DNA of 64,000 nucleotides, from positions 2,976,001 through 3,040,000 of the forward strand of contig OZ245838.1 in assembly GCA_965228735.1 (NCBI GenBank). Reading direction: 5' to 3'. The position numbers and the translations under genes are program-made. Shown piece by piece: positions 1 to 64,000 of the stretch (within the stretch, counting starts at the first letter, position 1; every line of letters begins with the position of its first letter). The DNA is from Planctomycetota bacterium. Its GTDB lineage: Bacteria; Planctomycetota; UBA1135; UBA2386. Under the pieces are notes generated by a model, which saw nothing but the letters and a program-made list of their open reading frames with translations, was not told the DNA's origin and ran no database searches.

Positions 1-2
1 CC

Positions 3-1232
3 AACGCGACGGCAAACGCGGTGACGTTCCTGAGCACGCCATTCAGCACGAGCGCGCCGGTGCTGCACGAGAACGATCCGACCGGGGGCGCATCGGCGCT
101 CGAGAATCGCACGATCGAGTGGCTGCCGAACGGTGCGGGCGGCTACGACGTCGCGGACCTCACGGGCTGCGCGGCGTTCACCGAGTTCGGCTCGGGCTGT
201 GTCGCGGCCTACACGTCGTTCTACGAGTTCTTCCCGACGACGGCGGCGATCGACCTCGCCAACACGGCGTTCGAGCTCACGCTCAACGCCGGCGCCTACG
301 ACGTGAGTTCGAGCTCGGTCGCGTTCGTGCCACCGAGCGCCACGGCCTTCAACCTCAACCTCGCGGACGACGCGGAAACGACCGTGCTGCTCGCGACCCC
401 GCTGCCGTATCCGGGTGGATCGGCCGCGATGCTGACGGTCGGTTCGAACGGCCACGTCGCCACAGCACCCAACGGCGCCGCGTTCGACTTCTCGCCGTCG
501 CCCGCCGAATTGCTCAGCTGGCCGAACGCGGCGTGGGCCGCGTGGCGCGACCTGATCCCCGACGATCCGGCGAGCGGCGGCGTGTTCTTCGAGGAGATCG
601 GCAACGTCTCGATCATCACGTGGGACGCGGTGGTCGGCTACGACGGCCAGGTGCCTGGCGTGACCCCGAGCACGTTCCAGTTCCAGTTCGACCGCAGCAC
701 GGGGAACGTCGCGATCGTGTTCGGCGCGCTCGACACGACGAGCGCGAGCACGTGGCCCGGCGGGGATGGCTGGCTCATCGGCTACAGCCCCGGCGGTCCG
801 GCGCTCGACCCGGGCAACTTCGATCTGTCGACGCTGGCCGCCGCCGGCCCGCTCGGCACCGCGGCGACCGACATCGCGCCGCTGACGATCACCGCCGATG
901 CGCCGCCGGCGATGATGACGCAGATCGGGCTCGTGGTCGACAACGTGTCACCGACCGCGGCGTTCGTCGGGGTCGTCTTCGGTTTCCAGAAGTTCGATCC
1001 CGGGATGTCGCTCGCCGGGATCGGCATGCCGGACTGTTTTCAGTACGGCAACCAGCTGTCCGTGCAGCTCGTCCTGCCTGGCGGCGCGACGCAGGTGACC
1101 GTGCCGTTCGTCATCCCGCGCTTCGCGGGCGTCCGCATGATCGTGCAGGCCGCTGGCTTCGATCCCGCGTCCAACCCGAACCCGCTCGGCGTCGTCGCGA
1201 GCAACGGACTCGAGTTGATGCTCGGCAACTAG
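3..1232 (+). CDS. Secreted/surface protein with nidogen(NIDO)-like beta domain and shared C-terminal domain; probably 5'-truncated by window edge
   Basis: Frame open from position 3; LADD..L..P.PYPGG, SNG, W.DL.P, ITW, TFQFQF pattern; ends NPLGVVASNGLELMLGN like 61875..63599. Confidence 0.7.
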   Translation, partial: NATANAVTFLSTPFSTSAPVLHENDPTGGASALENRTIEWLPNGAGGYDVADLTGCAAFTEFGSGCVAAYTSFYEFFPTTAAIDLANTAFELTLNAGAYDVSSSSVAFVPPSATAFNLNLADDAETTVLLATPLPYPGGSAAMLTVGSNGHVATAPNGAAFDFSPSPAELLSWPNAAWAAWRDLIPDDPASGGVFFEEIGNVSIITWDAVVGYDGQVPGVTPSTFQFQFDRSTGNVAIVFGALDTTSASTWPGGDGWLIGYSPGGPALDPGNFDLSTLAAAGPLGTAATDIAPLTITADAPPAMMTQIGLVVDNVSPTAAFVGVVFGFQKFDPGMSLAGIGMPDCFQYGNQLSVQLVLPGGATQVTVPFVIPRFAGVRMIVQAAGFDPASNPNPLGVVASNGLELMLGN

Positions 1233-1261
1233 TACGCGGCGGCGGGCGGCGCCGCGACCGC

Positions 1262-2875
1262 TCAGAAGAGCGTGACCGTTGCCGCCGCCGTGGCCGCGAG
1301 ACCGCCGAACGAACCCGAATCGAACACGACCCACTGCGTGTGGGCGACGAGACTCGCGAGCGCCGGGTCGGAGGGCAGCGGGAAGTGCGCGGTGCCGCAG
1401 CCCGCGCCGGCTGCGCCTGGCGCGCCTGCGAGCAGCTGGAAGCTCACGGCCGACGAGCCCGGATCGACGAACAACGTCGCGCCGCTCGCGAAACTCAGGC
1501 CCTGGAGCGGCGAGATCAGGAGCGCCGCAATGGCCGCGCCCTGCGCATCACCGATGCCGACCTTGAAGTCCGCGTGACCGAGGTTGGCCGGCACACCCGC
1601 GAGTATCGTCGGGCTGATGCCGCCCGTGCCCGCAGTCCCGGCCCCGTAGAGCACGCCGTTCGGCGGCAGGACGTCGCTGCGCAGCGTCGGGCGATCGAAC
1701 GGCGAGACACCGGCTGCGACGCGCGGATCAGTGAGGCCGTTCTCGACGAACTCGATCAGGTCCGCGCGAGCCGACGGCGGCAGGTTGAGCGGCTGCAGCT
1801 GCGGGTCCTTGTTCGGGGTGAAGGCCCCGCCACCGAGTCGGTAGAAGTCCACGACGTCCGCGACCGACGTGAACTGGCCGTTGTGCATGAAGCTGCGCCG
1901 CAAGCCGACGTTGCGCAGACTCGGCACCTTGAACCTGCCGCGATCCTGGAAGTTGTTGGTGACCTCCTGGCGACCGCGGTCCTCGTTGATCGGCCGGAGA
2001 CCGAGATTGCGGAACGTCCGGTCGCTGAACAACCCGTTCTGGTCCGTGTGACAGATCACGCAACGACCCGGGCCGCGGAACACCTGCAACCCACGCGCCT
2101 GCGCGGCGGTCAGCGTGCCGAGATCGAACGGCGTCTGGTTCGGCACGAGCGTCCGCTGGTAGGTCGCGAGCGCGAACGCGATGCGCTCCGCGGTGATCGC
2201 CGGCGTGCCGAACGCGTTCTGGAACAGGTCCGGATACGTGGCGCCACCCTGCACCGCGGCCGCCATGTCGGGCGGCAGATTGGTCGCCAGCGCCATCGGC
2301 ACCGCTGTCGCGAGCTTGCTCACGGCCTGCGACCACGTGCGACCGTCGTGCGCCATCTCGGTGCCATCGAGGATCGGTCCGATCGCCTGACTCTCGAGCG
2401 CGCCACCGGCGGGAACCGAGGTCTGGCCCGTCTGCGGGTCGACGAACGTGGTGCGCGCCCGGCCGTCCCAGAACAACTCGGGGAACCATGCAGCGGTCAG
2501 CATGCTCGGCGACGCGCGCCGGGTGACCTGCTCGGCGTGCCCGAACGCAGCGTCGTCGAGGTAGCTGTTCTGCGTGTCGGCGCGATGCACCCCCGGTGAA
2601 CCGAAGACGTCATCGGCCGTCTGGAACACGCCGTCCAGCCCCGGGTGCCGCGCCCGTCGCAGGTCGCCGCCGCCCGCGCCGAAGGTGTGGCACGTGCCGC
2701 ACGCCACGCGGTTGTTGCTCGACATCTGCTCTTCCCAGAAGAGCAGTTTGCCGAGGATCGTCTTGGCCGGCGTGATGGGGTTCTGCGGCGGCACGGGCAC
2801 GGGCGGCAGGTTGTTCTGCGCCTGCAGCACCGCGCCGGTCGCGAGCGCGGCGAGAGTGAGTCGGATCATCGTCAT
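1262..2875 (-). CDS. Di-haem cytochrome c peroxidase (CCP/MauG family) with signal peptide and C-terminal extension
   Basis: Two CxxCH motifs (CGTCH, CVICH), LGKLLFW, LFWDGRA, GRFKVPSLRNV, FMHNG; start moved to ATG 2875 (MTMIRLTLAALA signal peptide). Confidence 0.9.
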   Translation of the reverse strand: MTMIRLTLAALATGAVLQAQNNLPPVPVPPQNPITPAKTILGKLLFWEEQMSSNNRVACGTCHTFGAGGGDLRRARHPGLDGVFQTADDVFGSPGVHRADTQNSYLDDAAFGHAEQVTRRASPSMLTAAWFPELFWDGRARTTFVDPQTGQTSVPAGGALESQAIGPILDGTEMAHDGRTWSQAVSKLATAVPMALATNLPPDMAAAVQGGATYPDLFQNAFGTPAITAERIAFALATYQRTLVPNQTPFDLGTLTAAQARGLQVFRGPGRCVICHTDQNGLFSDRTFRNLGLRPINEDRGRQEVTNNFQDRGRFKVPSLRNVGLRRSFMHNGQFTSVADVVDFYRLGGGAFTPNKDPQLQPLNLPPSARADLIEFVENGLTDPRVAAGVSPFDRPTLRSDVLPPNGVLYGAGTAGTGGISPTILAGVPANLGHADFKVGIGDAQGAAIAALLISPLQGLSFASGATLFVDPGSSAVSFQLLAGAPGAAGAGCGTAHFPLPSDPALASLVAHTQWVVFDSGSFGGLAATAAATVTLF

Positions 2876-2959
2876 GGGGAAGTTCCTTGCACGGGGCTGT
2901 CCCAACAACGTCACACGGATGTCGTCCCCCACTCCCGGGTCGAGAAAACGCGCGGATGG

Positions 2960-3826
2960 TCAGGCCGACTGTGACTTGCCGTCCGAACTCGGGCGCGCTG
3001 CCTTGCCCGCGCGACGTTTCCGATCCTTGGCGACCGACCGCTTCGCGCTTGCCTTCGTCGCGGCAGGCGGCACTCCGGCCCGCTTCTTCGCCGCCGGCTT
3101 CTCGGGTGCTGGCTGCTCGGGCACGGGCTTCTGCAACGCGGACTTCGGCTCGGTTGGGCTCGCTGGCGCAGGCCTGGTCTGGGCCGGTTTCACGTGGGCC
3201 GGCTTCACTTGAGCCGGCTTCGCTGGCGCTGCTTTCGTTGGCGCCGACGTCGTCGGGGCGGGCTTCGGCTCGGCCTTCGCGCTCGATTGCGCGGGTCGGG
3301 CCGGCGCCGCACGATCCGCGAGCTGACCGACGAGTTCGGTGTACTCCCCACGCTTGTCCACGCGCTGACCGCGGCGATAGCAGCGGCGCGCCGCGCCGAC
3401 GTCGCCCGATCGCCGATACGCGTTGCCGAGCGCGAGCCACGCCGCCGCGTCCCATGGATCGGTCGCGACGAGGCGGCGGAACGCGGCTCGGGCCGCATCG
3501 TGGTCGTGCCGCAGATAGGCCGCCATGCCCGCCGCGAAGCGCTCGTGACGTTGGCGACTCGCCGGTGACCAGCGCCGCCGCCACTGCTGATACGCGAGCA
3601 GCAGGGTGATCCCGAAGGCCGTGCCCTGCATCGTGAACAGCGCCGCGTGGTAGTGCGTGTCGTTCTCGAACGCGAACCGCGCCACCGCGGCCCAGTCCGC
3701 CGCGATCCACAACGCCGCGGTCGCGACGGCGCCGATCAGGAACCGGCCGGTGCGCAGGTAGAACCACGCCGCCGCCTGGCCGAGCACGAAGAGTGCGAGG
3801 TTGGGCAGGAACGAGTCGGCGAACAC
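2960..3826 (-). CDS. Membrane protein with TPR-like repeats and Lys/Pro/Ala-rich basic tail
   Basis: Three N-terminal hydrophobic segments; DPWDAAAWLALGNAYRRSGDVGAARRCY TPR pattern; KPA-repeat tail. Confidence 0.7.
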   Translation of the reverse strand: MFADSFLPNLALFVLGQAAAWFYLRTGRFLIGAVATAALWIAADWAAVARFAFENDTHYHAALFTMQGTAFGITLLLAYQQWRRRWSPASRQRHERFAAGMAAYLRHDHDAARAAFRRLVATDPWDAAAWLALGNAYRRSGDVGAARRCYRRGQRVDKRGEYTELVGQLADRAAPARPAQSSAKAEPKPAPTTSAPTKAAPAKPAQVKPAHVKPAQTRPAPASPTEPKSALQKPVPEQPAPEKPAAKKRAGVPPAATKASAKRSVAKDRKRRAGKAARPSSDGKSQSA

Positions 3827-3878
3827 GGCGCCAAGGCTACGCTCTCGTTCCTCCGGATGCTCCGACTTGTGGCGCGAT

Positions 3879-4481
3879 ATGCCCCTCGACGACCGCCGTC
3901 TCTATCTGCTGTTCACGCCGAGCCTGTGCCGCGCCGACCCGACCCGCACCCTCGCAGCGGCACTGCGCGGCGGCGTCGATCTCGTGCAGTGGCGCACCAA
4001 GACACCCGACGCCGACGGGCTGGGGACGTGCCGCACACTCTGCGATGCGGCCGGCGTGCCGCTGATCATCAACGACGACGTCGACCTCGCCATCGCGACC
4101 GACGCCGCGGGCGCGCACGTCGGCCAGGACGACCTGCCGGCCGCAGCGGCGCGCCGGCTCCTCGGCAGCCGCCTGCTCGGGGTGAGCACGCATGACGACG
4201 ACCAGATCCGCGCCGCGATCACAGCCGGCGCCGACCACCTCGGCTTCGGCCCGTGCTTCCCGACCGAGACCAAGGGCTACCTCAGTGGCCAACCCGACGA
4301 TGCGATCCGCAGGGCGCGCCAGACCGCCGGCCCCGTGCCGCTCTACGCGATCGGCGGCATCACCACCGAGAACCTCCCCCACCTCATGACGCTCGGCATC
4401 GACCGCATCGCCGTGAGCAGCGCGATCCTCCACAGCGCGGATCCCGAGAACGCAGCAGCCGAACTCCGCCAGCAGCTGTGA
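3879..4481 (+). CDS. thiE: Thiamine-phosphate synthase
   Basis: LVQWRTK, LIINDDVDLA, GAHVGQDD, GVSTH, FPTETK, AIGGIT motifs; ATG at 3879. Confidence 0.93.
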   Translation: MPLDDRRLYLLFTPSLCRADPTRTLAAALRGGVDLVQWRTKTPDADGLGTCRTLCDAAGVPLIINDDVDLAIATDAAGAHVGQDDLPAAAARRLLGSRLLGVSTHDDDQIRAAITAGADHLGFGPCFPTETKGYLSGQPDDAIRRARQTAGPVPLYAIGGITTENLPHLMTLGIDRIAVSSAILHSADPENAAAELRQQL

Positions 4482-4484
4482 AAG

Positions 4485-4603
4485 GGTGGCGGTACCGAAC
4501 CCGCTTCAAATCCGCCACCCTGCCGCCAACGCAACCCCCGCTGCGATCGGCCTCGCCGCTGCGTCGGCGATGGCGGATTTGAAGCGGGTTCGGTACCGCC
4601 ACC
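4485..4603. repeat. REP/REPIN-like 119-bp element, copy 1 (perfect 33-bp inverted arms, 53-bp spacer)
   Basis: GGTGGCGGTACCGAACCCGCTTCAAATCCGCCA (4485-4517) and its exact reverse complement (4571-4603), between convergent thiE and queA. Confidence 0.9.
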
Positions 4604-4611
4604 TTGGTTTG

Positions 4612-5676
4612 CTACGTGAGCAGCATCGCGTCGCCGAAGGAGTAGAAGCGGTAGCCGCGTTCGATCGCGTCGCGGTAGAGCGCCAGCGTTTCCTCGTGGC
4701 CCGCGAACGCGGCGACGAGCATGATCAGGGTCGACTGCGGCAGGTGGAAGTTGGTCACGAGGGCGTCGACGACGCGGAACTCGCTGCCCGGGTAGAGGAA
4801 GAGCTCGGACGTGCCCGCGCCCGGATCGACCGTGCGGTCTGCGCGCGCGCAGGTCTCGAGCGTGCGGCAGCTCGTCGTGCCGACGGCGACGACGCGGCCA
4901 CCGCGCGCGCGCGTGCGGGTGATCGCGGCCGCCGTCGCAGCCGGCAGGTCGTAGACCTCGCCGTGCATGCGATGCTCCTCGACGACCTCGGTGCGCATCG
5001 GCGCGAACGTGCCCTCCCCGACGTGCAACGTCACGGTCGCGCGCTCGACGCCCTGATCCTCGAGCTGCGCGAGCAGCTCGGGGGTGAAGTGCAGCCCCGC
5101 GGTCGGCGCCGCGACGGCCCCGGGACTGCTCGCGAAGACGGTCTGGTAGCGTTCGCGATCCGCGGCCACGACCGCGGCGTCCTCGATCCCGGGCCGGCGG
5201 ATGTAGGGCGGCAACGGCGCGCGGCCGCCGGCGTCGAGCGCCGCATCCAGGTCGTCGAACGGCGCCCCCGGCGCGAGGTCGAAGCGCCAGCGTCCCGCGC
5301 CGAGATCGGCGGTGAGCGTGAGTCGCACGACGCCGCCCTCCATCGCGAGCACGTCGCCGACGTGCAGCTTCTTGCTCGGCTTGACGAAACCCTCGCCGAC
5401 CGCGCCGTCGCGCCGCAGGATCAGGCACTCGCAGCCGCCGCCCGTCGCGCGCGAGCCGCGCAGGCGCCACGGCAGCACGCGCGTGTCATTGACGACGAGG
5501 AGATCGCCGGGCCGCAGGTAGTCGCCGAGATCGCGGAAGTGCCGATGCGCGGTGTCACGGGTCTGGCGGTCGTGCACGAGCAGGCGCGCGCTGTCCCGCG
5601 GTTCGGCCGCGGTCGCGGCGATCTGTTCGGGCGGCAGCTCGAAGTCGAAGTCGGAGACGTGCACGCGTCTCGTCAT
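4612..5676 (-). CDS. queA: S-adenosylmethionine:tRNA ribosyltransferase-isomerase
   Basis: SDFDFELPPEQIA, VVNDTRV, PLPPYI, RYQTVFA, AAPTAGLHFT, TNFHLPQSTL, YRFYSFGDAML; start ATG 5676 or GTG 5664. Confidence 0.96.
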   Translation of the reverse strand: MTRRVHVSDFDFELPPEQIAATAAEPRDSARLLVHDRQTRDTAHRHFRDLGDYLRPGDLLVVNDTRVLPWRLRGSRATGGGCECLILRRDGAVGEGFVKPSKKLHVGDVLAMEGGVVRLTLTADLGAGRWRFDLAPGAPFDDLDAALDAGGRAPLPPYIRRPGIEDAAVVAADRERYQTVFASSPGAVAAPTAGLHFTPELLAQLEDQGVERATVTLHVGEGTFAPMRTEVVEEHRMHGEVYDLPAATAAAITRTRARGGRVVAVGTTSCRTLETCARADRTVDPGAGTSELFLYPGSEFRVVDALVTNFHLPQSTLIMLVAAFAGHEETLALYRDAIERGYRFYSFGDAMLLT

Positions 5677-5795
5677 ACCGTGGGACCCAGCTCGAAGTCG
5701 AAGCCGGAAACTCGCACGCGCGATCGTCATACCGTGGGACCCAACTCGAAGTCGAAGCCGGAAACTCGCACGCGCGATCGTCATACCGCGGGACC
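5635..5795. repeat. Tandem repeat of three 53-54 bp units derived from the queA 5' end
   Basis: Units 5635-5687, 5688-5741, 5742-5795 share CA(G/A)CTCGAAGTCGAAG..GCACGCG..TCGTCATACCG(T/C)GGGACC. Confidence 0.88.
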
Positions 5796-5834
5796 CGGTT
5801 GCCCGCGACGCCGACACCGGCCACCATCTCCGGC

Positions 5835-7322
5835 GTGATCCGGTCACCCGCTCTCCCCGCCACCGCCCTCGGCCTCGCCCTCGCCCTGCTCGGCGCTTGC
5901 AGCGGCGGCGCCGGTCCCGGCACCCCGATCGGCGGGAACGACGTCGTGCCCGAGCTGCTGGTCTGCCGCTCTCGCGTCCAGCAGCCGCTCGCGTTCACCG
6001 AGATGGCGCTGCGCACGGTGCAGAACCTCGGCACCGACCGCGTCTCCGAGCGGAACGGCATCGAGCGTCGCGCGCGCCTGCATCCCGACGGCGTCCGCGT
6101 CGTGTTCGCGCGCGAACGCCAGGGTGACGATCCCGCGAGCCGCGAGCTGTTCGTCGCGACGGTCGACGGCTCCGCGGCCGAACTGCGCCTCACGGTCAAC
6201 GCCGCGCTCGACGACGAGCCGTGCTGGTCGCCCGACGGCGAGTCGATCCTGTTCACGAGCGATCGCGACGGCAGGAACGGGCTGTGGCTCATGGACGCGC
6301 GCGGCCAGAACCAGCGCGAGTTCTTCACGCCACCCGTCGGCGAAACGTTTTCGCAGGCCGACTGGTCGCCCGCGACCGATCGCGTCGTCTACGTGCGCGA
6401 GCGCGTCGACGGCGTGCACGAGCTGCGCCTCGTGAACGGCGACGGCACGGGCGACACCGCGCTGTCGACGGCGGCCGGCGCGATCCTGCCCGGCGACGGC
6501 GACTTCGAGCCGGCGTTCGCACCCGACGGCCAACAGGTCGTGTTCGCGCGGCGCACGGGCGGCACGGCCCGCCTCATGCTGATCGACATCGGCACCGGCG
6601 TCGAGGTCGAACGGCTGCAGGTCGGCGGCGGCGGCGACATCGGCCTGCCGCGCTTCTCGCCGACCGCCGATCGGCTGTTCTTCGGACTCGACGAACCGCT
6701 GCCCGGCCGCGACGCGCTGCGCCTCGCGTTCGTGCCGCTGCTGACCGGCGACCCCGTGCTCGTCTGGCCGGACGAACGCTACGCGCTCGAAGGCCTCGAC
6801 TTCCTCGCGAACGTGCCCGAGCTGCCGCTCACCGAGCCGGCCGTCGAGCTGCCGGTCGAGGAGGCCGAGTTCGAGATCGCGTGGGGCTCGATCGGGTTCG
6901 GCAACGAGACGCAGCTCGTCGCCGAGGACGGCAACGCCTACGCGCTGCGCACGCGCTCGACCAACAACCACGAGACGGCCGGCATGGAGTGCCGGTTCAC
7001 GCTGCCGGTCGACGACGCGCTCGATGTTGCACAACTGCAGATCCGCGCCGCGCTGCGGACGACGCGGATCGGCGGCGACACCGAACTGCGCATCTCGCTC
7101 TACAACCCGGTCGAGAGTCGGTTCGACACCGCGGTCGAACTCGCGCCCACGTCGACGACGCAGAACACGATCCTCGAGTTCTCGACGTCGAGCCTGCGAC
7201 ACGTCGCGCGGGAAGGCGTTATTCGCTTCAACGTAATCGCAGAGATCGAGCGCGGCGACCCCGCCGAGATGCTCCTCGATGCCGTGAGGGTCGTGCTGAC
7301 GACCCGCCAACCGCCCCCCTGA
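5835..7322 (+). CDS. TolB-like/PD40 beta-propeller lipoprotein
   Basis: Lipobox LALLGAC; repeated PCWSPDG, DWSP, PAFAPDG, PRFSP motifs; GTG start at 5835 assumed. Confidence 0.8.
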   Translation: MIRSPALPATALGLALALLGACSGGAGPGTPIGGNDVVPELLVCRSRVQQPLAFTEMALRTVQNLGTDRVSERNGIERRARLHPDGVRVVFARERQGDDPASRELFVATVDGSAAELRLTVNAALDDEPCWSPDGESILFTSDRDGRNGLWLMDARGQNQREFFTPPVGETFSQADWSPATDRVVYVRERVDGVHELRLVNGDGTGDTALSTAAGAILPGDGDFEPAFAPDGQQVVFARRTGGTARLMLIDIGTGVEVERLQVGGGGDIGLPRFSPTADRLFFGLDEPLPGRDALRLAFVPLLTGDPVLVWPDERYALEGLDFLANVPELPLTEPAVELPVEEAEFEIAWGSIGFGNETQLVAEDGNAYALRTRSTNNHETAGMECRFTLPVDDALDVAQLQIRAALRTTRIGGDTELRISLYNPVESRFDTAVELAPTSTTQNTILEFSTSSLRHVAREGVIRFNVIAEIERGDPAEMLLDAVRVVLTTRQPPP

Positions 7323-7562
7323 GCCCCCCGCGCGGGGCAACCGAAATCACTCTGGAACAGCGGCTTGGGGCATCCTAAAGCCGCGCTGCGGAGGCTGGTT
7401 GGTGGCGCGACGGGCCGAACGCCGATAGAATGGTCGCCCCGCAAATCCGGGTGGATACCGGGCTTGGCTGGCCGACCTGCCCGCCCCCGACCCTCGGCCA
7501 GTTCCTTGGCCGTCCCCGAACGGCGAATGCGGGCGCCGCGTGCTAGCACTACAGGAGAAGCA

Positions 7563-8966
7563 ATGGCAACGACGACCTCGATCCCCCCTCGAAAGTTCAA
7601 AGTCTTCACCAAGCGTGACATCGACAAGATCCCGCAGCTCGACCGCTTCAGCGCGGACGAGCGCCTCGCGATGACGGCGGTCGCCAACGTGCTGCCGTTC
7701 CGCGTGAACGACTACGTCGTCGAAGAACTGATCGACTGGGACAAGGCGCCGAACGACCCGATCTTCCAGCTCACGTTCCCGCAGCCCAACATGCTCGCGC
7801 AGGACGACCTGGACAAGATGATGGGCCTGATCAAGGCCGAGGCCGGCAAGGACGAGATCGATCGAGAAGCCCGTCGCATCCAGATGTCACTCAACCCGCA
7901 CCCCGCGGGCCAGCTCGAGCTCAACGTGCCCAAGGTCGACGGCATCCCGATGCCCGGCCTGCAGCACAAGTATCGCGAGACGACGCTGTTCTTCCCGAGC
8001 AGCGGTCAGACCTGCCACAGCTACTGCACCTACTGCTTCCGCTGGCCGCAGTTCGTCGGCCTCGACGAGCTGAAGTTCGCCGCCAAGGAAGCCGAGGGAC
8101 TCGTCGCCTACCTCAAGAAGCACAAGGAGGTGAACAGCATCCTGTTCACCGGCGGCGACCCGATGGTCATGAAGACCAAGGTGCTGCGGCGCTACATCGA
8201 ACCGCTGCTTAGCGCGGAGCTCGACCACATCGTCAGCATCCGCATCGGCACCAAGGCGCCGGCCTACTGGCCGCAGCGCTTCACGTCGGACGACGACGCC
8301 GCGGACCTGATGCGGCTCTACGAGGAAGTGCAGAACGCCGGTCGCCACCTCGCGATCATGGCGCACTACAGCCACCCGCGGGAGCTCGACACGCCAGCGG
8401 CGCAGGCCGCGGTCAAGGCGATCCGCAGCACGGGCGCGGTGATCCGCTGCCAGGCGCCGCTGATCAAGCACGTCAACGACGACGCCAAGGTCTGGGCCGA
8501 CATGTGGAAGCGGCAGGTCTACCTCGGCGCCATCCCGTACTACATGTTCGTCGAGCGCGACACCGGTCCGAAGCAGTACTTCGAGGTGCCGCTCGCACGC
8601 GCGATCGACATCTTCAGCAAGGCCTACAACCGCGTCTCGGGTCTCGCGCGCACGGTCCGCGGTCCGTCGATGTCGGCGACCCCGGGCAAGGTGCTCGTCG
8701 ACGGCATCGCCGACATCCACGGCGAGAAGGTCTTCGTGCTGAAGTTCCTGCAGGGGCGCGATCCCCAGTGGGTCAACCGCATCTTCTTCGCGAAGTACGA
8801 CGAGCAGGCCTCGTGGCTCGACGACCTGCAGCCGGCGCTCGGCGAGAAGGAGTTCTGGTTCGAGTCGACGCTCAAGGGCCTCAAGGCGGGCCAGAAGCTC
8901 GACTGGGGCACCGACTCGGTCGTCCACAAGACCGTCGACGACGCGGGCGTCGTCCGCTTCTCGTAG
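7563..8966 (+). CDS. KamA-family radical SAM aminomutase (lysine 2,3-aminomutase-like)
   Basis: HKYRET, CHSYCTYCFR (CxxxCxxC), LFTGGDP, IRIGTK, HPREL, HVNDD, PYY; SD AGGAG before ATG 7563. Confidence 0.9.
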   Translation: MATTTSIPPRKFKVFTKRDIDKIPQLDRFSADERLAMTAVANVLPFRVNDYVVEELIDWDKAPNDPIFQLTFPQPNMLAQDDLDKMMGLIKAEAGKDEIDREARRIQMSLNPHPAGQLELNVPKVDGIPMPGLQHKYRETTLFFPSSGQTCHSYCTYCFRWPQFVGLDELKFAAKEAEGLVAYLKKHKEVNSILFTGGDPMVMKTKVLRRYIEPLLSAELDHIVSIRIGTKAPAYWPQRFTSDDDAADLMRLYEEVQNAGRHLAIMAHYSHPRELDTPAAQAAVKAIRSTGAVIRCQAPLIKHVNDDAKVWADMWKRQVYLGAIPYYMFVERDTGPKQYFEVPLARAIDIFSKAYNRVSGLARTVRGPSMSATPGKVLVDGIADIHGEKVFVLKFLQGRDPQWVNRIFFAKYDEQASWLDDLQPALGEKEFWFESTLKGLKAGQKLDWGTDSVVHKTVDDAGVVRFS

Positions 8967-9105
8967 CTCGCCGCCGCCCCCCGCGGTCACGCCGGATCGC
9001 GCCCAGTCCGCGAATCTGGCCAGAACGGGCCAGAACGGCGTTGGCAGCGATTCGACGGGACCATACGCTGCGCGCGGGTCGGTGGGATGCCGGCCCCCGC
9101 CGCTC

Positions 9106-9843
9106 GTGCAATCCCACACGGTTCTACTGATACCCGCGTTCCGCGAAGCCGGTCGGGTCGGGGACGTCGTTCGTGACGTTCTGCGACTCGACCGCGGCAT
9201 CGACGTCGTCGTGATCGACGACGGCAGCGGCGACGACACCGCGACCGAGGCGCGCCGCGCCGGCGCGACCGTGCTCGAGCACCCGTTCAACCTCGGGTAC
9301 GGCAACGCGCTGCACACCGGCTACTGCTATGCCCGCCGCCGCGGCTACGCCCGCGTGCTGCAGATGGACGCGGACGGCCAGCACGAGGCGGAAATGCTCG
9401 AACGGCTCCTGGCCGGGCTCGACGGCGGCGCCGACGTCGTAATCGGCTCGCGCTACCTCGATGGCGTGCCGCCGCGCTCGAGCCTGCTGCGCAAGATCGG
9501 CACGCGCCTGTTCTCATGGCTCGCATCGCGCTGGACCGGCACGAAGATCACCGACCCGACGAGCGGCTTCCAGGGCCTGTCGCAACGCGCGCTCGTCACC
9601 GTCGTCAACGACGGTTTCCCCGAGGACTACCCGGACTGCGACGTGCTCGTGCAGCACGCGCGCGCCGGCATGCGGATCGTAGAGGTTCCCGTGACGATGC
9701 GCGAACGCAAGGGCGGCGTGTCGATGCACCGCGGCGCGCGCGTCGCCTACTACGGCTACAAGATGTTCGTCACCCTCGCTCTCCTGCCGATCCGCCGCCC
9801 GACGCCACTGCGGTCACGGGACACCGTCGCGAGGATGCCGTGA
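9106..9843 (+). CDS. Glycosyltransferase family 2 (DPM1-like)
   Basis: LIPAFRE, VIDDGSGDDT, NLGYGNA, MDADGQH, DPTSGF, YPD motifs. Confidence 0.92.
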   Translation: MQSHTVLLIPAFREAGRVGDVVRDVLRLDRGIDVVVIDDGSGDDTATEARRAGATVLEHPFNLGYGNALHTGYCYARRRGYARVLQMDADGQHEAEMLERLLAGLDGGADVVIGSRYLDGVPPRSSLLRKIGTRLFSWLASRWTGTKITDPTSGFQGLSQRALVTVVNDGFPEDYPDCDVLVQHARAGMRIVEVPVTMRERKGGVSMHRGARVAYYGYKMFVTLALLPIRRPTPLRSRDTVARMP

Positions 9844-10298
9844 TCGCGAACTGGCTGGAGTCCGTAGTGCTCGAACCGCTGCCGGAACGCCAGCGCGCGA
9901 CCGCGATCGTCGTCGCCGTCGGCATCCTCGTGCTCGTTCTCGAGCTCGTCCGCCGGCGCAAGCTGCGCGAGGAGTACTCGTGGTTCTGGTGCGCGACCGG
10001 CATGGTGCTGATCGTCCTCGCGATATTCGAGGGCGTGCTCGTCGAGTTCAGCCGCTGGATCGGCGCCGCGAGCCCGGTGTCGACGCTGTTCTTCGGCGCC
10101 ATCCTGTTCCTCGTCGTGCTCGCGCTGCAGTTCTCGATCCGGCTCAGCCGACTGACGCATCGCAACCGCACCCTCGCGCAACGCGTCTCGCTGCTCGAGG
10201 ACACGATCCAGCGCCTGCAGAAGGACCGCAACGAGAACGAGAGCGCCGAGGCGCCCGTGCGGCGGCGCCAGAAGACCGAACGCGACGAAGTCGCGTGA
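9840..10298 (+). CDS. DUF2304-family membrane protein
   Basis: LELVRRRKLREEYSWFW, three TM segments, coiled-coil LAQRVSLLE; GTGA overlap with GT2, the usual context for this family. Confidence 0.82.
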   Translation: MIANWLESVVLEPLPERQRATAIVVAVGILVLVLELVRRRKLREEYSWFWCATGMVLIVLAIFEGVLVEFSRWIGAASPVSTLFFGAILFLVVLALQFSIRLSRLTHRNRTLAQRVSLLEDTIQRLQKDRNENESAEAPVRRRQKTERDEVA

Positions 10299-10331
10299 TG
10301 GCCGGGGTAGGCTGATGGACGGGGTGTCGTA

Positions 10332-10829
10332 GTGGAAGGAGTCGCAGCAATGGGCCGCGCGGTCGCCGTCGAGTTCCGCCGGCGGCTCGCCGAGGAGTAC
10401 GTGCCGCGCATCCGGAAGTGCGTCGGGCTGCTCGACGACGAGGCGCTGTGGTGCCGCCCCGCGCCGAACTGCAACTCGGTCGGCAACCTGCTGCTGCACC
10501 TCACGGGCAACACGCGCCAGTGGATCCACGCCACGTTCGGCGCGTCGAACGACGACCGCGACCGCGACGCCGAGTTCGCCGCGGAATCGGGCAAGAGCGG
10601 CACCGAGCTCGTCGATCGCCTCGCCCAGGTCGTCGAGGAAGCGTGCGCGATCGTCGACGGCCTCGAGCCGAGTGAGTGGCTGCGCGAGCGCGTGGTCCAG
10701 CGCCAGTTCGACGAGACGGGGCTCTCCGCGGTGCTGCACGTGATCGAGCACTTCTCGGGCCATGCGGGCCAGATCTACGCCTGGACCAAGCAGGTCACGG
10801 GGCAGGACCTGAAGTTCTACGACCTGTAG
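10332..10829 (+). CDS. DinB-superfamily (DUF1572-like) protein
   Basis: NSVGNLLLHLTGNTRQWI, RDRDAEF, HVIEHFSGHAGQI. Confidence 0.85.
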   Translation: MEGVAAMGRAVAVEFRRRLAEEYVPRIRKCVGLLDDEALWCRPAPNCNSVGNLLLHLTGNTRQWIHATFGASNDDRDRDAEFAAESGKSGTELVDRLAQVVEEACAIVDGLEPSEWLRERVVQRQFDETGLSAVLHVIEHFSGHAGQIYAWTKQVTGQDLKFYDL

Positions 10830-12776
10830 TCAGCTCGCCCCGGTCAGCTCGGGACTCGTCTGCTCGGGCCGGTCAGCTCGACTGGTCAGCTCGGGATTGG
10901 CGACGATCGCCGGGTCGATCCGCGCGCTCGCCCACCGTTCGAGCATCTCGCGCAGCTGATCGAGCTTCACCGGCTTGCCGAGGAAGTCGCTCATGCCGGA
11001 CTCGAGGCACGCCTCGCGATCGCCGGGCATCACGTTCGCCGTGAGCGCGATGATCGGCACCGAGGCGTGCAAACCGCCGAGCGCGCGAATCGCCTGCGTC
11101 GCATCGAAGCCGTTGAGCTCGGGCATCTGGCAGTCCATGAGCACGAGGTCGAACTCGTTCTGCTGAATCATGTCGAGAGCCTCCTGCCCGTCGACGGCGA
11201 ACGTCACGCTGCACCCGATCTTCTTCAGCATGCCGCCGAGCACGCGGCGGTTGATCTCGTTGTCCTCGGCGACGAGCAGGCGCACGCCGTCGAGAACGGC
11301 GCCGTTCGTTTCCTGGAACTCGGACCGCGTTGGACGCTCGGCCGCGACCTTGCCGCAAACACTCGCCATGTCGTGCACGAGCTGCAGCAGGCGGCCGCCG
11401 GACAGCGGCTTGTTGAGCCAGCGGAACACGTCGGCCGCGGCCATGTCGAGCAGGTCGGGGCGCTCGTTCAGCGAACTCGCGAGCGCGATCGACAGCCGCG
11501 GGATCGCCGGGTCGTCGTGGATGGCGCGGGCGAGTTCGAGCCCGTCGATCCCCGGCATCCCCATGTCGAGGATCGCCATCGTGAACGGCCTGCCCGACTT
11601 CGCCGCGGCCCGCAGCCGCGCGATCGCGGTGATCGCGTTGCCCGCGGTGTCGATGCCGATCCTGGTCGGGGTCAGCTGGTTCACCATGAGCTTGCGCGTC
11701 GTCGCGTGGCCCTCGGCGATGAGCACCGCGTGACCCTGCAGATCGAGGTCGAACGCGCGCGCTCGCGACCTGCTGAGATCGCCGAACGGCAACCGCAGCT
11801 CGAGCGCGAACATCGAGCCGCGGCCCTCCTCGCTCTCCGCGTAGATCCGCCCGCCCATGAGCTCGGTCAGCCGCCGGCAGATGGACAGCCCGAGCCCCGT
11901 GCCGCCGAAGCGCCGCGTCGTCGAGGCGTCGGCCTGCGAGAACGGCGTGAAGAGCCGCTGCAACGCGTCCCTGCTGATGCCGACGCCGCTGTCGCGCACG
12001 GCGACGCGCACGGTCTGGCTCTCGTCGTCCTCGGCGAGCAGGCTGCATTCGAGCAGGATCTCGCCGGCCAGCGTGAACTTGACCGCGTTGCTCAGGAAGT
12101 TGAGGACGATCTGCCGCAACCGCGCCTGATCGCCGGTATGTGAGCGGTGGATGCGCGGGTCGACGTAGGTCACGAGCTCGACGGCCTTGTCCGCCGCCTT
12201 GCCGTGCAGCAGCACCGCGCAGTCGTCGATCGTCTGCCACACGTCGAAATCGGCGGCCTCGAGTTCGAGCTTGCCGGCCTCGATCTTGCTGTAGTCGAGG
12301 ATGTCGTTGAGGATGTTGAGCAGCGCGTCGGCCGACGACTGGATCGTCGTCGCCATCTGCTCCTGATCCGCGTCGAGGCGGGTCCGCACGAGCAGCTCGG
12401 CCATGCCGAGGACACCGTTCATCGGCGTGCGGATCTCGTGGCTCATGTTCGCGAGGAATTGCGCCTTGAGCTCGGCGCTCGCTCGCGCCTCGTCCGCGGC
12501 CGCCACGGCCTCGTCCCGCTCGCGCCGCAGATCGGACTGCTCAGATGCCAGCAACTCGCGCTCGAACACTCCGTCGCGGAGTTCGCTCGCGAGCCGCCGG
12601 ACGCGCGCGCCGACCACCGTCGCGATCGCGACGACGCCGGGCACGACGACCGCGAGCGCCAATGGCCAGATGGCGGCCGCCGCTGCGCCGATGGTCGCGA
12701 CCCCAACCAACAGCGCGAGGGCGCGGGTCACGTCGGCAGCATTCGGTTCGGCCCGGGAAAACATCGGCGAAGACAT
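10830..12776 (-). CDS. Hybrid sensor histidine kinase with two receiver domains
   Basis: N-terminal TMs; [16 protein letters not shown]-box, [25 protein letters not shown] motifs [10 protein letters not shown] and [10 protein letters not shown]. Confidence 0.93.
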
Positions 12777-12850
12777 CGGTACCGTCCCACTTTCGGCAAC
12801 CGTGCGCACCGGACCGGCACGGGATGGCAACCCGCGGTGGCAGCGGCGAC

Positions 12851-13330
12851 TCAGGCGCGATGATACGGATGCCCGGCGAGCACGCTCGCGGCGCGATAGA
12901 GCTGCTCGACGACGATCACGCGCACGAGCCCGTGCGGCAGCGTCGCGGCCGAAAGCGCCCAGCGCTGGTCCGCCGTGCCGAGGAACTCACGATCGAAGCC
13001 ATCGGCGCCGCCGATCACGAACGCGAGATCGCGGCCATCCTGCTGCCAGTCGCGCAGCTTCCCGACGAGATCATCCGTGCGCCAGTTCTTGCCGCGTTCG
13101 TCGAGCGCGATCACGAGCGGCCGCCGCGCGAACTTGTCGAGCTCGGTCGTGAGCCGTGCGGCCTCCTGTTCGCGAATGCGTTCGACGCTCGTGCCCTTCT
13201 GCCGGGCACCGGGTTTGACGTCGACGAGTTCGAAGCCCCACTCGCGCGGCAGGCGCTTGCCGTACTCGCGTTCGCCGGCGATGACCCAATCGGGCTGGCG
13301 ATGCGTGACCGCGAACAGCCGAACCTTCAC
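12851..13330 (-). CDS. rlmH: 23S rRNA (pseudouridine1915-N3)-methyltransferase
   Basis: EYGKRL, IALDERGK, FVIGGADG, TLPHGLVRVIVVEQLYRA, GHPYHR. Confidence 0.95.
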   Translation of the reverse strand: MKVRLFAVTHRQPDWVIAGEREYGKRLPREWGFELVDVKPGARQKGTSVERIREQEAARLTTELDKFARRPLVIALDERGKNWRTDDLVGKLRDWQQDGRDLAFVIGGADGFDREFLGTADQRWALSAATLPHGLVRVIVVEQLYRAASVLAGHPYHRA

Positions 13331-14376
13331 GACGCCCCCCCGAACGGCAACTCCGGCTGGGCACCCGGCCGCCGGAACGGCGTCGTCGCCGCCGTCGGCC
13401 CGACGGTGCGCGGCTCGAAACCGAGGCTCCTCGCGCGCTGCTCGAACAGGTCGAGCATGAGCTGGTAGCGCGGCCCGACGCCGCGCATGCGCCGATGGAA
13501 ACCCGCGTTGTCGCCCCCGCGCACTTCACCGCCGCGGGTCTGCGCGAGCAGCGAGAGCACCTTGTCGGCGCGACCCGGGAACGCCGTGTGCAGCCGTTCG
13601 GAGAACACCTGCTCGACCTCCTGCGGCACGCGCAGCAGGATGTGGAACGCGTAGCGCGCGCCGGCGTCACGCGCGCGCGCGAGGATCTCCGGGATCTGGT
13701 GATCGTTGAGTCCCGGGATCAGCGGCGAGATCGATACCCCGGTCGGCACGCCAGCGTCGGAGAGCGCTCGGAGCGCCCGCAACCGGCGCGCCGGCGAACC
13801 CGCCCACGGCTCGATCGCGCGCGAATCCTGCTCGTTCGCGAACGGTACGCTGACGAACACCGACGCAGCGCCGTCCCGCGCGAGATCCTGCAGCACGTCG
13901 ACGTCGCGCTCGACGAGCGCACCCTTGGTGATAATGCCGACCGGCTGGCGGTACTCCGCGCAGACCTCGAGACAACGGCGCGTCAATCGGTAACTCGCCT
14001 CGATCGGCTGGTAGCAGTCGGTCACGCCGGAGAACACCAGGTTCTCGCCCTGCCACGACGGCCGCTGCAGGTGCCGCCGCAGCACGTCGGGTGCGTTGCG
14101 CTTCACGACGATGCGCCGTTCGAAGTCCGTGCCCGCGCCAAAACCGAGGTACTGATGCGTCGGGCGCGCGTAGCAGTAGGCGCAGCCGTGGAAGCAGCCG
14201 CGGTAGGGGTTGATCGACCAGCGGAACGGAATGTCCGGGCTGTCGTTCTCCGCGACGACGCTGCGGGCGTCCTCCTCGTAGACCTCGAGCGCCACGTCGG
14301 GCGCCGGCCCGAGCCACTCGACGGACTCGGACTGCCACGGGTTGGGCGGGTTATGGACGGGCCGCATCCCCGCCAT
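13327..14376 (-). CDS. PA0069/Rv2578c-family radical SAM protein (spore-photoproduct-lyase-like)
   Basis: NDSPDIPFRWSINPYRGCFHGCAYCYARPTH, SGVTDCYQPIE, IPGLND. Confidence 0.9.
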   Translation of the reverse strand: MAGMRPVHNPPNPWQSESVEWLGPAPDVALEVYEEDARSVVAENDSPDIPFRWSINPYRGCFHGCAYCYARPTHQYLGFGAGTDFERRIVVKRNAPDVLRRHLQRPSWQGENLVFSGVTDCYQPIEASYRLTRRCLEVCAEYRQPVGIITKGALVERDVDVLQDLARDGAASVFVSVPFANEQDSRAIEPWAGSPARRLRALRALSDAGVPTGVSISPLIPGLNDHQIPEILARARDAGARYAFHILLRVPQEVEQVFSERLHTAFPGRADKVLSLLAQTRGGEVRGGDNAGFHRRMRGVGPRYQLMLDLFEQRARSLGFEPRTVGPTAATTPFRRPGAQPELPFGGAS

Positions 14377-14432
14377 GTTGGCGCGGAGGCGGGCGCGGGG
14401 AAAGCACCCGCGCCGCCGACCAGCCGGAACGG

Positions 14433-15248
14433 TCAGATGCGATCGCCGCCGCGGCCGCGCCCCGGTCGACGCTGACCGCGCTTCGAACCGCGTTCGCTGC
14501 GGCCTTCCTGCCGTTCCGAACGCCGGTCACTGCGACGTTCCTGCCGCCCCTCGCGACGCTCGCCACGGCTGTCCCGGCGTTCGCCGCGGCGTTCCTTCTG
14601 GCCCTCGCGCCGCTCTCCCCGGCGCTCCTTGCGGTCTTCGCGGCGCTCGCCGACCTCTTCGCGGTGATCACTGCGGCGCTCCTGCCGGCCTTCGCGACGG
14701 TCGCCGCGCCGTTCCTGCACGTTCTCGCGCCATTCCTCGCGGCGTTCCTCACGCCGCTCCTGACCGTTCTCGCGTCGTTCTTCGCGGCGCTCGCGAACGT
14801 TCTCGCGGCGCTCCTCCCAGCGCTCGCGACGGCCCTTGCCGGGCGGCGGCGGCGGGCGCTCGCCACGCTCTTCGCGGCGTTCATCCCGGCGCTCGCGCCA
14901 CTCCTCGCGGCGTTCCTCGACGCGCTCGCGGCGCTCTTCGCGGCGTTCGCCGACTTCCTCCCGGCGTTCGTCGCGACGTTCACGCACGTCCTCACGCCGT
15001 TCGCCGATCTTCTCGCGGCGATCGCTGCGACGCTCCTGGCGGCCGTCGCGGCGGTCGCCGGCCTTCTCACGGCGCTCCTCGCGTCGTTCGCCGACCTTCT
15101 CGCGGTGTTCTTCCCGGCGTTCGCTGCGGCGCTCGCGCTGCTTCTCGACGCGTTCGCCACGCTCACCACGTTGACCGCGCCCCTGCGCCGTCGCGTCCTG
15201 CAGGCACAGGACCGTTGCCAGCGCCGTCGTCAGTATCGTTCGGATCAT
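14433..15248 (-). CDS. Secreted Glu/Arg-rich low-complexity protein (271 aa)
   Basis: GGGAGAG SD-like site before ATG 15248; signal peptide MIRTILTTALATVLCLQDATAQ followed by ERREERRE repeats. Confidence 0.72.
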   Translation of the reverse strand: MIRTILTTALATVLCLQDATAQGRGQRGERGERVEKQRERRSERREEHREKVGERREERREKAGDRRDGRQERRSDRREKIGERREDVRERRDERREEVGERREERRERVEERREEWRERRDERREERGERPPPPPGKGRRERWEERRENVRERREERRENGQERREERREEWRENVQERRGDRREGRQERRSDHREEVGERREDRKERRGERREGQKERRGERRDSRGERREGRQERRSDRRSERQEGRSERGSKRGQRRPGRGRGGDRI

Positions 15249-15295
15249 CTCAGTCTCTCCCGGTTGTGAATGCCGTGCCTGTTCCGCCCGGCACG

Positions 15296-15456
15296 AGTGG
15301 TCTGTCGCGGAAGTTCGGATCAGAAGTCCGTGTTCCTGGGCGACGCTCGCAAGGCGCGCCGCCGGAGGAATATCGGTGGATATGCCGAGAAGGCGCAACG
15401 CCGCGAGCGGCGTTCAGGGCGCGGACTTTCGATGCGAACTTCCGCGACAGACCACT
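15296..15456. mobile_element. MITE/ERIC-like non-autonomous hairpin element
   Basis: Perfect 22-bp terminal inverted repeat AGTGGTCTGTCGCGGAAGTTCG (15296-15317 / 15435-15456), imperfect pairing further inward; CTAG at right end; intergenic. Confidence 0.7.
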
Positions 15457-15585
15457 AGGTTCGGCAGCCAGCAACGTCGCACCGTGATCGCGCCCCACGG
15501 GAAGTTGCAGAATGCGACCTGCGCGCCCGCAGCGCCGGTCCCGATTCGAGACCGCGAACCGCACCACCGGCGCTACCCTGCGCGC

Positions 15586-16074
15586 ATGGCAGCCAAGTCG
15601 TTGGAGTCGCCGCTACCGTTGCTGCTCGACCATCTCGAACGCGCCTATCGCGGCCCGTCGTGGCACGGCACGGCGCTGCGCGGCACGTTGCGCGGCGTCA
15701 CGCCGGCGCGCGCGCTTTGGCAACCCGGCCCCGACCGCAATTCGATCTGGCAGTTGCTGCTGCACGCCGCGTATTGGAAGTACACGGTGCGGCGCCGACT
15801 GACAGGCGAACGCCGCGGCTCGTTCCCGCGCGCGCCAGCCGACTTCCCCGCCGTGCCCGATCCGGCGGACGCCAAGGCCTGGCGGCGCGACCTCGCGCTC
15901 CTCGACGACGAGCACGAGCAACTGATCACGGCAGTCCGAGCCCTCGACCCGACAACGCTGGAGCGCCGCCGAGGCTCATGGCGACTCATCGACTACGTGC
16001 TCGGCGCCGCCTCCCACGACCTCTACCACGCCGGCCAGATCAACCTGCTCAAACGCCTCGCCAACCCCACCTGA
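15586..16074 (+). CDS. DinB-family protein
   Basis: GPSWHGTAL, NSIWQLLLHAAYWKY, ASHDLYHAGQINLLKR. Confidence 0.88.
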   Translation: MAAKSLESPLPLLLDHLERAYRGPSWHGTALRGTLRGVTPARALWQPGPDRNSIWQLLLHAAYWKYTVRRRLTGERRGSFPRAPADFPAVPDPADAKAWRRDLALLDDEHEQLITAVRALDPTTLERRRGSWRLIDYVLGAASHDLYHAGQINLLKRLANPT

Positions 16075-16193
16075 GGTGGCGGTACCGAACCCGTTTCGAA
16101 TCCGCCACCGCCAACTCGGCGGAGAAGCCGATCGGAACCAATGTTGCGCAGACCGCACCATGGCGGATTCGAAACGGGTCCGGTACGGCCGCG
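16075..16193. repeat. REP/REPIN-like 119-bp element, copy 2
   Basis: GGTGGCGGTACCGAACCCGTTTCGAATCCGCCA (16075-16107) plus imperfect inverted arm from 16161; 53-bp spacer; between convergent genes. Confidence 0.88.
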
Positions 16194-16203
16194 GTTCGTT
16201 CAT

Positions 16204-17472
16204 TCAGCGGTAGTCCGCGGCGATGCCGCCCGCGTTCAGCGCGCTGCCGAGGCGTTCGAGTGCGACCGCGTAGGCTGCAGCGCGCATCGGCACGTCCTTC
16301 TTCTGCATGCGCTCGTGCACGATCTCGAACTGGTTCTGCATGCGAACGCGCAGCTTCTCCTGCACTTCGTCTTGGTCCCAGTAGGCACCGGCGCGGTTCT
16401 GCAGCCACTCGAACCAGCTGACCGTCACGCCGCCCGCGTTGGCCAGCACGTCCGGCACGACGAGCTTGCCCTTGTCGTGCAGGATCGCGTCGGCCTCCCC
16501 GGTCGTCGGACCGTTGGCGAGCTCGAGAACGACGTCCGCCTGGATCTTGCCCGCGTTGTCCTCGCGGATCTGGTCCTCGAGCGCTGCAGCTATGAGCACG
16601 TCGACATCGAGTTCGAGCAGCGCGCCGCTCTCGAGCTTGCTGCCGACGTCGGGCAACCGGCCCGCCGACTGCTTCTGCTCGATGATGGCGGGTACGTCGA
16701 GCCCCTCGGGGTCGTGAATGCCGCCGCGCGAGTCGCTCACCGCAACGACGCGATACCCGTCGGCGTGCAGCAGCCGGGCCGCGTGCTGACCGGCGTTGCC
16801 GAAGCCCTGGATCGCGATCGCGATGTCCTTCGGCTGCCAATCGCGCTGCTCGGCGATCTGGCGCAGCACGTAGTAGCCGCCGCGCGCGGTCGCGTCGTCC
16901 CGGCCGACGCTGCCGCCGCGCCCCACGGGCTTGCCCGTGATCACGCCGGGCTCCTGGCGCCGCACGACGGCCGCGTACTCGTCGGCCATCCACGCCATGG
17001 TCCGCGCGTTGGTATAGACGTCGGGCGCCGGCACGTCGCGGTCCACACCGATCACGTCGGCGATCGCGCGGATGTAGCCGCGCGCGAGGCGCTCGACCTC
17101 GGCCGTCGACAGTTCACGCGGATCGACCTCGACGCCGCCCTTGCCGCCACCGAACGGGATGTCGACGACCGCGCACTTGAGCGCCATCCACAGCGCGAGC
17201 GTCTTGACCTCGGCGAGCTCGACGCTCGGGTGGAAGCGGATGCCGCCCTTGAACGGCCCGCGCGAGTCGTCGTACTGCACGCGGTAGCCGCGGAAGACGC
17301 GCAGCGAACCGTCGTCCATCCGGACCGGCACGGCGACCTCGAGGGTGCGCCGCGGCACGGCGAGACGCGTCAGCGTCTCGGAGTCGAGATCCGCGTGCTC
17401 GGCGGCGGCGCGAACGCGCTCGAACGAGCGCTGGAAGAGGTCGTGCTCGGGAACGGTCGTCGGGCTGGCCAT
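16204..17472 (-). CDS. gdhA: Glu/Leu/Phe/Val dehydrogenase (probable glutamate dehydrogenase)
   Basis: RGPFKGGIRFHP, PFGGGKGG, DVPAPDV, ITGKP, QGFGNAG, ELANGP, NAGGVTVSWFEW. Confidence 0.92.
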   Translation of the reverse strand: MASPTTVPEHDLFQRSFERVRAAAEHADLDSETLTRLAVPRRTLEVAVPVRMDDGSLRVFRGYRVQYDDSRGPFKGGIRFHPSVELAEVKTLALWMALKCAVVDIPFGGGKGGVEVDPRELSTAEVERLARGYIRAIADVIGVDRDVPAPDVYTNARTMAWMADEYAAVVRRQEPGVITGKPVGRGGSVGRDDATARGGYYVLRQIAEQRDWQPKDIAIAIQGFGNAGQHAARLLHADGYRVVAVSDSRGGIHDPEGLDVPAIIEQKQSAGRLPDVGSKLESGALLELDVDVLIAAALEDQIREDNAGKIQADVVLELANGPTTGEADAILHDKGKLVVPDVLANAGGVTVSWFEWLQNRAGAYWDQDEVQEKLRVRMQNQFEIVHERMQKKDVPMRAAAYAVALERLGSALNAGGIAADYR

Positions 17473-17543
17473 GCGGCCCGTGATCGTGGCGAGCGGAGCG
17501 GCCGAGGAACAGCCCCGGCCGCAGAATCACGTCCCCGGGACCT

Positions 17544-18941
17544 TCAGCGCACGAGCGCGGCTTCGCGCCGCAGCACCTGCAGCGTCAGCGTGTGCATCGC
17601 CGTCGCGTAGACGCGACCGCCCTCGACGTCCCAGACGCCGATCGGGTCCCACGAGCCGGCGGCGTTGCCGTCGGTGCGCTGCGTCACCATGAGAACGGGC
17701 AGGTATTGGCGCCAGCGCCCCCAGGCCTCGCCGCCGATCTGGAACATCGCCTGCGTCCCGAACCACCAGTAGTACGGATCGATGTGGCCCTTGGCCCAAA
17801 CGGGCGGCTTGGCGAGCAGCACCTGCGCCGCCTTCTTCATGATCGGCTTCTCGCTCGGATCCTGGTCGAGCAGGAAGCGACCGAACAGCGCGGCCGCGGT
17901 CATCGCCTCGCCGTTCCTCGGCGGGAACCGGGTCATGTGATCGCCCGGTAGCCGCGAGCTGGCTTCGCCCTGCTTGCTGTAGCCATGGCGACCGCTCGGG
18001 TCGCTCACCTGGTCGTACCACGTCGCGACGAGATCGAGCGCCGTCGGGTTGACGTCGAGGCCGAAACTCTGCGCCGAGCGGTACGCCATGAGCGCCCAGG
18101 TCGTCACCGAGGTGTCGTTGTCGTTGTCGCGCGGCTGGTAGCGCCACACGCTGTACGGGTTGCGGTGACTCTCGAGGTAGTTGATGCCGCTCTGCACGTT
18201 CTGCTTCAGCAGCTTGTAGCGCGACAAACCGAACGCCTCGGAGAGCGCGACCGTCGCGATCGCGTGGCCGTAGACGAAGTCGTGAGCCGCGTTCGTCCCG
18301 ATCAGGCCGTTCTCCTGCTGCTGGTCCCGCAGCCACTTCACGGCCGACTTGACCTGGTCCTTGTAGCGACCGCGGCGCAGGGTGTTGCCGTTGCCGAGCA
18401 GCGCGAGTGTCGCGAGCCCGGTCACCCCGACGTCCTGCGTCGCGGAGCCCGGTCCCGTGCACGGCTGGCCACTGAGGTCGTGCTTCATGAACTCGTCCGA
18501 GTCCCAGCGCCCGTTCTCGTCCTGGTGTTCGACGAGCCACTGCAGCGCGCGGTCGATCGCAGCACCGGCCTTCTTGGCGCGATCCGCGGCTCGTTCGTTG
18601 CGGCGCGCCGGCTCACCCGGGGCCTCCGCGGCTTCGGTTTCGACGACGACGGCGATCTCCTCGACGGGCTCGATCTCTTCCGCCACCTCGGTCGGCGGCG
18701 GCGGCGGCGGCGGCATTACGATGCCGGGCCGACCGATCTGGGCCGACGCGAGGTTCACGCTGCCGAGCACGGCCAGGGTGCGCTGGTCGACCTTGTAGAG
18801 GATCCCGTCGTGGAAGACGAAGAGGTAGCTGCCGGCGGCGACCATGCTGCCCTCGGTGGGGGCCTGGGCTGCGACCGGGGACAGGGACAGCGTCGAGACG
18901 AGGGCGAGCGCACCGAACAGCGCGCCGAGACGTGACATCAT
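17544..18941 (-). CDS. Secreted prenyltransferase/squalene-cyclase-repeat (alpha/alpha barrel) protein
   Basis: Signal peptide; ALQWLVEHQDENGRW, TGLATLALLG, YGHAIAT, WRYQP..DTSVTTW, YYWWFGT, GSWDP, GGRVYATA. Confidence 0.85.
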   Translation of the reverse strand: MMSRLGALFGALALVSTLSLSPVAAQAPTEGSMVAAGSYLFVFHDGILYKVDQRTLAVLGSVNLASAQIGRPGIVMPPPPPPPTEVAEEIEPVEEIAVVVETEAAEAPGEPARRNERAADRAKKAGAAIDRALQWLVEHQDENGRWDSDEFMKHDLSGQPCTGPGSATQDVGVTGLATLALLGNGNTLRRGRYKDQVKSAVKWLRDQQQENGLIGTNAAHDFVYGHAIATVALSEAFGLSRYKLLKQNVQSGINYLESHRNPYSVWRYQPRDNDNDTSVTTWALMAYRSAQSFGLDVNPTALDLVATWYDQVSDPSGRHGYSKQGEASSRLPGDHMTRFPPRNGEAMTAAALFGRFLLDQDPSEKPIMKKAAQVLLAKPPVWAKGHIDPYYWWFGTQAMFQIGGEAWGRWRQYLPVLMVTQRTDGNAAGSWDPIGVWDVEGGRVYATAMHTLTLQVLRREAALVR

Positions 18942-19006
18942 GGCAACCTCACGGGGTTAGGGACGTTCTCGGGAGGCAACGGCGCAGGCGCGCCCCGGTT
19001 CAAAGC

Positions 19007-19059
19007 GATTGTCAGATCGATCGTCAGACGGATTGTCAGATCGATCGTCAGATGGATTG
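19007..19059. repeat. Short tandem repeat, four 12-bp units GAT(T/C)GTCAGA-NN
   Basis: GATTGTCAGATC GATCGTCAGACG GATTGTCAGATC GATCGTCAGATG in intergenic DNA. Confidence 0.8.
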
Positions 19060-19089
19060 CGAGTTCCGCGAAGGCGGCCTGCGTCGGCC

Positions 19090-19494
19090 TCAGCGCACGT
19101 GCGCCAGGACCCGGCGTCGGCTGCCCCGCCGCCGATGCTCGAAGAGATAGATCCCCTGCCAGCGCCCCAACAGCAATCGGCCACCGGCGACGGGGATCGA
19201 CAGACTCGTCTGCGTGAGCGCCGAACGCACGTGCGAGGGCATGTCATCGGGCCCCTCCGCGACGTGGGTCCACAGGGGATCGCCCTCGGGCACGAGCCGC
19301 CGGAAGAACGCCTGCAGGTCGACGAGGACGTCCGGATCCGCGTTCTCCTGGATCACGAGGCTCGCCGACGTGTGCTGCACGAAGAGCGTGCACAGCCCGT
19401 CGGCATCGCCGGCTGCGCGGACGACCTCGGCGACCTGATCCGTGATCTCGAACAGCCCCGCGCCCGGGGTCGTGACGACGAGTGGGGAGATCAT
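19090..19494 (-). CDS. yjbQ: YjbQ/UPF0047 family protein
   Basis: QHTSASLVIQENADPDV, EGPDDMPSHVRS, LGRWQGIYLFEHR. Confidence 0.92.
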   Translation of the reverse strand: MISPLVVTTPGAGLFEITDQVAEVVRAAGDADGLCTLFVQHTSASLVIQENADPDVLVDLQAFFRRLVPEGDPLWTHVAEGPDDMPSHVRSALTQTSLSIPVAGGRLLLGRWQGIYLFEHRRRGSRRRVLAHVR

Positions 19495-19561
19495 ACCGGG
19501 TACAGGTTTACCGGATGACGGGCTCGACCGTCGTGGGCGTGTTGGCCGTATCGTCCCCGGC

Positions 19562-20995
19562 ATGCTCCGCCCGCTTCCGAACGTTCTCGCTACGGTCCTC
19601 GCCACGGCACCGGCCTGCATCCCGTCCTCCGCCGTCGCGCAGCAGGGTCCGCCGCCGGCCGTGCAATGGCTCACGGCGGACGAGGTCGGCGAGCAGCTCG
19701 GCAGCGCGCGGACCTGGGTGCCGATCATCGATCGGTCCTCGCTCAGCGTCGGCCGCTACCGACTGCGTGCGGGCCAGCAGGACGGCCAGGCGCCGCACGA
19801 TCGCGACGAGATCTACTACGTCGTGGCGGGTGCCGGCAAGTTCACGGCGGCGGGCGAGACGCGCGCGGTGACGGCCGGTGACACGGTGTTCGTCGCGGCG
19901 GCGGCCGAGCATCGCTTTCACGACATCACGGCCGACCTCGACCTGCTCGTGTTCTTCAGCACCGCGGTGCCGACGACGGGCGGCATGATCGCCGGCCCGC
20001 GCCCGACCGAGCAGACGGCCTATCCGGAGACCAGCAATCGCGGCGCCGCCCGCATCTTCTACTGGTTCGGCCCCGACTCGGCGGGCCAGCTCGTCATGGA
20101 CCACGGCCGCCCGCGGTGGAACCCGGCCTACGGCAAGTTCCTCACGCAACGAAGCGGCAAGAGCTGGCGCTTCGGCGACAACTTCTGGACGCGGCTCGAC
20201 ACCAACATCCCGATCGTGCTCGGTGGCCGCCGCATCCGCCCCGGGTCGTACTACTGTGCTCTGACCCATGCCGAGGACGGACTGCAGATGCTGCTGCTCG
20301 ACCCGGACGACGTGCGCGCCGGCCTGCGCGACGCCTACGAGGTCGCCAAGGTCGCGGGCGGGATCCCGGTCCCGCTCGAACGCGAGCAGGCGCCGTTCTC
20401 CGCGAGTCGACTCGCGATCCAGTGGACCGTCGATCGATCGAAGCGCGACACGGGACAGCTGCAGATCCACTTCGGCCCGCACCTGCTGACGGCCGACCTC
20501 ACGATGGAGCCCGTGCGCGATCGCAGCGCCCTCGCGACGCCAGCAGTGAATCCCGCCGACGTCGCGAGCCCCGACGCGATCGTGGCCGCGCTCTACGACG
20601 TGATCTCGGGGCCGGCCGGGCAGAAGCGCGACTGGGGCCGGTTGCGCAGCCTGTTCCACGCGGACGCCCGGCTGATCCCGATCATGCCGACTCCCGGCGG
20701 CAAGCGGGCGGTGCCGATGACGGTCGGCGACTACGTCGAACGGTCGGGCCCGTGGCTCGAGCAGAACGGCTTCTTCGAGCAGGAGGTGCAGAAGCGCGTC
20801 GAGACGTTCGGCGGCCTGACGCACGTGTGGTCGACCTACGAGGCGCGCCAGAGCGCGGACGACGACAAGCCGATGATGCGCGGCATCAACTCGATCCAGC
20901 TCGTGCACGAGAACGATCGCTGGTTCGTGCACCAGCTCATGTGGGAGCAGGAACGGACCGCCGGCCCGATTCCCGCCCGTTACCTGCCGAAGTAG
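19562..20995 (+). CDS. Secreted fusion protein: cupin + DUF2911-like + NTF2/SnoaL-like domains
   Basis: Signal peptide; PHDRDEIYYVVAG..HRFHDI cupin; GRPRW..WRFGDNFWT..PGSY DUF2911-like; SPDAIVAALYDVISGPAG..RGINSIQL NTF2-like. Confidence 0.75.
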   Translation: MLRPLPNVLATVLATAPACIPSSAVAQQGPPPAVQWLTADEVGEQLGSARTWVPIIDRSSLSVGRYRLRAGQQDGQAPHDRDEIYYVVAGAGKFTAAGETRAVTAGDTVFVAAAAEHRFHDITADLDLLVFFSTAVPTTGGMIAGPRPTEQTAYPETSNRGAARIFYWFGPDSAGQLVMDHGRPRWNPAYGKFLTQRSGKSWRFGDNFWTRLDTNIPIVLGGRRIRPGSYYCALTHAEDGLQMLLLDPDDVRAGLRDAYEVAKVAGGIPVPLEREQAPFSASRLAIQWTVDRSKRDTGQLQIHFGPHLLTADLTMEPVRDRSALATPAVNPADVASPDAIVAALYDVISGPAGQKRDWGRLRSLFHADARLIPIMPTPGGKRAVPMTVGDYVERSGPWLEQNGFFEQEVQKRVETFGGLTHVWSTYEARQSADDDKPMMRGINSIQLVHENDRWFVHQLMWEQERTAGPIPARYLPK

Positions 20996-21009
20996 CCGGC
21001 AGCCGCGGG

Positions 21010-21738
21010 TCACTCGGGCGGCGCCGCGGCGCGCCGCACGTAGTCGAAGACCTCGCCGTCGAGCCCGCGCTCGGCGGCAACGCGAGGTTCACCGCGGTAG
21101 AGGTTCTGCAGGCTCTCGCGGATGCCGGGGTCGCCACCCGTGAACTCTTCGACGAGCTCCTGCCAGCGCCTGGCCAGGGCGCGCACCTCGGGGTCGTCGG
21201 GCGAGACGCCGGCCGCCTGCTTCGCCCGGACCGCCGCGATCAACCGCGGCCACTCCGCCTCGGCGGCGGCGATCGCCTCCGGACCGAGCTGCTCCTTCCG
21301 CTGCTGCAGCTGCGCCAGCTGCTCCTTGGTGTAGTACTTCTCGAACATCGTCATCTCCTCGATCGCGTCGAGGAAGTCCCCGGTCCGCACCTCGGCGTCG
21401 CCGTCGCCGAGGCGCTCCTTGAGCTCCACGAGCCGCGACCGGAGCCGCCGCGCCGTGTCGAGCTGTTCGTCGAGCCTCGCGATGTGCAGCTCGAGCACGG
21501 CGATCGGCGGGAACCGCGGATCGTCGAGGCAGCTGCGAATCACGTCGAGGCCGAACCCGAGCTGTTGCAGCGACCGGATGCGCAGCAGGCGCGCGACGTC
21601 CGCGCCCGAGTACAGCCGATGCCCCGCCGGCGTGCGCCGGGACGGGGACAGCAGACCGATCTCGTCATAGTGATGCAGCGCGCGCACCGTCAGCCCGGTG
21701 CGTTCCGCGAGTTCGCCGACCTTGAAGGACTCCGTCAT
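21010..21738 (-). CDS. MerR-family regulator with TipAS-like C-terminal domain
   Basis: FKVGELAERTGLTVRALHHYDEIGLLSPS..GHRLY; C-terminal W..LI....A.....P.DPEV..LARRW..L. Confidence 0.92.
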   Translation of the reverse strand: MTESFKVGELAERTGLTVRALHHYDEIGLLSPSRRTPAGHRLYSGADVARLLRIRSLQQLGFGLDVIRSCLDDPRFPPIAVLELHIARLDEQLDTARRLRSRLVELKERLGDGDAEVRTGDFLDAIEEMTMFEKYYTKEQLAQLQQRKEQLGPEAIAAAEAEWPRLIAAVRAKQAAGVSPDDPEVRALARRWQELVEEFTGGDPGIRESLQNLYRGEPRVAAERGLDGEVFDYVRRAAAPPE

Positions 21739-21781
21739 GGTTCTGCGCCCGAGGCGCCTCTTGCCAATGCGATCGCCGGCC

Positions 21782-21812
21782 ATGGTCCGACCTCACGCAG
21801 CGTGAGGTGCAA
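21782..21812 (-). promoter_or_regulatory. MerR/tipA-type promoter with dyad operator in a 19-bp spacer
   Basis: Minus strand TTGCAC-19bp-GACCAT; perfect dyad ACCTCACGC-A-GCGTGAGGT at 21790-21808. Confidence 0.85.
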
Positions 21813-21856
21813 GCGATCACACCGGGAAACCGCGCGCACCATCCGTAAGCTACCGC

Positions 21857-22936
21857 GTGTTGCCCGCCGCACCGTCGAAGTCCTCGCAGTCCAGGAAGCC
21901 GCGCCGCCTCCGCCGCCGGCTCGCCGGTCTCGCGATCGGCCTGCTCGTCGGCCTGCTGCTCGCCGAGCTGCTGCTGCGGGTCTGCGGTTACTCCCCCGCC
22001 CACGTGAACCCGCTGCGCTCGTTCCACCAGGCCGACCCGGTGCTGGTGTATCGCGGGCGGCCGAACGTCGAGGGGCGGTTCCGCCGCTCGCAGTTCGACG
22101 TCGTGGTCCGTCACGACGACCGCGGGTTCCGCGCCGCGGAGTTCCGGCGCGACCCGGCGGACGTCGAACGCACGATCCACGTGTTCGGCGACTCGTTCAC
22201 CTGGGGTTGGGGTGTCGAGAACGGCGAAGTGTTCACCGATCGGCTGCGCCACCTGCTGCCCGACCATGCGGTGCGGAACTACGGGATCAACGGGTGCGGC
22301 ACGGCGCTGCAGACGCGGCTGCTCGAGACCGAGGTCGAAGCGGACATCCAGGCCGGCGACGTCGTCGTGCTGATGTTCTTCTACAACGACTTCTTCGACA
22401 ACACGCACAGCAAGCGCCTGCACGGCCGCGTCGAGGGCGACGACGTCGTCGAGATCACGCCGGACACCGCGTTCGGCTCGGCGTTCGAGCGCTGGTTCAA
22501 GGACCACAGCTATCTCGTCAACTTCGCGGCCCACGTCTGGGACTTCCAGAAGGCGAAGGCCGGCGCGGTCGAGCAGCGCGAGGCGGGCGAGACCCGCGGC
22601 GCCGGTCCGGGTGAAGTCGAACGCCGCGTCACCGCGCACTTCCTGCGCCGCTTCCGGGCACTCGTCGAAGCCCGCGAGGCCCGCCTCGAGCTCGTCTGGG
22701 TCGCGGACAGCCGCGACGTCGCGGGCCGCGCGGACGGCCAGCCCAGCGTCTACTTCGACGCATTCCGGGAGACCGCGGCCGCCGCCGACCTCGTGCCGCT
22801 CGACCCGACCGACGCGTTCGTCGCGGCGATGCGGGCGGACCCCGACAAGGCGCTCTACTTCGACGGCGACGAGCACTGGACGCCGCGCGGCCACGAGGTC
22901 ATCGCGGCGTTCCTCGCAGCGCGGCTCGGCCGATAG
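21857..22936 (+). CDS. Membrane-anchored SGNH/GDSL hydrolase-like protein (AlgX/AlgJ-like)
   Basis: N-terminal TM; FGDSFTWG, NYGING, FYNDF, GDEHWTPRGH. Confidence 0.85.
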   Translation: MLPAAPSKSSQSRKPRRLRRRLAGLAIGLLVGLLLAELLLRVCGYSPAHVNPLRSFHQADPVLVYRGRPNVEGRFRRSQFDVVVRHDDRGFRAAEFRRDPADVERTIHVFGDSFTWGWGVENGEVFTDRLRHLLPDHAVRNYGINGCGTALQTRLLETEVEADIQAGDVVVLMFFYNDFFDNTHSKRLHGRVEGDDVVEITPDTAFGSAFERWFKDHSYLVNFAAHVWDFQKAKAGAVEQREAGETRGAGPGEVERRVTAHFLRRFRALVEAREARLELVWVADSRDVAGRADGQPSVYFDAFRETAAAADLVPLDPTDAFVAAMRADPDKALYFDGDEHWTPRGHEVIAAFLAARLGR

Positions 22937-22949
22937 TCGCGGGCTCGAG

Positions 22950-23915
22950 CTACGGGCCGACCGTCAGCTCGAGACCCCGAGAGAACGCGAACCCGGCCAC
23001 GGCCGTCGGATCGGTGTGGGCGAACTGGCCGTAGATCGAGATGCCGGTGAACGTCGGATCGTTCGGCAGCGCGATCGGCACGAGCGTCGCCGCCGGCGTC
23101 GGCGGCACGAACAGCGCAACCGTGGCGAGCGGGTCCACGAGCAGCGTGCCACCGACCGGCGTCGGCAGAGTTGCCGCGGCCAGGCCGAGCGCGACGACGC
23201 CGAACTCCTGCGTTGAGCGCACCGTCGTCGCGCGCAGGTCGATCGTGGTGCCGAGCTGCGGCGGCGACGACGGGACCAGATTGGGGATGCCCTGCGCGCC
23301 CGGCAGACCCGCACCGTAGTTGCGCCAGCAGCTCTGGCACGGACCGATGTAGAGGTCGTCGATGTAGAAGTCGTTGGGGAAGGCGCTCGTGTTGAGGTTG
23401 CGAATCGCGACCTCCACGGAACCGGTCGCGCCGGCCACCCAGGTGGCGCCGGAAGTCTGCCAGATGCCCGTCAAGTGCGGCAGCGGCAGCGGTGCACCCA
23501 CGAGTTGCCCTCCGACCTGCCACTGCAGGATCGCAGGCCCGCCGGCGACCGCCGTGCAGCCCGCGAGTTCGAACCGGTAGGTGACGCCCGCGACGACCGG
23601 CACGGAGGCGAACCAGACCCGTTGATTGGGCACGGTCGAACCGTTGACGACCATGAACTGCGAGCTGCCCGCGGAGGCCGGCGGCGGATTGACGAACGCC
23701 CCGTTGAACGAGCTGCCGTTGGCCCGGACGGTGTACTGCCCTTCGCAGCAGTTGGCGCCGGCGGAGTAGCCGTAGTCCGACGAGAAGCCCACGTTGCCCG
23801 ACTCGAAGCCGGGGTTCGGCGCCAAGTTCTGAGCCGGGAGCGCGGTGACGACCGCACCGAGGAAGGCACCGGCCGCGATTCCGCAGAAATGCCACGAGGA
23901 GATGGATGGGTTCAC
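22950..23915 (-). CDS. Secreted protein with carbohydrate-binding-like beta-sandwich and shared C-terminal domain
   Basis: QNLAPNPGFESGN, FMVVNG, NDFYIDDL; C-terminal YGAG..G..GIP..LPNDP..SRGLELTVGP; start GTG 23915 uncertain. Confidence 0.7.
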   Translation of the reverse strand: MNPSISSWHFCGIAAGAFLGAVVTALPAQNLAPNPGFESGNVGFSSDYGYSAGANCCEGQYTVRANGSSFNGAFVNPPPASAGSSQFMVVNGSTVPNQRVWFASVPVVAGVTYRFELAGCTAVAGGPAILQWQVGGQLVGAPLPLPHLTGIWQTSGATWVAGATGSVEVAIRNLNTSAFPNDFYIDDLYIGPCQSCWRNYGAGLPGAQGIPNLVPSSPPQLGTTIDLRATTVRSTQEFGVVALGLAAATLPTPVGGTLLVDPLATVALFVPPTPAATLVPIALPNDPTFTGISIYGQFAHTDPTAVAGFAFSRGLELTVGP

Positions 23916-24108
23916 ACCCGCCAAGGCGTCGGGTCGGGTAGTCGGCCGCCACCAGAACGAGAAGATTGCGGACGAGGCCACACGCGCCCCAAAAACGTCG
24001 CAGCTGCCCGGCCCGCCTACGCCTGGTGCGACGCCGCGCCTAGACTGTCCAATCGCACCCGCCGCTGCCATCGTCCGGTCGCGGCCACTTCGCTCCCCAG
24101 GATCCGCC

Positions 24109-26109
24109 TTGGCTCACCGCATCACCCTGTTCCTCGCGACGCTCCTCGCCCTCGCGACTTCTCCCACCGCGCTCGCCCAGGAAGGCAGCAAGAACGAAGG
24201 CGGCAGCATCCGCGTCACGCCGGCCAAGGTCACCTTGCCCGTCGGCGAGACGACCGAGTTGACCGCTGAGGTGCTCGACGTCGGCGGTCGCCCGGTCGAA
24301 GGCGCGCGCGTCATGTTCTTCTCCCGCGCCCGTCGCTCGCTGCGCGTCAGCCGCGAGGGCGAGGTCACGGCGATCAAGCCCGGCACCTACGAGGTCGTGG
24401 CCCGGGCGCTCGGCGGCCCGCGCGAGAGCCGCCCGACCGCGACCGTCGAAGTCACGGTGCCGTACCCCGAGCCGGCCGACATCACGATCACCGGGCTGCC
24501 GAAGCGCCTCTACGCCGGCACGACGGTGCGGCTCGGTGGCGACGTCGTCGACCAGAACGGCACGGCGCGCGACGACCTCGACGTCGCGTTCAAGACGAGC
24601 GATTCGAGCCTCGCGAAGGTCGACGCGTTCGGCCACGTGACCGCGATCGCCGCCGGCCAGGTGACGCTCATGGCGGCCGGTGGCGGGCTCGAGAAGAAGC
24701 TCGATGTCACGGTCGTCGACAACCCGGTGCAGCAGGTCGACCTCGTCGCGGATGCCGAAGTCGTGCGGACCGGTGACGTCGTGCACCTCGACACCAATCT
24801 GCAGAACGGCAGCGGCGGCAACGTCGACGGCGTGCCGGTGTTCTACTCGTTCCACGCCGCGCCCGACGACACGCTGGGCAACGCGGCGACGGGCCAGATC
24901 ACGCAGGACGGTCGCTTCGTCGCGGAGAAGCCGGGCCTCTACACCATCATCGCCACCTGCGGCACCGCGACCGACCGCCTGACGATCCGAGCCAACGAGC
25001 GCTTCGAGCAGCAGCGCCGGCTCCAGCGCATCGGCCACGGGCCCGTGCTCGACGTGCACACCTCCGACCTCTGGGTCTGGGAAGGTGTCGACGGCCGCGA
25101 CTACTGCGTCACGGGAACGTGGGGCGCCAACGGCGACGCGATCTTCTGGGACGTCACCGACCCCTCCCGCATCGAGAAGATCTCGACCGTGACCGTCGAC
25201 GCGCGCACGGTGAACGACGTCAAGGTCAGCGAGGACGGGCGGCTCTGCATCATCAGCCGCGAGGGCGCGAGCAACCGCAAGAACGGCATCGTCGCGTTCG
25301 ACGTGACCGACCCGCGCAACCCGGAACGCATCAGCGAGTTCAACGATGAGCTCACGGGCGGCGTGCACAACCTGTTCATCAACGAGGGCTTCGCCTACGC
25401 GTTGAGCGCGGGCCGGCGCTACGACATCCTCGACATCAAGAACCCGCGCGCGCCGATCCGCGTCGGCAGCTACCAGGTGTTCGAGCCCGGCGCATCCATC
25501 CACGACGTCTGGGTCGTCGACGGCATCGCCTACTCGTCGAACTGGCGCTACGGCCTGCACCTCGTCGACGTCGGCAACGGCATCAAGGGCGGCTCGCCGA
25601 GCAATCCGGTCAAGATCGGCAACTACGCGTATCCGAGCGGTTGGAACCACGCGGCGTTCCCGTGGAAGAACGAGAAGACCGGCAAGTTCTACGTCTTTGC
25701 CGGGGACGAGGCGTTCCCCTACGGGCTCAGCGTGAAGAACAACCCGACGTACCCGCGCGGGTGGATCCACATCGTCGACTTCACGAACCTCGAGGAGCCC
25801 GAAGAGGTCGCGCGCTACGAGGTGCCCGAGGCCGGCACGCACAACCTGTGGATCGAGGACGAGACGCTCTACGTCGCCTACTACAACGCCGGCCTGCGCG
25901 TCGTCGACATCTCGGGTGAACTCATGGGCGATCTCTACCGCCAGGGTCGCGAGATCGCGTGGTTCCTGCCGACGCACCCGAAGGGCGTCGTGCCGAACGC
26001 GCCGATGGCCTGGGGCCCGCAGCCCTACAAGGGCCACATCTTCATCTCCGATTGGAACTCGGGCCTGTGGGCGACGAAGCTCGTCGAGAACCGGGGGCGC
26101 CGCCGGTGA
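24109..26109 (+). CDS. Secreted Ig-like (Big_2) + LVIVD-repeat protein
   Basis: Signal peptide; SDSSLAKVDAFGHVTA Ig motif; HDVWV, LHLVDV, HNLWI, LRVVDIS repeats; TTG start assumed. Confidence 0.8.
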   Translation: MAHRITLFLATLLALATSPTALAQEGSKNEGGSIRVTPAKVTLPVGETTELTAEVLDVGGRPVEGARVMFFSRARRSLRVSREGEVTAIKPGTYEVVARALGGPRESRPTATVEVTVPYPEPADITITGLPKRLYAGTTVRLGGDVVDQNGTARDDLDVAFKTSDSSLAKVDAFGHVTAIAAGQVTLMAAGGGLEKKLDVTVVDNPVQQVDLVADAEVVRTGDVVHLDTNLQNGSGGNVDGVPVFYSFHAAPDDTLGNAATGQITQDGRFVAEKPGLYTIIATCGTATDRLTIRANERFEQQRRLQRIGHGPVLDVHTSDLWVWEGVDGRDYCVTGTWGANGDAIFWDVTDPSRIEKISTVTVDARTVNDVKVSEDGRLCIISREGASNRKNGIVAFDVTDPRNPERISEFNDELTGGVHNLFINEGFAYALSAGRRYDILDIKNPRAPIRVGSYQVFEPGASIHDVWVVDGIAYSSNWRYGLHLVDVGNGIKGGSPSNPVKIGNYAYPSGWNHAAFPWKNEKTGKFYVFAGDEAFPYGLSVKNNPTYPRGWIHIVDFTNLEEPEEVARYEVPEAGTHNLWIEDETLYVAYYNAGLRVVDISGELMGDLYRQGREIAWFLPTHPKGVVPNAPMAWGPQPYKGHIFISDWNSGLWATKLVENRGRRR

Positions 26110-27176
26110 GCGCCGGACTCGGACGCGCCTTCGCGGCGGCGATCGGAATCCTGGCGATTGGGGCGCTGCCGGCGCAGGACCGGGTCTATCGCGTCTATGT
26201 CGCGTGCGAGTCCGCGGACGAGGTGCATCGCGTCGCGTTCGACGGCAAGCACGCGACGGTCGAGAAGGCGATCCGCGTCGGCTATCAGGCGACCGAGATC
26301 GAGGGGCCGCACGGCCTCACGGTCGGTCCCGAGGGCAAGTACTGGTACCTGTCGATCGCGCACGGCAAACCGTTCGGCCTGCTCTACAAGTACCGCACGT
26401 CCGATGACGAGCTCGTCGGCGAGTGCGAGCTCGGCATGTTCCCCGCGACGATGCAGATCAGTGCTCTGACCGGGCTGCTCTACTGCGTCAACTTCAACCT
26501 GCACGGGCGTATGCTGCCGAGCTCGGTGTCGATCGTCGACCCCGACGCGATGGTCGAGGTCGCGCGCACGATGACGGGCGCGATGCCGCACGGCTCGCGG
26601 CTGACGAAGGACGGCACGAAGCACTACTCGTGCGCGATGATGTCGGGCGAGCTGTACGAGATCGACGCCGTGACGTTCGAGGTCACGCGCAACATGCAAC
26701 TCGACGTCGACCTGCCGAAGAACCACGCATCGGTTGCCAAGCCGACCTGGATCCAGCCGCACCCGAAGACCGCGACGGTATGGGCCGCGCTCAACGGCAA
26801 GGCCGAGCTCGTCGAGGTCGACACGGTCGACTGGGTCATCAAGCGCCGATTCGCCTGCGCCAAAGGCCCCTACAACCTCGAGATCACGGGCGACGGCAAG
26901 CTGCTCGTCGTGACCTACAAGACCGCGGGCAAGATCGGCATCTGGGACGTCGAGCAGGGCAAGGAACTCGCCCGGCTCGACTCGAGCCGCCGCGTCACCC
27001 ACGGCGTGGTGATCAGCCCCGACGACCGCTACGCGTTCGTGACCTCGGAGGGCAAGAACGCCGAACCCGGCGCCCTCGACGTCGTCGACCTGCGCACGTT
27101 CAAGATCGCAGCGAGCGTCGAGGTCGGCCTGCAGGCCGGCGGCATCGCGTTCTACGAGATGACGTCGGGCCAGTGA
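26106..27176 (+). CDS. YncE/YVTN-like beta-propeller protein
   Basis: Signal peptide; YVACESAD, GPHGL, MPHG, THGVVISPDDRYAFVT; GTGA overlap with upstream gene. Confidence 0.82.
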   Translation: MSAGLGRAFAAAIGILAIGALPAQDRVYRVYVACESADEVHRVAFDGKHATVEKAIRVGYQATEIEGPHGLTVGPEGKYWYLSIAHGKPFGLLYKYRTSDDELVGECELGMFPATMQISALTGLLYCVNFNLHGRMLPSSVSIVDPDAMVEVARTMTGAMPHGSRLTKDGTKHYSCAMMSGELYEIDAVTFEVTRNMQLDVDLPKNHASVAKPTWIQPHPKTATVWAALNGKAELVEVDTVDWVIKRRFACAKGPYNLEITGDGKLLVVTYKTAGKIGIWDVEQGKELARLDSSRRVTHGVVISPDDRYAFVTSEGKNAEPGALDVVDLRTFKIAASVEVGLQAGGIAFYEMTSGQ

Positions 27177-27279
27177 CGGAGCAGTAGCGACCCGTCGGGG
27201 ATACGGACGACACGTGTCCGGATCCCGACCACATCCGTCCGTTCGTCGGGTGTGGCACGGCCATTGCGAGAACCCGGCG

Positions 27280-28101
27280 ATGACCAAGACCGCCGCGCCA
27301 TTCTCGACCCGCCTCGCCCTCCTCGCCCCCGCTCTGTTCCTGTGGGCCACTGCCTGCAACAGCGGCGGATCGGGCAACGCCAGCGATTCCAGCCTCTCCA
27401 CGGACCCGGCCAACGCGGGCGAACTCGCCGACGTCCAGCGCGCGATCAACGCGGCCGCACCCGGAGCGACCGTGGAGATCGGCGCCGGCACGTATCGCGG
27501 CCGGCTGGTCGTGCAGAAGAGCGTGCGAATCGTCGGCGCCGGTCGCGGCCTCACTTCGATTCACGGCCCGACATCGTTCGACGACGCGGTGATCGAGATT
27601 CGCAACGGCGCCGACGTGTTCGTTGGGGACCTCGCCGTATCGGGACCCTTCGGCGGGATCCGGGTCCGCGAGTCCACCCGCGTCGTGATCGAGTCGGTCA
27701 CGAGCAGCGCCACCGGCGACGCCGGCATCGAGGTCCGGGAATCATCCGACGTCCAGATCCTCGCCTGCATCAGCACCGGCAACGTCGGGTCCGGCATCCG
27801 CGTCCGCGACGACAGCACGAACGTGCGCATCGACAACTGCGATGTCCGCCAGAACGGCGATCACGGCGTGCGAATCCGCGACACGATCGGCGCGACGGTG
27901 GCGCGAAGCTCGGTCACCGACAACGTCCAGAGCGGCGTGCGCGTCCGCGACTCGCTGGCGATCGAGCTCACGGCGAACGACATCAGCGACAACACCGAGT
28001 ACGGCGTTCGCCTGCGCTCGACCCTGCTCGACCCGAACGACGTCCGCGCGAGCAACGTGATCGCCGGCAACCAGCTCGGCGACGTGCGGGTCGACGAGTA
28101 G
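27280..28101 (+). CDS. Right-handed parallel beta-helix (PbH1/NosD-like) lipoprotein
   Basis: Lipobox WATAC; VQRAINAAAPGATVEIGAGTY; repeated GI.VR.S..V.I..C....N units. Confidence 0.82.
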   Translation: MTKTAAPFSTRLALLAPALFLWATACNSGGSGNASDSSLSTDPANAGELADVQRAINAAAPGATVEIGAGTYRGRLVVQKSVRIVGAGRGLTSIHGPTSFDDAVIEIRNGADVFVGDLAVSGPFGGIRVRESTRVVIESVTSSATGDAGIEVRESSDVQILACISTGNVGSGIRVRDDSTNVRIDNCDVRQNGDHGVRIRDTIGATVARSSVTDNVQSGVRVRDSLAIELTANDISDNTEYGVRLRSTLLDPNDVRASNVIAGNQLGDVRVDE

Positions 28102-28243
28102 GCGACCAGGAACGGTCGGGCAAGCGCCACGGTCCTCGCGCACTGGCGCTCGTTCGACTGCATCTTCCTGCTTGCGACGACCCGGTGACTGTGCCACGCT
28201 GCGACCTGGGAAAGGAGAGCCCAGAGCCCAAGGAACCGTCCTG

Positions 28244-29221
28244 ATGGCAGAAGACACGACCTGCGACCCTTCGCACCGCTCGGTGCGCAGTCGCATCGGC
28301 AAGACAGTCCAGGCCTCCCCCGAACTCCCGGGCACCTTCCCGAGGCCGTCCGGTCAACGCCTGCAAGTTCCCACCCACGAGCAGTTCTGCTCGATGCTGA
28401 ACAAGGCGTCGACGCCCGCAGACCTCGTCGACCTGGACAAGCTGGTATCGGTCCTGAAGGACGCCGGGCGCCGGTTCCAGATCGCATTCGAGGATGCCGC
28501 CCGAATCGCGGTCTTCGACCTCGAGACGAAGCGGAAGGTCGGGCAGGTCCTGCGCCAAGTCTCTGGCTGGGGAGGAGATCGATCAAGCGACCGCGATACC
28601 CACTTGCACCGACGGTTGATCGAGCAACTGGGCAAGGCACGAGCGAAGCGGTATCGGGAACTCGCTGGAGTGCCGGAGAAGGTGTTCGTCGACTACCTGG
28701 CCGAACGAGCCGGAGAACGCGCGATTCCTAGCGTCACCGGAGCCATCCGCTTCGCACGGGCGAGCAAGAAGGGCAACCCCACGCCCAGGCCACGACCAAG
28801 GCGCAAGAACATCGAGCCGACGGACACCGCGATTCGCAAGTTCATCGATGGAGCGGAGCGACTCCTCGGCCAGTTCGATGTGGTCGTGAACCGGTCGGCG
28901 ATCGGAACTCGCCCCAACGTCGACCCGAAGTCGATGCACTCGTCGTCGTTCACCGGCCGTGTCGTCGTCATCGAGTGCCCTGATCCGGCCAAGTGGCTCC
29001 CGAGGTTTGCAGCGATGAGCTTCAACGCCAGGGTCTCTGACGTGATCGTACTGTTGCCGGCGGCAACCGGCGCCACATGGTTCCAACGACTTTTCGATAG
29101 CAGTTGGATGTGCTGTCTCATGCAAGGCGACGACGCCCTTGCCGCGGCTTACATCGGTGCACGGAAAGCCGGCTTCAAGACCGTGTTCCGCGAGATCGGA
29201 GCCGTGATCCAACACGCCTAG
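28244..29221 (+). CDS. Hypothetical protein resembling a degenerate phage-type DNA adenine methyltransferase fusion
   Basis: KRKVGQVL..GGDRSS..RYRELAGVPEKVF N-terminal region; C-terminal VIVLLPAATGATWFQRL..YIG..F..VF.EIG; no NPPY; start uncertain. Confidence 0.5.
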   Translation: MAEDTTCDPSHRSVRSRIGKTVQASPELPGTFPRPSGQRLQVPTHEQFCSMLNKASTPADLVDLDKLVSVLKDAGRRFQIAFEDAARIAVFDLETKRKVGQVLRQVSGWGGDRSSDRDTHLHRRLIEQLGKARAKRYRELAGVPEKVFVDYLAERAGERAIPSVTGAIRFARASKKGNPTPRPRPRRKNIEPTDTAIRKFIDGAERLLGQFDVVVNRSAIGTRPNVDPKSMHSSSFTGRVVVIECPDPAKWLPRFAAMSFNARVSDVIVLLPAATGATWFQRLFDSSWMCCLMQGDDALAAAYIGARKAGFKTVFREIGAVIQHA

Positions 29222-29375
29222 ACGGGTTCCCGAAGGCCTGCCGGCGACACCTGCGTCCGGTCGTCGTCAGCTTGACGGATCCGACGATCACACTAGCGTG
29301 CGACTCGGCCGCGACGAGCAACGGACATCCCGTTGATTCGATGTTCGGCCGAGTCAGCTGTTAGAGGAAAAGGCA

Positions 29376-29774
29376 ATGCTTCAGAAACTCGGAGCTTCCA
29401 TCGCGATCGTTCTGATCGCGGCTCTCACGTCGGCGTTCATCCAGGACGAAACCGTCCTCCCCGAGTACCTGTGCGAACCGACCAGTGTCTGCGCAGATTA
29501 CGAAGGCCCCCTCACGGCCTGCGCGGTACGCACCTGGGACCTCGATGGCGACGGTATCTGCGAGGAGACGTGCGAGAAGTGCGCGCCGCTCGGCAACAAC
29601 AACCAGGTGGTCTGGACCTGCGAGCGGTTCGAAGAAACCGAGTGCGTCATCGTTCTCGCGGGCGCGAAATGCTCGGGCTTCTGGCTCGTCTCGCCGTGCC
29701 TGAACGGAGTCTGCGCCCATCTCTTCTCGCCCACGACCGATCCGTGCACGTTCGGCGTACCGGACTGCTTCTGA
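29376..29774 (+). CDS. Secreted cysteine-rich small protein (13 Cys)
   Basis: GAGG SD-like site upstream; signal peptide; 13 Cys in about 100 mature residues; DLDGDG motif. Confidence 0.8.
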   Translation: MLQKLGASIAIVLIAALTSAFIQDETVLPEYLCEPTSVCADYEGPLTACAVRTWDLDGDGICEETCEKCAPLGNNNQVVWTCERFEETECVIVLAGAKCSGFWLVSPCLNGVCAHLFSPTTDPCTFGVPDCF

Positions 29775-29804
29775 CCAGACAGTAACGCGACACGGCAACC
29801 AACG

Positions 29805-30494
29805 ATGAAGCCAACGCGAATGCCCTACGTGCTGTTCCTGATCGGCATCGGCCTCTGGGCGGGTGCGCAGTGCGTTTCGAAGAAGCCCCCCATCGCAAGC
29901 CGTGTCGTGGTCGCGGGTGGCCTCCACAAATCGGTGGTGGTCCCCCCGGATCAAGGCCGGCCCACGATCCGCTATCGACTGCACAACAGCGGCGCGGACC
30001 CCGTGGCACGGCCGCACATCCAACGGTCCTGCAACTGCATCGAAGCCACCATCGAGCCCGAGGTGATCCCACCCGGCGGCGACGCCGAGATCGTGCTCGA
30101 GGTGATTCTCGCGCGCCTGGAACGGCAGGCGGGTGAGGGAGTGATCAACGTGCGCTGGTCGGATGGATCCTCCACCCAGCTCTCGTTCGACACCAAGCGT
30201 CAGCGAGTGCCAGCCCTTGCGCTCAGTCCCTCTACCGTCACCAAGCGCGCTGTCGACGCCAACGCGCGCCCCGCCGTGGCGTTCCTTGCCGACTACTTTC
30301 CGGACGAACCTCCGAGCATCCAGGAGTTCGACGTTCGGATGAACAACGATGAGAAGGCACAGCTCGAGAACGTCCGACCAATCGGCAACCACGCCATCGC
30401 CGGCAGCATCGTCCTCGCGGCCCATTCGGTGAGCCAGGGCACGATCGAACTCCAGGCGATGGGCCTGCCTGCAACACGACTTCAGATCCGATGA
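29805..30494 (+). CDS. DUF1573-domain protein, membrane anchored
   Basis: N-terminal TM; LHNSGADPV..IQRSCNCI..IPPGG..I fits the N.G..P..SCGC..IPPG pattern. Confidence 0.72.
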   Translation: MKPTRMPYVLFLIGIGLWAGAQCVSKKPPIASRVVVAGGLHKSVVVPPDQGRPTIRYRLHNSGADPVARPHIQRSCNCIEATIEPEVIPPGGDAEIVLEVILARLERQAGEGVINVRWSDGSSTQLSFDTKRQRVPALALSPSTVTKRAVDANARPAVAFLADYFPDEPPSIQEFDVRMNNDEKAQLENVRPIGNHAIAGSIVLAAHSVSQGTIELQAMGLPATRLQIR

Positions 30495-31594
30495 ACACAT
30501 CGCAACACCTCGTGACGGGCATCTGCATCACCGCCCTGTCCGCCGCCCTGCTCGGTCAGAGCGCGCCGCTCTCGACCATGCAGTCGATGAGCGAGAACTG
30601 CGCACTCGTCCTGGAGGAGTTCCAGACCAGCAAGGTCGAGGTCCTCGGCCGCAACGTGATCCGATACTCCAAACTCGACGACATGGAGCGAATCGAGTGG
30701 TGGGGTGCAAACGGCGAGGGCGAGACCGATCGTCAACCGCTCTCCGAGCTCACGGTCGAAACCGGGCCGACACCGACCGCGATCGCCTCGATCCGGTCGC
30801 TTCCGAACCGGACCCTGGCATTCGACGGTTTCCGCCAGGTCGACTGGTTCCTGAGCCGGAGCAAGCGCGACCCCTCGCGCCGATCCTGGGCCGCGCTCGC
30901 CGCGGCGGAACCGACGCTCCATGATGAGCGCCCCGGCTTCCTGCGGCTCATGGGACTCGGCCGGCTGGGGACGTGGCTCTGGGACGTCGGACCCGACGGG
31001 CGCAAGCCAGTTTGCCGTCAGCTTGCCACCGATCTGCTCATGGTCGGATACCCGGTCGGCGATCCAGAGGCGCATGCCGGGCTCTTCGCCTTCGACCTCA
31101 TCTACCTCGATCGCACCACCGGATTGCCGCAACGAATCGTCGAGCACATGCCCGCGACGCTCCCGCCAGATACGGTCTCCCCGGCGGATCTGGCGGATCT
31201 GGTGTTCTCCGAGATCGAGGTCGAGGAACGACACGCGAACGGCATCCCGCGACGGGCCACCTGGATCCACCGCAGTGCGGAGCTGCTGGACTTCCGTTGG
31301 GTCTGCCACGAGGCGGCACAACCGGGCGGAGCACTGAACGAACTCCTGGCCGACTCTTCGCACTGTCCGGTCGAGGACACGGAATGGCCGATTCGTCGAG
31401 CCGATCAACTGACCGCGGTGGACGACGCTCAGCAACCTCGGGCCCGGGCGCCCGAGCCGACGGCGCACGTAGCGGATCAGGGCGTCGAGATCGGCACCAT
31501 CGGGTTGGCACTCATGATCGTCGGAGGCTGCTGGGCCGCGGTCCGCGCCCTGCTCGACGCGCGGAATCGAAGGGCAAGCGTACGGGTTGCATGA
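30491..31594 (+). CDS. Exported hypothetical protein with C-terminal membrane anchor
   Basis: Signal-like N-terminus; C-terminal IGTIGLALMIVGGCWAAVRALL followed by basic residues; ATGA overlaps at both ends. Confidence 0.65.
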   Translation: MNTSQHLVTGICITALSAALLGQSAPLSTMQSMSENCALVLEEFQTSKVEVLGRNVIRYSKLDDMERIEWWGANGEGETDRQPLSELTVETGPTPTAIASIRSLPNRTLAFDGFRQVDWFLSRSKRDPSRRSWAALAAAEPTLHDERPGFLRLMGLGRLGTWLWDVGPDGRKPVCRQLATDLLMVGYPVGDPEAHAGLFAFDLIYLDRTTGLPQRIVEHMPATLPPDTVSPADLADLVFSEIEVEERHANGIPRRATWIHRSAELLDFRWVCHEAAQPGGALNELLADSSHCPVEDTEWPIRRADQLTAVDDAQQPRARAPEPTAHVADQGVEIGTIGLALMIVGGCWAAVRALLDARNRRASVRVA

Positions 31595-33966
31595 CACGTC
31601 GACTGCGCTGGCTCCCGGCTTCGGTCGCGGTGGTGATCATCCTGGCCACCGCGTGGCTGGCGCTGAGCGGAGCTCTCGACCCATCCGAGCCCGGTCCCAT
31701 CGGTGGTGCGGGCCAGTCCCCGACCCGCCAGGCAGCGCCCGCACCTCGAAGCCCGGCTTCGACGCGCCTCGACCGTTCCGCTGCGGCGCCCGACAGCGCT
31801 CCCGCCGACGAGGAGCTCACGACGACCGGACTGATCGTCCGGGTGACGGACGAGAACGGCTCCCCGCTGGCGGCGGTGCCGGTCCACTGGCAGGTCGACT
31901 CGGACCGTGAAACCCACTCGGACCGGACCGACCGCCAGGGCTTGCTGGTGCAGCACATGGCGGGCGGCCGGATGTTCATCGTCACGGTGGCAGGTCAGAC
32001 CAAGACCGCGAGCAGCCCCGCTCGCGTCGAGTTCGTCGTCGCCACCTTTCGACACCTCGAGATCGCCGTGACGGACCCGCAGGGTGACCCCGTCGCGGAC
32101 GCGACGGTCCTCCTGGGTTCGAAGGAGGTCTCGGCGGCAGGCACGCTGGCAGCCGTCACGGACGCCAGCGGGCACGCTCGGATCGACTCGTTCGACCGAC
32201 GCGACCTGGTGGCGGTCACGAAGGACGGCTGGCGCAGCACCCAGCGCCTGCCCGTGACGGCGGCCACCCCGATTCCCGGCGACGGCCGCCAGCGGCTCGC
32301 GTTCGTGCTCGAACCACTCACGAACGGCGACACCATGCCGGGCCGCGTCGTCGACGCGCTCGGTCGCCCGATCGCTGGGGTTTCGATCCGTTGGCACAGC
32401 GGCGGACGGCGCGAACGGCGAGGCGGTTTCCTGACGCGCCTGCCGGCACCGGACCGGGAACTCAGCGACCGAGCCGGTCGGTTCACGATACGCCATTGCG
32501 GCCGGCCCGGGCGATTGGTCGCGCGCAAGAACGGGCTCGCCGACGTCTCGCGAACCATCGCGGCGGCCGACCTCGACACCTCGATCCTGGAGATCACGAT
32601 GGTGGCGGAGTCGACGATCACGGGCTGGGTCCGCGACACGGCCGGCCAGGCGGTCGCCGGCGCGACGATCGTGGGGGCCGGGACCGATGGCATCGAATCC
32701 ACCGCGCTAGCCGACGCAGCCGGCCGATTCGTGCTTAGTGGACTCAGTCCCATGCCCTCTCGATCGGAGTCCGGCCCCAAGGCCGAATCCGAGTCGGGGG
32801 TCCGGGTCGCCGCGTTCCATCCGATCCACGGCGCCGCGCGCGCGTGGGTCCCGTGCTCCCACGCCTCGAGTGCGACCGTGAGCCTCACGCTGGCCGGCAC
32901 CCGGATCCGCGGTCGGACTCGGCGAGGCCCGACTCCGGTGATCGGCGCGCGCATCCGGATCCAGGGCACGGTCCCGAGTTGGCGCGGGGAAGGCTGGGAC
33001 CACGAGGGCTACGAAGTCGAGTCCACGGCACCGGACGGCGAGTTCGTGATCGTTCGGCCGAACAGCGGTCGCTGGCGGCTCGTGGCCACTCCCCCGGACC
33101 GAGCAGAGGCTGTCGCCATCCCGGTGGAGTGGCAGGGCTCGCGCCTGCCGCAATACCTCGACATCGACCTGGCCGTGGCGGAGGCCGACGCGGGGACGGT
33201 TCGCCTGACCGTCGTCGGCGACGGCGGCGAACCGATCGACAGCTACTACCTCAGGCTGCGGCAAGAGGACGGTAAGGGAACGCAGTCCTTCTACTGTGGC
33301 GCCGAAGACGGCGGACTCGAGGCAAGGGTCCGGTCCGGAACCTACCGCGTCGCCATCAGCCCGCGCGGCGGTGGACTGGTGCAGGTCGTCGGCGAGGTCA
33401 CGATCGCGCCGAACGCGGTCGCCGACCTGGGTGAGGTTCGCGTCGCCGGGCCAGGGACGCTCCGAGGCACCCTCCAGCCCCCCGCCGGGACCACCGTGCC
33501 AGACGCCGTCTTCGGCCGCATCGTCGCCAAGAACCGCTCACCGATCGTCCACACTTGGACCGGTCCGTTCGGCCGCTGGCAAATGGACCATCTCGCACCC
33601 GGGCGCTACGAACTCGCGCCGGGAGAGCGATCGCTGATCGACTTCGAGCCACGGTCGATCGAGATCGGCCCCGGCGACAACGAGGAGATCCAGCTGTTCG
33701 GCCGCCCATGTTGGCGCGGCAGGGTCGAGGTTCTCCTGCCCGAGTCGAGCCTCGGCATCTGGTCGATACGGTACGAGAACTGCCACGGCGTGCCCGAACA
33801 ACGGATGTTCGACGCCAGTTCGGCCGTGAACGGCGTCGCCCGAATCGACGGCGTCCATCTGCGGCCCGGCGTCTCGAACGTCAGGGTCGACCGCCCCGGT
33901 GGCGCTGCCACCGATCACGAAGTGCAGACGACGGGAGCCCGCTTCTTGCGGCTGGACCTGCGATGA
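31591..33966 (+). CDS. Membrane-anchored carboxypeptidase-regulatory-like (SdrD_B-like) repeat protein
   Basis: N-terminal TM; repeated V.D..G.P.A.A.V...TD..G.F modules; ATGA overlaps. Confidence 0.78.
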   Translation: MTRRLRWLPASVAVVIILATAWLALSGALDPSEPGPIGGAGQSPTRQAAPAPRSPASTRLDRSAAAPDSAPADEELTTTGLIVRVTDENGSPLAAVPVHWQVDSDRETHSDRTDRQGLLVQHMAGGRMFIVTVAGQTKTASSPARVEFVVATFRHLEIAVTDPQGDPVADATVLLGSKEVSAAGTLAAVTDASGHARIDSFDRRDLVAVTKDGWRSTQRLPVTAATPIPGDGRQRLAFVLEPLTNGDTMPGRVVDALGRPIAGVSIRWHSGGRRERRGGFLTRLPAPDRELSDRAGRFTIRHCGRPGRLVARKNGLADVSRTIAAADLDTSILEITMVAESTITGWVRDTAGQAVAGATIVGAGTDGIESTALADAAGRFVLSGLSPMPSRSESGPKAESESGVRVAAFHPIHGAARAWVPCSHASSATVSLTLAGTRIRGRTRRGPTPVIGARIRIQGTVPSWRGEGWDHEGYEVESTAPDGEFVIVRPNSGRWRLVATPPDRAEAVAIPVEWQGSRLPQYLDIDLAVAEADAGTVRLTVVGDGGEPIDSYYLRLRQEDGKGTQSFYCGAEDGGLEARVRSGTYRVAISPRGGGLVQVVGEVTIAPNAVADLGEVRVAGPGTLRGTLQPPAGTTVPDAVFGRIVAKNRSPIVHTWTGPFGRWQMDHLAPGRYELAPGERSLIDFEPRSIEIGPGDNEEIQLFGRPCWRGRVEVLLPESSLGIWSIRYENCHGVPEQRMFDASSAVNGVARIDGVHLRPGVSNVRVDRPGGAATDHEVQTTGARFLRLDLR

Positions 33967-34796
33967 GCGGTGCGACAGGTCACTCGCAACGCGGCCTGGT
34001 CGAGGTGCTCGCCACCAGCGGCTGGGGGGCGCTGCTGGTCTTCGGAGGCGCCGCCAAGCTCCGGCGGTGCGACCCGCGAGATGCGCACGTCACCTGGCTG
34101 ATCGAACAGGTGCTGCCCGGCGTGGCCTGTGAAGTCCTGATCGCACTCGAGTTCACGCTCGGCGCCGTCATTCTGTTCGGCCCCCGCACGCGGGCGTTCT
34201 GGCTGAGTTGCGTCACCGGCGGGATCTGTGTGCTGGCCCACATCGGACTCTGGTTCGTCAACGGCAACGTCGATTGCGGGTGCCTCGGTGAAGTCCGGGT
34301 CTCGCACGTGATCATGGCGGTGACTGCCGGCAGCCTCGTCGCCTTGGCAGCGCTCGGTCGAACTCGGGGACCGGTCGTGCCAGGAGCAGAACGAGCCGCT
34401 CCCGTCGCCGCCATTGGCCTGGCGCTCGCGCTTGCCTTCTGGGTCGGCGGCAACACGACATCACCGAGTCGGTGGCTGCCGCTGCTGGACGGGTTCGCTG
34501 CGAGCGGGGACATCGTGCTCTTCGGATCCTCGTCATGCGAGGTATGCACGGCGATCACGAGCCACGGCGGCATGCTGGTCGAAGGCCGCGAGTATCCGCT
34601 CGAAGCAGTCGTCCTGGTCCATCGGCGGGGCGATGGGACGGTCCACGGCCATGAGCTCTACAAAGGCAACGTCACGATTCCCGAGCCCGCATGGTGGGCC
34701 GCGGTCGGGGCCGCAGCTCCCGCTGCCTACGAGATCACGGCGGCCGGGGCACGTCGCGTCGAAGTCAGCCGATCGCAACTCCGGCGTAGCCGCTGA
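33963..34796 (+). CDS. MauE/DoxX-family redox membrane protein with C-terminal CxxC domain
   Basis: LLVFGGAAKL, LEFTLG, VDCGCLG in TM region; SSCEVC in C-terminal soluble part. Confidence 0.72.
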   Translation: MSGATGHSQRGLVEVLATSGWGALLVFGGAAKLRRCDPRDAHVTWLIEQVLPGVACEVLIALEFTLGAVILFGPRTRAFWLSCVTGGICVLAHIGLWFVNGNVDCGCLGEVRVSHVIMAVTAGSLVALAALGRTRGPVVPGAERAAPVAAIGLALALAFWVGGNTTSPSRWLPLLDGFAASGDIVLFGSSSCEVCTAITSHGGMLVEGREYPLEAVVLVHRRGDGTVHGHELYKGNVTIPEPAWWAAVGAAAPAAYEITAAGARRVEVSRSQLRRSR

Positions 34797-34886
34797 TCCA
34801 CGCGCATCGGTTCGGCTTCGGACGAACGCCGCGATCGTCGCATGCCACCTCGACGGCGGCAGCGACTCGCACGAGCTTGCGCTTGC

Positions 34887-37544
34887 TCACAGCGCGATGT
34901 CATTGACATCGTCGTAGCGCAACTGCAGCGGGATCCGGTGGACGACCTCGTCGTCGTCGTTCAGCAGCTGCAGTTCGACCGCCGTGTCCGGCACCTGGTA
35001 GACGGGTGAGCCACCCGATCGCACGGCCAGCCGGCGGAACGAGGAGATGACGTCCGGGCGGTGGACCGTGGTCACGATGGCCTGGCCCGCGGCATCCACG
35101 ACCTGCAGCTGCGTCACGCCGGCGGGGAACGTTCCGACGAGGCGGAACTTGCCCTGGCGCGCGACGACGATGCGCCCGTCGGCCCCGGGCGCGGGCACGT
35201 CGTGCGTGCCATCGACGATCCCGGGGCCGGTGAGCCACAGCCGCACCCCGCGCTGCGGACAATCGGTCACGCGCCACCGCCCTGCTGCATCGGTGCTCCC
35301 GGCCCGCGGCAGGGAGATGAACGTCGAGCTCGACGGTCCGCGCTCCGTCGTCGCGGTCACCGCGACCCGCACACCCTCGACCGGCTGGCCGAAACGGTCG
35401 ACGACCATGCCCGACAGCTCCGGCAGGATCGCGTCGACCGGCGCGCGCAGCACGACGTCGGTCGACCCGGCGGCAATCGGACCCGACTCGATCACGAGCA
35501 GCGACGTCGGTTCGACGATACGCAGCGAATACTCGCGCGGCAGGAGCGAGCCGATCTCGAAGGACCCGTCCGCGCCCGTCAACCACTCGCCGCCGCGCTG
35601 CCGCCCGTCGAGCCAGGCCTCGAGCGAACCGGTGAACGTGCCCCACGTCGTGCCGTCGTCGAGATAGACGTTGGCCTTCGCGAGTGGCTCGCCGTCCGGA
35701 CCGAGTGCGCGGCCACGGATCGTGAGCGGCTCGCCGCCGAGCGTCAGTGTCAGGTCCCGCCCGGCCGCGCGGTCGGCGCGCAACCGCGGCGCCAGCCCGT
35801 CCATGACCGCCGGCTGGAAGCCGACGAGGTGCGCCGTCACGGGTCCATCGAACCCGCTGCCGCCGATCTCGAACTCGAACCGCCCGTTCGCGTCGGCGGT
35901 CGCTCCCGTGCTGCCGAAGCGCACGTAGGCCTCGGCCGCGGGTCGACCGTCCGCGTGCCGGACGACGCCGGACACGATGGTGCGCTCGCTCGCCGGCGCG
36001 GCCCGCAGGGTCCAGGTGACGGGCGGCACGACCTCGTCCGCCGGAGTCGACAGCGTCACGTGACCGCGCTTCTGCGCCGTGACCCGCAGCAGCGCGTGGG
36101 CCGGAACCGTCCCGAGGTCGAACGTCCCGTCCGCGCTCGAGCTGTCGCTGAACGATCGATACCCCGACGAGTGCTCGAACCGCTGCGCGATGCCGGGCAG
36201 CGACTCGATGCTGTAGCCGACGCTGACGTACGCATCGTCGATCCCCGCCCCGTGGTCGTCGACGATGCGACCCGCAACGTGAACGGCCGGCCCGACGATC
36301 ATCGTCACCTGGCGGTCGTTCGGCAGCACGCCGTAGCCGTAGAGGATCCAGTCCGTCCCTGCGATGCGCAGATACTCGGCTTCGTCCGTGCCGACGATCT
36401 CGAACTGCCCGCGGCCATCGGTCGCGGCGCGCGGCCGCGTCGCCGTGCCGAGGAGCAACTGCTCGACGAACTCCGCATCGTGGCCGAACTGGCTCGCGAA
36501 ATGACGCCGCGCGGGTTCGATGGTGCGCAGCTGCTGCAGGTGGCCAGGCTCGAGCGTCATCGACATGTTCGGCCAACGCAGCTCGTTGCCGACGAGCTGC
36601 GGCAACTTCGGATCGAAGTGCACGACCTCGATGCCGGGCAGCGGCCGACCATCGACGGTCAGCACCTGACCCGCGAAGCGACCGCCCTCGGTCGGCGCGT
36701 CGACGTCCGTAGTCGATTCCGCAGCGGTCGCGACCGCTTCCCGCGTGGGTCTCGGATCCGCCGCGACGTCGGCGCGTTGGACGTTCGCCGCCGCCGTTGC
36801 CGTGGACCGGCCGGTCGAATCCGGCACGGGCTCGCGCCAGTCGACGCCGATGACTTCGAGACCGAGAACGAGCGCCAGCACGGCGCCCACGAGCGGCAAC
36901 ATCCACTTCATCGTGAGGCTCCCCAGGAGAACGATCATGGGAACGCCAGCACCGGCCGCAGCAGCGGTCGCCTTCGCCGCCCCGCGGGCGGAGAACAGCG
37001 GCAGCAACGCGGCACACCAGGCCTGCCGGTCGCCGAACTCGTCGTCGAGCCGCGCCCGCATGCGCTCGAGCCCGCGCTGGAGCTGCGTGCGCACCGTGTT
37101 CACGGGGCGGTCGAGACGTTCGGCGATCTGCCGCGGCTCGAGGTCGTCGAAGAAGCGGAGCAGCACCACGGTGTGATACGGCTCGTCGAGCTCGAACAGC
37201 TCGTCGACGAGGCGCTTGTGCGCGGCCGCGCGTTGCGCGGCCTCGGCCGGATCGTCGCTCGGGTCGTGCGCGCGAGCGGCCACCGATTCGGCGGCGACCG
37301 TTGCCTCACGACGACGACGACGACCGTCCTGGCGACCAAACCCGCGCGCGGCGTTCTTCGCGACCCGCGCGAGCCAACCCTTGGGATTGGTCAACGCGCG
37401 GGGCGGCCGCGTCATGGCCTCGAGCATCGTCTGCTGCGCGACGTCGTCGGCGCGCGAAGGATCGGCCACGAGGCTGCGCGCGAGCGCGCGGACCCAGTCC
37501 TGGTGGGCGAGCAGAGTGGCGATGGTCGAATCGGTTCCGGTCAT
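34887..37544 (-). CDS. ECF sigma factor fused via TM segment to carboxypeptidase-regulatory-like repeats
   Basis: WVRALARSLVAD..ADDVAQQT..GWLARVAKN (sigma2); LDEPYHTVVLLRFF..IAERL..TVRTQLQRGL (sigma4); TM; G.V.D..G.P..TD..G.F repeats. Confidence 0.88.
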   Translation of the reverse strand: MTGTDSTIATLLAHQDWVRALARSLVADPSRADDVAQQTMLEAMTRPPRALTNPKGWLARVAKNAARGFGRQDGRRRRREATVAAESVAARAHDPSDDPAEAAQRAAAHKRLVDELFELDEPYHTVVLLRFFDDLEPRQIAERLDRPVNTVRTQLQRGLERMRARLDDEFGDRQAWCAALLPLFSARGAAKATAAAAGAGVPMIVLLGSLTMKWMLPLVGAVLALVLGLEVIGVDWREPVPDSTGRSTATAAANVQRADVAADPRPTREAVATAAESTTDVDAPTEGGRFAGQVLTVDGRPLPGIEVVHFDPKLPQLVGNELRWPNMSMTLEPGHLQQLRTIEPARRHFASQFGHDAEFVEQLLLGTATRPRAATDGRGQFEIVGTDEAEYLRIAGTDWILYGYGVLPNDRQVTMIVGPAVHVAGRIVDDHGAGIDDAYVSVGYSIESLPGIAQRFEHSSGYRSFSDSSSADGTFDLGTVPAHALLRVTAQKRGHVTLSTPADEVVPPVTWTLRAAPASERTIVSGVVRHADGRPAAEAYVRFGSTGATADANGRFEFEIGGSGFDGPVTAHLVGFQPAVMDGLAPRLRADRAAGRDLTLTLGGEPLTIRGRALGPDGEPLAKANVYLDDGTTWGTFTGSLEAWLDGRQRGGEWLTGADGSFEIGSLLPREYSLRIVEPTSLLVIESGPIAAGSTDVVLRAPVDAILPELSGMVVDRFGQPVEGVRVAVTATTERGPSSSTFISLPRAGSTDAAGRWRVTDCPQRGVRLWLTGPGIVDGTHDVPAPGADGRIVVARQGKFRLVGTFPAGVTQLQVVDAAGQAIVTTVHRPDVISSFRRLAVRSGGSPVYQVPDTAVELQLLNDDDEVVHRIPLQLRYDDVNDIAL

Positions 37545-37648
37545 GGCGTTCACGACCCCAGTGCCGCGGGGCCGCGAGCGGACTCACGAATACCCCGATT
37601 CTACCCCGACCTCGGCCAGGATCTCGCAAGACCCGACTGACAAGGTGG

Positions 37649-38929
37649 TTACGACCAGGCGTCGAGCAGCCGCCGGCACTCGGCGAGCAGCCAATCGGAC
37701 TCTTCGAACGGCCGCAGGCTGATGTCCTGCCACAGGATGCGCCCCTTCGGATCGACGAGGAACGTGCCGTGCAGCGCTTCGTCCGAGAACTCGTCCCAGC
37801 AGTTCCACTGCTTGAACACCGCGCCCTGCGGGTCGCACAGGACTTCGAAGTGCAGCGGATCGACGCCGTTCTCCTGCGCCGCCTGCCACGCCGCGCGCAC
37901 GGCGTTCTGATCGTCGGTGCCGATCGTCACGACCTCGATCCCGGCGGCGTTGAACTTCGGGGTCTTGGGTTCCAGCTCGACCAGCTGGGCGACGCAGTGC
38001 GCTCAACCAAAGCCGAGGAAGAACACGACGAGCACGGGTTTGCCCGCGTAGTCGGCGAGCTTGCCGCGACCGTTGAGGCCGCGGGGGAGATCGAATGCCG
38101 GGGCCTGCTGCGGCTGCCATTCCAAGCCGTCCTCACTGCCACCCATCAGGACCGTCAGCTTCGACAAGTGGCCGTCCGGGAGCCAAAGCCGTGGGAAGTG
38201 CAGCTGCGGATGCCGCGGCAGCCGCGGCGCCACCCGCGTGTTCAGGTCCAGGCGCGCACTACCGAGGCCGCCCACGGACTCGCTGTAGCCGGGAACCAGG
38301 AACGGCATCGCGGCCATCCGCCGCATGTAGCCGTTGGCCGCCGAGTAGAACGCTTCGAACGTCGCCAGCGATGGTGACGAGTCACCATCGCAGCCCGCCC
38401 TCGTCTTGGGCCCCAATGTTCGAGCCTGCTCGAATCCCGCGAGCCTCGCGGCCAACGAGCCGTCGATCTCGCGCAGCCGCGCAATCAGCGTCTCGGCACG
38501 CTCGACGGGCTCCTTCTGAAAACCCGCATCGACGAGCTCCGGCTGCCGATCGACTCCGAAGTACTCCCGATACGCTGCGACGATGGCCGCTTCGGGCGCC
38601 GGCGCCTTGCCGACGAACTTGTTCGCCTGCCACACGAGCCGCGCCGCGCGGTTGTTGTTCGACCGCAACGACAGCGCGAGCCCGAGATGCGCGATCGCCC
38701 GCTCCGGCTCGCGATGCGCGAGCTCGCGGAACATGCGGGCCGCCTCCCAGCCCCAACCCGCGGCGAGCCGTTCGAGGCCCGCGTCGAGCAGTTCGGTGCT
38801 CGACAATGCCGGATCCGGCCGGCGCCACGGCAGGTCCCGCGCCAGATCCTGCGCTCGCAACGGTGCTACCGCGCACGTCACGAGCAGCACGACCGTCGCG
38901 ACGGCGCGGAAACGAACTTCGGTTCGCAT
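37649..38929 (-). CDS. Putative selenoprotein: signal peptide + TPR-like region + AhpC/TSA redoxin with UxxC (UGA read-through at 38005-38003)
   Basis: APAFDLP..LADYAGKPVLVVFFLGFG-TGA-AHCVAQL..GIEVVTIGTD..LCDP..HGTFLVDPKGRILWQD in one frame; joins track ORFs 38003..38929 and 37649..37930. Confidence 0.85.
37972..37988 (-). promoter_or_regulatory. Candidate bacterial SECIS hairpin
   Basis: Minus strand CCAGCT-GGTCG-AGCTGG, 6-bp perfect stem from +15 after the UGA, loop starting GG at +21. Confidence 0.65.
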
Positions 38930-39209
38930 GCGGAAAGCTTAGCCTCGGCGGCGCTTCCGACCACCGGCGCCGCCGTCACGATCGCGTCCCGAAACCTTAC
39001 CGTGGCACGCCGCTATAGTCGGGCGCACTTGCCGGCACTCGCGCCGGCCAACCTCGTCCCTTCTCGCCCCATCGTGCCGGACCGCCCTCCGAGGCGGCGC
39101 GCGGCCACTTTTCTCAGAATCCGACAACTTCGCGAACCGGTCCCGACACCGATGTTCCGAAGCGGCCCCCTCGAAGGCCACTCGCCCCCGATTCTCCCGA
39201 TATCTACCG

Positions 39210-40931
39210 ATGCGGATACCCCTATCTCTCGCCGGCCTTCTCCTGGCCAGCTCTCCCGCGCTCGCGCAGACGCTCGTCCTGCTCGGGGCGCAATCGCCCG
39301 GCGCCGAGCCCAACCACGACGACCCGTACGTGCTCGTCCAATCGCGACCGTGGTCGTCGCCATCGTTTCCGGCAGGGCTCGTCGGCGATCTGCGAACGGT
39401 CAGGTTCACGGGCCACGTCGTGCCCGACGTCATCACGATCATGAACCAGCGCGTCGTGCTGTGCGACGCCCCGGGCATTCACGACACGTGCGGCTGGCTG
39501 ACGCCCACCGGGCAGGACCCGGTCTACGCGGTGGCCGCGCTGCCCGGCCACGGCGTCGCCGGCGGTGATCACCCGACACTCGACGCCATCCTGACCGCGA
39601 CGAGCAATGGCCTCGTCCGCCTTCGGATGGGAAGCGCCGCCGTGGTCTCCGCACCAGTCGCCGACGCGACCTGGAACGACGTGCGCATGCTCGCCACCCA
39701 CCCGGATGACGCCACCGTCGTGTACGGCGTGACTTCGTCGGGCGCGGGCCGGATCGGGACGTACGACTCGATCACCGACGACTTCGTGTCGACCTCGCCC
39801 GCCGCTTTCGATCACTCGACGAGCACGGTCATCGACATCGAGTGCGTGAACTGGGACAACGACAGCAACGGCGAGAGCGAGGTCGCGGTCCTCACGGTCG
39901 ACGGTCTCTTCGTGCACGATCGCCTCGGGGCCGTCGTCGCGTCGTTCCCGTTCGTGACGACGATGGCCGCCGACATCGCCCGATTGCACTCGGGCGCCAA
40001 CGCGGTGGACGATCCCGGCACGCCGTCGATCACCGAAGTTCCCGAGAGCATCGCCTGCCTGCGGCCGGCCGCCGGTGGCGGCAGCGAGCTCGCGCTCTTC
40101 AGCTCGTTCGAGACCCAGAGCGTGCCGCTGAACGGCGAAAGCTACGTCGGCGTCGTCGCCGGTGACTGGAGCGGTGACGGCAACGAGGAGCTCGTGCTCT
40201 CGACGTCCCAGAACATCTACGTCTCGGTGTTGACGAACCATGCCGCCGGCAGCGGCGCGACCGACTTCTTCTACGGCGCTGCGACCGCGTTCCACGTCGC
40301 CGTTGCAGCAACGGCCAACCGGGCACACAACGGCTCCGCCGGCGTCATGGCCGACTTCGACGCCGATGGCGACCAGGACCTGTTCGCGGCGCTCGCGATC
40401 GAGAATCCGGGCGGCGAGAGCAGCGCGCCAGCGTACTCGCTCGTCGACAGCAAGCTGATCCACGTCGAGCCCAACGCCACACCGCTGTATCCGGTCGACA
40501 TCGCCTACACCGAGGACATTCACCAGATCCACGGCCAGCTGCACTTCGAGTTCGACGCGCCGGGCGGATCGAGCACGCATACGGAGATCGTGCTGTGGCC
40601 GGTGGTCGACGGCCAGATCGACATCACCCATTCGCAGCGGCGTTCCGCGCGCGTGCCCAACGGCCCCCCGGGAACGCGAATGCGGCAGACGATCGACATC
40701 GACCGCAGCTTCCTCGTGATTCACGAAGCGCAGTACGCCTGTATGGTGCGACCGATCAGCATGGCCAACGACAAGGTGACCGACGTCACGATGGCCACGC
40801 TGTTCGTGACCGGTTTCGGCTACCCGAAGGACGGCAACGGCAACCTGACGCCGCCGCCGAGCCCGCCGCCGCCGAGCGAACCCCTGCCGCCAGGCGACGA
40901 TCCCGAAGACCCGCCGTCGAACGGCGGTTAA
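39210..40931 (+). CDS. Secreted FG-GAP/VCBS-like repeat protein with Pro/acidic C-terminal tail
   Basis: Signal peptide; GDWSGDGNEELV, ADFDADGDQDL, NWDNDSNGESEV motifs; tail PPPSPPPPSEPLPPGDDPEDPP. Confidence 0.72.
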   Translation: MRIPLSLAGLLLASSPALAQTLVLLGAQSPGAEPNHDDPYVLVQSRPWSSPSFPAGLVGDLRTVRFTGHVVPDVITIMNQRVVLCDAPGIHDTCGWLTPTGQDPVYAVAALPGHGVAGGDHPTLDAILTATSNGLVRLRMGSAAVVSAPVADATWNDVRMLATHPDDATVVYGVTSSGAGRIGTYDSITDDFVSTSPAAFDHSTSTVIDIECVNWDNDSNGESEVAVLTVDGLFVHDRLGAVVASFPFVTTMAADIARLHSGANAVDDPGTPSITEVPESIACLRPAAGGGSELALFSSFETQSVPLNGESYVGVVAGDWSGDGNEELVLSTSQNIYVSVLTNHAAGSGATDFFYGAATAFHVAVAATANRAHNGSAGVMADFDADGDQDLFAALAIENPGGESSAPAYSLVDSKLIHVEPNATPLYPVDIAYTEDIHQIHGQLHFEFDAPGGSSTHTEIVLWPVVDGQIDITHSQRRSARVPNGPPGTRMRQTIDIDRSFLVIHEAQYACMVRPISMANDKVTDVTMATLFVTGFGYPKDGNGNLTPPPSPPPPSEPLPPGDDPEDPPSNGG

Positions 40932-41042
40932 CCCACCTCGCTCTCGCTTCGCAGGCGGTCGCCCGATGCCGGCCGCCGCAGCACCTCACGGACGATCGCG
41001 TCGCCCTGGCGCGTGAGCCGGAGGAGCGAAACGGGCCGGCGC

Positions 41043-43346
41043 TCAGCGCGGCGCGGCAACGTCCAGTCCCGTGACGCGCATCCCGGCGAAGTAATAGGGC
41101 TCCGCCCGGCCGGGCGCGCGGGCAACGGCACGCCGGGCCTCGAACATCGCCGCGCTGAACGTCTGCCCTTCGCTCCACCGCTGCAGTGCGCCAGCGAGCA
41201 GGTCGCGCGTCGCGCCGACCGACAGATCACCATGCGCGAGCGCCACACAGTCGGCGCCGGCGAGCAGGAACGCGCCGCCCAGATGGTTCACCCCACCGTC
41301 ACCGAGCCGGGACGGGCCCGCTGCTGCGCCGCAGACGCCGAGCATGACGAGCGGTGGCGCTGCAAGACTCTCGACACCATCGGGGAAGACGGGCTCCGCG
41401 CCAGCGAGCAGCACGCCGGCCGGTCGCTCGCGACGATAGTCGTAGACCCCGTGCGAGAACACGCAGAGGGCGCGCGCCGCAGCCGTCTCGCGATCGCGCA
41501 GAGCCGCCGGCGTCGCCCGCGCGCCCCAGAGCGCGCGCACACGATCCGCAGCGAACGGTGCCGTGAACCGCGACCGCCGCGCCGCCGACATGCCGATCGG
41601 TTCGACACCCCAGCGCGCAGCGGTCTCGACGTCGAACTCGGGATCCCCCACGACCGTCAGGTCCTTGCCATGGGCCGGCGCGCCCTTGGCGGCGCGGGCT
41701 TCACGGCGGAGCCGGAGCGCCTGCCCGACGGCGACCGACGGCAGGAAGCGCATCGGTGTCTGCAGGCACCACCAGCCGTCGCTCCACGGCAGCAGCTGGA
41801 ACGTGCGGCTCGACAGCTCCGGGCCGACGAGCACGACCTCGCGCCAGCCCGCGACCCGCTCGCGCACCGCCGGCGGCAGCAGATAACCCGCCACCCGCGT
41901 CGCGATCTCACGCACCGGCACCCCCGACGGGCGGCGGTCGAGACTGTCGCGCAGCGCGTAGGCATCGGGCCAGAACGCCCGCCCGAGCGGCAGCGTGTGA
42001 TGCTCCCCGCCGTTCTCGTCGATCAGGAGCAGCGACGCGGACCACGGGCTGAACACGAACATCAGCAGGCCGCCGCCGCTGGGGACCAGGCTGCGCGCGA
42101 CGTCCAGGCCGACCGGCGCGCCATCCGCGACGAGCCGGCGGGACAGGGTGCCGAGCGCGAACGCCGCCTCCATGTGGCCGAACGCGGCCGCGATCCCGCC
42201 ATCCCCTCCGGCCGTCGCCCGATCGAGCTCGAGCAACGTGCCGAGCAACACCCGCTGGTTGCCGTACTGCAACGCCCCTCCGCCGCCATGGCGCACCGGC
42301 CGCCGCCGCCAGGACTCGAGCCAGTCCCGGGTCGCCCGTTCGAGGTCACGATGCAGGGCGCGCAACTCGGCGCGCGGCCGTGCCGCGGCGAGCGCGGTAC
42401 GCGCGCGCAGGGCCAGGATCTCGGCGTCGGTCCTGGTCGGCTCCGTCGATTCGCCGAACAACTCGTCGAGCATCCGCTCCGCGCGCTCCGGATCGCCGAG
42501 CTCGAGACAGATCTCGACCGCGATGATGCCGGCGCGCAAGGCACTGCCACCGAGCAAGCGGACGCGCAACTTCAACAGGTCGTCTAGCACACTCGAGAGC
42601 GCCACGGCGTCGGCCGCGAGCTGATAGCGCGCGAGCAGCAAGCGATACTCGAGATCGGTGCGCTGCGACTCGTTCAGCCCGGCGAACGCAGAATCGGCGA
42701 GCGCGCCCCGAGCTCGCTTCTGCACGCGATCCGTTCGCCCGAGCGCGAGCTGGACATCGAGCTCGAGCACGAGCACGTAGTAGCGCCACCCCAGATCGTC
42801 CTTCACGAGCTCGGCGAGGGCTTCGAGGTCCCCGAACGCGCGGTCCGGCAGCCCGAGATCGAGATGGCAGCGAATCCGTTCGGTTCGCAGCTGCTGCCAC
42901 ATGTAGCGCGTCAGCGCGCCCCTCGAGCCCGCCTGCACCAGGCCCTCGTCCGCGGCCGCGAGCAGCTCGAGCCCTTCCCATGGTCGTTCTTCGAGCCGAA
43001 CGACGCTCGCCTGGTAGACCCGGGCGAGCGGGTGATACTGCTCGACCGGACTCGCGAGCACCGCCCGACAGCTCGCGCGCGCGACGTCGTAGGGCGCCTT
43101 TCGCAGGTCGGCGTCGATCTTGCCGATATGCGCCCGCACGGCGGCCACGGCCTCGGCCGACGGCTGCTGCGCTTCGGGCCCGACCGATGGTTGCTCGGTC
43201 TCGGCGCTCGCCGATGGCTTCGGCGCGGCCTCGACCGGCTCACCCCGATCGAACGCGCCGAGGATCGCAGCGCCCCAGATGCCCGCGCCGAGGACGACGG
43301 CGGCGGCGAACAGAACGCCGGCTCGGCCCGAAACGGACCGCCTCAG
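41043..43346 (-). CDS. Membrane-anchored helical-repeat + CHAT (caspase/HetF-like) protease
   Basis: N-terminal TM; VVLVGP.L..FQLLP, VVGDP, CVFSHG (His), VMLGVC (Cys), LGGAFLLAGA, ARRAV; start may be CTG 43346 (CTGA overlap) or ATG 43451. Confidence 0.82.
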   Translation of the reverse strand: MRRSVSGRAGVLFAAAVVLGAGIWGAAILGAFDRGEPVEAAPKPSASAETEQPSVGPEAQQPSAEAVAAVRAHIGKIDADLRKAPYDVARASCRAVLASPVEQYHPLARVYQASVVRLEERPWEGLELLAAADEGLVQAGSRGALTRYMWQQLRTERIRCHLDLGLPDRAFGDLEALAELVKDDLGWRYYVLVLELDVQLALGRTDRVQKRARGALADSAFAGLNESQRTDLEYRLLLARYQLAADAVALSSVLDDLLKLRVRLLGGSALRAGIIAVEICLELGDPERAERMLDELFGESTEPTRTDAEILALRARTALAAARPRAELRALHRDLERATRDWLESWRRRPVRHGGGGALQYGNQRVLLGTLLELDRATAGGDGGIAAAFGHMEAAFALGTLSRRLVADGAPVGLDVARSLVPSGGGLLMFVFSPWSASLLLIDENGGEHHTLPLGRAFWPDAYALRDSLDRRPSGVPVREIATRVAGYLLPPAVRERVAGWREVVLVGPELSSRTFQLLPWSDGWWCLQTPMRFLPSVAVGQALRLRREARAAKGAPAHGKDLTVVGDPEFDVETAARWGVEPIGMSAARRSRFTAPFAADRVRALWGARATPAALRDRETAAARALCVFSHGVYDYRRERPAGVLLAGAEPVFPDGVESLAAPPLVMLGVCGAAAGPSRLGDGGVNHLGGAFLLAGADCVALAHGDLSVGATRDLLAGALQRWSEGQTFSAAMFEARRAVARAPGRAEPYYFAGMRVTGLDVAAPR

Positions 43347-44128
43347 AAGAGCGGGTGACTCGCGACGAAGGTCTCGTTCCGGACGAACGCCGTCACCTGC
43401 CAGATCGCCGTCTGCGGCAGGCCGTCCAGTACGGCTTGGGTCAGTCGCCATTCGGTTGCTTGGATCGCGGACTTCTCGAACCGCGGGGTCGCGGTCGTGT
43501 CCGCGCTGGCGAACACGGCGAGAGTGTAGTCCGTCCCGGGTGGAATGCCGCCCCCGGGCAACTCGAGCGTCCACGAGAGGAGCAGCTCGGCACCATCCGC
43601 CTGGACCCGCAGCACGAGTTCTTCGTCACCGAGGGTCTGGTTATCGTCGTTCGTCGGTTGCGCGGGCCCGGAGAAGACGCCGACCGCCCACAGCAGCAGG
43701 ACAGCGGCGGCCGCCGCGCCCGCGAACATGCCGATGCGCGCCGGGCCGCGCCGCAGCGTCGCGGCCGTCGGTTCCTGGGTCCCGGATCCGCGCACCTCGG
43801 GTTCATCCGCACCGCCCGGCAGCGGCCGAACGGCACCGGTGTCGCCGCCACCGAGGGCGAGCTGCCGCAGGGTCCTCGCAACCGTCGACTCCTCGGCCGA
43901 GCTCGTCGCCATGGCCTCGGCCTCGGCGAGCAGTTCGCGCTCGCGTTCGGCATCGGTCGCCAGCTGACCCTGCACGTCCTGCAATTCGGTGAGCGCCGCC
44001 GCGAACGCGGGGTTCTGCGCGGCCGCGGCCGCAACGTCGGGATCGTCACCCGCACGCTCGCCGGTCACGACGGCCGCGAGCAGCTGCTCCTCGCGATCGG
44101 ACAGTGGTGTTCGTGGTGTTCCGGTCAT
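43343..44128 (-). CDS. Putative single-TM anti-sigma factor
   Basis: ATGA-coupled downstream of ECF sigma; helical N-terminus, TM IGMFAGAAAAAVLLLWAVGVF, extracytoplasmic beta domain. Confidence 0.65.
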   Translation of the reverse strand: MTGTPRTPLSDREEQLLAAVVTGERAGDDPDVAAAAAQNPAFAAALTELQDVQGQLATDAERERELLAEAEAMATSSAEESTVARTLRQLALGGGDTGAVRPLPGGADEPEVRGSGTQEPTAATLRRGPARIGMFAGAAAAAVLLLWAVGVFSGPAQPTNDDNQTLGDEELVLRVQADGAELLLSWTLELPGGGIPPGTDYTLAVFASADTTATPRFEKSAIQATEWRLTQAVLDGLPQTAIWQVTAFVRNETFVASHPLF

Positions 44129-44724
44129 TCTCCGTCCTCCTCCCTGGACCGGTAGAAACGGCGCAACGAGTCGAGTCCGCGGTAGTACCGCGATTTGACA
44201 GTGTTCGGAGACAGCAGAAGTTGCGCAGCAATCTCGAGAAAAGTGAGGCCCTGGTAGTGCTTCTTCCGGATGACCTGCGCTTCCCCCGGTGGCAACGCGT
44301 CGATCCCCTGTTGCAGCCGCTCGGAGTCGGCGTCGAACTCCGGCGCGGGCGCGGCCAGCTCGGCGACGTCGTCGAGGGAGACGCCGGTCCGCGACCCGGA
44401 GCCGACGCGGCGCAACGCGTTGCGCATCTGGAAGTCGCAGATGCGGAACACCCACGTCTCGAGCGCGGCATCACCGCGATAGTCCGCGAGCCGGCGCCAG
44501 ACGACGGCGAGCACATCCTGCACGATGTCGTCGAGGATCTCGGGCGCGAGGCTCTGACGACGACGGGCCGCGAGGCACTTCACGAACCGTGGGACGCAGT
44601 GCATCCGCTCGATGAACTGGTCGAGCGCGTCGGGCTGGCGGGCCAGAACATCGGCCACGAGCGCGAGATCCGCCGTGGCCGGTGACCGCTCGCCGTCGCC
44701 CGCCTCAGCTCCGGACGCACCCAT
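44125..44724 (-). CDS. ECF-family RNA polymerase sigma factor
   Basis: DDIVQDVLAVVWRRLADYRG..ETWVFRI (sigma2); LTFLEIAAQL..NTVKSRYYRGL (sigma4). Confidence 0.92.
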   Translation of the reverse strand: MGASGAEAGDGERSPATADLALVADVLARQPDALDQFIERMHCVPRFVKCLAARRRQSLAPEILDDIVQDVLAVVWRRLADYRGDAALETWVFRICDFQMRNALRRVGSGSRTGVSLDDVAELAAPAPEFDADSERLQQGIDALPPGEAQVIRKKHYQGLTFLEIAAQLLLSPNTVKSRYYRGLDSLRRFYRSREEDGE

Positions 44725-44835
44725 GCAGCGACCCGCATTCGGGAAAAAGTGGGCGATCGGGCGAGCGGCGCCGGGCGGCAAACATGGCCACCCAGCATAG
44801 CGCCGCGGTGGCCATGAGGGCCACCGGGTCCCGGA

Positions 44836-46026
44836 CTACTGCTTCATGAACCGCTCGAGGTCGGCCACGTAGTGGTCGTCCTCATGGAGTGCTATGGCCT
44901 TCTTCGCCGCCTTCACCGCCTTCTCGGTCTGGCCGTTGAGGTGCTGGCACCAGGCGACCGTGTTCCAACAATAGGCCTCGTACTTCGCGAGCTTCTCGGC
45001 GTCGTCGCCGCCTTCCGCTTTCTGGTCCGCGACCTTCTTCTGCATCTTCGTGAGCGCGCTCTCGGCGAGCTGCAGCGCGAACTTCTTCTCCTTGCTCGTG
45101 CGCTCGTCGCCGTTCTCGACGATCCAGCGCGCGACGCCATTCGACCAGTCGACGACCTTGTCGTCCGGGCAGGTCTTCCACGCCGAGTGGAACGCGGCGA
45201 ACGCGGCCTGGTCGTCCTCGCGCTTCAGCTCCATGTTGCCGATCTGCACCCAGGCCTCGTGCCTGGCCTCGGCCGGCTTGACGAGTCGAACGTGCGCGTA
45301 GAGCGGCTCGAGGTCCCACTTGCGGATGCGTTCGGCGCGCTGCGCGTCCGTCTCCTGCATCCCGTCGCCATCCTGGCCGTCGCCGTCGCCGTCGCCGCCG
45401 CCGACGATCTCCCGAATGACGTCCTGCATGCGAACGCGCGCGCCGACGACCGTCTTGCCCTTGCTGTCGATCGTCCGGATCGACTCCATGAGTTCGTCGT
45501 GGCGATCGTCGTTGCCGAGCGCCTGGACCTTGCCCGCGAGGGCCCAGCGCGCCTCGATGTCCTCGGTGCTGCCGTCCTCGTGCTGCTCGATCTGCCGCCG
45601 CAGACCGCGCACGGTGCCCTCGCCCCTCCGGATGCGCCGGAGTTCCGCGTCGAAGTCGGCCACGGGGATGAACCCCTGGATCAGATCGTCGGCCTGACCG
45701 TCGGGCGTCAGGAACAGGATCGTCGGCAGCGTCCGAACGCCGTACTTCTCGAACACGTCCTGCACGCCGTCACCGCCGTGCTTGGCGCTGTAGCACACGA
45801 ACTCGCGCATCGCGCCGGCGGCCTCGTCCGTGCTCAGCGTCTCCTGCCAGAGCTTGCCGCAGTAGTCGCTGCCGTCGGCCCAGCAGTAGACCAGGATCGG
45901 GCGGTCGGACGCCGCCGCGCGCTCGGTCGCATCAGCGAGCGAGTAGACCCAGTCGACGGGCCGGGGCGGCGTCAGCGGCAACGCGGCGGCGAGCAGGAGA
46001 ACGGAGACGAACGGAGTCGGGGTCAT
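44836..46026 (-). CDS. Secreted thioredoxin-like (SxxC) + helical/TPR protein, paralog 1
   Basis: Signal peptide; W..SL..A..RA....RPILVYCWADGSDYC; YGVRTLPTILFL cis-Pro loop; C-terminal TPR-like helices. Confidence 0.78.
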   Translation of the reverse strand: MTPTPFVSVLLLAAALPLTPPRPVDWVYSLADATERAAASDRPILVYCWADGSDYCGKLWQETLSTDEAAGAMREFVCYSAKHGGDGVQDVFEKYGVRTLPTILFLTPDGQADDLIQGFIPVADFDAELRRIRRGEGTVRGLRRQIEQHEDGSTEDIEARWALAGKVQALGNDDRHDELMESIRTIDSKGKTVVGARVRMQDVIREIVGGGDGDGDGQDGDGMQETDAQRAERIRKWDLEPLYAHVRLVKPAEARHEAWVQIGNMELKREDDQAAFAAFHSAWKTCPDDKVVDWSNGVARWIVENGDERTSKEKKFALQLAESALTKMQKKVADQKAEGGDDAEKLAKYEAYCWNTVAWCQHLNGQTEKAVKAAKKAIALHEDDHYVADLERFMKQ

Positions 46027-46155
46027 CGCTTGGACTTTCTCGGTTGGGAGTGGTGAGGTCGCGCGGCGTCGCGCGATACGTCCTCCGAGTTGCCGCGCGA
46101 TCCGCATCGGACTCACGCCGATCCACGGCCGGGAAACGAACCCGACCCGCCCGTG

Positions 46156-48684
46156 TCACAACGTGACCCGACCACCCCCGGCCGGCACCGCCGCGCGCCG
46201 CACGATCGCGCCGTCGCGATAGCCCACGACCTGGACGGCCGTCGCCGGCAGCCGGAACGCCTCCGTCCGACCACCGAGGATCGGCACCCGATCCGTGCGC
46301 TGATTCTCGTTCCCGCGCGGGATGTCCACGACGAGCGCCCGCCCCGCGGCGTCGATGACCGCGACGAGCTCGACCGCGCCCGGCTCGACCACTTCGACGA
46401 CGAGCGTGTGCTCGCGCACCAACTGCACCTCGAGACCGCCTGCGATCGCCGCCTCGAGTTCGATCGTGCGGCCGACGTAGCCCGCGCGGTGCAGGCGCAG
46501 ACGCAGATCGCCGACCGGCACGTCGTAGAGGAAGAACTCGCCGTCCGGCCCGGTCACCATCGCGCCGCGGCGGTAGGACTGCCGGAACACCGGGTGGCCG
46601 GCGGCGCTGACCTCGCAGATCGAGAGGTCGATCGTGACGCCGACGCGCGCGAGCGGCCGACCGAGCTCGTCGACGACGCGGCCCCGGAGGCGTTCGTGCA
46701 CCGCGCTGCCGAGCTGCAACGTGACGTGGTCCGCGCCGGCTGCGATGGTCTGCGGGTCGGAGCGCAGCAACGTCTTCTCCTGCCCGGCGCGCACGACATA
46801 GTCGCGGGCGTCGAGCCCCGTGATCTCGAATGCGCCGTCCGCGCCCGTGATGGCAGGCCGCAGCGGCACGCCCCGGTCGCCGAGCAGGTCCTCGACGAAC
46901 TCCGGATGGCGCGCGTTCGGCGACCGACCGTTCGCCGACCGGGAGCGCTCGCCGATGCGACCGAGCGCGGTCTGGAGGCACGTCCGCTCGGCGAACGAGA
47001 ACGGCGTGGGATCCGTGATCCACACGCAGGCATTCCGCACCGGTCGCCCGCGACCGTCGACGACCTGACCGCGGATCGCGCGCGGCCGGTCACCGAGCTG
47101 CAGAACGAGTTCGCCGCGCTCGCGATCGAGGGCCGCCGACCGCGCGATCGACGCGGGCAGCCGCTCGGGCGCGACCGCGATGACGCGGTCGCCGACCGCC
47201 GTCCTCGGCAACCAGAAGCTGCCGGCGTGATCGGTCCGCGTCACGGCGTCGCCGCACGCCACGCGCACGTCACGCGCAGCCGAACCGTCGTGGTCGAGCA
47301 CGGTGCCGACGATCGCGCCGCGCGGCGCTGGTTCCCTGGACAGAACGACCTCGCACGTGGCCGCGGCCGGCAGCGCGGACCGCTCGATGCCGAAGCCCTC
47401 GCGGCGCACGACGAGCTGCGCGCCGGCGATCGCCGGGATCGCAGCGAGATCGAACCGGCCGTCCGCGCCGGTCGTCACCGCGAACGACTCGGTGCGGGCC
47501 GCCGCCACGCGCGCGCCGAACCGCGCGCGGAGTTCGGCGGGCAGCTCGATCGCCACCTCGGCGAGCGCGAGCGGCCGGTGGTTCATATCGACGATGCGCC
47601 CCGCGAGTCGCCGCCGCGGCGCAACGACGACACAGAGATCCGACCGCACCGCCGCCGTGCCCGCGACGGCTGCCAGGACCGTGACGACGTTCTCCGACAA
47701 CGCCGTCACGAAACCGCTGCCCGACGCCGCGAGCTCGAACGCCCCATCGGTGCCCGTCAACGCGATCTTCGTGCCGCGACCACGATCGCGTTCGGGCTCG
47801 AACCGCAGGACGAGGCCGGGCGCCGGCGCACCGTCGACCGACAACGCCACGCCAGCGAGCGCCCGTTCGGGCATCTTGACCGCGCCCCAGTCGATGCCGG
47901 CGTCCGACTGCACCCCGGCCGGAGTGCGATCCGGCATCGCCGGCGCCGGATCCTCGCCCGCCGTGCCCGCGGCGGCGGTCCGGGTCGGCGGCGGCGGCAC
48001 CGGCGTCGGCTCGGCGCTCCGCCACACACCCGTCGACCACAGCGCCAGCGCCGATACGGCAACGGCAGTCACGGCAGCAGTGACGATCGCGACACCAGCC
48101 ACGCTGCTCGACGGCACCACGCGATCGCCCTCGAGCCCGGGCACCAACGTGACGAGCGGCAACAGCGCCTGCCGTCGTTCCGCCGCGCCGCCGTAGCGAT
48201 CGTCGAGCTGACCGCGGAGCTGCTCGAGCCCGCGCTGCAGCCGGGTCTTCACCGTCGCGATCGGCATGGCCAGGGTGCGCGCGATCACGGTCGGCGACTC
48301 GTCGAGAAAGTAGCGCCGCAGCAGCACGAGGCGGTAGTGCTCCGGCATCCCCATCACGGCGTTGACGACCGCGCGATGGGCGTCGACGCGCTCCACGAGC
48401 TCCGCGCTGCTCGGCTCCTCCTCGGGGCGGATGGCCGCGGCCTCACGGCAGGTGCGGCGCTCGTCGCGACGAACGCGCTCCCACAACACGTTCCGCAGGA
48501 CCCGCGACAGCCAGGCGCGCGGCGAACGGATCTCGACGGGATCCGCCTCGAGTGCCGCCAGCATCGTCTCCTGCGCCAGATCGTCGGCGTCATCGGGATC
48601 GCGCACGAGCTGCGCCGCGAGCGCCCGCACCCAGTTCGTGTGTTCGAGCAGGGTGTCGAGCGCGAGTTCGGGAGAACGGGCCAT
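46156..48684 (-). CDS. Second ECF sigma factor-TM-carboxypeptidase-regulatory-like fusion
   Basis: WVRALAAQLVRD..ADDLAQET..AWLSRVLRN; MPEHYRLVLLRRYF..TVKTRLQRGL; TM; G.V.D..G.P repeats. Confidence 0.88.
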   Translation of the reverse strand: MARSPELALDTLLEHTNWVRALAAQLVRDPDDADDLAQETMLAALEADPVEIRSPRAWLSRVLRNVLWERVRRDERRTCREAAAIRPEEEPSSAELVERVDAHRAVVNAVMGMPEHYRLVLLRRYFLDESPTVIARTLAMPIATVKTRLQRGLEQLRGQLDDRYGGAAERRQALLPLVTLVPGLEGDRVVPSSSVAGVAIVTAAVTAVAVSALALWSTGVWRSAEPTPVPPPPTRTAAAGTAGEDPAPAMPDRTPAGVQSDAGIDWGAVKMPERALAGVALSVDGAPAPGLVLRFEPERDRGRGTKIALTGTDGAFELAASGSGFVTALSENVVTVLAAVAGTAAVRSDLCVVVAPRRRLAGRIVDMNHRPLALAEVAIELPAELRARFGARVAAARTESFAVTTGADGRFDLAAIPAIAGAQLVVRREGFGIERSALPAAATCEVVLSREPAPRGAIVGTVLDHDGSAARDVRVACGDAVTRTDHAGSFWLPRTAVGDRVIAVAPERLPASIARSAALDRERGELVLQLGDRPRAIRGQVVDGRGRPVRNACVWITDPTPFSFAERTCLQTALGRIGERSRSANGRSPNARHPEFVEDLLGDRGVPLRPAITGADGAFEITGLDARDYVVRAGQEKTLLRSDPQTIAAGADHVTLQLGSAVHERLRGRVVDELGRPLARVGVTIDLSICEVSAAGHPVFRQSYRRGAMVTGPDGEFFLYDVPVGDLRLRLHRAGYVGRTIELEAAIAGGLEVQLVREHTLVVEVVEPGAVELVAVIDAAGRALVVDIPRGNENQRTDRVPILGGRTEAFRLPATAVQVVGYRDGAIVRRAAVPAGGGRVTL

Positions 48685-48886
48685 GGGTATCCGGCGGGTC
48701 GCCGCCGCCGCGCCACGGGACTCGCGAACCGGTATTCTTGCAGAACTCGTGAGTCCGTCGCCGCTCCGGCGACGACTCTCCTGGGTGGCGGTTCCCGTCC
48801 CACCCGCCACGAGACCCCTCCGACCACGCTCCGCCAGGTCCTCCCGCATGCCCAACCACGGCCCACGATCTCTCGTATCTTGCTGC

Positions 48887-50053
48887 ATGCAAGGTGTTTA
48901 CGCGATCATTGGCGCGATCGTCCTGGCCGCCCCGGTGACGGCCGGCCAACAGGCACCGGACGCTGACGGGTCCGCCGGCGCCGCGGGCGCGACGATCGAA
49001 TGGCAGAGCGGCGAACTGACCAAGAGCCTCGCCCGCGCCGAACTCGCGGGGCAGCCGCTGCTGCTCTACTTCTGGATGGATGGCAGCCAGCACTGCCAGA
49101 ACCTCTGGGGCCAGACCCTGACCCAGCCCGCGGCGGTGACCGCGCTCCAGCAGTTCGTGTGCCACAGCGCCGACGTCGCGACGCCGGCCGGCAGCAAGCT
49201 CGTGCAACGGTTCGGCATCAAGACGCTGCCGAGTCTGCTCGTCGTCACGGCGAACGGCGCGGTCGATGACGCGATGCTCGGCTTCGTGCCGCTGGCCGCG
49301 TTCTTGAGCGAGGCGCAGCGCATCACGAACGGCACGGGCACCGTCACCGCGCTGCGGGCCGCCGTCGACGCCGCACCCGACGATCTCGACCGCCGCTTCG
49401 CGCTCGGCCAGAAGCTCGAGTTCGTCGGCGACGAGGCGGCCGGCGACGCGATGTTCCAGTCGATTCGCGCGGCCGACCCCGAGGGCCGCACGACACCGGG
49501 CGCCGAACTGCTGTTGTTCGACATCCGCAATCAGATCCTCGACCGCGCGTCGGATCGGAACGACCCGGCGACGTGGGACCTCGCGCCGCTCTACCGTCGA
49601 CTGCGGCAGACGAAGCAACCAACGGTGCTGTGGAAGGGCTGGAGCTTCCTCTCGCGGATCGAAGGCGAACGCGGCGCGCCGCGCGAACAGGTCGCGGCCT
49701 ACGCCGCGGCGTGGCCGCACGCGCCCGCGGTCGAACGCGACGAATGGGGCTCGAACGTCGTCGAGAACCTCTGGAGCCGCCGCGACACGGTGCGCGCCGC
49801 CGGTCGCAAGCTGGCGCGCGAGATCGCGCGCACGCTCGCCGCACACGCGGACGCGCCGGCCGCTGATCCGGCGGGCAACGGCAGAAAGCCGCCCACGGCC
49901 GAGCAACGCGCGTTTTTCCTCGCGTCCGCGGCGCGCGGCATGGCCCTCGGCGGGCGGCGACGGGCCGCCCTCGACCTCGTCGCCAAAGCTCGCGAACTCA
50001 CGCCCGACGACGCGGCCCTCGAACAGCTGCAGCAGCAGATCGAGCGCCGCTGA
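48887..50053 (+). CDS. Secreted thioredoxin-like (SxxC) + helical/TPR protein, paralog 2
   Basis: Signal peptide; QPLLLYFWMDGSQHCQNLW, FGIKTLPSLLV; shares G.GTV..LR, L..K and WDL.PLY blocks with 44836..46026. Confidence 0.78.
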   Translation: MQGVYAIIGAIVLAAPVTAGQQAPDADGSAGAAGATIEWQSGELTKSLARAELAGQPLLLYFWMDGSQHCQNLWGQTLTQPAAVTALQQFVCHSADVATPAGSKLVQRFGIKTLPSLLVVTANGAVDDAMLGFVPLAAFLSEAQRITNGTGTVTALRAAVDAAPDDLDRRFALGQKLEFVGDEAAGDAMFQSIRAADPEGRTTPGAELLLFDIRNQILDRASDRNDPATWDLAPLYRRLRQTKQPTVLWKGWSFLSRIEGERGAPREQVAAYAAAWPHAPAVERDEWGSNVVENLWSRRDTVRAAGRKLAREIARTLAAHADAPAADPAGNGRKPPTAEQRAFFLASAARGMALGGRRRAALDLVAKARELTPDDAALEQLQQQIERR

Positions 50054-50059
50054 CCGCCG

Positions 50060-51199
50060 TCAGCGCAGCCCGGCGTAGGCCGTCGCCGGCACGACGCAGA
50101 ACTCGATGCGGCGGTAGCCGTCCGCCTCGTAGAGGCACCCGAGACCGCCGCCGCCGGGCATCGCCACGAGGCACGAGTAGGCGCTGCCCCCGGGATGCAG
50201 CACGTGCTGCCACGGCCAGGTCTGGCCGCCGTCCGTGCTGAGGCGCAGCGTCATGACCTCGCGCTTCTTGCCGTGCGCCGGGTTGCTGAACGCGATCAGG
50301 CCCGGCTCAGCGCCCTCGGCCCAGCGTACGCGCCGCAGACTCGCCTGACACGTCGGCTCGACGAGCGCGGGATCGTGCCGTTGGTCACGCCACGTCACGC
50401 CACCGTCGAAGCTCACGCAGACCTGGCGTCGTGACTGCGCACGGTCGTAGTTCCGCATGTTGAGCAGCAGGCTGCCGTCCGCGCGTTCGACGACCTCGCA
50501 CTCGTTGACCTGATCCTGCGGCGACGAGCCACCGCGCCGCCACGTCACGCCGTGATCGTCCGAGTAGATCACGTGCGAGTAGTACCGCTTCGTCGCCGCC
50601 TCGATGTGGTCGCACGGGATCACGAGCCGGCCCGCGTGCGCCCCGCGTTCGAGCTGGATCCCGGCACCCGGGCCCGTCGCGTACCACGTCCAGTCCGGCA
50701 GTTTGGTCGGGTCCGTGATCTCGCGCGGCGGCGCGAACGTGCGCCCGTCGTCGGAGCTGCGCAGCAGCCACACCGTGCGCGTTCCCTCCGAGGTGCCGCG
50801 GATGATCTCGGACTCGTGATCGTGGCCGAGATTGTGCGTCGCGAGCAGCAGCACGTCGCCGGTCGTGCGATCGACCACGGGGCACGGATTGCCGCAGGTG
50901 TTGGGCCCGTCGTCCCACACGACCGACACGGCGGACCACGTGCGCCCACCGTCGGTCGAACGCCGCATCAGCAGATCGATGTTGCCGGCATCGCCGCGGC
51001 CTTGGACCCGGCCCTCGGCGAACGCGAGCAGGTCACCGTTCTTGGCAGCGATGATCGATGGGATGCGATAGGTGTGGTAGCCGCCTTCGCCGCTGACGAA
51101 GACGTCGGTTCGCTGCATCGGCAGCGGCCCGGACTGGGCCGCGAGACCGGCGACGAGCAGGGACGACCAGACGAGGCTCGAGTCGAGGGCACGGCGCAT
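50060..51199 (-). CDS. Sialidase (GH33, BNR/Asp-box)
   Basis: YRIP motif; Asp boxes STDGGRTW, SDDGRTF, SDDHGVTW, SFDGGVTW, STDGGQTW; SAYSCL, LYE. Confidence 0.92.
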   Translation of the reverse strand: MRRALDSSLVWSSLLVAGLAAQSGPLPMQRTDVFVSGEGGYHTYRIPSIIAAKNGDLLAFAEGRVQGRGDAGNIDLLMRRSTDGGRTWSAVSVVWDDGPNTCGNPCPVVDRTTGDVLLLATHNLGHDHESEIIRGTSEGTRTVWLLRSSDDGRTFAPPREITDPTKLPDWTWYATGPGAGIQLERGAHAGRLVIPCDHIEAATKRYYSHVIYSDDHGVTWRRGGSSPQDQVNECEVVERADGSLLLNMRNYDRAQSRRQVCVSFDGGVTWRDQRHDPALVEPTCQASLRRVRWAEGAEPGLIAFSNPAHGKKREVMTLRLSTDGGQTWPWQHVLHPGGSAYSCLVAMPGGGGLGCLYEADGYRRIEFCVVPATAYAGLR

Positions 51200-51218
51200 G
51201 CCGTGATCGTCGGCCTCG

Positions 51219-52055
51219 TCAGTCGCCGCCGCAACCACCGCCGCAACCGCCACCGCCGCCGCAGCCGCTGTCGCCGCCCGCGTCGTCGAATCCGTCCGCA
51301 TCGTCGAAGTCGTGCGTCTTGCGGTCGGTGCCGCCCCCATCGACGAAGAACGCGCCGGCCCGAGCGGTGTCGTCGCCCCGCCCAGCGCGTTCGCGCCGCA
51401 CCTGCTCACGGTCACCGCCGTGCCGAACGGCGCCACGCCAGACCTGCGAAACCATCAACAGCAGGAGGGCGATGAGACCGACGGCGACGGCCGTCGCGAG
51501 CAGGCTGTCGGTCGACGTCGTGTCGCCGGCGCACGCCGCGAAGAGCAGGAACACGGCCATGGTCATGCCGCCGGCGACCACGCCGCGCGACACGACAACA
51601 TGCTGCCCGAGCTCGACTCGGCGATAGCGGGCGTAGAAGCGTTGGTCTGCCGACGGCCAGATGTCACGCGGTGGCGGCGTCCCGAACTCGCGCTCGTAGC
51701 TCGCCAGCGTGTTCTCGTACCACTCCCGATACTTCCGCGACTCCGCCGCGCCGCCCGCCGTCGGACCGTGATGCAGCGGCCGGCCGAGCACTTCCCCGCA
51801 CATCTCGTCCCAGTACGACCGCGTGTAGGTCAGGTGCAGATGCCAGCACTGATCCACCTCGTCGGACGGCGTCACCGGGTGACCGGCCGTCATCGCGAGA
51901 TAGACGAAGCGCTTGTACTCGCGCTCGACGCGCTCGGCGAACGCCAGCGACCAGCCGTTCTCGCGCGCCACGCGCTGCGTGAACGTGAGGGCCGCATCGG
52001 TTGGTCCGATCGAGAAGCGTTCGAGACGAGCGCGGAGCGTGGGCTGCGGGATCAT
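51219..52055 (-). CDS. Glycine-rich-domain (GRDP/DUF1399-like) membrane protein with TIGR04222-like Gly/Cys tail
   Basis: EYKRFVYL..PSDEVDQCWHLHLTYTRSYW, HHGPT, YENTLASY; two TMs; tail GGDSGCGGGGGCGGGCGGD. Confidence 0.8.
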   Translation of the reverse strand: MIPQPTLRARLERFSIGPTDAALTFTQRVARENGWSLAFAERVEREYKRFVYLAMTAGHPVTPSDEVDQCWHLHLTYTRSYWDEMCGEVLGRPLHHGPTAGGAAESRKYREWYENTLASYEREFGTPPPRDIWPSADQRFYARYRRVELGQHVVVSRGVVAGGMTMAVFLLFAACAGDTTSTDSLLATAVAVGLIALLLLMVSQVWRGAVRHGGDREQVRRERAGRGDDTARAGAFFVDGGGTDRKTHDFDDADGFDDAGGDSGCGGGGGCGGGCGGD

Positions 52056-52256
52056 GTCTTCCTCCTCCAGGGTGTCGGGGGATGCGCGCGGTCAGCCAAA
52101 CCGCGGCGTGGGCAAAGCGTAGTGGCCGGGCCCCGCGCCGCGACCGTCACCGAAAGCACCAAGTCCGTATCGATACGGTAGTTGCGGACGGGGGTCGGAG
52201 ACCGCATTTGACGGGGATCGCTTGCCGCGACCGCAAGGATCCGTATGCCGTGCAGC

Positions 52257-53603
52257 ATGGCAGGTTCCCGCAAACGTCTCGCGCTGCATTGGTGGATCCT
52301 GATCGCGATGGTCGGCGGCGTGCTCGCCGGCCTGCTCGCGGTCTTCGCCGGCGGCGAGAGCGGCGCGGAGTTCGTGACCGCCTGGATCAAACCGGTCGGC
52401 ACGATCTTCCTCAACCTGCTGCGCATGATCGCGGTGCCGCTCGTGCTGTTCTCGCTCGTCGCCGGCGTCGCGAGCCTCAACGACATGAGCAAGATGGCGC
52501 GCATCGGCGGCAAGACGATCGCGCTCTACCTCGGCACGACGGCGATCGCGATCACGATCGGCTTGCTCGCGGTCAACGTCATCCAGCCCGGCAGCGGCAT
52601 GTCGGTCGAGGCCAAGGAGTCCCTGCTGTCCGGGCTCACGCAGAAGTTCGGCGACGAGGCCCAGGCCCGGGTCGAGGCGATGCAGGAGGTCAGCATCGTC
52701 GATCAGATCGTCGGCATCGTGCCGCAGAACCCGTTCCACTCGCTCGCGAACACGGAGATGCTGCAGATCGTGTTCTTCGCGCTGATGCTCGGCATCGGCC
52801 TGACGCGACTCGGCAAGAAGGGCGCCCACGTCACGGCCGTCTTCCAGACGCTGTCCGACGCGATCATCGAGATGGTGCACATCATCATGAAGATCGCGCC
52901 AATCGGCGTGTTCGCGCTGATGTGCTCGGTCATCGCGCAGTTCGGTGAGGACAGCGAGAAGCTCGGCGAACTGCTGACCGCACTCGTCTCCTACATGGGC
53001 ACCGTCGTCCTCGGGCTCGCTCTGCACCTCGTGCTGGTCTACGGGCTGCTGCTCAAGTTCATCGCGAAGGTGCCGTTCCGCGCGTTCATGAAGGCGCTCG
53101 CCCCGGCCCAGCTGCTCGCGTTCTCGAGCAGCTCGTCCGCGGCCACGCTGCCGCTCACGCTCGAACGCGTCGAGAAGCACGTCGGCGTCGAGGAGGAGGT
53201 CTCGAGCTTCGTCCTGCCGCTCGGCGCGACGATCAACATGGACGGCACGGGGCTCTACCAGGGCGTCGCGGCCGTGTTCATCGCGACGATCTGCAACATC
53301 GACCTCACCCTCGGCGATCAGCTGACGATCGTGCTCACCGCGTCGCTCGCGTCGATCGGCACGGCTGCAGTCCCGGGGGTCGGCCTGATCATGCTCACGA
53401 TCGTGCTGGTGCAGATCAACGTGCCGCCGACGGCCATCGCACTGATCCTCGGGGTCGACCGCCCGCTCGACATGCTGCGAACGGTGCTCAACGTGACGGG
53501 CGATGCGACGGTGGCAACGACCGTTGGCGCCTCGGAGGGGCTCATCGATCGCGACGTGCTCGCGGGCAAGGCCCCACCGCCACCATCACAACCAGCAGCC
53601 TGA
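52257..53603 (+). CDS. Dicarboxylate/amino acid:cation symporter (DAACS, GltP/GltT-like)
   Basis: GTIFLNLLRMIAVPLV, AFSSSSSAATLP, LGATINMDGT, SIGTAAVPG, DRPLDMLRTVLNVTGD. Confidence 0.95.
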   Translation: MAGSRKRLALHWWILIAMVGGVLAGLLAVFAGGESGAEFVTAWIKPVGTIFLNLLRMIAVPLVLFSLVAGVASLNDMSKMARIGGKTIALYLGTTAIAITIGLLAVNVIQPGSGMSVEAKESLLSGLTQKFGDEAQARVEAMQEVSIVDQIVGIVPQNPFHSLANTEMLQIVFFALMLGIGLTRLGKKGAHVTAVFQTLSDAIIEMVHIIMKIAPIGVFALMCSVIAQFGEDSEKLGELLTALVSYMGTVVLGLALHLVLVYGLLLKFIAKVPFRAFMKALAPAQLLAFSSSSSAATLPLTLERVEKHVGVEEEVSSFVLPLGATINMDGTGLYQGVAAVFIATICNIDLTLGDQLTIVLTASLASIGTAAVPGVGLIMLTIVLVQINVPPTAIALILGVDRPLDMLRTVLNVTGDATVATTVGASEGLIDRDVLAGKAPPPPSQPAA

Positions 53604-53652
53604 CGAGCCGGCGGTTGACGCGGTTCTTCGAGCCGCGCATCGTCCTGGCCGC

Positions 53653-55365
53653 ATGCCCCCCGCCGCCGACAGCCACCGCAGCCCTGACGGTGATACAGCC
53701 ACGAGCGCGCCGCGTTGGCTCGATCGCGCGGTCGTCGGCCTCGGCCTCGGCTACCTCGTCATCGCGTTCTGGGTCATGCTCGATGCCGCGCCCAGGGTGC
53801 CGTACGCGGACACCTATCGCTTCCTCGCGACGTTCCTCGAGCAGCCGTTCCCGGCCGATGTCCTGCAGCCGGACAACGGTCATCGCGAGGTGGTCACCAA
53901 CACGATTCGGGTGCTCGAACTCGAATTGCTCGACGCCAACCAGTGGCTGCAGATCAGCGTCGGGTTCGGGCTCCTCGCCGTCCTCGGGTGCGCGCTCGCG
54001 ATGCTGCGCACGGCGCCGCGAGCCAGCCGCCCGGCTGCGGCCGGCCTGCTGATGCTCGGGCTGTTCTGGCTCGGCAACTGGCGCAAGCTCGCACATGGCA
54101 GCGAGGTCATGCACCTGACGTTCGTGTTCCTCGGTCTCGTGCTCGGTCTGCGCGCGCTCATGACGGGGACCACGCGCGGCGCGATCGCGGCGGCCGGGCT
54201 CGGCCTCCTGGCGACGCTCTCGTTCGGCAGCGGCCCGGCGTGCTTCGCCGCGTTCTTCGTCACGTTGCTCGTCCAGCGGGCCCCGCGATCGCACTGGCTC
54301 TGGGTCGCGTTCGGCGCGCTGCTCGCAGCGGCGGCCCTCTTCGGGGCGCGCGAATCGGGCACCGCCAGCGTCGTGTTCGCGCCGTTCGAACAGCTCGCCA
54401 ACCTGATGCACCTGCTCGGCGCACCGTTCGTCTGGGTGTTCTCGCCGCTGCTCGACGCCGAGCACGCCGCCCGCCTGCCGGGGCCGCTCGCGCCGATCGC
54501 CGGACTCGTGGCGCAGCCCCTCGAGGCCGCGACCGGACCACACCTGCAAGCCCGCTGGCCCGCGGTCGGCTTCGGCGCGCTCGGCCTCGGCGCCCTGCTC
54601 TGGCATTCCGGAACGACGATTCGCGCCGCTGGCACGAGCACGCGCGCCGAGCGGTTCGCCCTCGGGCTCATGTGGTTCGGCGTGACGGTGCCCGCGCTGA
54701 TCGCCCTCGTTCGGGTCGGCTACTTCCGCGTGCACCCCGAGCAGCTCACGACCCAGCGCTATCTGCCGTGGGTCATGATCTTCTGGATCGGCTGCGCGTG
54801 GCGCATCGTGATACGGCCCACGGCGTCGCCCCGACGCATCGGCTGGTTCGCGCTCGCGATCCTGCTCGTCTTCGCGCCGAGCCAGGTCTGGAACTGTCGC
54901 AACGCCTATCGCCAGTACGAAGTCGCCGACGCGACCGCCGCCGCAGCAGCGGTCGGCGTACTCGATCGCGAGTTCGACCTCACCGAGACCGAGCCGAAGG
55001 ACCTGGCGCGCGCGCTGCCGCTGCTGCGCCAGCACGGCACGGCGATGTTCGCGTGGCCGGAGACGGCCCTGCTCGGCACCAGGCCGGACGTCGAATCGGA
55101 GCCCGCCCGGAACGTGCGCATCACGCCAGTCGCCAACGCCTTCTCGGATCCGACGATCACCGGCAAGGCGATCGGCGACCCGTACTTCACCGGTCCGGGC
55201 TGCGGCGTGACGTTCGCGTTCGACGGTTCGGCCGCGCGCCTCCTGCTCCTGGACGCGACGGGGACCGTCCGCGGCCTCGCCGTGCCGGCGGGCCAGAACT
55301 GGCGAGGCTGGTGGCGCGGCGCGGCACCGCCGAACGGCACGCTGCTCGTCGCCGACCAGGAGTGA
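53653..55365 (+). CDS. Polytopic membrane protein, possibly GT-C-fold glycosyltransferase-like
   Basis: About 11 hydrophobic segments; first-loop PYAD..DNGHR and late TQRY motifs. Confidence 0.55.
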   Translation: MPPAADSHRSPDGDTATSAPRWLDRAVVGLGLGYLVIAFWVMLDAAPRVPYADTYRFLATFLEQPFPADVLQPDNGHREVVTNTIRVLELELLDANQWLQISVGFGLLAVLGCALAMLRTAPRASRPAAAGLLMLGLFWLGNWRKLAHGSEVMHLTFVFLGLVLGLRALMTGTTRGAIAAAGLGLLATLSFGSGPACFAAFFVTLLVQRAPRSHWLWVAFGALLAAAALFGARESGTASVVFAPFEQLANLMHLLGAPFVWVFSPLLDAEHAARLPGPLAPIAGLVAQPLEAATGPHLQARWPAVGFGALGLGALLWHSGTTIRAAGTSTRAERFALGLMWFGVTVPALIALVRVGYFRVHPEQLTTQRYLPWVMIFWIGCAWRIVIRPTASPRRIGWFALAILLVFAPSQVWNCRNAYRQYEVADATAAAAAVGVLDREFDLTETEPKDLARALPLLRQHGTAMFAWPETALLGTRPDVESEPARNVRITPVANAFSDPTITGKAIGDPYFTGPGCGVTFAFDGSAARLLLLDATGTVRGLAVPAGQNWRGWWRGAAPPNGTLLVADQE

Positions 55366-55436
55366 GACGATGCACCTCGATCGATTCGGGACCACCGGCT
55401 TGCTTATCATTGCGGTATCGGTTAACTATTGCCAGA

Positions 55437-55925
55437 ATGAGCACGCATCCGCACACCACCAAACCCACCCCACCCGGCTGGCCCCGGATCTCCCCCGCCC
55501 TGTTCTACGACGACGCCGCGGCCGCGATCGACTGGCTGTGCGACGTCTTCGGCTTCGAGGTCATCCTCAAGGTCGAAGGGGAAGGCGGCCGGATCGAACA
55601 CTCCGAACTCGGGTTCGGCGACGGCCTCGTGATGGTGAGCAGCCCGGGCGGCTCGTCGGGCCGCGAGACGCCGATGCCCGGACGGAGCCCGCGGGCCGTC
55701 GACGGCGCCAACACGCAGTGCCTCGCGATCTACGTCGACGACGTCGAGGCCCACTGCGAACTCGCCCGGAAAGGCGGCGCGAAGATCATGGACGAGCCCA
55801 CGACCTCGGACTACGGCGAGGACTACTGGTCGGACCGTAGCTATCGCGCGGAGGACCCGGAAGGACACCAGTGGTGGTTCATGCAGCGACTGCGCACCGG
55901 CGGCGGGGCGACGGGTGGCAAGTAG
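55437..55925 (+). CDS. VOC/glyoxalase (PhnB-like) protein
   Basis: ISPALFYDDAAAAIDWLCDVFGF, HSELGFG, IYVDDVEAH, EDPEGHQWWF. Confidence 0.9.
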   Translation: MSTHPHTTKPTPPGWPRISPALFYDDAAAAIDWLCDVFGFEVILKVEGEGGRIEHSELGFGDGLVMVSSPGGSSGRETPMPGRSPRAVDGANTQCLAIYVDDVEAHCELARKGGAKIMDEPTTSDYGEDYWSDRSYRAEDPEGHQWWFMQRLRTGGGATGGK

Positions 55926-56250
55926 CGTCGACGACGCGTTCACCGCGCTCGCGGATCCGACGCGCCGTCGGGTCGTCCGTCTGCTCGCGAAGAAGCCGCG
56001 GCGGTCGAGCGACCTCGCCGACGCGCTCGAGCTCAGCCGCCCCGCGACGAGCAAGCATCTGCGGGTCCTGCGGCGCGCGGGGATCGTGCACGAACGGATC
56101 TCCGAGGCCGACGCGCGCGAACGGATCTACGACGTCGATCCGAAGCGGCTCGCGCCCGTGCGCACGTGGGTCGAACAGGTCGAGGCGTTCTGGAACGAGC
56201 AGCTCACGGCGTTCGCCGAGCACGTCTCGCGCCGGAGGCGCGGCCGATGA
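55915..56250 (+). CDS. ArsR/SmtB-family transcriptional regulator
   Basis: FTALADPTRRRVV, SRPATSKHLRVL, RERIY, FWNEQL. Confidence 0.9.
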   Translation: MASSVDDAFTALADPTRRRVVRLLAKKPRRSSDLADALELSRPATSKHLRVLRRAGIVHERISEADARERIYDVDPKRLAPVRTWVEQVEAFWNEQLTAFAEHVSRRRRGR

Positions 56251-56798
56251 CCCGCAGCGACGGGAGTTCGCCACCCGGCGACCGCGCGCGCGCGACCGTC
56301 CACGTCCGCATCTCGCCAGCCGAGGCGTTCGAGGTCTTCACGGCCGAGATCGACCAATGGTGGCGGCGCGGACCGAAGTACCGCGCGAGCGGCCGCACGG
56401 TCGAGGAGGACCGCGGCGTGCTGCGGCTCGAACCCGAGGTCGGCGGCCGGCTATTCGAGTCGATCGACGGTCCGACCGGGGTCCGCGTCGTTCAGACCGG
56501 CACCGTCCGGGTGTGGGAACCGCCGAGCGCGCCAGAGCCGGCCGGCACGCCGGCCGGGCGCCTGGTGCTCGATTGGCGCGGCCTCAACTTCGCGCCCAGC
56601 GAACGCACCGAGGTCGAAGTCACGTTCACGGCCCGCGCGGGCGGCACCGAGGTCGTCGTCACGCATCGTGGTTGGAGTCAGATCCCGCCCGATCATCCGG
56701 TTCGCCACGGCCAGGACACCGTCGCGTTCCTCCGCATGATGGGCCTGCTGTGGGGCGATCTGCTCCGGTCGCTGCGCGAGCACGCGCACCGCGCCTGA
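56247..56798 (+). CDS. SRPBCC/AHSA1-domain protein
   Basis: AFEVFTAEIDQWW, LEPEVGGRLFE, VWEPP, TEVEVTF, THRGW; ATGA overlap with ArsR. Confidence 0.88.
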   Translation: MTRSDGSSPPGDRARATVHVRISPAEAFEVFTAEIDQWWRRGPKYRASGRTVEEDRGVLRLEPEVGGRLFESIDGPTGVRVVQTGTVRVWEPPSAPEPAGTPAGRLVLDWRGLNFAPSERTEVEVTFTARAGGTEVVVTHRGWSQIPPDHPVRHGQDTVAFLRMMGLLWGDLLRSLREHAHRA

Positions 56799-56845
56799 AC
56801 CGCGGCGCTACTTCTTCGCGGCCTTCTTCCTCGCGGCCGACCGGC

Positions 56846-57187
56846 TCACGTTGGCCCGGGCAGCTTGCTCGCGACGAGCTCGTAGCTGAGCTCGACGAGG
56901 TCGCGCAGCTCGGCGTCACCCGACAACGCGCTCTCCGCGACGCTGATCCAGCCGTAACGCCCGACGTACTTCGCGACCTCGATACCGGGTCGCGTGATCA
57001 GGATCGCCTGGCGTTCGAGGCCGACCTTCACCCCCATCGTGCCGCCTCCGGCTTCGACGTGGGCGCCGGCGAAGATCTTGCCGCGCACATAGAAGTGCGG
57101 CTCGCCGCCGAGCCGCGTCGACTCCTCGGTGTCCGGGAGCGCGAGCGCGACCTTGCGCACGCGCGTCAACAGGTCCTGTTTCGGCAT
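56846..57187 (-). CDS. MmcQ/YjbR-family protein
   Basis: ALALPDTEE, PHFYVRGKIFA, YVGRYGWISV, LVELSYELVA. Confidence 0.85.
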   Translation of the reverse strand: MPKQDLLTRVRKVALALPDTEESTRLGGEPHFYVRGKIFAGAHVEAGGGTMGVKVGLERQAILITRPGIEVAKYVGRYGWISVAESALSGDAELRDLVELSYELVASKLPGPT

Positions 57188-57214
57188 CGTTCCTCCGTTG
57201 GGCAACCGCTCTCC

Positions 57215-58045
57215 TCAGAGCTTGGCGCCGCAGTGATAGCAGTGCACCGCGGCGTCGCGGTGGTCTTCCGTCGAACAGCTCGGGCAAGACCGGGTCGACG
57301 TCGCGTCGCGCTGACTGCGCACGAGCTCCGACGACACGATCCCGGTCGGCACCGCGATCACCGCGTAACCCATGAGCATGACGCCCGACGCGACGGCCTG
57401 GCCGATACCGCTCTGGGGCGAGATGTCGCCGTAGCCCACGGTCGTGAGTGTGACGATCGCCCAGTAGATCGACCGCGGAATGCTGTCGAATCCCGACTCG
57501 CGGCCCTCGATCACGTACATCAGCGTGCCGATCACGACGACGGTGCAGAAGATCGACAGCAGGAAGACGACGATCTTGGGCGTGCTCTTCCGCAGCGCCA
57601 GACGCAGCGTCCGCGCTTCGCCGAGGAACTGCACGAGCTTGAGCACGCGGAACACGCGGACGAGCCGGATGACGCGCACCGTCCCGAGCTGGTGACCACC
57701 GGCGAAGACGAGCGCGGCGTAGGCCGGCAGCACCGCGACGAAGTCGATGATCCCGTAGAAGCTCGTGGCGTAAGCGAGCGGTCGGCGCACGCAGTACAGC
57801 CGCACCATGTACTCGACCGTGAAGATCGCGGTGAAGCCCCATTCGAGGCGCGTCAGCAGCGGCCCCCAGGCCTCGCGGTAGTCGTCCACCGTCTCGACGC
57901 AGATCGCGACCACGCTCGCGACGATGAGCACGAGCAGCGCGATATCGAATGCGCGGCCGGCCGGCGTCTCGGCCTCGAACACGATCGCGTGCAGCTTCGC
58001 GCGCAGCCCTCGCCGCCTGGAGTCGTCCGCCGCACGGTCGGTCAT
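57215..58045 (-). CDS. Voltage-gated-type potassium channel (ion transporter)
   Basis: FTVEYMVR, S4-like RVIRLVRVFRVLKL, selectivity filter TTVGYGD. Confidence 0.93.
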   Translation of the reverse strand: MTDRAADDSRRRGLRAKLHAIVFEAETPAGRAFDIALLVLIVASVVAICVETVDDYREAWGPLLTRLEWGFTAIFTVEYMVRLYCVRRPLAYATSFYGIIDFVAVLPAYAALVFAGGHQLGTVRVIRLVRVFRVLKLVQFLGEARTLRLALRKSTPKIVVFLLSIFCTVVVIGTLMYVIEGRESGFDSIPRSIYWAIVTLTTVGYGDISPQSGIGQAVASGVMLMGYAVIAVPTGIVSSELVRSQRDATSTRSCPSCSTEDHRDAAVHCYHCGAKL

Positions 58046-58151
58046 GCCAGCGCCGAGCAGAGCGCAGGAGCGCCCGCGAGGCAAGTTCTGGCGCTGGCAA
58101 CAGTTCCTGCGGACGATCGGCCACCTCACGGTCACGCCCGCCGCCCCCACC

Positions 58152-58700
58152 ATGGAATCCACCACGACGCTCTCGCCCGAGCCCGCACCCGGCGACGCCC
58201 CCGACGTGTCGGGCAGCCCGACGGAGTTTCGCCTGCACCCGCGCGCGGCGGCCGTGTGGACGACGATCACGGCGGTGGTGATCGCGGTCCCGGTCACGGG
58301 CGGGACGATCGCGACGCTGATCCTCGGGCTCTACTGGGTGCCGCCGCTCATCTTCGGCCTCGGCGGACTGATCCTGTGGCTCGTGAGCCGCTACTACCGC
58401 CGCTACGTCGCGGCGCTGCGCTGCGAACTGTCCCGGCGCGGCCTGCTCGTCGTGCGCGGCGTCTGGTGGCGGACGGAGATCTTCGTGCCGCGTGAGCGGG
58501 TTCAGCACACGGACATCGACCAGGGGCCGGTCGCGCGCCGCTGCGGCATGGCGACGCTCAAGGTGTTCACGGCCGGCAGCGAGCACAGCCAGATCCAGGT
58601 CGACTCGCTGAGCCACGATGATGCGAGCTTCGTGCGCGACGACCTGATCGAGCCCGAGCACCGACCGTCGCGTGAGACGACGCCAACCGCCGATGCGTGA
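58152..58700 (+). CDS. bPH_2-domain membrane protein (YdbS-like)
   Basis: Two TMs then RGVWWRTEIFVPRERVQHTDIDQGP..GMATLKVFTAG. Confidence 0.85.
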   Translation: MESTTTLSPEPAPGDAPDVSGSPTEFRLHPRAAAVWTTITAVVIAVPVTGGTIATLILGLYWVPPLIFGLGGLILWLVSRYYRRYVAALRCELSRRGLLVVRGVWWRTEIFVPRERVQHTDIDQGPVARRCGMATLKVFTAGSEHSQIQVDSLSHDDASFVRDDLIEPEHRPSRETTPTADA

Positions 58701-60303
58701 CGCAGCCACGGAACCGACGACCGAAGCGGAACCGCACGCGCCCGAAGACGGCGCAGCGGCCGCCGGCGCCGGCAGCGACGAGCGGCGGCTGCATCCGTTC
58801 TCGTGGCTGTTCGTGCTCATCACCCGACTGCGGCCGTTCGTCCTCCCGGCGCTCGTGCTGCTGTTCGTCGGGCGCGGTTCGAGCTGGGAGCTCTGGGGCG
58901 CGCTCGGCGCCGTTCTGTTCGCGATCTACGCGCTGATCTACGCCTTCGGGTTCCGCTACCGCATCGCCGGCGAAGAGCTCATCGTGCGCGAGGGCGTGAT
59001 CTTCCGCACCGTGCGCCACGTGCCGTTCCAACGCGTCCAGAGCGTGGTGCAACGCCGCAACGCGCTGCATCGGATCTTCGGCGTGACGGAGCTGCGGCTC
59101 GAGTCCGCGGGCGGCACCAGGCCCGAGGCCGTGATGAACGTGATCACCGCGGCCGAGGCCGACCGCCTCGAACACCTGCTGCGATCCGGCGAACGCCGAG
59201 CGAGCGCCCGCAGCAACCTCGAGTCCGATGCCGACGCGGCCGCCGGCGACGGCGAGTCGGCCACGGCAGACGAGCGCGCGCCCGAAGTGCTGCAGCGCCT
59301 GACCGCCGGCGAAACCCTGCGACTCGGCCTCATCAGCAACCGGGGCTGGATCATCGTCGGCATGCTCGTCGGCCTCTACTGGCAGTTCGGCCCCGAGGAC
59401 GGCGAGATCTTCGAGTTCGTCAAGGACACGATCGGCGACCTGTTCAGCATCTGGGGCAACGACCAGTGGAGCGCGCTCGCCGGGCTCGGGCTGCTCGTGC
59501 CCGCGATCATCGCGTTCGGCCTCGTCCTCAAGCCCTTGTCGATGGTGATGACGTGGCTGCTGTTCCACGACTTCACGCTCACGCGCGACCACGGCCGACT
59601 CGCGAGCGTCGCCGGTCTGCTGACGCGCCGATCGGCCAGCGCCCGCGCGGAACGGATCCAACGCCTCACGGTGCGCGAGCCGCTGAGCGCGCGGCTGCTG
59701 CGCCGCCGCATGCTCGCATGCGATGTTGCCGTGCAACGCAGCGAGGGTGGCGACAACGACGAGATGAGCCGTCTGCACTGGCTCGCCCCGATCGCGACGC
59801 CCGCGGCGACCGGCGAGCTGATCCGGGAGCTGTCACCGGATCTCGCGCTGACGGAGCGTGACTGGCGACCGCTGCACCCGGCTGCGTGGCGGCGCGTGTT
59901 CAAGCGCTTCGTGCTGCTCGCGCTGATCGTCGGTGTGCCGCTGTGGCTGCCGCTGCGCGAGCTCACCGTCGTCCCGGTGATCGCGATCCTGGTCTACGGC
60001 TGGTTCCACGCGAGGGGCTGGGCGAGGTTCGCGGCGTGGTCCTTCGACGGGCGCACGTTCGCGTTCCGCGCCGGCTTCCTCATGCGCCAGTGGACCATCG
60101 CCCGCCTCGCGGACGGCCACGCCGTCGTGCTCGGCGAGACGCCGTTCGATCGCCGTCGCGAGATGGCGTCGGTGCGACTCACGACCCAGGGGGCGTCACG
60201 CGTCGGGTTCGGCCTGCGCGTGCCCTACCTGCCGGTCGGCGACGCCCGCACGCTCGCGCAGGAGCTGCAGGCCCGGGTCGCCGACGCTCGCGGTGAGCCA
60301 TAG
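58693..60303 (+). CDS. Multi-bPH_2-domain membrane protein (YdbT-like)
   Basis: RRLHPFS, EGVIFRTVRHVPFQRVQSV..FGVTELRLESAGG, three PH-like repeats; paired with YdbS-like gene. Confidence 0.87.
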   Translation: MRDAATEPTTEAEPHAPEDGAAAAGAGSDERRLHPFSWLFVLITRLRPFVLPALVLLFVGRGSSWELWGALGAVLFAIYALIYAFGFRYRIAGEELIVREGVIFRTVRHVPFQRVQSVVQRRNALHRIFGVTELRLESAGGTRPEAVMNVITAAEADRLEHLLRSGERRASARSNLESDADAAAGDGESATADERAPEVLQRLTAGETLRLGLISNRGWIIVGMLVGLYWQFGPEDGEIFEFVKDTIGDLFSIWGNDQWSALAGLGLLVPAIIAFGLVLKPLSMVMTWLLFHDFTLTRDHGRLASVAGLLTRRSASARAERIQRLTVREPLSARLLRRRMLACDVAVQRSEGGDNDEMSRLHWLAPIATPAATGELIRELSPDLALTERDWRPLHPAAWRRVFKRFVLLALIVGVPLWLPLRELTVVPVIAILVYGWFHARGWARFAAWSFDGRTFAFRAGFLMRQWTIARLADGHAVVLGETPFDRRREMASVRLTTQGASRVGFGLRVPYLPVGDARTLAQELQARVADARGEP

Positions 60304-60348
60304 TCGCGCACCGCACTGGCCAACTCTCCATGGTGTAGAGGGGCCCCT

Positions 60349-61500
60349 CTACACCATCTTGCCGTCGTTCTCGTTCGCGTCGGCGCTCGCAGCCGGCTGC
60401 CGCAGCCACTGCTTGTCGAAGTGTGAGTTCGCGACCAGGATGTCGCAGGTTCTGCAGACTTCGGGGTAGTCCCGATCGTTCATCCGGCGACGGAACTCGC
60501 GATACTTCTCGCCATTCCAGATCTCGGCCATCGACTGGTCGTTGACGTTGCCCATGAGCAGCTCGCGCGGGCCGCGGCAACACGGGAACACCTCGCCGCT
60601 GGGCTCGATCTTGACGTAGCTGGTGGCCATCGAGCAGAAGTGCGGGAAGCGCTCGCGCACCTCCTCGAGCATGACCGAGAGGATCTCGGGCGAGATCTCG
60701 CGGACCATCGGCGCTTGCATCGCGACGTTCCGCCGATACGGGTCGTCCATATCGACGTGGAAGATCATCCCGCGCTCGCGCGCGCGGTCGCACGCCCGGT
60801 CGATGTGCGCGATGATCTGCTCCTCGGTGTAGGCGGCGAACACGTTCTGGTCGCGGCAGCGCTCGGCGTTGTCGAGCATCGGCTGGATGCGCAGGTCGGA
60901 GCGCGATTCGACGGCGCCCAGATCGGCGAGGAAGTCGACGAGCTCGTCGAGGTGCTCGACGTTGTCCTTGACGAGAACGGCGACGAAACCAACCGGGATC
61001 CCGAGCTCGGCCGCGGCCGCGACGATCTCCTTCATGTTCGCGACGACCGTGTCGAAGTCGGCGCGGTCGCGCAACATCTCCAGGACTTCCTTCCTCGGGC
61101 TGTCGAACGAGATCCACAGCTTGTGCACGCGGTCGGCCATGTCACGGAACGCCTTGCCGTCGAGCAGCGTCGCGTTCGAGTACATGTTGAGGTAGACCTC
61201 GTGTTCGCGGCACTTCTGCAGCACCATCTTGAAGTTCGCGAGCATCGGCTCCGACAACGCGGACGGGGTCCACACCGACATCGTCGGCAGGATCTCGTCG
61301 AGCAGCTGCACCGCGTCGGCCGTCTTCATCACCTGGACCGGCAGGCCGTCGGCCTGCGCGCACATGATGCAGCGCAGGTTGCAGACGTTGTTGGGCGCGA
61401 ACTCGAGCCACGCCGGCTGTGCCGACCATTCTTCCGTGCGCGTCGCGAGGTCCGCGATCACGGAGTAATAGTTGCGGAGTTCGCGGGCGATTTTGGTCAT
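60349..61500 (-). CDS. Radical SAM protein with SPASM/Twitch domain
   Basis: NVCNLRCIMC; SNATLL; C-terminal CSM..IEPSGEVFPCC..GNV..EIWNG..CRTC. Confidence 0.9.
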   Translation of the reverse strand: MTKIARELRNYYSVIADLATRTEEWSAQPAWLEFAPNNVCNLRCIMCAQADGLPVQVMKTADAVQLLDEILPTMSVWTPSALSEPMLANFKMVLQKCREHEVYLNMYSNATLLDGKAFRDMADRVHKLWISFDSPRKEVLEMLRDRADFDTVVANMKEIVAAAAELGIPVGFVAVLVKDNVEHLDELVDFLADLGAVESRSDLRIQPMLDNAERCRDQNVFAAYTEEQIIAHIDRACDRARERGMIFHVDMDDPYRRNVAMQAPMVREISPEILSVMLEEVRERFPHFCSMATSYVKIEPSGEVFPCCRGPRELLMGNVNDQSMAEIWNGEKYREFRRRMNDRDYPEVCRTCDILVANSHFDKQWLRQPAASADANENDGKMV

Positions 61501-61874
61501 GAACGGTCGGAGGCGGATTGGCAGTCGGGGCGCGGTCGAACCGACGCCCGCTGATGCGAGCCTACGACACCCGATCGGCATCGACGACCCTCACTCTTCG
61601 GCTCGCTACAGCCGGTTCGTCGCGCGAACGCGGCAAAGGTCGATCGCACCGCGTGATCCGTCCGCCGGTCCGGCCCAAAGGCGCGCGCGGCTCCGCCAGA
61701 ATCACGAACCCGTGAACACGGCCCGCCGCAATCCTCGCGAAACTACTTCACCGCCAACCGGATTTCTGCCCTCGTCGGGCGCCGTTCCTGAGGGAGAATG
61801 CTTCCCCGGTTTTGCGATCTCCCGCCACGTTCAGGCGTTCGGCAAGACCGGATGATCTGCCCCTCCAGACTCTC

Positions 61875-63599
61875 ATGCGAATCAAGACGCTCCTCGCGGC
61901 CGGCCTGCTGGCCGCCACCGCCACCTCCCAGGACTGCCTCTTCTCCGGCAACACCCCGCCGGGCACCGATCTCATGCTCGGCGACGACCAGACGGTCACG
62001 CTGCCGCTGCCCTTCTCGTTGCCGTGGAACGGCGGCACGGTCGACGCCATCTCGATCTGCTCCAACGGCTACGTCTGGCTCGGCGTCGAGACCAGCGTCG
62101 ATTGGTCGGACTCGGAAGCCGAGTTCCTGTCCCAGGGCCCGCGCCTCGCGCCGTGCTGGGACGACCTCAACCCGTCTGCTGGCGGTGCGGTCTACTACAA
62201 CGAGACCGCGACGCAGGTCTCGGTCGTCTGGCAGGACGTGCCGTACTTCGGCCAGACCACCAACCTCGCGAACATGGAGCTCGTGATCTCCATCAGCGGC
62301 ACGATCTACTTCCACTACGGCGCGAACCACTCCGTCCACACGAGCTCGGCCATCACCGGCATCACGGTCGGTGGCGGCGCCACGCCGAACGCGCTCGACA
62401 TCTCGGGCAACCCGGCGATCGTCGGCGCGACCGGCTACGAGCTGTTCGCCGGTGGAGCGTTCGACCTGAGCGGGCTCACCCTCGCGCTCACGCCGACGAC
62501 CGCCACCGACTACCAGGTCAGCCAGACGAGCTTGCCAGGCTGCCCGGCGACGCAGGGCCCGAACCTCACCCCCGCCGCCAGCACGACGTTCGGCATGGGC
62601 TGCCCGTCCGCCGGCACGGTCCCGACCGGCAACTGGTACGAAGAGTTCTCGGCCTCGACGCTCGACGTCAACAACCAGAGCTACCTCTACGTCTACGCCG
62701 GCACGACCTACGTGATGGTCCCGGGCGGCGGTTGGGACACCAACTTCGGCACGCCGGTCACCCTCGGTGACGACACCCAGGTCAACGTCTCCCTCGCGGG
62801 GATGGGTGGCCTGCCGTTCCTCGGCCAGACGCTGCAGTCGATCGACATGTGCTCGAACGGCTTCTTCTGGATGGCCCCCAACACCAGCAACGACTTCTCG
62901 CCGACCGCGCAGGAGTTCGCCGACCAGGGTCCGCGCATCGCGCCGTGCTGGATGGACCTCAGCCCCAACAACGGCGGCACGGTCTACTGGAACGAGACCC
63001 CGGCCTACTGCATGGGCACGTGGGAGAACGTCCCGTCGTACGGCAACCCCGGCACGTCGGCCAACACGTTCCAGATCAAGTTCTTCCCGGACGGCAGCGT
63101 CGAGGTCAACTACATGACCGTCGACAACAACGCGACGCTCGCCGACGAGGCGATCATCGGCTTCAGCTCGGGCGTCGGCCAGCCGACGCCACCGGTGGAC
63201 GTGTCGATGTTCGTCGGCGGCGCGTTCGACATCGCGCCGCCGCCGGTGCCGCTCACCCACACCCCGGACACGGACCCCGTCATCGGCACGAGCTACGATC
63301 TCACGACGGTGGACGCGCCGATCGGCAGCGTCTTCGGCGCGACGTTCGTCGGCTTCAACCAGCTGAACATCCCGCTGGGCGGCCTCGGCGCGCCGAACTG
63401 CACGCAGTACGCGGAGAACCTGGCCGTGTTCCTCTCGGTCCTCAACGGTTCGACGACGTTCACGCACTCGCTCCCGGTGCCGTTCTCGCTCGACTTCATC
63501 GGCGTGACGTTCATCTCGCAGGGTGCGGTCTACGAGCCGAGCCTCAACCCGCTCGGCGTCGCGTCCAGCAACGGCGCGACGGGCACGATCGGCACCTAG
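61875..63599 (+). CDS. Secreted protein with two nidogen(NIDO)-like domains and shared C-terminal domain
   Basis: Signal peptide MRIKTLLAAGLLAATATSQ; two LGDD..CSNG..GPR(L/I)APCW.DL.P..GG.VY..ET units; ends NPLGVASSNG. Confidence 0.8.
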   Translation: MRIKTLLAAGLLAATATSQDCLFSGNTPPGTDLMLGDDQTVTLPLPFSLPWNGGTVDAISICSNGYVWLGVETSVDWSDSEAEFLSQGPRLAPCWDDLNPSAGGAVYYNETATQVSVVWQDVPYFGQTTNLANMELVISISGTIYFHYGANHSVHTSSAITGITVGGGATPNALDISGNPAIVGATGYELFAGGAFDLSGLTLALTPTTATDYQVSQTSLPGCPATQGPNLTPAASTTFGMGCPSAGTVPTGNWYEEFSASTLDVNNQSYLYVYAGTTYVMVPGGGWDTNFGTPVTLGDDTQVNVSLAGMGGLPFLGQTLQSIDMCSNGFFWMAPNTSNDFSPTAQEFADQGPRIAPCWMDLSPNNGGTVYWNETPAYCMGTWENVPSYGNPGTSANTFQIKFFPDGSVEVNYMTVDNNATLADEAIIGFSSGVGQPTPPVDVSMFVGGAFDIAPPPVPLTHTPDTDPVIGTSYDLTTVDAPIGSVFGATFVGFNQLNIPLGGLGAPNCTQYAENLAVFLSVLNGSTTFTHSLPVPFSLDFIGVTFISQGAVYEPSLNPLGVASSNGATGTIGT

Positions 63600-63691
63600 G
63601 CCAGCAGTCAGCCCGAGCAGCCGCGATCCTGCCGCGGCGCGCCATACCATCTGGCCCATCGCGGCTACGTCGGCGGTATGGTCGCGCCACG

Positions 63692-64000
63692 ATGCGCAAC
63701 GAATCGACGCAGGATCCCGGCGGCCGCCCCGCCGTTCGGCTGCAGGCCGACGGCACCGGCGATGACGTCGTCATCGCCGCGACCGGCGCGCAGGTGCTGC
63801 GATGGCACCGCCGCGGCCGCGACGTCCTCTGGACCGCGAGCGCGCCGGCCTTCGATCCAGGCAAGCCCGTGCGCGGCGGCGTGCCGATCGTGTTCCCCTG
63901 GTTCGGCGACCACCGGAGCGATCCGGATCTGCCGGCCCATGGCTTCGTTCGCAACCGCGACTGGCAACGCGAACCGCTCGATCCGGACTCGGCAGCCGCG
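63692..64000 (+). CDS. D-hexose-6-phosphate mutarotase (aldose 1-epimerase family), 3'-truncated by window edge
   Basis: Translated by hand: GAQVLRW..DVLW..GKPVRGGVPIVFPWFG..PAHGFVRN; absent from ORF track because no stop lies in the window. Confidence 0.88.
   Translation, partial: MRNESTQDPGGRPAVRLQADGTGDDVVIAATGAQVLRWHRRGRDVLWTASAPAFDPGKPVRGGVPIVFPWFGDHRSDPDLPAHGFVRNRDWQREPLDPDSAAA

Follow-up and report, generated by a model that had tools for sequence, protein, structure and literature searches.

Gene arrangement of the locus

The window analysed, a stretch of 64,000 nucleotides from a planctomycete genome, contains a run of five co-oriented genes, referred to here as the cassette. The cassette and its neighbours comprise the following features:

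28172..29221, + strand: upstream ORF, 349 aa, no assigned family; start uncertain, possibly 28394
29363..29368, + strand: AGAGGA, ribosome-binding-site-like sequence before the mini-protein ATG
29376..29774, + strand: gene for a Cys-rich mini-protein (132 aa, 13 Cys), the putative client of the cassette
29805..30494, + strand: DUF1573 gene (Pfam); alternative start possibly 29820
30491..31594, + strand: gene for a 367-aa exported-type protein with hydrophobic stretches at both ends
31591..33966, + strand: gene for an N-anchored protein of 791 aa with CarboxypepD_reg / Ig-like repeats (CPR), from Pfam and neighbourhoods
33963..34796, + strand: MauE-CxxC fusion gene, from Pfam, homolog P0001 and motif columns
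34887-37553, convergent: ECF-CPR fusion gene adjoining the cassette (Pfam/NCBIfam annotation)

The last four cassette genes are coupled by ATGA overlaps at 30491, 31591 and 33963, and a gap of 30 nt separates the mini-protein gene from the DUF1573 gene. This order, a 132-aa ORF with 13 Cys and four ATGA-joined genes for DUF1573, a protein with a C-terminal TM, CPR and MauE-CxxC, had been given in a preliminary description and was confirmed by sequence and Pfam. The stretch 26500-36500 lies on a single contig and showed no base differences in four out of four public runs, which may include the source run. Codon usage of the cassette is atypical for the genome. For the upstream 349-aa ORF, no assignment was obtained in Pfam, NCBIfam, PHROG or PDB; homologs are located directly 5' of mini-protein genes at two loci of relatives (L123, L090) and a partial one at L087. 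It is possibly a regulator or a remnant of a mobile element.

The Cys residues of the mini-protein are located at positions 33, 39, 49, 62, 66, 69, 82, 90, 99, 108, 113, 124 and 131 (spacing C5C9C12C3C2C12C7C8C8C4C10C6C; CxC is absent), compared with a mean Cys content of 1.0% across the genome. Its N-terminus is hydrophobic (residues 1-28), from which a Sec signal peptide of about residues 1-20 is likely, and the mature protein is acidic (net -14). Two metagenomic homologs were detected, P0002 (53%, E 1.5e-39) and P0003 (35%, E 4.9e-10). All 13 Cys are invariant in the three sequences, as is the CxxxCxxC spacing (C62-x3-C66-x2-C69), and by sequence the small ORF belongs to a real gene family. 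Pfam and PHROG gave no match, a family profile searched against 400 genomes matched no other genome, and the AF2 model was unusable (pLDDT 34).

The second gene product matched DUF1573 (PF07610) with 27.3 bits at a cut-off of 26.1. It is Ig-like, its hydrophobic N-terminus ends near C23, and it is by sequence possibly a lipoprotein. The motif at 76-78 (CxC) reads SCNC, and most members of the class read SCGC. Selenoprotein forms of DUF1573 with UGC are listed in tables of two reports (PMC9312934, PMC13188914), and a weak NCBIfam match to OS_HP2 (seleno)protein was obtained under the cut-off. Such a form was rejected for the window protein: both motif positions are Cys codons and the frame is open, with no in-frame TGA. 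With an Ig-like HYDIN/CFA65/VesB model, the DUF1573 counterpart scored over the cut-off at locus L101 and under it at L075.

The 367-aa protein has hydrophobic stretches at residues 7-25 (N-terminal) and 332-357 (C-terminal TM) and a basic tail. It had no Pfam match, and a homolog search returned only the protein itself. Comparison with the ESM Atlas gave 0.94 to unnamed Planctomycetota/Verrucomicrobiota clusters and 0.82-0.84 to TP_0789-like entries, with a recognition score of 2125, below the reliable range; a LolA/TP_0789-like fold is possible, as a lead only. CarboxypepD_reg was found in three stretches of the CPR protein (104 bits, Pfam), which contains five Cys outside the anchor, an odd number. 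The genome harbors 78-94 CPR-like ORFs. Of 78 examined, only three had a match of the mini-protein detector at a distance of up to 2.5 kb, and one of these matches was a cytochrome c.

Recurrence of the cassette in related genomes

The preliminary description had called for a neighbourhood search for small Cys-rich ORFs at DUF1573 + MauE loci, and the neighbourhood test was positive: starting from MauE, 24 of 40 family loci (16 genomes) had a co-oriented Cys-rich secreted-type ORF no more than 5.5 kb away, compared with 2.1% of random windows from the same genomes and three of 40 loci when the opposite strand was considered. For the other 16 loci the detector revealed no mini-protein, nor was one seen at eight more full-length MauE matches, viewed at +/-1.5 kb only, the worst case being 24/48. 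Five of seven MauE-CxxC matches at the phylum level were likewise without mini-protein. Two out of ten DUF1573+MauE loci other than the window (L103, L140) contained no Cys-rich ORF. Since the genomes are kin, the survey counts are not independent.

A second set of 26 loci was collected by the peptide profile alone (9 new matches + 17 new matches). An adjacent N-anchored gene of about 500-600 aa was present in 25 of them, the remaining locus lying at a contig edge; this gene was assigned as CPR-like by CPR profiles in 22 cases and by architecture in three. MauE was found in the same run of genes in 14 of the 26 loci (11 by profile, three by eye), often translationally coupled, while in eight it was absent beside the mini-protein and CPR pair though the DNA was present there. 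DUF1573 is missing from most cassettes. Because 25 of 26 loci carry a CPR-like gene and 14 carry MauE, the mini-protein and CPR are regarded as the core, MauE as a frequent member, and DUF1573 and the exported protein as accessory. In contrast to the preliminary description, it is CPR that is the constant partner, rather than DUF1573 or MauE.

Dozens of related genomes were found to carry the pair of mini-protein and CPR, in numerous Cys patterns. A five-gene set like that of the window is present at L101 and, by architecture, also at L143 (another class). At L129 and L130 the pair is repeated in tandem, with one CPR per mini-protein. Sequence clusters of mini-proteins and of CPRs mirror each other; linkage by itself would lead to the same pattern.

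Comparisons of the mini-proteins, about 100-150 aa in size, revealed an even number of Cys in 54 of 60 (36 of 39 sequence clusters), while the control sets yielded 59% and 56%. The even counts suggest that these cysteines are engaged in disulfides; the odd number in the window protein runs counter to this trend. Profile comparison revealed no relationship of the window 13-Cys family to the common 12-Cys family of the relatives, and the recurrence statistics consequently concern analogous, not homologous, mini-proteins. The 12-Cys family yielded an all-beta AF2 model (pLDDT 87) with no significant structural match in PDB or BFVD searches; at least one framework has a confidently predicted fold unmatched there. 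Among weak Foldseek rows, TGF-beta chains recurred (best E 0.61, TM 0.15-0.24). Growth-factor cystine knots of the TGF-beta family contain the motif C...CxGxC...C...CxC with bonds C1-C4, C2-C5 and C3-C6. Many relatives (12-Cys family) show like spacing, except that a single chain contains the six-Cys unit twice. The window protein was rejected as a growth-factor cystine knot by the CxGxC/CxC criterion, since it contains no CxC.

The MauE-CxxC fusion and known systems

The last gene product matched MauE (PF07291) over residues 18-132 with 30.6 bits at a cut-off of 27, and P0001 is a homolog of the fusion (46%). Its CxC, C105-G-C107, lies in a loop between the hydrophobic segments 78-99 and 111-134 and is followed by L-G, and the C-terminal CxxC is C192-E-V-C195 (CEVC). 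A profile of the CxxC domain (A4) matched the putative thioredoxin 2fgx (E 0.005). By sequence, the fusion is predicted to be a DsbB+DsbA-like oxidase.

As in the mauE-mauD-mauA arrangement of methylamine dehydrogenase, MauE and a CxxC thioredoxin-like domain are encoded beside a small exported-type protein that would need about six disulfides. Unlike in mau clusters, the two are fused in the window, and nothing in mau clusters corresponds to CPR, DUF1573 or the 367-aa protein. Methylamine dehydrogenase's small subunit is a member of Me-amine-dh_L with two conserved Trp (TTQ). The mini-protein was rejected as such a subunit, having no Pfam match and no invariant Trp in the three-sequence alignment, so that a TTQ cofactor is unlikely in this family. 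The Me-amine-dh_L/_H (MauA/MauB) profiles had no match in the genome, the same searches being silent in control genomes too.

According to the accessible part of a 2026 preprint (bioRxiv 10.64898/2026.03.05.709764), MauE catalyses disulfide formation in the manner of DsbB: complementation of E. coli dsbB was obtained with two MauE proteins, both CXC cysteines being required. Thioredoxin-like fusions make up 8.2% of InterPro MauE entries, a conserved Lys (TM1) and Glu (TM2) lie near the predicted quinone site, and Phe-Gly follows the CXC. The window protein shares with these proteins the Pfam domain, the CXC loop, the thioredoxin-like fusion, and the Lys and Glu (K32, E63), which are conserved in 36 of 37 (Lys) and 41 of 42 (Glu) ungapped alignment rows; it differs by Leu after the CXC, the position of the Phe described in the preprint as conserved (L in 10 and F in 27 of 44 aligned rows). 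A host without detected DsbB or VKOR is a further shared feature; in the 93%-complete genome of the window none was found, while controls gave matches. That part of the preprint describes no gene set in which MauE is grouped with Cys-rich clients, CPR or DUF1573, as it is in the window.

For Streptomyces, the occurrence of MauE next to Cys-rich precursors has been published: three candidate RiPP families from decRiPPter carry mauE(/mauD) outside a mau cluster, adjoining a small gene whose product has at least 8 Cys (PMC7794033). Arrangement and proposed logic are the same in the window, with a 13-Cys precursor and mauA/mauB unmatched (controls silent). These families are from another phylum and also uncharacterised, and the accessible text of the report makes no mention of CPR, DUF1573 or an exported partner.

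Proposed function and alternatives

From these analyses we slightly favour the view that the five genes work together as a cassette of the cell envelope: an exported mini-protein would be oxidatively folded by the MauE fusion and would act at the surface with its cognate CPR. All five products would be exported by Sec, as their hydrophobic N-termini suggest. By analogy with MauE proteins whose activity has been tested, clients would be oxidised by the fused CxxC domain, and the CxC loop would hand electrons on to quinone. Twelve of the 13 Cys of the mini-protein could form six disulfides, leaving the invariant odd one free for a dimer or a link to a partner. DUF1573, with its CxC, and the 367-aa protein might conceivably serve as accessory isomerase or chaperone and as carrier, for some mini-protein frameworks only. 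From the gene pairing, the CPR stalk may carry or recognise the folded mini-protein as a variable binding module.

A more speculative extension, to which we attach clearly less confidence, is that mini-protein and CPR are cognate halves of a surface organelle. The mini-protein would be an exchangeable cap, locked by disulfides, and the CPR a beta-sandwich stalk anchored in the membrane; an oxidase of their own, DUF1573 as a CxC Ig-like chaperone and a LolA-like carrier would assemble them. In the window, the invariant 13th Cys would provide a covalent bond between the cap and the stalk, whose Cys number is likewise odd (five), and the family would represent a natural repertoire of many disulfide frameworks unrelated to one another.

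Alternatively, the cassette could serve in signalling: outside the cytoplasm, the mini-protein would act as ligand or modulator of a CPR receptor, and this receptor would control an ECF sigma factor. The cassette would then correspond, in split form, to the ECF-TM-CPR fusions of which this genome has many. Sigma-70 r2 or r4 matches in 11 of 15 ORFs just 5' of mini-proteins (a subset of the loci, chosen by eye) and the convergent ECF-CPR fusion at 34887-37553 fit this role. However, an upstream sigma factor may merely transcribe the cassette, the fusion may be a chance neighbour given the number of CPR-like ORFs, most cassette CPRs have a pre-TM stretch too short for an anti-sigma domain, and no sigma factor gene is located upstream of the window cassette. 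Signalling is therefore considered rather unlikely.

It appears improbable that the mini-protein is set free as a toxin, in the form of a disulfide-rich RiPP or bacteriocin-like product, and that the membrane proteins serve its maturation and immunity. The decRiPPter families, the atypical codon usage and a Peptidase_C39 domain in the slot of the exported protein at L075 (over the cut-off) and L101 (below it) would be in line with it. However, the mini-proteins are folded domains rather than short cores, two carry C-terminal anchors (L104, IPTL-CTERM; L068, a hydrophobic tail), and no transporter gene is present within the window cassette. Mini-protein and CPR genes of the relatives are under purifying selection (dN/dS 0.17-0.39 for diverged pairs with computable dS); only the near-identical pair L109/L110 exceeded 1, on 7 changes. 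All 60 mini-proteins have a net charge of zero or below and none is cationic, which disfavours the toxin of the preliminary description in its cationic-peptide form.

Similarly improbable is a general oxidase of the envelope proteome riding on a variable island, with mini-protein and CPR needing no particular copy. In favour of it, MauE is viewed as a generalist in the preprint (bioRxiv 10.64898/2026.03.05.709764), neither DsbB nor VKOR was found, cassettes without MauE exist, and MauE is missing beside four further Cys-rich secreted-type ORFs in the same genome. Against this stand the co-oriented, often coupled MauE genes in 14 of 26 loci, a second MauE match elsewhere in the genome, and the codon usage of the cassette MauE, which fits the island and not the core genome (0.2 percentile). 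The folding and display pathway of the preliminary description gains from the neighbourhood test, the even Cys counts and the DsbB-like activity of MauE elsewhere, but "dedicated" conflicts with the generalist view and the four orphan ORFs. Binding of metal by the Cys, e.g. via the CxxxCxxC, with the cassette handling metal or redox stress, is very improbable: the odd, invariant 13 Cys and the selenoprotein forms of DUF1573 would suit it, but the wider set is biased to even counts, the mini-protein is predicted to be exported and lies next to an oxidase gene, and no metal transporter or regulator was seen among the ORFs around the cassette.

On the favoured reading of an envelope cassette, the MauE disulfide pathway, recognised only recently, gains natural co-encoded candidate clients, and whether MauE is generalist or client-specific becomes testable with the cassette genes. 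A concrete context emerges for DUF1573 and for one branch within the expanded CarboxypepD_reg proteins of these planctomycetes. The analyses also uncovered diverse bacterial mini-protein scaffolds of 5-8 disulfides, a class better known from eukaryotes.

Gene arrangement and genome context

Re-analysis of the sequence bore out the five ORFs of the preliminary description, their overlaps, the 13 Cys residues of the first product, and the family matches. The cassette and its neighbours in the window are:

28172-29221 (+), 349-aa ORF directly upstream of the cassette
29376-34796 (+), cassette: 13-Cys mini-protein (132 aa), DUF1573 protein, 367-aa exported protein, N-anchored CarboxypepD_reg/Ig-like repeat protein (CPR), MauE fused to a CxxC domain
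34887-37553 (-), convergent with the cassette: ECF sigma factor joined via a TM segment to CarboxypepD_reg repeats
37649-38929 (-), open frame with a single in-frame TGA (context F-G-*-A-H-C) and an AhpC/TSA-like domain

The last frame likely encodes a selenoprotein, whose motif would be UxxC. A hairpin is located 3' of the TGA, and SelA is present in the genome.

The window spans positions 2976001-3040000 of C1, the single contig of the source genome (7.19 Mb, 69% GC, 93% complete). The organism is probably a planctomycete: PSCyt1, a cytochrome c domain of that group, was matched 11 times, against no match in 14 controls. By codon score, all five cassette genes rank near the bottom of the genome, at percentile 0.2-2.5, but three flanking genes checked rank at percentile 22-91; the cassette therefore looks like an acquired or fast-changing island. 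Two homologs of the mini-protein were found among 1.84 billion representatives searched, and all 13 Cys are invariant across the three proteins. Since the cassette proteins have almost no close relatives, recurrence was surveyed by family.

Recurrence in related genomes

PF07291 matched 97 times across the 91 family genomes, 57 of which had at least one match. Forty regions comprising 41 matches, most of which cover the CxC-bearing C-terminal portion of the model, were picked by eye; two matches of the source genome, 46 mostly short DoxX-like ones, and eight full-length ones with other contexts at +/-1.5 kb were excluded. In 24 of the 40 loci, from 16 genomes, a fixed mini-protein detector (80-200 aa, at least 8 Cys after residue 20, hydrophobic N-terminus, less than 10% Arg) gave a match co-oriented with MauE and no more than 5.5 kb from it; the opposite strand gave one in three of the 40, the background being 2.1% of random source-genome windows. 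A co-oriented CarboxypepD_reg gene (own profile or Pfam) is present in 19 of the 24.

Starting from the mini-protein, a profile of the commonest type revealed nine further loci and a widened profile 17 more. An N-anchored protein of about 500-600 aa adjoins in 25 of these 26 (22 recognized by CPR profiles, three by architecture; two cut by contig ends), and the remaining locus stops at a contig edge. MauE is part of the same gene run in 14 (11 by profile and three by eye, including the near-identical L109 and L110), four loci are cut by contig ends, and eight lack MauE. The core of the cassette is therefore the mini-protein/CPR pair, which a MauE gene often joins. Two loci, L129 and L130, harbor two such pairs each in tandem. 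The source genome has 78-94 CPR-like ORFs; a detector match was found near only three of 78.

The preliminary description had placed a small Cys-rich ORF ahead of DUF1573 and MauE genes, an association that held in part. Among ten other DUF1573(-like)-MauE loci, five contain a mini-protein (L088, L101, L118, and, from outside the class, L139 and L143), two have none (L103, L140), L073 has a 459-aa 14-Cys protein instead, and L075 and L117 are cut by contig ends. All five gene types of the cassette occur in L101, in different order. Occupants of the exported-protein slot in other loci could not be aligned to the window protein; two match Peptidase_C39, the one in L075 over cut-off and the one in L101 below it. 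At the phylum level, five of seven MauE-CxxC matches lack a mini-protein. A separate conserved trio, unaccompanied by any Cys-rich ORF, was observed in L041, L042, L103, and L140: DUF1573(-like), a 140-aa gene, presumably rhodanese-like by its motif, and a short MauE.

Cysteines, selection and fold

Mature Cys counts are even in 54 of 60 mini-proteins (36 of 39 by sequence cluster), compared with 181/308 and 469/841 in source-genome control sets; three clusters are odd, among them the window family. None of the 60 carries a positive net charge. Mini-protein and CPR genes alike gave dN/dS values of 0.17-0.39 where the pairs, taken from relatives, were diverged; near-identical pairs, with few changes, gave 0.26-1.85, and one pair was saturated.

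The commonest 12-Cys type (L081:11629-12009, 20 aligned relatives) shows a doubled six-Cys framework, which the window mini-protein lacks. Its profile matched 27 of 339 class genomes, 24 within the family. The model is confidently all-beta (pLDDT 87, pTM 0.72), and structure searches with it gave no significant match. The C...CxGxC...C...CxC spacing resembles growth-factor cystine knots. Other Cys-rich proteins observed are:

source contig C1, 3203384-3204203 (+), tandem pair of secreted-type mini-proteins, 62% identical
source contig C1, 555036-555488 (-) and 4360576-4361001 (-), secreted-type mini-proteins, each beside an N-anchored protein
L104:803-1309, DUF4215 protein adjoining a MauE fusion; C-terminal anchor, IPTL-CTERM match below cut-off
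L068:12576-13001, protein adjoining a MauE fusion; hydrophobic-plus-basic C-terminal tail as anchor
source contig C1, 4856051-4856410 (+), and L056, L059, L063, L098, precursors with repeated CKG.GGC-like motifs

No MauE lies near the four mini-proteins in the first two lines, which contain 10-13 Cys each. The CKG.GGC precursors, which we take to resemble bufferin-type precursors, lie near DoxX genes in relatives.

Predicted oxidation and a possible signalling role

A 2026 preprint shows two MauE proteins substituting for DsbB in E. coli via a CXC motif, and names a conserved Lys, Glu, and Phe (10.64898/2026.03.05.709764). The window MauE has K32, E63, and CGC, with Leu in place of Phe; its CxxC domain weakly matches a thioredoxin structure by profile. 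Neither DsbB nor VKOR was found in the source genome, where DsbD was. For a cassette with established gene structure, families, recurrence, Cys parity, and selection, a folding pathway can be proposed: the products would be exported, the MauE fusion would oxidise the mini-protein to six disulfides with one Cys left free, DUF1573 and the 367-aa protein may have accessory roles, and the mini-protein would pair physically with CPR. Taken jointly, these steps have somewhat better than even chances.

The main competing reading, though rather unlikely, is a signalling module: sigma-70 regions occur in 11 of 15 hand-picked ORFs directly upstream of mini-proteins, but the window has none there, its place being taken by the 349-aa ORF, as in L123 and L090. 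Members of this ORF family, which matched nothing in Pfam, NCBIfam, PHROG or PDB searches that would assign it, directly precede cassettes at L123:7760-8650, L090:7450-8565, and, in part, L087:7253-7570; in G002, another genome of the genus, the site is not syntenic and the mini-protein beside the ORF is of another type. Identity with a mau cluster was rejected by a small-subunit test on the mini-protein.

The proposed folding cassette may be likened to mauE-mauD-mauA and to Streptomyces mauE-bearing candidate RiPP clusters (PMC7794033). No mini-protein-CPR cassette and no DUF1573 with MauE were found in the literature searched, with most subscription papers and supplements outside its scope. 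The mini-protein/CPR/MauE cassette, undescribed in that literature, is real and recurrent.

Follow-up and report, generated by a model that had tools for sequence, protein, structure and literature searches.

The minus strand of the window analysed here (the whole stretch of 64,000 nucleotides) carries a gene of a marine planctomycete with one in-frame TGA that is very likely decoded as selenocysteine (Sec), at residue 309 of a predicted protein of 426 aa. Judged from its sequence, this protein is probably an exported selenoprotein that acts as a periplasmic thiol:disulfide reductase, with a UxxC motif on a peroxiredoxin-like fold. It appears to descend from a longer, Cys-type protein of Planctomycetes, and among its close orthologs Sec and Cys alternate at the active site. 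The gene and its parts are given below in window positions.

37649..38929 (-): full read-through gene, 426 aa, single in-frame TGA (U309), TAA at 37651-37649; orthologs are collinear across the codon
38852..38929 (-): predicted signal peptide, residues 1-26, recognised by eye from a basic start, a hydrophobic core and a PLRA/QD junction
38192..38800 (-): TPR-like domain, helical throughout (about residues 44-246), from AlphaFold2 helices and profile-profile alignment to the long form of the protein
37652..38119 (-): redoxin domain of AhpC/TSA type at about residues 271-426, from PF00578 and from fold matches (Z 12-15) to chains of Prx, BCP, DsbE and ResA
38003..38005 (-): predicted selenocysteine U309, first residue of U-A-H-C, in the Cys column of homologs; 5/19 family orthologs have TGA
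37994..37996 (-): Cys312, second residue of UxxC, aligned with the peroxidatic Cys of peroxiredoxins
37972..37988 (-): predicted SECIS hairpin CCAGCT-GGUCG-AGCUGG, own fold -10.3 kcal/mol, kept in 5/5 TGA orthologs and 0/14 Cys orthologs
37769..37771 (-): His387, where peroxiredoxins have their Arg and thioredoxins the cis-Pro; ALHGTF is aligned with AFRGLF

The gene and its in-frame TGA

A sequence-only reading of this DNA had proposed that the TGA at 38005-38003 splits one gene whose frame runs on to 426 aa, and translation confirms this: 308 codons, the TGA, 117 codons and the TAA fill the minus-strand frame 38929-37649, and with TGA translated as U the protein reads KPVLVVFFLGFG-U-AHCVAQL. 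As that reading also had it, the UGA takes the place of the first Cys of a CxxC motif (here U-A-H-C, with Cys at position 309 in homologs) and the frame continues into an AhpC/TSA domain. PF00578 (cut-off 26) bridges the TGA from residue 274 to residue 399 with 74.7 bits (E 8e-21), and PF08534 scores 53.7 bits for the read-through protein against a cut-off of 26.6. Read-through at 38005-38003 is above chance; with regard to coding-like sequence on both sides, this codon ranks third among the 113,788 TGA codons of the genome. Contigs assembled from four sequencing runs, each a possible source of this DNA, are identical over all 1,401 bases, and all of them have TGA, not TGC or TGT, at the codon. 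A promoter and terminator scan gave no signal exceeding that of shuffles. A search of RNA runs gave none with the gene, which speaks neither for nor against its expression.

Mis-annotation by standard pipelines had been foreseen and does occur, as the public versions of the Sec-type protein are cut at FFLGFG and stored as 'hypothetical proteins'. One public record from the cluster of this gene (P0082, 405 aa) is without exactly 21 codons round the UGA (window 38047-37985). Since the missing 63 nt start with GC and end with AG, a eukaryotic gene finder seems to have taken this stretch for an intron. Because Sec forms are stored truncated and one record omits the codon, the family seems to be Cys-only, an annotation error that is corrected here.

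Selenocysteine machinery of the host

The host genome is a single contig of 7.19 Mb, and the search for selA, selB, selD and tRNA-Sec that had been called for found the whole set: SelA (E 1e-109), SelB (336.6 bits, cut-off 242), a tRNA-Sec with UCA anticodon (76.6 bits) and SelD, whose gene itself has one TGA at the usual N-terminal site. SelA, SelB and tRNA-Sec were also found in the TGA-type genomes G154, G167 and G179. A code in which UGA stands for Trp fits neither CCA, the anticodon of the sole tRNA-Trp found in the host, nor the Cys of the homologs.

Selenocysteine and cysteine among orthologs

The protein search gave 60 matches, 48 with CxxC and 12 that stop precisely at FFLGFG (one being this gene's own cluster); labels of the homologs name the phylum Planctomycetota. 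For the alignment 38 of the 48 CxxC homologs were taken, 10 partial, near-duplicate or divergent ones being left out, and all 38 full-length homologs have Cys at position 309. At the level of DNA, 19 orthologs of the short gene were found among 91 genomes of the family. The column of the UGA holds TGA in five (G000, G154, G313, G167 and G179, from three genera) and TGC or TGT in 14, and thus Cys or TGA with no other residue; since the TGA orthologs come from related genomes, these counts are not independent. The four other TGA genes each have 117 stop-free codons past the TGA and 20-30 synonymous differences from the gene in the window. A scan of genome contigs gave one locus, the same as in G154. 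A metagenome scan gave 27 loci, searched with Cys-only patterns at the site, so that the frequency of Sec is not measurable from them.

In a tree rooted on the long forms two Cys genes branch first, followed by a 25-row clade (96/89) in which all five Sec genes are interspersed with Cys genes. A tree with the Sec genes as a single clade is rejected (p-AU 0.0019) and at least three changes are required; for this test three near-identical metagenome rows were left out, and the group was set by codon after the tree had been seen. The pattern suggests switching between Sec and Cys within the short-form family. Most likely, Sec and hairpin were gained once and later reverted to Cys in several lineages in which selenoproteins are still made, because G313, G167 and G179 share an identical hairpin while G158 and G074 keep a partial one after a TGT codon. 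Three gains or gene transfer may have produced the same pattern, and the tree is without power to separate these from a single gain. According to published surveys, reversion from Sec to Cys is rare and mostly concerns FdhA and SelD (PMC1794560, PMC13188914), and reverted genes can hold remnant SECIS structures (PMC1794560).

Loss of the machinery as the cause of the Cys forms was rejected: of the 13 Cys-type genomes checked, 13 have SelA, 12 tRNA-Sec and 12 SelB (G301 is a duplicate of G154, and G309 and G313 lie outside this check). Several Cys-type genomes also retain TGA in another family. Close Sec and Cys orthologs in genomes that decode Sec provide a test case for the benefit of Sec to an enzyme.

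The hairpin downstream of the UGA

The 6-bp hairpin CCAGCT-GGTCG-AGCTGG, noted earlier as starting 15 nt past the UGA, was located at 37988-37972; its stem starts at the 15th base past the UGA and its loop after 20 bases. With a loop of 5, a stem of 6, G first, a spacing of 20 and -8.8 to -10.3 kcal/mol, it falls within the bSECIS consensus in our own simplified test. This consensus, as worded in the legend of Fig. 2 of PMC13188914, comprises a loop of 3-9, a stem of 4-16, G first, a spacing of 16-37 and at most -7.5 kcal/mol. Taken by itself, however, the hairpin is no more than chance. The first 80 nt past the TGA give z = +0.73 (of 200 shuffles, 150 fold equally well), and at the threshold of -7.5 kcal/mol the simplified test is passed after 14.6% of 1,500 Cys codons and after 18.7% of 1,500 ordinary TGA stops; a genome of 69% GC is the setting for this chance level.

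The hairpin is therefore unremarkable on its own and becomes evidence only because it co-occurs with the TGA in orthologs. The five TGA genes have CCAGCT(C/G)G..GAGCTGG at -8.8 to -10.0 kcal/mol, whereas the best hairpin of the 14 Cys genes reaches only -4.1 kcal/mol. When identical peptides were recoded at random, a passing hairpin arose in 11-45% of trials, because the codons of QL..EL are nearly self-complementary, and its conservation is therefore partly due to the amino acids. Among the long-form Cys genes, 1 of 14 passes the test (G153, -12.6), and GGUC loops also follow seven other candidate UGAs of the host genome. What holds of the SECIS-like hairpin as first described is thus its fit to the consensus and its presence in 5/5 TGA against 0/14 Cys orthologs, not its folding, which by itself is no better than that of shuffles.

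Protein architecture and active site

An AlphaFold2 model of the full-length protein, built on a 39-row alignment (pLDDT 87.6, pTM 0.86), consists of a helical domain followed by a fold of Prx/TlpA type. Fold searches place peroxiredoxins on top, followed by DsbE, ResA and TlpA chains, at Z of about 11-15. A single-sequence model of the N-terminal domain was poor (pLDDT 44). The description of this part as TPR-like is upheld by shape and descent but hardly by Pfam, as only 1 of 39 aligned members has a TPR match, a weak TPR_16. Export had been proposed through an unusual signal peptide: the N-terminus does look like a signal, and AQD(P/L) recurs in the alignment consensus at the predicted cleavage region, but the combination is ordinary here, a signal together with Sec being common, by eye, among the predicted selenoproteins of the host.

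In alignment with solved Prx chains, U309 falls on Thr, C312 on the peroxidatic Cys, and the Pro is replaced by Leu, with L-G-F-G-U-A-H-C standing opposite P-A-D-F-T-F-V-C of a peroxiredoxin. The position of His387 is His in 64 of 66 CxxC homologs, the other two being those that could not be parsed. As read from these alignments, the active site has the register of thioredoxins but lacks both the reductase Pro and the peroxidase Arg. An identity as peroxiredoxin was rejected, as the Pro and Thr of the PxxxT/SxxC motif are absent and so is the Arg expected where strand 3 of the Trx fold begins, the conserved His387 standing at this Arg/cis-Pro position. None of the NCBIfam models exceeds its cut-off for the read-through protein, the best reaching 40 bits; the SelL-related NF040769 (37.6 against 120 bits) and PrxU NF040737 (37.9 against 270 bits) both stay below. 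Overall, the earlier reading was supported with respect to Sec, hairpin, export and mis-annotation, while it overlooked the His at the cis-Pro/Arg site and the origin of the short form from a longer Cys paralog.

Descent from a long TPR-redoxin

The host genome also has a Cys paralog of about 780 aa, and residues 49-147 of the short protein match the long paralog of the same genome with E 1.7e-5. In a profile alignment the short form is collinear with the long one, minus a His-rich segment and about 300 C-terminal TPR residues; the score of this alignment is driven by the redoxin domain, and the N-terminal match consists of shared motifs and the E value of 1.7e-5. The long TPR-redoxin occurs in 69 of 401 genomes of the phylum, and Pfam TPR_2 is found in 12 of 17 long forms. 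Cys is present in every long-form locus read, 13/13 in one set and 14/14 in another. Three TGA-flagged matches were followed up as candidates for Sec in the long form and dismissed, all having Cys at CxxC. The short form is thus likely a duplicated and internally shortened version of a Cys-type planctomycete TPR-redoxin of about 780 aa.

The long TPR + AhpC/TSA proteins of planctomycetes (about 750-890 aa, with the NCBI label 'redoxin domain-containing protein') resemble the short form in their collinear N-terminal helices with MP.../LPRHP motifs and in a redoxin domain that is about 50% identical, with C-x-H-C and LHGTF in common. They differ in that they keep HPxHHYRIHLWD, AHMWHM and about 300 further TPR residues. 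A literature search found no characterisation of the long TPR-redoxin.

Relation to known systems

UxxC selenoproteins with these domains are not new as such. Table 1 of PMC13188914 catalogues both a Prx-like thiol:disulfide oxidoreductase (PF00578; UxxC or UxxU) and a Redoxin family protein (PF08534; UxxC), and the distance from known kinds implied by the earlier reading is not supported at this level. The likeness, drawn by domain and motif, covers the Pfam domains, UxxC, and a UGA with SECIS inside the ORF; judged against the table, the present protein differs in the 245-residue helical domain ahead and in the His at the cis-Pro/Arg site. The text of that review, as far as accessible, mentions neither 'Planctomycet' nor 'TPR' nor 'signal peptide'. 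Peroxiredoxins (AhpC/Prx1, BCP/PrxQ, Prx6) provide the best structural match (6q5v, Z 15.2, rmsd 2.2 A, 157 aligned), but in contrast to all of them, including Sec-Prx with TxxU, the Sec lies here at the Thr position and not at the peroxidatic Cys. With the TlpA/ResA/CcmG (DsbE) reductases the protein shares the CxxC register and the same fold insertion (Z 11-13), while His replaces the cis-Pro; the equivalence of this position is taken from PMC2757866. Its signal-like N-terminus, seen by eye and in the alignment, would suit a protein exported as these are. Elsewhere the host genome has four TlpA-like genes of the typical kind, with UxxC and the WP motif. From SCO1/SenC it differs in having UxxC and not CxxxC and in the lack of PF02630 in the 39 members, whereas the conserved His of the family would provide a likeness in the third potential ligand.

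For the planctomycete P1 from Porphyra, AhpC/TSA-type and thioredoxin-type selenoprotein candidates, annotated as two genes, appear in Table S9 of PMC4807772. This table gives gene numbers only, and its entries 'peroxiredoxin' and 'alkyl hydroperoxide reductase' may belong to the short-form family. A literature search, with most subscription journals outside its scope, found no paper on the short-form redoxin family.

Proposed function and alternatives

If the protein works as a reductase, SelB-GTP with Sec-tRNA(UCA) would act on the hairpin 15-31 nt past the UGA and Sec would be inserted at position 309. The signal peptide would be cut after Ala26, releasing the protein into the periplasm. 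From its position, Sec309 would make the nucleophilic attack, as does the leading Cys of CxxC in thioredoxins, and Cys312 would resolve the intermediate, giving a selenenyl-sulfide. The oxidised site might then regain electrons from a carrier in the membrane, for which the DsbD of the host, with a UxxC in its own C-terminal thioredoxin domain, is the most plausible candidate, and the helical domain may select the substrate or partner.

The reductase assignment is weakened because the cis-Pro of TlpA/ResA-type reductases is replaced by His. This His invites another reading of the same selenoprotein. In Sco proteins copper is held by two Cys and one His, and Sec309, Cys312 and His387 might likewise serve in the periplasm to bind, deliver or sense a soft metal (most likely copper) in a loosely Sco-like manner. 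His387 at the cis-Pro position, kept in 64/66 homologs, the additional internal His of the C-x-H-C motif and weak SCO1-SenC matches in 2 of 17 long forms all agree with such a site, yet PF02630 matches none of the 39 short forms, Sco chains stand low in the ranking of fold matches (Z 9.3-9.5, the top match having 15.2), the identified neighbours are not copper-related genes, and the Sco motif, according to PMC2757866, is CxxxC and not CxxC. We regard a metal site as unlikely. Slightly less probable still is its fuller version, a Sco-like chaperone or sensor in which Sec, Cys and His hold a soft metal such as copper, with His at the very spot where cis-Pro excludes metals, and in which Sec and Cys were switched repeatedly while relatives kept the machinery. 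If true, natural pairs of Sec and Cys forms would be at hand in a marine, oxygen-respiring bacterium whose selenoproteins number more than 30. The His at the cis-Pro site poses a cheap and decisive biochemical question.

An atypical periplasmic peroxidase, in which Sec attacks peroxide directly and His387 takes the place of Arg, is less probable than either metal reading. It would accord with peroxiredoxins as the nearest solved structures by sequence and fold, and with a host that has haem-copper oxidase subunits and many antioxidant-type selenoprotein candidates. However, the PxxxT/SxxC motif and the Arg are absent, most orthologs have a plain CxxC suited to dithiol exchange, scores against the NCBIfam Prx models are far under the cut-offs, and Sec forms of AhpC and BCP are already present in the host genome. 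Finally, the TGA might be a true stop or a nonsense mutation, making the gene a pseudogene, a split gene or a product of sequencing error. TGA is the ordinary stop of many host genes and a 93-aa ORF could begin at a downstream GTG, but that ORF would have neither the active-site residues nor an export signal, the four assemblies are identical, and five genomes from three genera have TGA at the same codon with downstream frame and hairpin intact, which makes this explanation very improbable. Termination at the UGA may well occur under low selenium and yield a 308-aa helical side product. A reductase with UxxC remains our preferred reading.

Genomic neighbourhood

Three genes near the selenoprotein gene deserve mention.

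34887..37553 (-): fusion of an ECF sigma factor with CarboxypepD_reg repeats, adjoining the gene; probably not part of the system
26094..27158 (+): YncE-like beta-propeller gene, the convergent gene that the family keeps as a neighbour, here at a distance of about 10 kb with other genes between
about 23833-26109 (+): long gene ahead of the propeller; its counterpart at the one locus scanned (L047) has Big_2 and LVIVD domains; with the propeller gene it takes up window 23833-27176

The ECF-sigma fusion pointed out earlier as lying next to the gene is indeed adjacent, starting 95 bases past the redoxin stop, but a meaning of this adjacency is not supported: it is seen at only 1 of 18 orthologous loci (G154), most of which cover only about 1.85 kb downstream. 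A functional link to the sigma factor was rejected on the ground of this unconserved neighbourhood. Similar long ECF-like genes number 15 in the host genome. By comparison, 14 of 18 orthologous loci have a convergent YncE-like beta-propeller gene close by, and the conserved position of this gene hints weakly at a shared function. In G179 (L130 / L147) the Sec ortholog runs in frame into a BNR, sialidase-like domain, and as no signal peptide lies between them, this domain would be made only upon read-through of the UGA.

Further upstream, at window 41043-44781 (-), a short gene stands between those for an ECF sigma factor (44781-44125) and a CHAT-domain protein (43574-41043); a similar cluster is also found upstream of the G154 ortholog. 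Window 44836-46116 (-) encodes a Thioredoxin_7/TPR protein with a signal-like N-terminus and C-W-A-D-G-S-D-Y-C in place of a CxxC.

Other predicted selenoproteins of the host

A read-through scan of the host genome, at thresholds that will miss some, gave candidates of which 40 were tested with Pfam and 29 of these also with NCBIfam. A family model extends across the TGA in 22 (SelD included), a further 10 seem real without a family across the codon, and 8 were rejected as gene junctions or unsupported. With the gene described here, the host has about 33 predicted selenoproteins (loci L074-L113). Among them are SelD, AhpC, BCP, four TlpA-like proteins, two deiodinase-like proteins with EF-hands, Grx, DsbD, two HMA proteins, MsrA, two AhpD, a VPGUxxC protein, an ArsC-like protein, a rhodanese, a SelL-related protein and others. 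Many candidates have signal-like N-termini by eye, and together with the UxxC of DsbD this makes an exported Sec redoxin normal for the organism. The host genome also has genes for haem-copper oxidase subunit I; so many predicted selenoproteins alongside such oxidases stand in contrast to the statement of a 2026 review that aerobic bacteria rarely retain selenoproteins (PMC13188914).

Some of these candidates are of interest in themselves. Three paralogs share (M/L)xGHPLGCT-U-(N/G)NG, with TGA at 4855623 (-), 7087946 (-) and 3484699 (+) (L092-L094); they have signal-like N-termini and no Pfam or NCBIfam match. A TGA lies somewhere in each of the 39 matches to this family, from 35 of 151 genomes of the class, and a literature search on the motif found nothing relevant. 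It is likely an uncatalogued CxU selenoprotein family. Three FG-GAP-repeat proteins with U-C-x4-PQFVD (TGA at 5872224 (-), 3065085 (+) and 406817 (-); L081-L083) have in common the hairpin loop AGUUC at spacing 19 and are a candidate vicinal Sec-Cys family; FG-GAP selenoprotein candidates also appear in PMC4807772. One HMA protein (L086, TGA at 583337 and 583577 (+)) has two repeats that are almost identical, each with GMT-U-GGC and its own identical hairpin, and thus two predicted Sec per chain; its N-terminus is signal-like. At 204570-205726 (+) two AhpC-type paralogs stand in tandem (L014, L015), the first with Cys (FTFVC) and the second with TGA (YTFV-U) followed by a strong hairpin.

Follow-up and report, generated by a model that had tools for sequence, protein, structure and literature searches.

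A conserved planctomycete gene cassette coding for an ECF sigma factor, a predicted anti-sigma, a TPR-CHAT protease and an FG-GAP protein: a candidate proteolytic signaling route

Results

Gene content and conservation of the cassette

The window, the whole stretch of 64,000 nucleotides analyzed, includes a four-gene cassette coding for an ECF sigma factor, an anti-sigma-like protein, a TPR-CHAT protease and, in convergent orientation, an FG-GAP protein; the localization of all features is reported in Table 1. The three minus-strand reading frames of the preliminary description were confirmed at their positions and the genes are real, but they do not form the complete unit then proposed, since the convergent FG-GAP gene is the fourth member.

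Table 1. Features of the cassette, with their positions in the window and the evidence supporting each of them.
Feature	Position	Strand	Evidence
ECF sigma factor, 199 aa, sigma2 and sigma4 only	44125..44724	-	PF04542, PF08281, TIGR02937, alignment
Predicted class I transmembrane anti-sigma, 261 aa	43343..44128	-	ATGA overlap, profile match, model
TM helix (about residues 134-152) with Ala-Ala pair	43673..43729	-	conservation
Leu166-Gly167, predicted CHAT cleavage site (P1-P1')	43628..43633	-	conservation, disordered linker end
Dual-coding overlap anti-sigma/CHAT, 109 nt	43343..43451	-	family start statistics
TPR-CHAT protease, 802 aa from ATG 43451 (767 aa from CTG 43346)	41043..43451	-	PF12770, model, Foldseek
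Predicted catalytic His667 (FSHG)	41451..41453	-	H in 49/49 and in 54/54 further homologues
Predicted catalytic Cys707 (LGVC)	41331..41333	-	C in 49/49 and in 54/54 further homologues
Convergent FG-GAP protein, 573 aa	39210..40931	+	PF13517 in family, conserved presence
ECF-type promoter-like site: -35 and -10 (CCGACAC) boxes separated by 13 nt	39123..39149	+	family motif

The order of the genes, on which the preliminary description had left its reading to depend, is conserved far beyond chance. All CHAT loci of the same genome (3 out of 3) share the four-gene build. Among 62 loci selected by their sigma gene, and with room for the whole cassette, the anti-sigma gene is present in 59, the CHAT gene in 58 and the FG-GAP gene in 55; the latter is also found in 43 of the 49 loci of another set. 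The loci counted here and below are related, and are not independent samples. The complete genome of Engelhardtia mirabilis Pla133 (NZ_CP036287.1) carries the cassette. Copies within a genome are divergent: three are present in the genome under study, about ten in some relatives.

No fifth conserved gene was found: the commonest flanking family occurs in 9 of 80 loci, and its position varies. Consensus scans detected neither a sigma-70 promoter between 38900 and 45000 nor a terminator between the convergent CHAT and FG-GAP genes. Pairwise identities of the cassette parts are correlated (Spearman 0.43-0.65), which is not taken as evidence of contact, since linked inheritance explains the correlation. 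A literature search, which covered little subscription content and was judged by title and beginning of the abstract, returned no description of the cassette; ECF groups defined later may bear on its novelty.

The sigma factor and its predicted anti-sigma

The ECF identity originally assigned to the sigma factor is borne out by Pfam Sigma70_r2 (PF04542) and r4_2 (PF08281) and by TIGR02937, all scoring above cut-off: the protein has the size of an ECF factor (about 200 aa) and features no regions other than sigma2 and sigma4. By alignment, it belongs to a subfamily tied to the cassette.

The following gene overlaps the sigma gene by an ATGA (44125-44128), and in 87 of 111 loci the anti-sigma start is found at the same -3 position. 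Its product features a helical N-terminal domain, one TM segment containing AAA, a disordered linker and, on the outer side, a C-terminal FN3 domain. Both the overlap and the single hydrophobic segment agree with the preliminary description; its view of the protein as anti-sigma-like is supported by the family profile, which over the N-terminal domain matches PDB chain 3HUG_B (E 1.4e-4), presumably RslA of M. tuberculosis. The structural model contains helices within residues 11-93 and the TM helix, while the FN3 domain has structural matches with Z 9.6; no Pfam family fits the protein. A helical N-terminal domain and one TM, encoded at position +1 of the sigma gene, correspond to the layout of class I transmembrane anti-sigmas, and the protein is therefore predicted, from sequence and model, to be the anti-sigma of the neighboring ECF factor. 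It is not of the zinc-binding (ZAS) type: there is no Hx3Cx2C motif, nor any Cys, in this copy, and among homologues the full motif is present in 1 out of 110, with CxxC in 26 out of 110 and, in a second set, 54 out of 139.

Within the TM segment an Ala-Ala pair is near-invariant (A140 in 107 and A141 in 102 of 110 homologues). By analogy with known VAA/AAA degrons, this Ala-rich segment may be where RseP cuts and may provide a ClpXP degron; an RseP gene is present in the same genome.

The TPR-CHAT protease

The third protein contains an N-terminal hydrophobic anchor (about residues 46-67), helical repeats (about 99-441), TPR-like both by profile and in the model, and a CHAT domain (516-791). 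All three elements of the earlier domain assignment hold: the repeats, the CHAT domain, recognized by PF12770 (E 1.2e-21; 77.8 bits, cut-off 24), and the two catalytic motifs, whose residues His667 and Cys707 are invariant in all 103 relatives. The best Foldseek match of the model (pLDDT 87.1, pTM 0.86) is DdvA (8ROT, E 5.3e-13), with Csx29 ranking second and separase also retrieved; DdvA is, moreover, the only CHAT-named protein among the 60 sequence matches listed. The dyad residues and the Foldseek matches together describe a His-Cys pair on a caspase/separase fold.

Out of 100 CHAT homologues, 62 feature an AxA-Q-like signal end and 56 a C-terminal TM, around which positive charges are unevenly distributed (1.2 R/K on the side preceding it, 3.4 on the side following it). 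Judging from these sequence features, the CHAT domain is predicted to face the periplasm, on the outer side of the inner membrane. As the copy described here lacks both a C-terminal TM and a clear AxA-Q, its orientation is deduced from the Arg residues preceding the anchor and from the family. A soluble cytoplasmic anti-sigma as substrate, the case of Csx30 in the comparison originally made, is not supported: CHAT is predicted to face outwards and to act on a membrane-anchored linker.

Start of the CHAT gene

The CHAT gene likely starts, according to family statistics, at the ATG at 43451-43449, which uses the TG of the conserved Trp227 codon of the anti-sigma, in the -1 frame, 109 nt inside the anti-sigma gene. 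The CHAT frame is open across the anti-sigma stop, and runs into the upstream gene, at 94 of 104 loci. ATG codons are enriched in this overlap (62 vs 20 expected), only as far as the frame is open; an ATG, GTG or TTG precedes the hydrophobic segment in all 94 open loci, where 4.7 would be expected to lack one. A ribosome-binding motif is found at 36% of the internal starts, vs 88% of anti-sigma starts. The CTGA at 43343-43346, indicated earlier as a possible junction, does exist, but is probably not the CHAT start. Re-initiation at the anti-sigma stop, by CTG or ATGA, was rejected as a family rule (ATG 7 vs 6.8 expected; ribosome-binding motif 7%); in this copy alone the CTG at 43346 may still serve, since here the hydrophobic stretch is encoded downstream of the anti-sigma stop. 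Given such an overlap, gene callers will tend to misplace CHAT starts and to lose the signal peptide.

The anti-sigma and TPR-CHAT genes are separate in 104 loci, and in different frames here; in a single locus (L043) they are fused in frame. The fusion, the -1 open frame and the scarcity of ribosome-binding motifs at internal starts could also be read as signs of a programmed -1 frameshift, generating a DdvA-like fused chain; a related proposal is that a cytoplasmic CHAT cuts the sigma-binding domain, as Csx29 does with Csx30. Either is judged very improbable. The start codons and the confinement of ATG enrichment to the open frame point to independent initiation, inspection of 42 DNA stretches showed no conserved slippery run, and the L043 product, having lost both TM and FN3, looks like the result of an indel; signal-type ends and positive-inside C-terminal TMs, in turn, argue for export of CHAT.

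A candidate cleavage site in the anti-sigma linker

The disordered outer linker (pLDDT below 50 for residues 154-166) ends with the bond Leu166-Gly167. The first position is occupied, in 110 anti-sigmas, by L in 97 and M in 8, and the next one by G in 77 and S in 16; in a second set of 139 the figures are L 126 and M 7, followed by G in 121. Most anti-sigmas (112 of 135 and 67 of 101) carry [LM]G within a fixed window preceding the FN3 Trp; of free tandem FN3 repeats of the same type, 10 out of 104 do. The Runella gasdermin-associated CHAT is reported to require a P1 Leu and a P1' Gly (bioRxiv 10.1101/2021.06.07.447441); as CHAT specificities vary (Met, Leu, Arg), this is to be taken as a resemblance. 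On conservation and analogy, the Leu-Gly bond is likely cut by CHAT. Against a cut site, two anti-sigmas (L093, L124) keep LG or LS with no CHAT gene within 7 kb downstream; small Gly motifs occur in the FG-GAP tails too; and the pair, abutting the first FN3 strand, could have a structural role or be a docking motif.

Docking is the basis of a different proposal, in which TPR-CHAT would be an RseB-like shield over linker and FN3, holding Leu-Gly as a pseudo-substrate and keeping other proteases out until it cuts itself or releases its hold. The conservation of Leu-Gly fits docking as well as cutting, and the gene overlap suggests joint synthesis in a fixed ratio; in DdvA, furthermore, the outer domain blocks RseP, and dyad mutants still repress (PMC11506125). 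An invariant dyad, however, needs a substrate, and the small residue following Leu is what a cut site would predict: the shield appears distinctly unlikely.

The FG-GAP gene and its upstream motif

The FG-GAP protein begins with a signal peptide and ends in a tail rich in Gly and Pro. PF13517 is found with E <= 0.01 in 32 of 39 family members, scoring below cut-off in this copy, and an Atlas search with the protein returned only FG-GAP look-alikes, below 0.9. Each cassette contains one such gene, with no further near-full-length strong match in the genome. The tails are distinct: PP is present in 73 out of 90, and [LIV]GG motifs are about four times enriched (0.37 vs 0.10 per 50 aa).

Such a dedicated partner may suggest that CHAT is a maturation or sorting protease clipping the tail, within a regulated export unit in which opening the anti-sigma is left to a general periplasmic protease; the stop codons of the two convergent genes are, in fact, no more than 60 nt apart in 75 of 92 loci, and both products are predicted to be exported. 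Yet the tails contain no single conserved site, [LM]G occurring 0.41 times per 50 aa there and 0.44 times in the body; the gene with which CHAT is interlocked is that of the anti-sigma, not the FG-GAP one; and the Leu-Gly of the anti-sigma is left without explanation. This alternative is regarded as unlikely; anti-sigma cutting and tail clipping could also both occur.

A promoter-like site of the type TGAAAC-N13-CCGAC is located upstream of FG-GAP genes; in this copy it lies 60 nt before the start, and scores 12.3 bits when left out of the training. The motif was seeded from a reading by eye, and of the results only the held-out test is a fair one: of 47 held-out loci, 17 reach at least 10 bits, vs 3.9 in controls (maximum 7), and 8 reach at least 14 bits, vs 0.3. 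In the first set it is found in 19 of 40 loci, vs 4-14 in 20 controls. It is weak or missing in 30 of the 47 and in 21 of the 40 loci, and an unseeded Gibbs search yielded no motif that stood out from shuffles (10.4 vs 9.0-9.4 bits). Among 120 secreted-type genes of the same genome only one, itself a training gene, reaches 14 bits; a genome-wide scan gave 299 sites of at least 14 bits and no clear wider regulon. Other ECF factors could also read the motif. The FG-GAP gene is likely a target of the sigma factor of its cassette.

Discussion

Comparison with known systems

Among known systems, the one that comes closest is DdvS/DdvA of Myxococcus xanthus (PMC11506125; 8ROT/8RW5), where an ECF sigma gene is likewise followed by a single-pass anti-sigma, with a TPR-CHAT region bearing the His-Cys dyad on the outer side. 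Its authors propose that CHAT cuts its own linker after the TM, RseP following, the self-cleavage itself being unproven. DdvA is, however, one chain of 991 aa, whereas the cassette has separate genes for protease and anti-sigma, the latter ending in FN3, lacking the full Hx3Cx2C in this copy and featuring a conserved candidate cut site. DdvA controls a CBASS/CRISPR island; none is seen at the cassette, where the partner is the FG-GAP gene. The cassette would work like a split DdvS/DdvA, and is not a DdvA-type member.

The type III-E CASP module (Csx29/Csx30/CASP-sigma; PMC10028731), the comparison made in the preliminary description, also has a separate TPR-CHAT which cleaves an anti-sigma, with a hydrophobic P1, and relieves an ECF sigma, but is cytoplasmic, triggered by RNA via Cas7-11 and directed to a soluble anti-sigma, while both cassette proteins have membrane segments. 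Proteolytic sigma control is retained from that comparison as the best reading; the closest analogue, with DdvA as best Foldseek match, is DdvS/DdvA rather than Csx29/Csx30. The proposed independence from CRISPR is supported: cas1 was not found in the genome (93% complete), and no Cas family, Cas7-11 and Csx30 included, was found among 38 further ORFs of the window or 113 flanking ORFs, except for one WYL match. PADLOC matched 3 of the 113 flanking ORFs (69 loci, long ORFs trimmed to 520 aa, some possibly shadow frames), no family twice; no defence context was found in these searches, though the regulon may have members of this kind elsewhere in the genome.

ECF54 of Actinobacteria (PMC7826278) also has secreted partners and, in its neighborhood, a conserved gene for a TPR-CHAT protein; it is described there without an anti-sigma, with subtilase and carboxypeptidase-regulatory-domain neighbors and a GTATCAG/CTCC promoter. 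The cassette differs in host (Planctomycetota), in the anti-sigma-like gene at +1, in its neighboring genes and in the promoter motif. The Runella CHAT of the preprint cited above also has a neighboring gene product as its target, cut at Leu-Gly within an exposed loop, but its substrate is pore-forming, the outcome is cell death and no sigma factor is involved. The DegS/RseA/RseP/ClpXP pathway (PMC8103513; bioRxiv 10.1101/491043) shares the single-pass anti-sigma, the VAA/AAA degron in the TM and the succession of site-1 and site-2 cleavage; DegS is a shared PDZ serine protease, whereas the site-1 enzyme of each cassette would be a dedicated caspase-fold Cys protease.

Proposed mechanism and its meaning

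The reading we favor, and hold to be moderately probable, is that TPR-CHAT is the site-1 protease of the anti-sigma, RseP follows and the sigma factor transcribes the FG-GAP gene. Anti-sigma and CHAT would be expressed together and come into contact at the outer face of the inner membrane; CHAT would be turned on by a protein signal acting on the TPR region, and the cut at Leu166-Gly167 in the outer linker would shed the FN3 cap. RseP would then cut in the Ala-rich TM, ClpXP would remove the AAA-ended remnant, and the freed sigma factor would act at the TGAAAC-N13-CCGAC type site. That the signal is the FG-GAP protein of the same cassette, or its Pro-rich tail, is a guess, and a rather doubtful one. 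More doubtful still, and improbable as a whole, is the full circuit, a receptor-protease loop private to each cassette: the exported protein or its tail would bind as ligand to the TPR-CHAT of the same cassette, the cut at Leu-Gly would lead to more FG-GAP protein, and the dual-coding overlap would keep protease and anti-sigma locked to each other.

A CHAT protein as site-1 protease of an ECF pathway has so far only been proposed, for DdvA, and that proposal has stalled for want of a signal and because a single chain is both enzyme and substrate. The cassette offers the two as separate genes, along with a candidate bond, a candidate promoter and a candidate ligand, allowing a direct test of the route. 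If the route is true, caspase-fold proteases would serve ordinary envelope signaling outside defence islands; if the circuit also is, the divergent copies would be insulated feedback loops, for self or neighbor recognition in planctomycetes.

Gene content and conservation of the cassette

The three minus-strand genes of the preliminary description, coding for an ECF sigma factor, a single-TM protein and a CHAT protein, are all present, and the ATGA overlap joining the first two is confirmed. Together with a convergent FG-GAP gene they form a four-gene cassette. The genome contains three CHAT loci, all featuring the same arrangement: sigma, TM protein, CHAT and a convergent FG-GAP gene with signal peptide.

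Genes of the cassette and other genes of the window (window numbering)
Feature	Position	Strand	Description
ECF sigma	44724-44125	-	199 aa
Middle gene (predicted anti-sigma)	44128-43343	-	261 aa; single hydrophobic segment; ATGA overlap with sigma gene
TPR-CHAT gene	43451 (likely start) to 41043	-	CHAT profile match, E 1.2e-21
FG-GAP gene		convergent to CHAT gene	573 aa; signal peptide; Pro-rich tail
ECF sigma fusion	34887-37553	-	long C-terminal carboxypeptidase-regulatory-like repeats
AhpC/TSA-like gene	37649-38929	-	426-codon frame, secreted; one in-frame TGA three residues before Cys
Thioredoxin-like + TPR gene	44836-46026	-	directly upstream of sigma
ECF sigma fusion	46156-48888	-	long C-terminal carboxypeptidase-regulatory-like repeats
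ORF	48362-50053	+	similar-looking to the thioredoxin-like/TPR protein
ORF	51219-52055	-	278 aa; Gly/Cys-rich tail at end

CHAT was detected in 35 of the 41 genomes searched. Among 137 hits outside the own genome, 80 were fetched: 70 of the 73 from the same family, omitting three fragments, and 10 of the 64 from other families, picked by hand. With the three own loci added, the sigma subfamily is found within 4.5 kb upstream of CHAT in 49 out of 83 loci, some of those without sigma being broken by contig ends; 43 of the 49 also feature an FG-GAP homologue. The reverse search, from sigma in GTDB, covered the best 80 of 128 relatives, 12 of them already in the CHAT-anchored set. Where 5.6 kb or more lay downstream (62 loci), profiles derived from the first set identified the middle gene in 59, CHAT in 58 and a convergent FG-GAP gene in 55: the gene order, proposed as a check in the preliminary description, is conserved. 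By title, 71 of the best 80 sigma relatives are Planctomycetota or subgroups, one is labelled Polyangiales and the remaining 8 are bacteria; Engelhardtia mirabilis Pla133 is among the 80. Across the phylum, the middle-protein profile matches 33 of 301 genomes, the weakest matches covering the N-terminal half only. Genes flanking the cassette differ between loci, and no defence context was found in the flanks or the window ORFs, nor cas1 in the own genome, in line with the proposed independence from CRISPR.

Some relatives depart from this arrangement. Two loci (L102, L109) have the FG-GAP gene downstream of CHAT in the same orientation rather than convergent. Longer CHAT proteins (open frames of about 1000-1850 aa) occur without this sigma (L004-L018, L053, L069-L073 and others), some with the CHAT domain near the N-terminus. 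L043 (G003:C7:157615-169454) carries an in-frame fusion of the anti-sigma N-terminal domain to CHAT (967 aa) that lacks TM and FN3, the result of either a natural indel or a misassembly.

As to the other genes of the window, the two ECF fusions flank the cassette. The Pfam AhpC-TSA match runs across the in-frame TGA and the genome has selA; the product is probably a UxxC-containing selenoprotein. Flank clustering did not reveal the thioredoxin-like/TPR protein as a recurrent neighbour, and the 278-aa ORF has no match in a Pfam search at 1e-8.

Predicted anti-sigma protein, CHAT protease and candidate cleavage site

The middle protein is modelled as helices (11-93), a TM helix, a linker of pLDDT <50 (154-166) and a beta-sandwich resembling FN3 (Z 9.6, rmsd 2.7, 89 aligned). 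Across the N-terminal domain, the family profile matches PDB 3HUG_B (E 1.4e-4), a chain of the anti-sigma RslA; CxxC is retained in 26 of 110 homologues and absent from the own copy. The protein is predicted to bind sigma. An Ala-Ala pair in the TM, its residues kept in 107 and 102 of the 110 homologues, resembles the VAA/AAA degrons which, according to bioRxiv 10.1101/491043, become exposed through site-2 cleavage; the own genome encodes RseP.

The CHAT domain of the third gene, as originally claimed, is supported also by a confident model (pLDDT 87.1, pTM 0.86), for which Foldseek ranks DdvA first (E 5.3e-13), followed by Csx29 and separase. Both residues of the predicted catalytic dyad hold up: His667 and Cys707 are invariant in 49/49 homologues and in 54/54 further ones. 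That CHAT acts as an RseB-like shield is considered improbable. Among 100 complete CHATs, a signal-type AxA-Q end is present in 62 and a C-terminal TM with basic residues behind it in 56; 21 show neither feature. The own CHAT has an N-terminal hydrophobic stretch, preceded by Arg residues, and no C-terminal TM; it is predicted to be anchored by its N-terminus and to place the protease outside, where the anti-sigma linker would also lie. An anti-sigma/CHAT fusion, or a cytoplasmic CHAT enzyme, appears very improbable.

The anti-sigma linker is variable, save for a Leu-Gly at its end. In 110 homologues the candidate P1 position is Leu in 97 and Met in 8, and the residue after it is Gly in 77 and Ser in 16. 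Among 139 full-length representatives from a 50%-identity library, 25 of them close to earlier sequences and 11 long proteins having been removed to serve as controls, Leu is found in 126 and Met in 7, then Gly in 121. Since [LM]G occurs in the same interval in 112/135 and 67/101 anti-sigmas vs only 10/104 repeats of the long tandem-FN3 control proteins, the FN3 fold itself does not demand it. According to bioRxiv 10.1101/2021.06.07.447441, the Runella gasdermin CHAT requires a P1 Leu and a P1' Gly; for DdvA CHAT, a linker cut behind the TM is so far a proposal (PMC11506125). Leu166-Gly167 is accordingly proposed as a candidate CHAT cut site. Against it, CHAT specificities differ, the motif adjoins FN3 strand 1, and two anti-sigmas without nearby CHAT still have it. 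A role of CHAT in processing a cargo is rather unlikely, though less so than the shield.

Start of the CHAT gene

The preliminary description had tentatively coupled the anti-sigma and CHAT genes through a CTGA. In the own copy no ATG, GTG or TTG is present at this junction; the genes do overlap, likely from an ATG at 43451, inside the anti-sigma gene. In 94 of 104 loci CHAT is read in the -1 frame, and this frame extends without a stop into the anti-sigma gene. As a -1 start needs a codon beginning with TG, conserved Trp codons can supply it: the codon before the Trp227 column ends in A in 24/42 cases vs 5.2 expected, with no excess at three other Trp columns. In new loci the effect is weaker (20/54 vs 7.2 expected; 12 vs 7.7 at another Trp column), and 17 of 46 in-frame cases carry CTG at the Trp227 site. 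Pooled ATGs within 60 codons number 62 inside the open frame (20.4 expected) and 20 outside it (23.4 expected); the expectation takes amino acid and codon usage into account, and related loci are non-independent samples. A canonical start precedes the CHAT hydrophobic segment in all 94 open-frame loci, and in 58 of them the segment starts at least 5 codons ahead of the anti-sigma stop. The ATG excess, the starts and the segment positions indicate that the overlap is dual-coding. For long same-strand overlaps a null expectation based on composition exists (PMC2542354). A ribosome-binding motif is rarer at the internal CHAT start (36%) than at anti-sigma starts (88%).

FG-GAP gene and promoter motif

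Near-full-length FG-GAP matches at E <1e-38 are three in the own genome, one per cassette, the others being weaker or partial. A TGAAAC-N13-CCGAC type motif, whose seed was chosen by eye once an unseeded search had been unsuccessful, lies ahead of the FG-GAP gene in 19/40 training loci; in held-out loci it is found in 17/47, vs 3.9 in controls. The own gene carries it 60 nt upstream (12.3 bits), and 11 of 49 sigma genes are preceded by it at 10 bits or above. The FG-GAP gene is a likely target of the cassette sigma; another ECF could also read the site. TPR and FG-GAP are highly divergent (median identity about 20%): because of this divergence and of the one-to-one pairing, we speculate that the FG-GAP protein could be a ligand of TPR-CHAT.

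CHAT and FG-GAP stop codons are at most 60 nt apart in 75 of 92 loci, overlapping in 22, and a consensus scan found no terminator between the two genes in the own copy; antisense read-through at this junction could provide negative feedback. In one subfamily (L020, L021, L025, L028, L030, L031, L033 and L001, a locus of the own genome) CHAT bears a signal peptide and, in most members, a C-terminal TM as well, and FG-GAP tails end in LLPW-like words. By eye, the -10 word before the sigma gene is of ECF type, that before the FG-GAP gene sigma-70-like: here the regulatory wiring may differ.

Relation to known systems and proposed mechanism

No description of this four-gene cassette was found in the literature searched. 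An ECF-CHAT linkage, without anti-sigma, is noted for ECF54 in PMC7826278. The cassette would work like a split form of the DdvS/DdvA system of Myxococcus xanthus, yet differs from it in defining features. With Csx29/Csx30/CASP-sigma, as described in PMC10028731, it shares the logic: this much of the analogy originally drawn stands, but here too defining features differ. What the present analysis contributes is the candidate Leu-Gly site, a link to a promoter and a CHAT start inside the anti-sigma gene.

On balance, the cassette probably brings its own site-1 protease in the form of CHAT. Once activated through the TPR region by a protein signal, CHAT would cut the anti-sigma after Leu166; RseP and ClpXP would complete its removal, and the freed sigma would direct transcription of the FG-GAP gene.
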